Virus genome (UHGV): UHGV-0252651
Origin: a virus
Length of the DNA: 10,277 nucleotides
Direction: 5' to 3' (one strand)
This document shows positions 1-10,277 of this stretch, one piece after another. The translations under genes and the position numbers were made by a program. The first letter of the stretch is position 1. Each line of letters starts with the position of its first letter. Under the pieces are notes generated by a model. It searched no databases and was not told the origin of the DNA. It saw nothing but the letters and a program-made list of their open reading frames with translations.

Positions 1-1226
<1,226 letters not shown>

Positions 1227-1227
<1 letters not shown>

Positions 1228-1466
1228 TGGAAGGTTTAATTGAAGCTATTAAATCAAACGACCTCGTAGCCGCTCGTAAATTATTTGCTGAAGCCATGGC
1301 TGCAAGAACGACTGATTTAATTAAAGAAGAAAAAATCGCTATCGCTCGTAATTTCTTAATCGAAGGTGAAGAACCTGATGACGAGGATGATGACGAAGAC
1401 GAAGATAGTGATGATAAAGACGACAAAAAAGACAAAGACTCTGACGAAGACGAGGATGATGAATAA
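1227..1466 (+). CDS. 67: Prohead core protein gp67 (79 aa) with a strongly acidic D/E-rich C-terminal tail
   Basis: ORF of 79 aa in the T4 position between 20 and 68. Start overlaps the gene 20 stop (TAATG). C-terminus is [32 protein letters not shown]. Identity from synteny and recalled T4 gene order. Confidence 0.85.
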
Positions 1467-1891
1467 TGCTTCTGATCCCTGAAACTCATGAATTAGTTCT
1501 CGAGAATGTCGAAGCACTTATTCCTGAAGCACAGGGTCGCTTTGACGAATTGTCTTCTGCTTTAAATAAAGACGATATAAATACAATTGTCGAGAATATG
1601 CTTGATGATGAAACTGATTTAGCGGTTGCATTAGCTTCTATTAATGAAGATATGCCGCTAAATGAATTCATCGTTAAACATGTTTCTGCTCGTGGTGAAA
1701 TTACACGTACCAAAGACCGCAAAACGCGTGAACGTAATGCATTTCAAACCACCGGGCTGTCTAAAGCAAAACGTAGACAAATTGCTCGCAAAGCTACCAA
1801 AACGAAGATTGCCAATCCAGCAGGTCAATCTCGTGCTCAGCGTAAGCGTAAAAAAGCTCTTAAACGCCGTAAAGCATTAGGATTAAGCTAA
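1466..1891 (+). CDS. 68: Prohead core protein gp68 (141 aa), basic Lys/Arg-rich C-terminus
   Basis: ORF coupled by TAATG overlaps at both ends (1464-1468 and 1889-1893). Size and position match T4 gene 68. Confidence 0.85.
1576..1583 (+). promoter_or_regulatory. Possible internal late promoter motif within gene 68
   Basis: Exact TATAAATA (GATATAAATACAATT) inside gene 68, about 300 bp upstream of gene 21. May be a chance occurrence in AT-rich DNA. Confidence 0.2.
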
Positions 1892-2529
1892 TGAATGAAC
1901 CCCAATTACTAATTGAAACTTGGGGTCAACCTGGCGAAATTATTGATGGCGTGCCAATGCTTGAATCTCATGATGGAAAAGACCTAGGTTTAAAACCCGG
2001 TTTATACATCGAAGGAATATTCATGCAAGCGGAAGTCGTCAATAGAAATAAACGTCTTTATCCAAAACGCATATTAGAAAAAGCGGTAAAAGACTATATC
2101 AATGAGCAAGTTTTAACTAAACAAGCTCTCGGAGAATTAAATCATCCTCCACGCGCTAATGTTGACCCGATGCAAGCCGCTATCATTATAGAAGATATGT
2201 GGTGGAAAGGAAATGACGTATACGGACGAGCTCGTGTTATTGAAGGTGACCATGGTCCTGGAGATAAATTAGCAGCTAATATTCGTGCCGGATGGATTCC
2301 AGGAGTTTCTTCTCGTGGATTAGGTTCATTGACTGACACAAATAAAGGTTATCGTATCGTAAACGAAGGATTCAAATTAACTGTAGGTGTTGATGCAGTA
2401 TGGGGTCCAAGTGCTCCAGATGCATGGGTAACTCCTAAGGAAATTACCGAATCACAGACGGCGGAAGCCGATACAAGTGCCGATGACGCCTATATGGCTC
2501 TCGCAGAGGCCATGAAAAAAGCGTTATAA
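1891..2529 (+). CDS. 21: Prohead core scaffold protein and protease gp21 (212 aa)
   Basis: 212-aa ORF directly upstream of the scaffold and major capsid genes. Length and position match T4 gp21. AGGA Shine-Dalgarno lies in the end of gene 68. Confidence 0.9.
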   Translation: MNEPQLLIETWGQPGEIIDGVPMLESHDGKDLGLKPGLYIEGIFMQAEVVNRNKRLYPKRILEKAVKDYINEQVLTKQALGELNHPPRANVDPMQAAIIIEDMWWKGNDVYGRARVIEGDHGPGDKLAANIRAGWIPGVSSRGLGSLTDTNKGYRIVNEGFKLTVGVDAVWGPSAPDAWVTPKEITESQTAEADTSADDAYMALAEAMKKAL

Positions 2530-2532
2530 ATA
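2525..2532 (+). promoter_or_regulatory. T4-type late promoter TATAAATA for gene 22
   Basis: Exact TATAAATA overlapping the gene 21 stop, 28 bp upstream of the gene 22 ATG. Confidence 0.6.
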
Positions 2533-2559
2533 TTATTATCTAAACAACAGGACTACAAA

Positions 2560-3369
2560 ATGCTTAAAGAACAACTGATTGCTGAAGCGCAAAAAATTGA
2601 TGCTTCCGTTGCTCTTGATAGTATTTTCGAATCAGTTAATATTTCTCCGGAAGCAAAAGAAACTTTCGGCACTGTATTCGAAGCTACCGTCAAGCAGCAC
2701 GCCGTTAAATTAGCTGAATCTCATATCGCTAAAATTGCTGAAAAAGCAGAAGAAGAAGTAGAAAAAAATAAAGAAGAAGCCGAAGAAAAAGCTGAGAAGA
2801 AAATCGCTGAGCAAGCTTCTAAATTCATCGACCATCTTGCGAAAGAATGGCTCGCTGAAAATAAATTAGCAGTTGATAAAGGCATCAAAGCCGAACTGTT
2901 TGAATCCATGCTTGGTGGATTAAAAGAGCTCTTTGTTGAACACAACGTTGTTGTTCCAGAAGAATCAGTTGATGTTGTAGCTGAAATGGAAGAAGAGCTG
3001 CAAGAACATAAAGAAGAATCAGCTCGTCTGTTCGAAGAACTCAATAAGCGTGACGCATATATCAATTATGTGCAGCGTGAAGTGGCATTGAGCGAAAGTA
3101 CTAAAGATCTGACTGAGTCTCAAAAAGAAAAAGTCTCTGCTCTGGTCGAAGGTATGGATTATTCAGATGCATTCTCAAGTAAATTGAGTGCCATCGTAGA
3201 AATGGTGAAGAAGTCTAATAAAGATGAAAGCACTATTACTGAGGGTATAAATACTCCTGATACTGAAGCAGCCGGACTGAATTTCGTCACTGAAGCTGTA
3301 GAAGATAAAGCTGCACCTGGTGCAGAAGATATTGTAAGTGTATATGCGAAAGTCGCATCTCGTTTCTAA
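2560..3369 (+). CDS. 22: Prohead scaffolding core protein gp22 (269 aa), acidic Glu/Lys-rich
   Basis: 269-aa ORF with an EEEVEKNKEEAEEKAEKK charged segment, located between 21 and 23 as in T4. AGGA RBS upstream; a TATAAATA motif sits 28 bp upstream of the ATG. Confidence 0.9.
   Translation: MLKEQLIAEAQKIDASVALDSIFESVNISPEAKETFGTVFEATVKQHAVKLAESHIAKIAEKAEEEVEKNKEEAEEKAEKKIAEQASKFIDHLAKEWLAENKLAVDKGIKAELFESMLGGLKELFVEHNVVVPEESVDVVAEMEEELQEHKEESARLFEELNKRDAYINYVQREVALSESTKDLTESQKEKVSALVEGMDYSDAFSSKLSAIVEMVKKSNKDESTITEGINTPDTEAAGLNFVTEAVEDKAAPGAEDIVSVYAKVASRF
3246..3253 (+). promoter_or_regulatory. Candidate late promoter TATAAATA inside the 3' end of gene 22, upstream of gene 23
   Basis: Exact TATAAATA (context GGGTATAAATACTCC) about 135 bp upstream of the gene 23 ATG. 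No motif is closer to 23. Confidence 0.5.
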
Positions 3370-3387
3370 TTTTAAAGGTTAACACAA

Positions 3388-4953
3388 ATGACTATCAAAA
3401 CTAAAGCTGAACTTTTGAACAAATGGAAGCCATTACTGGAAGGTGAAGGTTTACCGGAAATTGCTAATAGCAAACAAGCGATTATCGCTAAAATCTTTGA
3501 AAACCAGGAAAAAGATTTCCAGACAGCTCCAGAGTACAAAGACGAAAAAATCGCTCAGGCGTTCGGTTCTTTCTTAACAGAAGCTGAAATCGGTGGTGAC
3601 CACGGTTACAACGCTACTAACATTGCTGCTGGTCAGACTTCTGGCGCAGTAACTCAGATTGGCCCAGCTGTTATGGGTATGGTACGTCGTGCTATTCCTA
3701 ACCTGATTGCTTTCGATATTTGTGGTGTTCAGCCGATGAACAGCCCGACTGGTCAGGTATTCGCACTGCGCGCAGTATATGGTAAAGACCCAATCGCTGC
3801 TGATGCTAAAGAAGCATTCCACCCAATGTATGGTCCAGATGCAATGTTCTCTGGTCAGGGTGCTGCTAAGAAATTCCCAGCTCTGGCTGCTAGCACACAA
3901 ACCAAAGTAGGTGATATCTATACTCACTTCTTCCAGGAAACTGGTACTGTATATCTGCAAGCTTCTGCTCAAGTAACAATTAGTTCTACTGCAGATGATG
4001 CAGCTAAATTAGATGCTGAAATTAAGAAACAAATGGAAGCTGGCGCATTGGTAGAAATCGCTGAAGGTATGGCTACTTCTATCGCTGAACTTCAGGAAGG
4101 TTTCAACGGTTCTACCGATAACCCATGGAATGAAATGGGCTTCCGTATCGATAAACAAGTTATCGAAGCTAAATCTCGTCAGCTGAAAGCTGCTTACTCT
4201 ATCGAATTAGCACAAGACCTCCGCGCTGTTCACGGTATGGATGCTGATGCTGAACTGTCTGGTATTCTGGCTACCGAAATCATGTTGGAAATCAACCGTG
4301 AAGTTGTTGATTGGATTAACTACTCAGCTCAGGTTGGTAAATCTGGTATGACCCTGACTCCGGGTTCTAAAGCTGGTGTATTTGACTTCCAGGATCCGAT
4401 TGATATTCGTGGTGCTCGCTGGGCGGGTGAATCCTTTAAAGCTCTGTTGTTCCAGATTGACAAAGAAGCAGTTGAAATTGCTCGTCAGACCGGTCGTGGT
4501 GAAGGTAACTTCATTATCGCTTCCCGTAACGTAGTTAACGTTCTGGCTTCAGTTGATACTGGCATTTCTTATGCTGCACAGGGTCTGGCTACCGGCTTTA
4601 ACACTGATACTACCAAGTCAGTATTTGCTGGTGTTCTGGGTGGTAAATACCGTGTATATATCGACCAGTATGCTAAACAGGATTATTTCACTGTAGGTTA
4701 TAAAGGTCCGAACGAAATGGATGCTGGTATTTACTACGCTCCATATGTAGCTCTGACTCCGCTGCGTGGTTCCGATCCGAAGAACTTCCAACCGGTAATG
4801 GGATTCAAAACTCGTTACGGTATCGGTATCAACCCATTTGCAGAATCCGCTGCTCAGGCTCCGGCTTCTCGCATCCAGAGCGGTATGCCTTCTATTCTGA
4901 ATAGCCTTGGTAAAAACGCTTACTTCCGCCGTGTATATGTTAAAGGTATCTAA
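3388..4953 (+). CDS. 23: Major capsid protein gp23 precursor (521 aa)
   Basis: 521-aa ORF whose translation (MTIKTKAELLNKWKPLLEGEGLPEIANSKQAII...RRVYVKGI) matches my recollection of T4 gp23. Codon usage is noticeably more E. coli-like than neighbouring genes; followed by a strong hairpin terminator. Confidence 0.97.
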   Translation: MTIKTKAELLNKWKPLLEGEGLPEIANSKQAIIAKIFENQEKDFQTAPEYKDEKIAQAFGSFLTEAEIGGDHGYNATNIAAGQTSGAVTQIGPAVMGMVRRAIPNLIAFDICGVQPMNSPTGQVFALRAVYGKDPIAADAKEAFHPMYGPDAMFSGQGAAKKFPALAASTQTKVGDIYTHFFQETGTVYLQASAQVTISSTADDAAKLDAEIKKQMEAGALVEIAEGMATSIAELQEGFNGSTDNPWNEMGFRIDKQVIEAKSRQLKAAYSIELAQDLRAVHGMDADAELSGILATEIMLEINREVVDWINYSAQVGKSGMTLTPGSKAGVFDFQDPIDIRGARWAGESFKALLFQIDKEAVEIARQTGRGEGNFIIASRNVVNVLASVDTGISYAAQGLATGFNTDTTKSVFAGVLGGKYRVYIDQYAKQDYFTVGYKGPNEMDAGIYYAPYVALTPLRGSDPKNFQPVMGFKTRYGIGINPFAESAAQAPASRIQSGMPSILNSLGKNAYFRRVYVKGI

Positions 4954-4966
4954 TCTTTGACGATTT

Positions 4967-4997
4967 AAGGGACCTTCGGGTCCCTTTAGTTGTTTTT
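4967..4997 (+). terminator. Intrinsic terminator after gene 23: 8-bp stem with UUCG tetraloop and T-tract
   Basis: AAGGGACC-TTCG-GGTCCCTT at 4967-4986, a perfect inverted repeat, followed by TAGTTGTTTTT. Confidence 0.85.
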
Positions 4998-5001
4998 ATG
5001 G

Positions 5002-5009
5002 TATAAATA
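5002..5009 (+). promoter_or_regulatory. T4-type late promoter TATAAATA for gene 24
   Basis: Exact TATAAATA just after the gene 23 terminator T-tract and 27 bp upstream of the gene 24 ATG. Confidence 0.65.
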
Positions 5010-5036
5010 AATCATATAAACCAAAAGGAAAGCGCA

Positions 5037-6320
5037 ATGGCTAAAATCAACGAACTTCTGCGCGAATCAACCACAACGAATAGCAACTCAATCGGTCGCC
5101 CAAATCTCGTTGCTTTGACTCGCGCTACCACTAAATTAATATATTCTGACATTGTAGCAACGCAAAGAACTAATCAACCTGTTGCTGCTTTTTATGGTAT
5201 CAAATACCTTAACCCAGATAACGAATTTACATTTAAAACTGGTGCTACTTACGCCGGCGAAGCTGGGTATGTAGACCGAGAACAAATCACAGAATTAACA
5301 GAAGAGTCTAAATTAACTCTCAATAAAGGCGATTTATTCAAATATAATAATATCGTTTATAAAGTATTAGAAGATACACCATTTGCTGATATTGAAGAAA
5401 GCGATTTAGAATTAGCTCTTCAGATTGCAATTGTTCTTTTAAAGGTTCGTCTATTTTCTGATGCTGCAGTAACAAGCAAATTTGAAAGCTCTGATAGTGA
5501 AATTGCGGATGCTAGATTCCAGATTAATAAATGGCAAACCGCAGTTAAATCTCGTAAACTTAAAACTGGCATCACAGTCGAATTAGCACAAGATTTAGAA
5601 GCAAATGGATTCGATGCTCCTAATTTCTTGGAAGATTTGCTTGCAACTGAAATGGCGGATGAAATCAATAAAGATATTCTACAGTCTTTGATTACAGTAT
5701 CAAAACGCTATAAAGTTACAGGAATTACTGATACTGGATTCATTGATTTGAGTTATGCATCTGCACCTGAAGCTGGTCGTTCATTATACCGAATGGTGTG
5801 TGAAATGGTTTCACATATTCAGAAAGAATCAACTTATACAGCAACGTTCTGTGTTGCTTCAGCTCGTGCCGCTGCGATTCTTGCTGCATCAGGTTGGTTA
5901 AAACATAAACCAGAAGATGACAAATATCTTTCACAAAATGCCTACGGGTTCTTAGCTAATGGTTTACCGCTTTATTGCGATACCAACAGTCCATTAGATT
6001 ATGTAATCGTTGGCGTAGTAGAAAATATTGGTGAAAAAGAAATTGTTGGATCAATTTTCTATGCTCCGTATACAGAAGGTCTTGACTTAGATGACCCTGA
6101 ACATGTAGGTGCATTTAAAGTTGTAGTTGATCCAGAAAGTTTGCAGCCATCTATCGGTTTATTAGTTAGATATGCTTTATCTGCAAATCCTTACACTGTA
6201 GCAAAAGATGAAAAAGAAGCAAGAGTAATTGATGGTGGAGACATGGATAAAATGGCGGGTCGTTCAGATTTGTCTGTTTTATTAGGTGTTAAGTTACCAA
6301 AAATTATCATTGATGAATAA
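5037..6320 (+). CDS. 24: Capsid vertex protein gp24 (427 aa), paralogue of gp23
   Basis: 427-aa ORF with AAGGA RBS and TATAAATA 27 bp upstream. Shares the AQDL motif context with gp23 (compare ELAQDLRAV in gp23 and ELAQDLEAN here). Position matches T4 gene 24. Confidence 0.94.
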   Translation: MAKINELLRESTTTNSNSIGRPNLVALTRATTKLIYSDIVATQRTNQPVAAFYGIKYLNPDNEFTFKTGATYAGEAGYVDREQITELTEESKLTLNKGDLFKYNNIVYKVLEDTPFADIEESDLELALQIAIVLLKVRLFSDAAVTSKFESSDSEIADARFQINKWQTAVKSRKLKTGITVELAQDLEANGFDAPNFLEDLLATEMADEINKDILQSLITVSKRYKVTGITDTGFIDLSYASAPEAGRSLYRMVCEMVSHIQKESTYTATFCVASARAAAILAASGWLKHKPEDDKYLSQNAYGFLANGLPLYCDTNSPLDYVIVGVVENIGEKEIVGSIFYAPYTEGLDLDDPEHVGAFKVVVDPESLQPSIGLLVRYALSANPYTVAKDEKEARVIDGGDMDKMAGRSDLSVLLGVKLPKIIIDE

Positions 6321-6323
6321 AAC

Positions 6324-6350
6324 AAAGGGACCGAAAGGTCCCTTTTTATT
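6324..6350. terminator. Bidirectional intrinsic terminator between convergent genes 24 (+) and rnlB (-): stem with GAAA tetraloop
   Basis: AGGGACC-GAAA-GGTCCCT at 6326-6343 followed by TTTTT on the + strand and flanked by an A-run upstream (a T-run on the - strand). It lies in the 29-bp gap between the two stop codons. Confidence 0.85.
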
Positions 6351-7354
6351 TAACTTACCAATTCAATCCAAGCCGGACGAAGTACATCTTGTACCATTTT
6401 AACTAATTCCTTCTTAATCAAAGAAGGATTATCCGCTTGAGTTAGAGTAATACCTTCACGAGAAGTTTCTTCCAAAATATCTTGAACCGTTAGTCCCATC
6501 ACCTTTCCAAAATCTTTTGGACCGATTTCGCCAATTTTAGAAATAACGTTATTTACTCGGTTCAGTGTAACGTAACAAGCTAAAATTCCAACCAATTTGT
6601 TATCAGCTTCTGACAGTTCAACTTTAGCTTTAATAGGCTTATCAGACTTTTTCTTTTCACTAAATTTAGAGTTCTTGCATTTGATAGCTACGCGATTGCC
6701 ATTAGGCATCCAAGAAGGATAACAAGGTTTCAATACATATCCTTCAGCGGTAAATACTTCGCCTTTTACTTCAGCATTCCAAACGCATTTATTCGCATCA
6801 ACTAATCCAGCATGGTCTACTGTAAAATTATAATCTTGGACGACAGAATCTAAATCATTTGGCAATTTAATAAGCTCTTCAAATTTACCGCGACCTAAAA
6901 GTGGAGCCATTTTAAATTTAAATGTATTACAGAATGATTCCATCATATAATCATCGACATAAGTCACATCACCACTTTCTGTAGTAACAATAATGTCAAA
7001 TACATAAAAATCTTTATCGCCATAATCGACATTCTTCTGAATGCCAGGTCCGGCAAATTCACCGAAGACTTGATAAGATACAACCGCTGAAGTTTCCATA
7101 ATATCTTGTACTGCTTTAATGGAATCAGCGTAATTCTTCAAAATAATTTCATACCCAAAGAAATCTTCAGCAGGAAGAATAGGACCAGTTCGTTTAGCAC
7201 AAGTTACTTTATCACGCTCAATAATCAATGAGAAATTTGTGCCATGAATCTTTTCACGAGCTACCCATTCGCCACCAGTCAATCCTAAACTATAAAGTTT
7301 TTCAATGAATTTAGAATTGTAATGATTTTCAAGACTGCTATACTTTTTAAACAT
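6350..7354 (-). CDS. rnlB: RNA ligase 2 (Rnl2, 334 aa), nucleotidyltransferase superfamily
   Basis: 334-aa ORF on the - strand with the adenylyltransferase motif I KIHGTN (lysine at residue 35). Translation matches recalled T4 Rnl2. GAGGA RBS upstream. Confidence 0.94.
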
Positions 7355-7363
7355 AATTAATCC

Positions 7364-7642
7364 TCAAAATGTAATTTCTAACCAATCACCATCACGCTGA
7401 TCACTATTGACTTTAAAGCTAAATCCTTCTTTTCTCAGCCAATCACCAATTTCTTCAGTAATCAATTTATCGCGAGCAGTACAATAATAACTAAAATATG
7501 TTTTACCTTGTTCAGCTGCTTTATTAGCAAGTTCCGAAAAATCTTTAATAAAACACTCTAACTTAAACTGTTTACTTTTAAGTGCTTTTTCACGTAATTG
7601 ATTAGCAAAAGATTCATTTTCATAAAGATCATACTGTTCCAT
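7364..7642 (-). CDS. 24.2: Hypothetical protein 24.2 (92 aa)
   Basis: Small ORF packed between 24.3 and rnlB on the same strand, with AAGGTG RBS and only a few bp to its neighbours. No recognisable motif. Name assigned from T4 synteny. Confidence 0.7.
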   Translation of the reverse strand: MEQYDLYENESFANQLREKALKSKQFKLECFIKDFSELANKAAEQGKTYFSYYCTARDKLITEEIGDWLRKEGFSFKVNSDQRDGDWLEITF

Positions 7643-7645
7643 TTT

Positions 7646-7843
7646 TCACCTTTTATTAATATGTCTTTTTCTATAGACAACTTTTTCTCGAGTTTCAAAT
7701 TTATTCTTAGCAGTCATAGCTCGAGCCCATAATACAGCCACTTCTTTCGCCTGTAAGTTTAATTCACGAGCAATTTCAATGAATGACTTTCCAGACTCAT
7801 GAAGAGTAAACACCACAACCTCAGTTCGCATAATCAATCTCAT
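7646..7843 (-). CDS. 24.3: Hypothetical protein 24.3 (65 aa), predicted helix-turn-helix DNA-binding protein
   Basis: Small ORF first in the 24.3-24.2-rnlB unit. The segment HESGKSFIEIARELNLQAKEVAVLW has the pattern of an HTH (compare the N-terminal HTH of IS3-family OrfA proteins). Name from synteny. Confidence 0.65.
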   Translation of the reverse strand: MRLIMRTEVVVFTLHESGKSFIEIARELNLQAKEVAVLWARAMTAKNKFETREKVVYRKRHINKR

Positions 7844-7900
7844 GTTATCGAGTTGATGCCATTATATACATCATTTTCTGAGTGTGTTTTGTGTGCTTTC

Positions 7901-7927
7901 AAAATGAAGAAAGGGGCCAAAGCCCCT
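7901..7927 (-). terminator. Hairpin downstream of hoc on the - strand, separating hoc from the 24.3-24.2-rnlB unit
   Basis: AGGGGC-CAAA-GCCCCT at 7912-7927, a perfect 6-bp GC-rich stem. On the - strand it is followed by TTCTTCATTTT. Confidence 0.65.
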
Positions 7928-7932
7928 TATGA

Positions 7933-9063
7933 TTATGGATAGGTATAGATGATACCAGTTTCTAAAGCAGTTTTATGAATGATGTATCCATTACGTGACT
8001 CTTGAACATCAACTTCTGGATAGTCTTTCATCATCTTCTGAAGAGTGTAACGATGCAGGTAGTATTTGCTATCTGGATCTTCAGTTTTCCAATCTTTACC
8101 TTCTTCGGTCATTTTTTGGATTTCATCCATAACCCACCAACCGCACCAGATATAAGCTGAAGTACGATGTGGAAGAGGATGAACATAAGGCAATTCACCT
8201 TCTGGTTCCGGAGCAACTTTATCAGTTACCTGAACTTGGCCTGTTGCTTTAACTGTTTTACTATCATAGTCGGTTGCTGTAACGACAGCAGTAACTTCAA
8301 TAGTTTGACTTCCAATAGATGAGGTGTCAACGGTGTATACGTTAGTTGACCCTTCTACAGGAGAAGAATCTTTCTTCCATGAATAAGTAATTTGTGCTGC
8401 TTCAGGTGCTCCAGTAACATTAGCCGTAAATGTAGCCGAAGCATCTTGCTGAACGTTAATAGAAGGAGGAGTCAATGTAACCTGTGGATTCATTGTCTTC
8501 TTATTAACTGTCAATGATACTTCATTAGAAGTAACTTCCTTTTCATTGTAATTTTCAGCCGTTACTTGGGCTACACACTTAATTTTTTTAACTCCGCTTG
8601 TGTCAGGAGTGTAATTGAATGTAGCGTCAGTTGCTTCGTCTACAGGAGAACCGTCAACGTGCCATTGATACGTAGCGTTTGCACCTGATGGCTGTGAAGC
8701 TAAGGCAGCGGTAAATTCAATTGGAGTTCCAATCACTCCAGCATCAGGGCTACCAGGAGTTACAGCTAAAGTAGTTGTTTGTGTCTTATTTTGAACTGTG
8801 ATAGTTGTCGTAGTTTCTGCTGTTTCAGGTTCAGATTCTGCAACTTGATTGGTTGCAACTACTTTAATAGTCTTTTGACCGGCAGGTCCTTTTAGTACAT
8901 AACTAAAAGTTGCTGACGTTTCTTCCTGTGGAGCGTCGTCTACAGTCCAAGCATATGTAATAGGTCCATCTCCAGTTTGACCACTGGGTGTAGCAGTAAA
9001 CTGCTGAGTCTGATCTATAACTCCAGTAGGTGTTTTAGGAGTTATATCAACTGTAAAAGTCAT
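7933..9063 (-). CDS. hoc: Highly immunogenic outer capsid protein Hoc (376 aa), tandem Ig-like domains
   Basis: 376-aa ORF rich in Thr/Ser/Val with a recurring Ig-like repeat signature (ITYAWTVDDAP / ATYQWHVDGSPV / ITYSWKKDSSPV) and a distinct C-terminal region (YVHPLPHRTSAYIWCGWW...). AAGGA RBS; tetraloop terminator downstream. Confidence 0.9.
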   Translation of the reverse strand: MTFTVDITPKTPTGVIDQTQQFTATPSGQTGDGPITYAWTVDDAPQEETSATFSYVLKGPAGQKTIKVVATNQVAESEPETAETTTTITVQNKTQTTTLAVTPGSPDAGVIGTPIEFTAALASQPSGANATYQWHVDGSPVDEATDATFNYTPDTSGVKKIKCVAQVTAENYNEKEVTSNEVSLTVNKKTMNPQVTLTPPSINVQQDASATFTANVTGAPEAAQITYSWKKDSSPVEGSTNVYTVDTSSIGSQTIEVTAVVTATDYDSKTVKATGQVQVTDKVAPEPEGELPYVHPLPHRTSAYIWCGWWVMDEIQKMTEEGKDWKTEDPDSKYYLHRYTLQKMMKDYPEVDVQESRNGYIIHKTALETGIIYTYP

Positions 9064-9072
9064 AAGTTATCC

Positions 9073-9753
9073 TTATTTTAATGTTACGAAAGAAGAATTG
9101 CGTGTTTCACGAATTAGAACTGATCCGTCACGATTAATGTAATAAATTAAGCTAAACAAAGTTTGGTGTGCCGACGCGTGTTCAAAACTGGTTGGGCGAG
9201 ATTTCCAATCTGGAGTTTCAGCAATCCATTGATAAATCCACCAAGGAACAGTACAGAATCCTGGATTTTTTCCAATCAGCTGAAGATTCGGACTAAAGTT
9301 TTCCGGAAGAGTAAATACAGACGGCTTTTCAGATTCAATAATCTCAGTTACAGCCTGCTCGAATTTTTCTTCAACAAAAGGAGTATCTTCAATCAAAACA
9401 TCAGTATTTTCAGGAATTTTATCCATTTCTACTACTTCAATTTTAATGTCAGATTTAACCGGAGAATCAATCAGAAGTGCTGCCTCTGGATTGACTTCTT
9501 CATCGTCATATTTTAATCCATCTGCGGCATCAGCAGCATCGATTAAGTCTTTAATAGATAACCCATCAGTCTCTGGCATAGGTTCACTAGCGAGCTTCTG
9601 GAGGGCTTCTTCAATATCAACAACGATATTATCAAAAGATTTATTCTTTTTGACCTTTATACCAAACTGTTCAGCATATTCAGCTAATTTAGCTTTAGCT
9701 TCTTTATTATCATCAAGAGCCTTCAGCTCTGCAATATAATCTTTATCTATCAT
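9073..9753 (-). CDS. inh: Inh, inhibitor of the prohead protease gp21 (226 aa)
   Basis: 226-aa ORF immediately upstream of hoc on the same strand, with GAGGA RBS. Size and position match T4 inh (earlier called hoc.1). Confidence 0.82.
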   Translation of the reverse strand: MIDKDYIAELKALDDNKEAKAKLAEYAEQFGIKVKKNKSFDNIVVDIEEALQKLASEPMPETDGLSIKDLIDAADAADGLKYDDEEVNPEAALLIDSPVKSDIKIEVVEMDKIPENTDVLIEDTPFVEEKFEQAVTEIIESEKPSVFTLPENFSPNLQLIGKNPGFCTVPWWIYQWIAETPDWKSRPTSFEHASAHQTLFSLIYYINRDGSVLIRETRNSSFVTLK

Positions 9754-9766
9754 AATATTTCCTCAG

Positions 9767-9774
9767 TATAAATA
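9767..9774 (+). promoter_or_regulatory. T4-type late promoter TATAAATA for uvsW, in the divergent inh/uvsW intergenic region
   Basis: Exact TATAAATA 29 bp upstream of the uvsW ATG. Confidence 0.55.
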
Positions 9775-9803
9775 TAGATATATTTATTACATGGTATTTA
9801 GAC

Positions 9804-10262
9804 ATGACTGACATTAAAGTACATTTTTATGATTTTAGTCACGTGAGAATTGATTGTGAAGAAAGTACATTTCATGAACTCCGTGATTTCTTTAGCTTTG
9901 AAGCCGATGGGTATCGTTTTAATCCAAAGTACAAATATGGTCACTGGGATGGACGAATCCGTCTTTTAGATTATAATCGTCTTCTTCCATTCGGCTTAGT
10001 CGGGCAAATTAAAAAGTTCTGCGATAACTTTGGCTATAAAGCCTGGATTGACCCACAGATTAACGAAAAAGAAGAATTATCAAGAAAAGATTTTGATGAA
10101 TGGCTTTCTAAATTAGAAATCTATTCAGGAAATAAAAGAATTGAACCACACTGGTATCAAAAAGATGCAGTGTTCGAAGGATTAGTTAATCGTCGTAGAA
10201 TTCTTAATCTTCCAACATCCGCAGGTACAGTCGAAGACCACGGCACGAAAGAAATGCTTTAA
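9804..10262 (+). CDS. uvsW: UvsW SF2 helicase, N-terminal 141 residues followed by 11 unrelated codons and a stop; interrupted or truncated inside helicase motif I
   Basis: Translation MTDIKVHFYDFSHVRIDCEESTFHELRDFFSFEADGYRFNP...RRRILNLPTSAG matches the recalled T4 UvsW N-terminus up to the glycine loop of motif I. The expected Lys-Ser/Thr is replaced by TVEDHGTKEML and a stop at 10260-10262. Confidence 0.8.
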   Translation: MTDIKVHFYDFSHVRIDCEESTFHELRDFFSFEADGYRFNPKYKYGHWDGRIRLLDYNRLLPFGLVGQIKKFCDNFGYKAWIDPQINEKEELSRKDFDEWLSKLEIYSGNKRIEPHWYQKDAVFEGLVNRRRILNLPTSAGTVEDHGTKEML

Positions 10263-10277
10263 CTTTTTCATGTTTTT

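What the first reader, a model, noticed from the sequence alone, without database searches (positions are those of the whole stretch)
6350..7843. rnlB-24.2-24.3 forms its own minus-strand unit bracketed by two hairpin terminators
The Rnl2-type RNA ligase (KxHGxN motif) is co-transcribed with two tiny proteins of unknown function (24.3 and 24.2, only 2-9 bp apart), isolated from hoc by a hairpin and ending in the bidirectional terminator shared with gene 24. Rnl2 has no established physiological role in T4 and is not adjacent to a polynucleotide kinase here. The tight coupling suggests 24.2 and 24.3 are functional partners or regulators of an RNA-repair or counter-defence activity. No strong sigma70 -35 or MotA box is visible upstream of 24.3; only a TATATAAT -10-like element (- strand of 7861-7868).
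Basis: inference. Interest (0 to 1): 0.45.

Follow-up and report, generated by a model that had tools for sequence, protein, structure and literature searches.

The report
T4 rnlB–24.2–24.3 middle-gene cluster
This is the well-known RNA ligase 2 gene cluster of a T4-like phage, whose promoters were already mapped in T4; it is not one simple operon, because the ligase gene has a second promoter of its own, and the roles of the two small neighbouring proteins are still unknown.

Summary
On the minus strand lie rnlB (6350-7354, Rnl2), 24.2 (7364-7642) and 24.3 (7646-7843, more likely starting at 7831), with 9-nt and 3-nt gaps. A hairpin follows hoc (7928-7911), a bidirectional hairpin lies at 6324-6345, and TATATAAT sits at 7868-7861.

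The window is a Tequatrovirus, and the architecture is already known from T4. Hinton's 2010 table lists three mapped MotA/AsiA-dependent middle promoters, which I placed on the window by offset:
- PrnlB: TSS at window 7477, inside 24.2.
- Phoc: TSS at window 9503, inside inh.

Published T4 RNA-seq shows all three genes drop about 100-fold in a motA amber infection. So this is a MotA-dependent middle unit with a nested second promoter, despite having no canonical MotA box.

The partner idea remains unproven:
- gp24.3 is a small LuxR/sigma-region-4-like HTH protein that also occurs without rnlB.
- gp24.2 sits immediately before rnlB in six Tevenvirinae genera, but Rnl2 occurs without it elsewhere.
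- All three genes are dispensable in two genome-wide T4 screens.

Verdict: already known, low interest.

The parts
6324..6345 (.). Bidirectional hairpin (9-bp stem, 4-nt loop) between the convergent genes 24 (+) and rnlB (-), with T-runs on both sides. It is the presumed 3' end of the rnlB unit and of gene 24 late transcripts.
   Evidence: Terminator scan finds it on both strands. Fold energy is -14.8 / -15.2 kcal/mol, z -4.6 / -4.0. Annotated as a terminator in related phage OE5505.
6350..7354 (-). rnlB, T4 RNA ligase 2 (Rnl2), 334 aa, with motif I KIHGTN.
   Evidence: ORF. Pfam RNA_ligase and T4_Rnl2_C. PHROG 548. PDB 2HVQ at E 2e-225.
7364..7642 (-). 24.2, 92 aa, function unknown. Predicted as a long N-terminal helix followed by a small alpha/beta domain. 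Its stop lies 9 nt before the rnlB ATG, and the rnlB Shine-Dalgarno GAGGA overlaps that stop.
7484..7489 (-). -10 element TATTAT of PrnlB, the internal middle promoter for rnlB. The inferred start site is G at 7477, 123 nt upstream of the rnlB ATG and inside the 24.2 coding sequence. There is no canonical MotA box upstream (AGGTAAA at the expected place).
   Evidence: T4 PrnlB start 109763 mapped with offset 102286, derived from the identical gene coordinates. Sequence is conserved between T4 and the window. MotA-box scan is negative.
7646..7831 (-). 24.3 (DUF2774), 61 aa from ATG 7831, or 65 aa if ATG 7843 is used. A three-helix HTH followed by a basic tail, KVVYRKRHINKR. Its stop lies 3 nt before the 24.2 ATG.
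   Evidence: Pfam DUF2774 at 1.7e-29, with sub-threshold GerE and Sigma70_r4_2 hits. AF2 model pLDDT 89. Foldseek matches to RcsB, EvgA, NarL, GerE and sigma domain 4, TMq 0.6-0.7. Family alignment.
The inferred start site is A at 7854.
   Evidence: T4 P24.3 start 110108 mapped with offset 102254. It lies 7 nt after the TATAAT in both T4 and the window.
7893..7901 (+). The only MotA-box-like sequence near P24.3, and it is inverted: GTGCTTTCA on the + strand, at about -47 to -39 of P24.3. In Mosigvirus the same position reads ATGCTTTA. Its significance is unknown.
   Evidence: Read directly from the sequence. No -10 element follows it on the + strand.
7911..7928 (-). Hairpin 4 nt after the hoc stop, followed by UUUCUUCAUUUU. 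It is the presumed terminator or stable 3' end for hoc transcripts, and P24.3 begins right after its U-tract.
   Evidence: Positionally conserved with different stems in Mosig-, Gapriver-, Teguna-, Jiaoda-, Moon- and Karamvirus. Annotated as a terminator in OE5505.
9510..9515 (-). -10 element TAAAAT of Phoc, a middle promoter inside inh. The inferred start site is A at 9503, with a partial MotA box TGCTGAT 13 nt upstream. It is the source of prereplicative transcription through hoc toward the unit.
   Evidence: T4 Phoc start 111757 mapped with offset 102254. Sequence. hoc and inh fall 35-fold in motA-am.

Best explanation
The region is the rnlB-24.2-24.3 cluster of a Tequatrovirus. It is a prereplicative (middle) transcription unit on the minus strand with two nested MotA/AsiA-dependent promoters.

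P24.3 has -10 TATAAT at 7866-7861 and its start at about 7854. It begins right after the hoc hairpin and gives a transcript of about 1.5 kb covering 24.3, 24.2 and rnlB. PrnlB has -10 TATTAT at 7489-7484 and its start at about 7477, inside 24.2. It gives a transcript of about 1.15 kb that encodes only Rnl2. Both run to the bidirectional hairpin at 6345-6324. A third middle promoter inside inh (Phoc, start about 9503) and late transcription feed weak transcription through hoc, and most of it ends at the hoc hairpin.

Both promoters pair an excellent -10 with a deviant or unrecognisable MotA box, a class already described for T4. On the long transcript, the 3-nt and 9-nt gaps, with Shine-Dalgarno sequences overlapping the upstream stop codons, make translational coupling likely.

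Rnl2 is the known nick-sealing RNA ligase. gp24.3 is most likely a small DNA-binding HTH protein with a role separate from Rnl2. gp24.2 is a T-even-restricted small alpha/beta protein whose only link to Rnl2 is conserved adjacency.

Shown: the gene content and hairpins in the window; the promoter positions and MotA dependence in T4, from the literature. Inferred: that the same promoters work in this phage (the -10 elements and spacing are identical), that termination occurs at the hairpins, and the protein functions.
For: - Identity: 99.4% to phage Killian; T4-type gene order 24 / rnlB / 24.2 / 24.3 / hoc / inh.
- Mapped T4 middle promoters PrnlB 109763, P24.3 110108 and Phoc 111757 (citing Stoskiene et al. 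2007). After mapping, each start lies exactly 7 nt downstream of a TAnnnT hexamer in the window.
- T4 RNA-seq at 5 min, wt versus motA-am: rnlB 43447 to 429 reads, 24.2 5072 to 60, 24.3 3484 to 36. This equals the dependence of the classic PuvsY operon, 11917 to 165.
- Read density: inh 1.5, hoc 1.6, 24.3 20.4, 24.2 18.2, rnlB 43.2 reads/nt.
- Time-resolved omics puts all three in the same class, and all three proteins are detected.
- Deviant MotA boxes with a stringent -10 are a recognised property of T4 middle promoters.
- In other genera the same positions carry canonical MotA-box promoters: TGCTT(T/A/C)A-N13-TATAAT upstream of rnlB or of 24.2-rnlB, and TGCTTTT/TGCTATT-N11-12-TAnnnT right after the hoc hairpin.
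- Protein assignments.
Against: - No transcript data exist for this particular phage.
- The primary paper that mapped the promoters (Stoskiene 2007) could not be read. I rely on the review's table.
- No recognisable MotA box lies upstream of either promoter in the window, so direct MotA action at these sites rests on the T4 experiments.
- The 2.3-fold rnlB excess over 24.2/24.3 could partly be a counting artefact. Those genes are short, they overlap in T4, and reads were 100-bp paired-end.
- The MotA dependence of a gene can be indirect. Late genes also fall in motA-am.
- 3' ends at T4 hairpins may mark stable RNA ends rather than true termination.
Confidence: 0.85

Rival explanations
1. One reading: one simple operon. 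A single promoter upstream of 24.3 co-transcribes 24.3-24.2-rnlB as one insulated unit between two terminators.
For: P24.3 exists at the proposed place. Density steps up 12-fold after the hoc hairpin. The gaps are 3 and 9 nt. All three genes share one temporal class.
Against: PrnlB is mapped inside 24.2, and rnlB has about 2.3 times the read density of 24.2/24.3. Every other genus examined has a canonical middle promoter directly upstream of rnlB or of 24.2-rnlB. Phoc transcription enters from upstream.
Confidence: 0.1
2. gp24.2, and possibly gp24.3, are physical or functional partners of Rnl2. For example, an RNA-binding specificity factor or regulator in an RNA-repair or counter-defence pathway.
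Against: rnlB occurs without 24.2 or 24.3 within 2.5 kb in Lazarus-, Ceceduo-, Slopek- and Pseudotevenvirus, and without 24.2 in Tegunavirus. 24.3 occurs without rnlB in Krischvirus. Mosig- and Gaprivervirus separate 24.2 from rnlB by a promoter and a 120-130-nt spacer. The T4 internal promoter expresses rnlB alone. Rnl2 is solved and studied as a single polypeptide (PDB 2HVQ; established knowledge, Ho and Shuman 2002). gp24.3 resembles DNA-binding HTH domains. No PADLOC match. No phenotype under RexAB, RnlAB, CBASS, DarTG1/2 or minimal medium is reported for these genes.
Confidence: 0.15
3. There is no separate unit. 24.3-rnlB are expressed mainly by read-through from promoters upstream of hoc (Phoc or late promoters), and the hoc hairpin only shapes RNA stability.
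For: hoc and inh RNA are also MotA-dependent at 5 min. The U-tract of the hoc hairpin is interrupted, and the hairpin scores only z -1.9. T4 3' ends are said to reflect stable ends rather than termination.
Against: Density is 12-fold higher downstream of the hairpin than upstream, which read-through cannot produce. P24.3 is a mapped start site. Promoter motifs sit right after the hairpin in six other genera.
Confidence: 0.03

Closest known systems
Bacteriophage T4 genes rnlB (24.1), 24.2 and 24.3 with middle promoters P24.3 and PrnlB (NC_000866 108636-110108)
   Same: Same gene order and strand, and the same flanking genes 24 and hoc. The -10 hexamers and their spacing to the start sites are identical. 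Rnl2 matches the solved T4 Rnl2 sequence at E 2e-225; gp24.2 is 96.7% identical to T4's. The same hairpins are present, with the loop reading UUUG here and UUCG in T4.
   Different: Lab T4 lacks 33 bp (11 aa) of 24.3 between two CTCGAG repeats. It also has an A5 rather than A4 run, which shifts the 24.3 C-terminus so that it overlaps 24.2 by 14 nt. Here 24.3 ends 3 nt before 24.2, as in OE5505 and most relatives. T4 also has segE between inh and uvsW, which is absent here.
T4 PuvsY / uvsY-uvsY.-1-uvsY.-2 middle operon
   Same: A short minus-strand prereplicative unit embedded among late genes. It is driven only by MotA-dependent promoters, so its RNA collapses about 80-100-fold in motA-am.
   Different: PuvsY has a consensus MotA box and doubles as a replication origin primer promoter. 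P24.3 and PrnlB have no recognisable box.
T4 RNA repair pair Rnl1 (rnlA) + polynucleotide kinase/phosphatase (pseT), which counters the PrrC anticodon nuclease
   Same: A phage-encoded ATP-dependent RNA ligase expressed before replication.
   Different: Rnl2 belongs to a different ligase family that seals nicks in duplex RNA. It is not next to a kinase. No host nuclease it counters is known. rnlB tolerates insertions at 84 of 84 sites, whereas rnlA scores as essential in the same screen.
LuxR/FixJ/GerE-type and sigma-70 region 4 helix-turn-helix domains (comparison for gp24.3)
   Same: Three-helix HTH that superposes at 1.1-1.4 Å over 40-46 residues on RcsB, EvgA, NarL, GerE and SigW domain 4. 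Weak Pfam hits to GerE and Sigma70_r4_2.
   Different: The Pfam scores are below the family cut-offs. The protein is only 61 aa, has no receiver or other domain, and carries a conserved basic tail (EKVVYRKR) not found in those families.

Membership tests
Rnl2-type ATP-dependent RNA ligase (T4 Rnl2 family) | Nucleotidyltransferase motif I KxHGxN with the catalytic lysine | tested here: met
   KIHGTN in ...[11 protein letters not shown]... of the 334-aa ORF.
Rnl2-type ATP-dependent RNA ligase (T4 Rnl2 family) | Adenylyltransferase domain plus the Rnl2-specific C-terminal domain | tested here: met
   Pfam RNA_ligase 81.9 bits and T4_Rnl2_C 84.6 bits, both above the 27-bit cut-offs. Full-length match to PDB 2HVQ at E 2e-225.
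Rnl2-type ATP-dependent RNA ligase (T4 Rnl2 family) | Nick-sealing ligase activity on duplex RNA | not testable with these tools
   Inferred from near-identity to the biochemically characterised T4 enzyme.
T4 middle (MotA/AsiA, sigma-appropriation) promoter | Excellent sigma-70 -10 element TAnnnT, with the start about 7 nt downstream | tested here: met
   TATAAT 7866-7861 (start 7854), TATTAT 7489-7484 (start 7477) and TAAAAT 9515-9510 (start 9503), after mapping the T4 starts.
T4 middle (MotA/AsiA, sigma-appropriation) promoter | MotA box (a/t)(a/t)(a/t)TGCTTtA placed 12 +/- 1 bp upstream of the -10 | tested here: not met
   No box with at most 1 mismatch at 10-14 bp spacing upstream of P24.3 or PrnlB. 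Phoc has a partial box, TGCTGAT, at 13 bp. Deviant or absent boxes are documented for active T4 middle promoters, so this does not exclude the class. Orthologous promoters in six other genera do have the box.
T4 middle (MotA/AsiA, sigma-appropriation) promoter | Activity in vivo depends on MotA (and AsiA) | not testable with these tools
   For the T4 orthologues, RNA falls about 100-fold in motA-am and the promoters are listed as mapped middle promoters. There are no data for this phage.
Intrinsic (rho-independent) terminator | G+C-rich hairpin immediately followed by a U-tract | tested here: met
   6345-6324: 9-bp stem, then UUUGUUUUAUU on the minus strand and UUUUUAUUU on the plus strand. 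7928-7911: 7-bp stem, then an interrupted UUUCUUCAUUUU.
Intrinsic (rho-independent) terminator | Transcripts actually end there | not testable with these tools
   Indirect evidence only: in T4, low hoc density upstream versus high density downstream is explained by the promoter, not by termination. The authors caution that T4 3' ends may be stability ends.
DUF2774 (PF11242) - gp24.3 | Match to the family profile above the gathering score | tested here: met
   102.2 bits against a cut-off of 29.2, E 1.7e-29. 136 relatives all carry PF11242.
LuxR/GerE or sigma-70 region 4 HTH - gp24.3 | Profile match above the gathering score | tested here: not met
   GerE 18.5 bits (cut-off 23.5) and Sigma70_r4_2 13.4 bits (cut-off 25.7). 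The resemblance is at fold level only: Foldseek prob about 1, TMq 0.6-0.7, E 0.17-1.
Polycistronic operon with translational coupling | Same strand, short gaps, downstream Shine-Dalgarno overlapping the upstream stop, and no internal promoter or terminator | tested here: not met
   The gaps of 3 and 9 nt, with AAGGTGA and TGAGGA overlapping the stops, are met. However, an internal promoter, PrnlB, lies inside 24.2.

The most novel reading that the evidence does not exclude
gp24.2 could be a dedicated RNA-binding adaptor that directs or regulates Rnl2 on a specific nicked RNA, for example during repair of host-inflicted tRNA or rRNA damage. gp24.3 would then be an independent sigma-region-4/LuxR-like mini transcription factor placed at the head of the unit. 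If so, the cluster would give the first physiological handle on Rnl2.
Probability: 0.12. Interest if true: 0.6.

Novelty: already known. Interest (0 to 1): 0.15.

Why it matters
As found, it matters little. The genes, the enzyme and the three promoters were described in T4 years ago, and this window is a close T4 relative.

The real open question is what Rnl2 does in infection, and whether gp24.2 or gp24.3 has anything to do with it. This analysis narrows that question in four ways:
- 24.3 is probably a DNA-binding protein unlinked to Rnl2.
- 24.2 is the only plausible partner, because it is adjacent to rnlB in six genera.
- All three genes are dispensable on laboratory E. coli.
- They were not hits under the five defence systems tested so far, none of which cleaves tRNA.

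Tried and rejected
- Canonical MotA-box scan of the whole window (TGCTT(T/C)A, at most 1 mismatch, 10-14 nt spacer, TAnnnT). Nothing upstream of 24.3 or rnlB.
- A perfect TGCTTTA in the hoc 3' end (about 7977-7971) looked like a candidate. I rejected it because the nearest TAnnnT is only 8 nt away, the sequence is simply the Thr-Ala-Leu codons of hoc, it is not conserved in Jiaodavirus, and the mapped T4 start is elsewhere.
- Sigma-70 scan hits TTGAAA-18-GAAAAT (7902-7873) and CTTACA-17-TATTAT (7757-7729). There are fewer such hits in the window than in shuffles (21 versus 31.6), and neither corresponds to a mapped start.
- Rfam on the window and six related loci: no family.
- PADLOC: no match for any of the three proteins.
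- Literature searches for a physiological role of Rnl2 or for any study of gp24.2/gp24.3 found nothing specific.
- The T4 dRNA-seq start-site table (bioRxiv 2024.04.04.588121) is not among the held supplements. Stoskiene 2007 is not held. Miller 2003 is not held.
- The afdb50 fold library was unavailable. BFVD returned only uncharacterised phage proteins for gp24.2.
- The 80-110-nt leaders upstream of rnlB or 24.2 in other genera showed no obvious common minimum-energy fold, and I did not pursue them.
Full report
What the window is. The 2.3 kb around the finding is 99.4% identical to Escherichia phage Killian. It is 95-99% identical to several hundred other Tequatrovirus genomes. The gene order is that of T4: 22, 23 and 24 on the plus strand; rnlB, 24.2, 24.3, hoc and inh on the minus strand; then uvsW on the plus strand.

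Checking the observation. The gaps are 9 nt (24.2 to rnlB) and 3 nt (24.3 to 24.2), and the downstream Shine-Dalgarno sequences (TGAGGA, AAGGTGA) overlap the upstream stop codons.

The ligase carries KIHGTN. It matches Pfam RNA_ligase and T4_Rnl2_C and aligns end to end with solved T4 Rnl2, PDB 2HVQ, at E 2e-225.

The hairpin after hoc lies at 7928-7911 and folds at -12.6 kcal/mol, followed by UUUCUUCAUUUU. The bidirectional hairpin between rnlB and gene 24 lies at 6324-6345 and folds at -14.8 / -15.2 kcal/mol with T-runs on both strands. A hairpin at the same position, with a different stem sequence, follows hoc or inh in Mosig-, Gapriver-, Teguna-, Jiaoda-, Moon- and Karamvirus. It is therefore a conserved element and not a chance match.

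TATATAAT is at 7868-7861.

What is already known about transcription here. Table 1 of Hinton's 2010 review lists experimentally identified T4 middle promoters. Three fall in this region: PrnlB (start 109763), P24.3 (start 110108) and Phoc (start 111757). All three are credited to Stoskiene et al., Mol Microbiol 2007.

I mapped these onto the window using the coordinate offsets of the orthologous genes, 102286 for rnlB/24.2 and 102254 for the intergenic region, hoc and inh:
- P24.3 starts at window 7854.
- PrnlB starts at window 7477. That is 7 nt after TATTAT 7489-7484, inside the 24.2 coding sequence and 123 nt upstream of the rnlB ATG.
- Phoc starts at window 9503. That is 7 nt after TAAAAT 9515-9510, inside inh, with a partial MotA box (TGCTGAT) 13 nt upstream.
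All three starts land at the canonical distance from a TAnnnT hexamer, which supports the mapping.

MotA dependence. Patterson-West et al. 2018 sequenced RNA 5 min after infection with T4 wild type or a motA amber mutant, using stranded libraries and 100-bp paired reads. Their Table S1 gives these mean reads, wild type then motA-am:
- rnlB 43447 then 429
- 24.2 5072 then 60
- 24.3 3484 then 36
- hoc 1820 then 56
- inh 1028 then 29
- uvsY, the classic middle operon, for comparison: 11917 then 165
The unit is therefore among the most MotA-dependent in the genome, even though it shows no consensus MotA box. The review states that MotA tolerates strong deviations from the box, while middle promoters need an excellent -10. 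Both promoters here fit that description.

Read density is 1.5-1.6 reads/nt over inh and hoc, 20 and 18 over 24.3 and 24.2, and 43 over rnlB. The 12-fold step after the hoc hairpin fits P24.3, and the further doubling fits PrnlB. Part of that doubling could be an artefact of counting short, overlapping genes. Time-resolved omics in T4 places all three genes in one class (RNA early, protein middle), so all three proteins are made.

Comparative support. I took loci from other genera through the 24.3 and Rnl2 proteins. I then scored every ORF with profiles of the 24.2 and 24.3 families.

Upstream of rnlB (Mosig-, Gapriver-, Tegunavirus) or of 24.2-rnlB (Jiaoda-, Moon-, Karamvirus) there is a textbook middle promoter. 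It reads TGCTT(T/A/C)A, 13 nt, TATAAT, usually with TGG just before the -10, and is followed by an 80-110-nt leader.

Upstream of 24.3, three genera (Moon-, Jiaoda-, Karamvirus) have a MotA-like box fused to the T-run of the hoc hairpin. Teguna- and Gaprivervirus instead have an early-type GTTTACA-17-TGnTAnnnT promoter. Mosigvirus shares the deviant T4 arrangement.

The constant feature is thus a separate promoter serving rnlB. Whether 24.2 lies behind that promoter varies from genus to genus.

The two small proteins. gp24.3 is DUF2774. Its AlphaFold model (pLDDT 89) is a three-helix bundle that superposes on the DNA-binding HTH of RcsB, EvgA, NarL and GerE and on sigma domain 4. Sub-threshold Pfam hits to GerE and Sigma70_r4_2 agree with this. 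A conserved basic tail, EKVVYRKR, follows the HTH. The protein is present in Krischvirus, which has no rnlB at this locus.

24.2 lies directly before rnlB in six Tevenvirinae genera. It is absent from Tegunavirus. Rnl2 in Lazarus-, Ceceduo-, Slopek- and Pseudotevenvirus has neither small gene nearby.

By tblastn, Rnl2 is found in 1376 phage records, 24.3 in 1081 and 24.2 in 695. The small-protein counts are lower bounds.

Phenotypes. In the HIDEN-SEQ transposon screen of T4, every insertion site was hit and each gene was called non-essential: rnlB 84 of 84 sites, 24.2 23 of 23, and 24.3 14 of 14. The orthologues in Bas37 behaved the same way. The conditional screens reported (RexAB, RnlAB, CBASS, DarTG1, DarTG2, minimal medium) name other genes as hits. 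CRISPRi-ART knock-down also scores rnlB, 24.2 and 24.3 as having no fitness effect. None of the tested defences cuts tRNA or other RNA in a way Rnl2 might repair. The counter-defence idea is therefore untested rather than refuted.

Verdict.

The interpretation needs three corrections:
- The unit is MotA-dependent.
- It contains a second, internal promoter, so rnlB is also expressed on its own.
- It receives some transcription from a middle promoter upstream of hoc.

The proposal that 24.2 and 24.3 are partners of Rnl2 is not supported for 24.3 and only weakly suggested for 24.2. Everything structural here was already described for T4, so the finding is already known and of low interest. The physiological role of Rnl2 remains an open question that this locus alone does not make newly testable.

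Noticed in passing
window 10228-10277: Homology of the uvsW ORF to T4 and Killian uvsW stops abruptly after ...CCAACATCCGCAGGTA, inside the Walker A codons (PTSAG|KS). The ORF then reads TVEDHGTKEML and stops at 10260-10262. None of 495 matching phage records continues past this point. The last 52 nt have no blastn hit in 50,697 phage records, and a 30-mer has no exact match in IMG/VR. This could be an insertion (intron or homing-endonuclease type) at the P-loop site or an assembly/window-end artefact. Fifty bases are too few to tell.
   Followed up: partly
window 7646-7843; L002 2416-2586: 24.3 is polymorphic and inconsistently annotated. Lab T4 lacks 33 bp (11 aa) between two CTCGAG repeats. 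It also has an A5 rather than A4 run that shifts the C-terminus to overlap 24.2 by 14 nt. The window and most relatives have the longer form, ending 3 nt before 24.2. Records start the gene at either of two in-frame ATGs (7843 or 7831); the mapped start site favours 7831.
   Followed up: yes
L004 ~3455-3568, L005 ~3478-3594, L006 ~3237-3373, L007 ~3538-3643, L009 ~3596-3702, L014 ~2138-2270: In six other genera a canonical MotA-box promoter upstream of rnlB or 24.2 is followed by an 80-110-nt untranslated leader. The leader has a recurring GATAGA-like motif and a TTATTTAT stretch near the start codon. There is no Rfam match and no obvious shared fold. Tequatrovirus has lost this leader, and its PrnlB lies inside 24.2.
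   Followed up: partly
window 7893-7901 (+ strand): An inverted MotA-box-like sequence, GTGCTTTCA (a perfect ATGCTTTA in Mosigvirus), is conserved at about -47 to -39 of P24.3. This promoter otherwise has no recognisable MotA box, and no -10 follows the sequence on the + strand.
   Followed up: no
window 9754-9803 versus L002 4509-5177: T4 carries the homing endonuclease gene segE between inh and uvsW. In this window uvsW starts 50 nt after inh and segE is absent. hoc length also varies among close relatives: 1131 nt here and in T4, 1419 nt in Killian.
   Followed up: no
window 1576, 2525, 3246, 5002, 9767 (+ strand): There are five exact T4 late-promoter boxes, TATAAATA, all on the + strand, against 0.95 expected by chance. 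Those at 2525, 5002 and 9767 lie just upstream of genes 22, 24 and uvsW. None lies on the minus strand upstream of hoc or inh.
   Followed up: no
L006 3374-4361 (Yersinia phage TG1): rnlB is annotated as two overlapping ORFs (3374-3673 and 3666-4361). This indicates a frameshift, so it is either a pseudogene or a sequencing error. The phage also lacks 24.2.
   Followed up: no

What the first reader, a model, noticed from the sequence alone, without database searches (positions are those of the whole stretch)
7646..7843. 24.3 encodes a 65-aa protein with a transposase-like helix-turn-helix signature
The segment VVVFTLHESGKSFIEIARELNLQAKEVAVLWARA resembles the N-terminal HTH of IS3-family OrfA transposase subunits and other small HTH regulators (G-x-S...E-I/V-A-R-E-L...L-x-W). 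The protein is basic at its C-terminus (RKRHINKR). A small DNA-binding protein heading an operon with an RNA ligase is not functionally explained; it could be a regulator or a remnant of a mobile element.
Basis: inference. Interest (0 to 1): 0.5.

Follow-up and report, generated by a model that had tools for sequence, protein, structure and literature searches.

The report
T4 gene 24.3: small HTH protein
The 65-codon ORF is gene 24.3 of a T4-type phage, a conserved and expressed small protein that is predicted to fold as a sigma-region-4/LuxR-like helix-turn-helix with an invariant basic tail. It is probably a minor nucleic-acid-binding regulator and is not a leftover transposase.

Summary
Window 7646-7843 (- strand) is gene 24.3 of a Tequatrovirus and belongs to Pfam DUF2774 (E = 1.7e-29), a family with no assigned function.

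- **Real gene:** dN/dS is 0.05-0.32. The T4 protein is detected by mass spectrometry. Its RNA falls about 100-fold in a T4 motA-amber infection, together with 24.2 and rnlB.
- **Start codon:** the likely start is the second ATG (7831), giving 61 aa.
- **Most conserved feature:** the C-terminal motif (R/K)E(K/R)(V/I)VYRKR, not the recognition helix, which is Ala-rich and variable.
- **Position:** in 9 of the 10 phage loci examined, 24.3 is the first ORF downstream of hoc; in VR7 a collagen-repeat ORF sits in the hoc position. There is no transposase and there are no terminal repeats.

Best reading: a low-abundance, middle-expressed nucleic-acid-binding HTH protein. The target and DNA binding are untested. 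This is an ordinary fold assignment for an uncharacterised family.

The parts
7646..7843 (-).
   Evidence: Pfam DUF2774 E = 1.7e-29; annotated as 24.3 in ime09 and T4
7646..7831 (-). Most likely true coding sequence: 61 aa starting MRTEVVV at the ATG 7831-7829
   Evidence: Start annotated in T4 and ime09. N-termini of homologues from other genera align here. The Pfam match starts at residue 5. AF2 pLDDT is below 50 for residues 1-3.
7796..7825 (-). Helix 1 (residues 7-16 of the 65-aa numbering), ending in conserved E16; G18 lies in the following turn
   Evidence: AF2 model; conservation E16 97%, G18 95%
7760..7783 (-). Helix 2 (residues 21-28), first helix of the HTH, with invariant F21, I24 and A25
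7691..7750 (-). Helix 3 (residues 32-51), the recognition-helix position plus a long K/E-rich extension. The N-terminal part is Ala-rich (A32, A35/36). W39 and V42 are conserved. Positions 37, 38 and 41 are variable.
7664..7690 (-). Near-invariant basic motif R52-E-K-V-V-Y-R-K-R60, predicted as an extended coil
   Evidence: 90-99% conservation. Conserved as a peptide, with synonymous codon variation across genera. Unstructured in both AF2 models.
7651..7654 (-). A-run one base shorter than in T4 and ime09. It sets the stop at 7648-7646 (...INKR*) instead of ...INKKVKNGTV* overlapping 24.2.
7687..7725 (-). Two CTCGAG direct repeats (7725-7720 and 7692-7687). The T4 reference lacks the 33 nt between them, removing AMTAKNKFETR from helix 3.
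7911..7928 (-). Terminator-like hairpin plus T-run directly after the hoc stop codon. It marks the upstream boundary of the 24.3 unit.
   Evidence: A hairpin in the same position is visible in L004, L005, L006, L007 and L010.
7861..7866 (-). Perfect TATAAT hexamer in the hoc-24.3 spacer, a candidate -10 element. No canonical MotA box or -35 lies upstream at the expected spacing.
   Evidence: Read from the sequence. No MotA-box/-10 pattern match in the spacer. Function not shown.
7364..7642 (-). Gene 24.2 (92 aa, phrog_2416, unknown function), starting 4 nt after the 24.3 stop
6350..7354 (-). rnlB (RNA ligase 2), last gene of the unit
   Evidence: Pfam RNA_ligase plus T4_Rnl2_C; phrog_548
6324..6345 (.). 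Two-way terminator-like hairpin between the convergent genes 24 and rnlB

Best explanation
Gene 24.3 encodes a small protein, most likely 61 aa, of the phage-specific DUF2774 family. It consists of a compact three-helix helix-turn-helix domain of the sigma-region-4/LuxR type. The third helix continues as a long K/E-rich helix and leads into an invariant basic peptide, (R/K)E(K/R)(V/I)VYRKR. In T4 it is made at low level in the MotA-dependent middle period, from the first cistron of the 24.3-24.2-rnlB unit that begins just after the hoc terminator. I infer that it binds nucleic acid, most probably DNA. The HTH would dock on the duplex and the invariant basic tail would supply the conserved contact to the backbone or a groove. 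On this reading it acts as a minor, dispensable regulator or DNA-associated accessory factor. Shown: gene reality, expression, MotA dependence and position. Predicted by computation: the HTH fold. Inferred only: nucleic-acid binding, the role of the tail and any regulatory target.
For: - **Family and reality:** Pfam DUF2774 E = 1.7e-29; 1089 phage records; dN/dS 0.05-0.32.
- **Fold:** AF2 with a 74-sequence alignment gives mean pLDDT 85, about 93 across residues 11-50, with helices 7-16, 21-28 and 32-51. The same fold appears for a 39%-identical homologue, with pLDDT 93-97 over the first 50 residues.
- **Sequence-level hints:** GerE E = 0.0016, Sigma70_r4_2, HTH_38; ECF sigma models; RpoE region 4 is the best PDB profile hit; hhalign against IS3-type HTH units gives 92%.
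- **Tail:** pI 11.1; 93-99% conserved; synonymous codon variation shows selection on the peptide.
- **Expression in T4:** protein Y10C_BPT4 is detected from mid-infection at about 5-9e7 LFQ, 10-20 times below RnlB. RNA is classed early and protein middle, as for 24.2 and rnlB. Reads fall from 3484 to 36 in the motA-amber infection.
Against: - No DNA-binding or other functional data exist. No paper in the searchable library mentions gp24.3 or DUF2774.
- No HTH family reaches its Pfam cut-off, and Foldseek E-values are 0.29 or higher because the domain is so small.
- The HTH part is not basic (pI 6.5).
- The positions that usually read bases on the recognition helix are Ala-rich or variable (A32, A35, A36, x37, x38, x41). 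That does not fit a conserved, sequence-specific operator.
- No operator-like repeat occurs in its own upstream spacer.
- The T4 reference strain tolerates an 11-residue deletion in helix 3.
Confidence: 0.5

Rival explanations
1. Protein-binding sigma-region-4 look-alike. The HTH domain is a scaffold or decoy that engages a partner normally bound by sigma70 region 4, such as the RNA polymerase beta-flap or the T4 anti-sigma AsiA. Alternatively, the invariant VVYRKR peptide is a short linear motif for a conserved host or phage protein. It would modulate transcription without reading DNA.
For: The best structural matches are sigma region 4 domains, several of them solved in complex with anti-sigma factors (1rp3, 3hug, 8jzt, 3vep). 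The recognition-helix surface is Ala-rich and not conserved in the way a base-reading surface would be, whereas the tail is invariant. The tail is extended, with moderate confidence and no intramolecular partner in two models. Expression depends on MotA, so the protein appears after AsiA and MotA act.
Against: There is no direct evidence of any partner. The domain has three helices and lacks the additional N-terminal region 4.1 helix (inferred from the three-helix model, and general knowledge of sigma region 4). Sequence similarity to sigma models is below threshold. LuxR-type and transposase-type DNA-binding HTHs match almost as well.
Confidence: 0.17
2. RNA-binding accessory of the RNA repair module. 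gp24.3 uses its basic tail and long helix to bind RNA and assist RNA ligase 2 or gp24.2, for example by recruiting broken tRNA or duplex RNA.
For: 24.3 is co-transcribed and co-regulated with 24.2 and rnlB in T4. In 9 of the 10 loci examined it lies upstream of rnlB in the same unit. The tail is arginine- and lysine-rich.
Against: The distributions differ. Krischvirus Phi1 keeps 24.3 but has no rnlB in the unit. Acinetobacter Acj9 and Aeromonas AS-zj have rnlB with no DUF2774 ORF within about 4 kb. rnlB occurs in 1376 records, 24.3 in 1089 and 24.2 in 702. The fold is a DNA-type HTH. The intervening genes vary between genera.
Confidence: 0.1
3. Remnant of a mobile element: a decayed IS3-type OrfA or other transposase N-terminal fragment.
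For: Profile similarity to HTH_Tnp_1-type units is 92% by hhalign. phrog_3356 'transposase' scores E = 0.002. Transposase and resolvase HTHs appear among the lower fold hits.
Against: The gene holds a fixed position in 10 loci spanning nine named genera. It is under purifying selection and has a family-specific invariant tail. It is expressed. There is no transposase ORF, no frameshift partner and no flanking inverted repeats. HTH_Tnp_1 is not among its Pfam hits even at E up to 10.
Confidence: 0.02

Closest known systems
Sigma70-family region 4 (the -35-binding HTH domain), e.g. FliA sigma28 (1rp3), sigmaE region 4 with DNA (2h27), SigW domain 4 with DNA (6jhe)
   Different: There is no sigma region 2 or 3, so this is not a sigma factor. 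The Pfam Sigma70_r4_2 score is 13.4 against a cut-off of 25.7. Helix 3 is far longer and is followed by the DUF2774-specific VVYRKR tail. The recognition-helix positions are Ala-rich and variable rather than Arg/Glu/Gln-rich (for 24.3; the sigma residues are from general knowledge).
LuxR/GerE-type C-terminal DNA-binding domains (NarL, RcsB, DosR, EvgA, GerE)
   Different: The GerE score is below its cut-off (18.5 against 23.5). The fourth helix used for dimerisation in LuxR-type domains (general knowledge) is absent. There is no receiver or ligand-binding domain. It has a basic tail instead.
IS3-family OrfA / Pfam HTH_Tnp_1 transposase HTH
   Same: Shared sequence pattern EGKxFxEIARELxxxxxxVxxW. 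hhalign of the DUF2774 profile against HTH_Tnp_1-type repeat units gives 92% probability over 37 columns.
   Different: HTH_Tnp_1 is not among the Pfam hits of 24.3. There is no OrfB, transposase, frameshift site or terminal repeat. The gene is a fixed, vertically conserved phage gene.
Pfam DUF2774 (PF11242) / PHROG 1566
   Same: Full membership: 102 bits against a cut-off of 29.2. All 88 profile hits in the 5.8-billion-protein set carry PF11242; every one that has a source name apart from a single 'cyanate lyase' label comes from a T4-like phage.
   Different: Nothing differs except the minority C-terminal variant (...INKR*) and the 4-codon upstream extension of the ORF. The family itself has no assigned function.

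Membership tests
Pfam DUF2774 (PF11242) | HMM score above the curated gathering threshold | tested here: met
   102.2 bits against 29.2, E = 1.7e-29, covering residues 5-64
Pfam DUF2774 (PF11242) | Family-wide conserved residues (F21, I24, A25, A32 and the V-Y-R-K-R motif) | tested here: met
   All are present in the window protein. They are 90-100% conserved in a 74-sequence alignment.
Pfam DUF2774 (PF11242) | Conserved genomic position in T4-like phages: first ORF after hoc, between hoc and gene 24 | tested here: met
   Seen in the window and in 9 of 10 loci spanning nine named genera. In VR7 the gene holds the same place, but a collagen-repeat ORF replaces hoc.
Helix-turn-helix DNA-binding domain (sigma region 4 / LuxR-GerE type) | Three-helix bundle with HTH geometry that superposes on solved HTH domains | tested here: met
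Helix-turn-helix DNA-binding domain (sigma region 4 / LuxR-GerE type) | Sequence membership: Pfam GerE, Sigma70_r4 or Sigma70_r4_2 above the gathering threshold | tested here: not met
   GerE 18.5 against 23.5; Sigma70_r4_2 13.4 against 25.7. ECF sigma TIGR02937 12.9 against 42.9.
Helix-turn-helix DNA-binding domain (sigma region 4 / LuxR-GerE type) | Conserved polar or basic base-contacting residues on the recognition helix | tested here: inconclusive
   K33 and E34 are conserved. Positions 35-38 and 41 are Ala-rich or variable, and the window protein has V35, A36, V37.
Helix-turn-helix DNA-binding domain (sigma region 4 / LuxR-GerE type) | Binds DNA | not testable with these tools
   Needs EMSA, ChIP or DAP-seq. 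No literature was found.
Sigma70-family sigma factor | Presence of region 2 (core binding and -10 recognition) | tested here: not met
   The protein is 61-65 aa with a single domain. No Sigma70_r2 hit.
IS3-family OrfA / insertion sequence | Pfam HTH_Tnp_1 match | tested here: not met
   Not among the hits at E up to 10. There is only profile-profile similarity to HTH_Tnp_1-type units, at 92%.
IS3-family OrfA / insertion sequence | Adjacent OrfB or DDE transposase, and terminal inverted repeats | tested here: not met
   The neighbours are hoc and 24.2. No flanking inverted repeats beyond an 8-nt chance pair.
IS3-family OrfA / insertion sequence | Variable genomic location or copy number | tested here: not met
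   One copy per genome (1094 places in 1089 records). The position is fixed across genera.

The most novel reading that the evidence does not exclude
gp24.3 is a free-standing mimic of sigma70 region 4, made in the MotA-dependent middle period. Its HTH surface or its invariant VVYRKR tail would engage the transcription machinery (the RNAP beta-flap, AsiA or another factor that binds region 4). That would help reprogramme or switch off middle-mode transcription without itself reading DNA. It would be a new class of small phage transcription modulator, conserved in more than 1000 sequenced T4-like phage genomes.
Probability: 0.08. Interest if true: 0.65.

Novelty: new member of a known kind. Interest (0 to 1): 0.3.

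Why it matters
About half of T4's genes still have no known function, and 24.3 / DUF2774 is one of them. Assigning it a confident sigma-4/LuxR-like HTH fold, a likely true start codon and an invariant C-terminal peptide gives a concrete, cheap hypothesis to test. So does the evidence that it is translated and about 100-fold MotA-dependent. The tests are DNA, RNA or partner binding by a 61-residue protein, with and without its tail. The practical gain is modest: better annotation for more than 1000 T4-like phage genomes, several of which mislabel the gene as 'DNA primase-helicase subunit'. It would matter more only if the protein proved to act on RNA polymerase or on the neighbouring RNA-repair genes.

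Tried and rejected
- **Literature:** searches for DUF2774, gp24.3 and T4p180 found nothing. Numeric searches for '24.3' returned only noise. The Miller et al. T4 genome review (PMC150520) is not held.
- **PDB by sequence:** the single protein, the family profile and the tail peptide gave nothing significant.
- **Other libraries:** NCBIfam and PADLOC gave no meaningful hit.
- **5'-UTR hairpin:** I tested whether a hairpin sequesters the ribosome-binding site. It is rejected; the fold is no better than shuffles (z = +0.9).
- **Operator-like repeats:** none in the hoc-24.3 spacer.
- **MotA box:** no canonical MotA box plus -10 in the spacer. The sigma70-type scan is not enriched over shuffles.
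- **CC31 fusion as a functional clue:** the 193-aa '24.3' of phage CC31 is DUF2774 joined to a weak homologue of the separate downstream gene of phage Moon, with an internal Met. It is probably a frameshift or fused annotation and is uninformative.
- **Large multi-repeat hits:** in the exhaustive search these are either IS3-type HTH arrays or spurious repeat proteins (P0008, P0028), not DUF2774 fusions.
- **Obligatory link to rnlB:** rejected from the gene distributions.
- **Conservation mapping and dimer prediction:** not possible. Model coordinates are not exposed and only single chains can be predicted.

Full report
**What the window is.** The ORF map and family scans show a T4-type (Tequatrovirus) segment. 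On the + strand lie the portal gene (20), the small genes annotated 67 and 68 in T4, the prohead protease (21), the scaffold (22), the major capsid protein (23) and the vertex protein (24). On the - strand lie rnlB (6350-7354), 24.2 (7364-7642), 24.3 (7646-7843), hoc (7933-9063) and inh (9073-9753). uvsW follows on the + strand. The 24.3 region is 98-99% identical to hundreds of Escherichia, Shigella and Yersinia T4-like phages, and the reference annotations of ime09 and T4 agree with this gene order.

**Checking the observation.** The 65-codon ORF, the quoted peptide and the basic C-terminus are exactly as described. It is a real gene:
- Pfam DUF2774 at E = 1.7e-29 and phrog_1566 at E = 1.7e-30.
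- tblastn hits in 1089 phage records, one copy each.
- 88 profile hits in the 5.8-billion-protein set, all carrying PF11242; every one with a source name, apart from a single 'cyanate lyase' label, comes from a T4-like phage.
- dN/dS of 0.05-0.32 between orthologues.

Two details need correcting. First, the start is most likely the second ATG (7831-7829, MRTEVVV), giving 61 aa. This is the annotated start in T4 and ime09, homologues from other genera begin there, the Pfam match begins at residue 5, and the upstream ATG sits inside a purine-rich SD-like tGAGa/tGGGa that is kept only in close genera. Second, the ending ...INKR* results from an A-run one base shorter than in T4 and ime09, which read ...INKKVKNGTV* and overlap 24.2. 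Only 37 of about 500 close relatives match the window protein at 99% or better.

**Is it an HTH?** At the sequence level there are only sub-threshold hints, but they all point the same way: GerE (E = 0.0016), HTH_38, Sigma70_r4_2, HTH_SB, ECF sigma models, a transposase PHROG (E = 0.002), and RpoE region 4 as the best PDB profile hit.

AlphaFold2 with a 74-sequence alignment gives a confident model (mean pLDDT 85, about 93 over residues 11-50). It has helices at 7-16, 21-28 and 32-51 and an unstructured tail. A second model of a 39%-identical, 94-aa homologue reproduces the three helices with pLDDT 93-97 over the first 50 residues.

- SigL, SigR, SigW-DNA and sigmaE region 4-DNA.

Foldseek agrees, with RcsB, DosR, EvgA and SigW at probability 0.9-0.99. 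Its E-values are 0.29 or higher because the domain is tiny. In the viral structure library the first eight hits are almost all uncharacterised proteins of T4-like phages that match at 34-100% identity. These are followed by assorted HTH, IS150/IS30 transposase-HTH and sigma proteins. The HTH fold is therefore well supported as a prediction.

**How transposase-like is it?** The exhaustive phmmer search found metagenomic proteins made of 5-9 tandem HTH units, which Pfam assigns to HTH_Tnp_1, the IS3-type HTH. A profile of those units aligns to the DUF2774 profile with 92% probability over 37 columns. It reflects general HTH-superfamily similarity, however: HTH_Tnp_1 is not among the protein's own Pfam hits, and sigma-4 and LuxR domains are the better structural matches.

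**What is most conserved.** The invariant or near-invariant residues fall into two groups:
- Structural residues of the HTH core: E16, G18, F21, I24, A25, A32, W39, V42.
- The C-terminal peptide (R/K)-E-(K/R)-(V/I)-V-Y-R-K-R, which is 93-99% conserved.

Arg and Val codons in this motif vary synonymously between genera, so the selection is on the peptide and not on the DNA. By contrast, the recognition-helix positions that usually contact bases are Ala-rich or variable. The HTH part is near neutral (pI 6.5) while the last 21 residues have pI 11.1. The conserved functional determinant therefore seems to be the tail.

**Genomic and expression context.** I examined ten loci spanning nine named genera (Tequatrovirus, Gaprivervirus, Krischvirus, Karamvirus, Tegunavirus, Moonvirus, Jiaodavirus, Gelderlandvirus), plus the unclassified phage NHEP11. 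In nine of them, 24.3 is the first ORF after hoc and its terminator-like hairpin. In VR7 a collagen-repeat ORF on the opposite strand occupies the hoc position. In all ten loci, 24.3 heads a leftward unit. That unit ends at rnlB in every locus except Krischvirus Phi1, which lacks rnlB. rnlB also occurs without any nearby DUF2774 ORF in Acinetobacter and Aeromonas T4-like phages. The three genes have different distributions: rnlB in 1376 records, 24.3 in 1089 and 24.2 in 702. The association with the RNA ligase is therefore common but not obligatory.

Published T4 data give direct expression evidence:
- In the time-resolved omics study PMC9697503, 24.3, 24.2 and rnlB share the class 'early RNA, middle protein'.
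- In the same study, gp24.3 (P39492, Y10C_BPT4) is detected from mid-infection at about 5-9e7 LFQ. That is 10-20 times below RnlB.
- In the stranded RNA-seq of PMC6024815 (5 min post-infection), 24.3 reads fall from a mean of 3484 to 36 in a motA-amber infection (log2 -6.7). The falls for 24.2 and rnlB are similar.
- In that dataset, read density rises about 12-fold between hoc and 24.3 (my calculation).

The unit is thus a strongly MotA-dependent middle unit. No canonical MotA box lies in the T4-type spacer, although the orthologous spacers of CC31, Moon and ABTNLPp2 have one. This remains unexplained.

**Mechanism.** My best-supported reading (confidence about 0.5) is a low-abundance, middle-period nucleic-acid-binding protein, most probably DNA-binding. 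The HTH would dock on the duplex and the invariant basic tail would provide the conserved contact. The rivals are:
- A protein-binding sigma-region-4 look-alike or short-linear-motif carrier (0.17). This is favoured by the sigma-4 fold matches, the non-basic and variable recognition surface and the invariant tail.
- An RNA-binding helper of the Rnl2 module (0.1). This is weakened by the non-matching gene distributions.
- A mobile-element remnant (0.02). This is contradicted by the fixed position, purifying selection and absence of any transposase or terminal repeats.

None of the binding activities could be tested here.

**Comparison and novelty.** The gene is a full member of DUF2774, which has no assigned function and no literature in the searchable library. 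It works like, and is predicted to fold like, sigma region 4 and LuxR HTH domains, but it fails their sequence thresholds. It lacks everything else that defines a sigma factor or an insertion-sequence OrfA. I rate it a new member of a known kind: a fold assignment for an uncharacterised phage family. It is a useful annotation result of modest interest.

Noticed in passing
window 7687-7725 (-); L002 (T4) 3013-3183: The T4 reference 24.3 (56 aa) carries an in-frame 33-nt deletion exactly between two CTCGAG direct repeats. It removes AMTAKNKFETR, about three helical turns of helix 3, while keeping the HTH core and the VVYRKR tail. Most relatives, including this window, have the longer form.
   Followed up: yes
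window 7646-7654 (-): A homopolymer A-run is one base shorter than in T4 and ime09. This changes the 24.3 C-terminus from ...INKKVKNGTV* (overlapping 24.2 by 14 nt) to ...INKR*, with the TGA inside the 24.2 Shine-Dalgarno region (AAGGTGA). It is a minority variant (37 records at 99% or higher identity).
   Followed up: partly
window 7844-7969 (-); T4 data in PMC6024815 Table S1: In T4, 24.3-24.2-rnlB RNA drops about 100-fold in a motA-amber infection, and read density jumps about 12-fold between hoc and 24.3. Yet the T4-type hoc-24.3 spacer has no canonical MotA box, only a perfect TATAAT (7866-7861). An exact TGCTTTA lies inside the hoc 3' end (7969-7963) with no properly spaced -10. Orthologous spacers in CC31, Moon and a Proteus phage do have a MotA box plus -10. 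phiR1-RT and VR7 have GTTTACA-N17/18-TAnnAT.
   Followed up: partly
window 10228-10277 (+): uvsW matches its relatives perfectly up to the Walker-A codons (..LPTSAG). It then diverges into 50 nt that match no phage record (blastn, E up to 1) and introduce a stop after 11 codons. None of 516 records carries this junction. It may be a contig-end artefact or chimera, or a rare insertion in uvsW.
   Followed up: partly
window 4954-5036 and 9754-9803: The window lacks the homing-endonuclease genes segD (between 23 and 24 in T4) and segE (between inh and uvsW in T4). ime09 lacks both as well.
   Followed up: no
L004 (phage CC31) 2507-3088: CC31 '24.3' is annotated as 193 aa: DUF2774 fused to a C-terminal part that begins at an internal Met. 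That part is weakly similar (E = 1e-5) to the separate downstream gene of phage Moon. It is probably a frameshift or a fused annotation.
   Followed up: partly
records H74 (Klebsiella phage Merci), P0040 (Yersinia phage P8), Q0MUT0 (Klebsiella phage KPP95), H126 (Yersinia phage PYPS2T): In several GenBank and UniProt entries, the DUF2774 gene, or in PYPS2T a feature in the 24.2/24.3 region, carries the label 'DNA primase-helicase subunit'. This looks like a propagated mis-annotation.
   Followed up: no
proteins P0007, P0011, P0016 (metagenomic): These proteins consist of 5-9 near-identical tandem copies of an IS3-type HTH_Tnp_1 unit (about 54 aa each). One has an N-terminal hydrophobic, signal-like segment. 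This is an unusual architecture for a transposase HTH.
   Followed up: partly
window 6324-6345: A perfect 9-bp-stem hairpin (AAAGGGACC-GAAA-GGTCCCTTT) with T-runs on both strands lies between the convergent genes 24 and rnlB. It is a candidate two-way terminator.
   Followed up: no
window 7364-7642 (-): Gene 24.2 (92 aa, phrog_2416) has no family assignment. Its weak hits include a polynucleotide-kinase PHROG (E = 0.034). It is narrower in distribution (702 records) than 24.3 or rnlB.
   Followed up: no

What the first reader, a model, noticed from the sequence alone, without database searches (positions are those of the whole stretch)
9754..9803. Compact 50-bp divergent inh/uvsW intergenic region: an empty segE site
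In T4, as I recall, the GIY-YIG homing endonuclease gene segE sits between inh (hoc.1) and uvsW, and SegE cleaves the uvsW 5' region of phages lacking it. Here inh and uvsW are separated by only 50 bp containing a late promoter motif, so this genome carries the HEG-minus allele. Together with the apparent uvsW disruption about 450 bp downstream, this locus looks like an active arena of mobile-element turnover.
Basis: partly seen in the sequence, partly recalled or inferred. Interest (0 to 1): 0.45.

Follow-up and report, generated by a model that had tools for sequence, protein, structure and literature searches.

The report
Ordinary unoccupied segE site; chimeric contig end
This T4-like phage lacks the selfish endonuclease gene segE between inh and uvsW, as about three quarters of sequenced relatives (including T2) do, and the apparent break in uvsW is a metagenome assembly artefact that joins phage DNA to gut-bacterial (Segatella-like) DNA.

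Summary
T4 carries the 618-bp GIY-YIG gene segE at this junction (insertion point 9790|9791), so the window has the segE-minus allele.

This allele is the common state and probably the ancestral one. The junction is 100% identical to phage T2. It is contiguous in 447 of 607 matching phage records, against 159 records with segE. The sister genus Mosigvirus has the same 50-bp layout.

The first ~140 nt of uvsW differ from T4 at 37 positions, while the next 285 nt differ at 6. The T4-type block occurs in 158 records, almost the same number as carry segE (159). This fits a segE cassette that moves with a recoded target region.

The "uvsW disruption" is not biological. Window 1-10227 is 100.000% identical to a metagenome contig with an intact 503-aa uvsW. 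Bases 10229-10277 are 49/49 identical to three long metagenome contigs and 48/49 to Segatella hominis. This is a chimeric contig end, so the "arena of mobile-element turnover" reading is not supported.

Already known; low interest.

The parts
9073..9753 (-). inh (hoc.1), inhibitor of the gp21 prohead protease, 226 aa
   Evidence: ORF, translation. The exact protein is found on 5 ENA contigs with Phage_Inh_N/C hits. It is annotated as inh in relatives and in T4.
9754..9803 (.). 50-bp divergent inh/uvsW intergenic spacer, the unoccupied segE site
   Evidence: The 130-bp query window 9714-9843 that contains it is 100% identical to T2 and many other phages and is contiguous in 447 of 607 matching records. 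Mosigvirus F31 and FL18 have the same 50-bp spacing.
9760..9764 (-). Shine-Dalgarno-like GAGGA for inh, 6 nt upstream of its ATG
   Evidence: Read directly from the sequence. Its function is inferred. It is conserved in T4 and Mosigvirus.
9767..9774 (+). T4 late-promoter consensus TATAAATA facing uvsW (facing segE in T4)
   Evidence: 5 copies against 0.95 expected, all on the plus strand. Annotated as a promoter at this position in phage Lutter. The same sequence is present in T4 upstream of segE.
9781..9788 (-). Late-promoter-like AATAAATA on the minus strand, facing inh and hoc
   Evidence: Annotated as a promoter on the minus strand in Lutter NC_054924. T4 record X14869 annotates two putative leftward promoters in this spacer. 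It has one mismatch to the consensus, and its function is inferred.
9791..9803 (.). 13 nt that T4 replaces with 631 nt (12-nt leader, the 618-bp segE gene, and 1 more nt of the 2-nt segE-uvsW gap); the left insertion boundary is 9790|9791
   Evidence: Alignments. segE+ records match the junction query only up to window 9790 (query positions 1-77).
9804..9942 (+). uvsW 5' block that differs sharply from the segE+ allele; inferred to contain or adjoin the SegE target and to form the co-conversion tract
   Evidence: 37 differences from T4 in 139 nt, against 6 in the next 285 nt and 1 in the last ~250 nt to the left of the insertion point. The T4-type block is found in 158 records at >=95% identity, against 159 records with segE. 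The window-type block is shared with Mosigvirus.
9804..10227 (+). Genuine uvsW 5' part (141 codons), ending inside the helicase motif I coding sequence (PTSAG)
   Evidence: UvsW_N at E = 6.7e-44. Matches to ~500 tequatroviruses end at 10227. 100% identical to L002, which continues into a 503-aa uvsW.
10228..10277 (.). Foreign tail of a chimeric contig end: one unmatched C, then 49 nt of Segatella-like DNA
   Evidence: No match in phages or E. coli. Bases 10229-10277 are 49/49 identical to metagenome contigs L008, L009 and L011, and 48/49 to Segatella hominis NZ_SGVY01000013.

Best explanation
Window 9754-9803 is the normal, unoccupied inh/uvsW junction of a T2-like Tequatrovirus. It is a 50-bp bidirectional late control region. 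It holds the inh ribosome-binding site, a consensus late promoter (TATAAATA) facing uvsW, and a near-consensus late promoter facing inh and hoc. T4 and about a quarter of related records carry the free-standing GIY-YIG homing endonuclease gene segE just right of these promoters (9790|9791), together with a recoded first ~140 nt of uvsW. The window has the segE-minus allele, which is probably the ancestral state. By inference, it would be cut by SegE in a mixed infection with a segE+ phage and converted by homologous repair. The uvsW truncation at the window's end is a metagenome chimera and is unrelated to this site.
For: Shown. The T4 layout inh / 49 bp / segE / 2 bp / uvsW is. The spacer is identical to T4 up to 9790 and diverges after that. 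segE is in 159 records and the contiguous empty junction in 447 of 607, including T2 at 100% identity. Mosigvirus has the same 50-bp spacer, and its sequence is identical to the window from ~9781 to 9848 apart from two bases at 9797 and 9800. There is a sharp divergence block at 9804-9942 relative to T4. The T4-type block and segE occur in nearly the same number of records, 158 against 159. Promoters are annotated at the same positions in Lutter and in the T4 record X14869. The tail is Segatella-like and uvsW is intact in the 100%-identical contig L002. From the literature: segE lies between hoc.1/inh and uvsW, SegE cuts that junction in segE-less RB30 and RB52, and homing is nearly 100% efficient (PMC2330249, PMC2988022).
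Against: SegE sensitivity of this exact sequence was not tested. The RB30 and RB52 sequences and the mapped cleavage site (Kadyrov et al. 1997) were not available. The two reviews also place the site slightly differently, one in the intergenic region and the other in uvsW. Promoter function rests on motif, position and other people's annotation, with no transcript data. Database counts are of records (RefSeq and GenBank duplicates included), not of independent isolates.
Confidence: 0.9

Rival explanations
1. The compact junction is a secondary loss: an ancestor carried segE and it was later precisely deleted.
For: Homing endonuclease genes are known to cycle through gain, decay and loss (general knowledge). 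segE+ and segE- phages are otherwise 97-98% identical.
Against: The spacer has no segE remnant. The window-type spacer and uvsW 5' block are shared almost base for base with Mosigvirus, a different genus. The T4-type uvsW block is almost never found without segE: 158 records against 159. A deletion would be expected to leave T4-type flanks behind.
Confidence: 0.05
2. uvsW is truly interrupted at motif I (about 10227) by a mobile element such as an intron, intein or free-standing endonuclease gene.
For: The break falls in a highly conserved helicase motif, a typical target for such elements. Sibling contigs L005 and L006 break only 4 nt away.
Against: The 49-nt tail is 100% identical to the interior of three long metagenome contigs and 48/49 to a Segatella hominis genome. 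It matches nothing in 50,697 phage records. The frame hits a stop codon after 11 codons. No Rfam intron family matches. L005/L006 and L003/L004 join different foreign sequences. L003 is chimeric at both ends, with bacterial glmS-like DNA (identified by eye from its translation) at one end and GTPase-like DNA at the other. L002 has the identical phage with an intact uvsW.
Confidence: 0.02
3. The site is empty but immune: its sequence is not a SegE substrate, so no homing pressure acts on it.
For: No cleavage data exist for this exact sequence. T4's own site is reported to be cut less efficiently (recalled from the Kadyrov 1997 abstract, not verified here).
Against: By subtraction, about 315 of the records with a contiguous empty junction are >=99% identical to the window across it, so the tested segE-less phages RB30 and RB52 most likely share it. 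The differences from the segE+ allele cluster exactly where a protected target would be expected.
Confidence: 0.1

Closest known systems
Phage T2 inh/uvsW junction (LC348380, PV958097) and hundreds of other segE-less Tequatrovirus genomes
   Same: 100% identity over window 9714-9843. Same 50-bp spacer, same promoters and same uvsW 5' block.
   Different: Nothing detectable at this locus. The window is simply another copy.
RB30 / RB52 hoc.1-uvsW region, the experimentally defined SegE homing site (Kadyrov et al. 1997, as cited in PMC2330249)
   Same: segE is absent between hoc.1 (inh) and uvsW, and the site is colinear with T4 flanks.
   Different: The RB30 and RB52 sequences and the mapped cut site were not available, so identity to the tested substrate is inferred.
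T4 segE locus (NC_000866 112008-112816)
   Same: The inh 5' end and the first 37 bp of the spacer, including both late-promoter motifs, are identical. uvsW is 98% identical from codon ~47 onward.
   Different: T4 has 631 nt (segE) in place of 13 nt. Its uvsW lacks one codon and differs at 37 of the first 139 nt.
Other free-standing T4 homing endonuclease systems (SegF/gene 56, SegG/gene 32, SegB/tRNA cluster, mobE/nrdB)
   Same: An intergenic endonuclease gene targets a neighbouring conserved gene in phages that lack it, and flanking markers are co-converted (PMC2988022).
   Different: Different endonuclease and target. Here only the recipient (empty) allele is present.
Mosigvirus (F31, FL18) inh/uvsW junction
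   Same: Same 50-bp spacing. TATAAATA is conserved, and the sequence from ~9781 to 9848 is nearly identical.
   Different: About 10% divergence elsewhere. It belongs to a different genus.

Membership tests
segE-minus (unoccupied) allele of the T-even inh/uvsW junction | inh and uvsW are adjacent and divergent, with no ORF between them | tested here: met
   50-bp spacer at 9754-9803.
segE-minus (unoccupied) allele of the T-even inh/uvsW junction | Colinear with the segE+ reference on both sides of a discrete insertion point | tested here: met
   Identical to T4 up to 9790. uvsW resumes at 9804 where T4 has 4678 in L001.
segE-minus (unoccupied) allele of the T-even inh/uvsW junction | No remnant of the GIY-YIG gene | tested here: met
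   Only 13 nt lie between the boundary and the uvsW ATG. The T4 segE gene matches 159 records, and T4's SegE protein hits SegE_GIY-YIG in Pfam, but nothing in the window corresponds to either.
SegE homing (recognition and cleavage) site | Sequence matches the published SegE recognition and cleavage site of RB30/RB52 | not testable with these tools
   Kadyrov et al. 1997 is not held. Reviews give only the location.
SegE homing (recognition and cleavage) site | Cleaved by SegE, and segE is preferentially inherited in mixed infection | not testable with these tools
   Needs an experiment.
T4 late promoter | TATAAATA octamer shortly upstream of a late gene, on the coding strand | tested here: met
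   Located at 9767-9774, 29 nt before the uvsW ATG. The motif is enriched 5-fold in the window, always on the plus strand, and 4 of the 5 copies lie shortly upstream of a late-gene start. Annotated as a promoter in Lutter.
T4 late promoter | gp55-dependent transcription start about 6 nt downstream | not testable with these tools
   No transcript data.
Mobile-element insertion in uvsW (intron, intein or endonuclease gene) | The insert is contiguous with phage DNA in independent genomes, or has the features of an intron, intein or endonuclease gene | tested here: not met
   The tail is Segatella-like DNA. It is absent from all phage records, has an in-frame stop and gives no Rfam hit. The identical phage has an intact uvsW in L002.

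The most novel reading that the evidence does not exclude
Chimeric junctions in 100%-identical copies of this phage from different metagenome assemblies cluster in the uvsW 5' region: 10004 in L003/L004, 10223 in L005/L006 and 10227 in the window. The last two are only 4 nt apart, inside the motif I coding sequence, and are joined to different foreign DNA. This could mark a real double-strand-break hot spot in the phage DNA, for example cleavage by an uncharacterised site-specific nuclease in the gut, with the free ends captured during library ligation. The alternative is a coincidence of assembly.
Probability: 0.04. Interest if true: 0.4.

Novelty: already known. Interest (0 to 1): 0.08.

Why it matters
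It matters little for biology. The locus is a textbook recipient allele of a homing endonuclease system described in 1997, and it is identical to the site in phage T2. The practical value is as a caution. The only unusual feature, the truncated uvsW, is an assembly chimera and must not be annotated as a pseudogene or a mobile-element insertion. The database-wide counts add a small quantitative note to what is known. segE is present in about 26% of matching records, and a recoded 140-nt uvsW 5' block is found in almost exactly the same number of records.

Tried and rejected
1. I tested the last 50 nt as an intron, intein or endonuclease-gene start. There is no Rfam hit, the frame has a stop, and there is no match in phages, E. 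coli or IMG/VR. Genome and metagenome scans then found the sequence in Segatella-like contigs, so this idea was rejected.

2. From the reverse translation MKKLKHFFRAVVFD I guessed that the tail encoded the N-terminus of a HAD hydrolase. The Segatella ORF continues differently and has no significant Pfam hit, so I dropped the guess.

3. An exact-protein look-up of the truncated 152-aa UvsW found nothing on record.

4. I tried to obtain the SegE recognition sequence. Kadyrov et al. 1997 and Miller et al. 2003 are not held, and a second literature search added nothing.

5. A sigma-70 promoter and terminator scan of 9650-9900 gave nothing above chance.

6. I tested the foreign tail of L005/L006 against E. 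coli genomes and found no match.

7. The Pfam copy used here gave no hit for Inh. Its identity rests on precomputed hits and on annotation in relatives.

Full report
**What the window is.** The 10,277-bp window is a Tequatrovirus (T4-like) head-gene segment. It runs from part of gene 20 through 67, 68, 21, 22, 23 and 24 on the plus strand. On the minus strand it carries rnlB, 24.2, 24.3, hoc (7933-9063) and inh (9073-9753). The 5' part of uvsW starts at 9804 on the plus strand. Positions 1-10227 match about 500 phage records at 97-98% identity. The UvsW N-terminal domain is recognised at E = 6.7e-44.

**Checking the observation.**
- The inh start codon is at 9751-9753 and the uvsW ATG at 9804, so the spacer is exactly 9754-9803, 50 bp.
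- The spacer contains TATAAATA, the T4 late-promoter consensus, at 9767-9774 on the plus strand.
- The octamer occurs 5 times in the window against 0.95 expected from shuffles, always on the plus strand. Four copies lie shortly upstream of late-gene starts (genes 22, 23, 24 and uvsW). The fifth, at 1576, is inside gene 68, about 300 bp upstream of gene 21.
- The minus strand carries AATAAATA at 9781-9788. Phage Lutter's annotation marks both octamers as promoters. The old T4 record X14869 marks two putative leftward promoters in the same spacer.
- A GAGGA ribosome-binding site for inh sits at 9760-9764 on the minus strand.
- The sigma-70 and terminator scan gave nothing above chance.

**Comparison with T4.** In NC_000866 the order is inh, 49 bp, segE (618 bp, 205 aa, with SegE_GIY-YIG and GIY-YIG domains), 2 bp, uvsW. 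The window is identical to T4 from inside inh to 9790, a stretch that includes both promoter motifs. After that, 13 nt in the window stand where T4 has 631 nt. The literature places segE in the hoc.1 (inh)/uvsW interval. It states that SegE cuts that junction or the uvsW 5' end in the segE-less phages RB30 and RB52, with nearly 100% homing and co-conversion of flanking markers (PMC2330249; PMC2988022).

**How common the empty site is.**
- T4 segE DNA matches 159 phage records.
- A 130-bp probe across the window's junction (9714-9843) matches 607 records. It is contiguous in 447 of them, including T2 at 100% identity. The other ~160 match only up to 9790, the segE boundary.
- The checked examples of these partial matches, T6 and Shfl2, have the T4 layout with segE.
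- Mosigvirus phages F31 and FL18, from a sister genus, also have a 50-bp spacer. Their sequence is identical to the window from ~9781 to 9848 apart from two bases in the spacer.

The empty site is therefore the majority state (about 74% of matching records, duplicates included) and most likely the ancestral one.

**A recoded uvsW 5' block travels with segE.**
- Against T4, the window has 37 differences (including a one-codon indel) in uvsW nt 1-139 (9804-9942).
- It has only 6 differences in the next 285 nt, and only 1 in the last ~250 nt to the left of the insertion point.
- The T4-type block is found at >=95% identity in 158 records, almost exactly the number with segE, 159.
- Only 2 of 607 records showed a second, separate match of the junction probe.
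- The window-type block is the one shared with Mosigvirus.

The simplest reading is that segE moves as a cassette with a diverged target region, which is the co-conversion described in the literature. I infer that the SegE target lies in or next to 9791-9942. I could not map the published recognition sequence because the primary paper is not held.

**The uvsW 'disruption' is a chimeric contig end.**
- All phage matches stop at 10227, inside the motif I coding sequence (PTSAG). The last 50 nt match no phage record, no E. coli genome and no IMG/VR contig.
- A 24-mer from the tail found Segatella hominis NZ_SGVY01000013 and four metagenome contigs.
- Bases 10229-10277 are 49/49 identical to the interior of contigs of 76.7, 112.9 and 45 kb, and 48/49 identical to S. 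hominis. Unrelated sequence lies on both sides in those contigs.
- Window 1-10227 is 100.000% identical to ENA contig L002, which continues into an intact 503-aa uvsW.
- Four other contigs carry the same 100%-identical phage joined to other foreign DNA. L003 and L004 break at 10004 into high-GC GTPase-like DNA (a weak Pfam hint). L005 and L006 break at 10223 into a different sequence. L003 is also chimeric at its other end, where it carries glmS-like DNA of about 57% GC, identified by eye from its translation. L005 has 39 unmatched nt at its other end.

The 152-aa truncated uvsW ORF is therefore an assembly or library artefact. It is not a pseudogene and not a mobile-element insertion.

**Explanation and rivals.** Best explanation (confidence 0.9): the spacer is the ordinary bidirectional late control region of the inh/uvsW junction in its unoccupied, segE-minus state, identical to T2. 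It is presumably a SegE substrate in mixed infections.
- *Secondary precise loss of segE (0.05).* Disfavoured by the outgroup, and by the near-absence of T4-type flanks without segE.
- *A real insertion in uvsW (0.02).* Rejected by the Segatella identity and by L002.
- *An empty but SegE-resistant site (0.1).* Not excluded without the published site or an assay.

**Unexplained residue.** Two independent chimeric junctions lie 4 nt apart (10223 and 10227). With about five junctions on 10 kb, a rough estimate gives about a 1% chance that any pair falls this close if positions were uniform. The window and L002 also start at exactly the same base. This points to assembly-graph or coverage causes common to these samples. 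A real break hot spot is a remote possibility (about 4%).

**Verdict.** The empty segE site is real but is the common, already described state. The proposed mobile-element turnover rests on an artefact. Novelty: already known. Interest: low.

Noticed in passing
window 10228-10277: The last 50 nt are not phage DNA. Bases 10229-10277 are 49/49 identical to three long gut-type metagenome contigs and 48/49 to Segatella hominis. The window is therefore a chimeric metagenome contig, and the 152-aa uvsW ORF (9804-10262) is an artefact.
   Followed up: yes
window 4954-5036: The gene 23 / gene 24 spacer is only 83 bp. T4 has 812 bp there, holding the GIY-YIG gene segD on the minus strand. This phage therefore lacks both T4 endonuclease genes that fall within this 10-kb interval.
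   Followed up: partly
L002-L006 (ENA metagenome contigs) against window 1-10227: Five contigs from other assemblies carry this phage at 100.000% identity over up to 10,227 nt. Four of them have foreign DNA at one or both ends. The window and L002 begin at exactly the same base in gene 20. Identical phage DNA in several samples, with many chimeras, hints at a shared cohort, re-assemblies of the same reads, or cross-contamination.
   Followed up: partly
window 10004, 10223 and 10227 (junctions in L003/L004, L005/L006 and the window): Chimeric breakpoints cluster in the uvsW 5' region. Two are only 4 nt apart but join different foreign sequences. The cause is undetermined: a coverage gap, a graph branch or a real break site.
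   Followed up: partly
window 9804-9848 against Mosigvirus L014 590-634: The first 45 nt of uvsW are identical between two genera, synonymous sites included, while the next ~115 nt differ at about 20% of positions. This may reflect a constraint on translation initiation, or the conserved sequence that SegE exploits as its target.
   Followed up: no
window 9446-9739 (+): A 97-aa ORF antisense to inh corresponds to 'ORF 2 (AA 1-97)' annotated in the old T4 record X14869. It is probably not a gene.
   Followed up: no
L007 6677-7937 (Segatella hominis): The Segatella DNA that donated the tail lies at the start of a 103-aa ORF next to a 314-aa ORF. Neither has a significant Pfam hit. The same segment sits in a contig named with coverage ~261 (L008) in one metagenome. 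Its nature is unknown.
   Followed up: partly
window 7646-7843 (-): The 24.3 homologue is 65 aa here, against 56 aa annotated in T4. This is a minor difference in length or start site.
   Followed up: no
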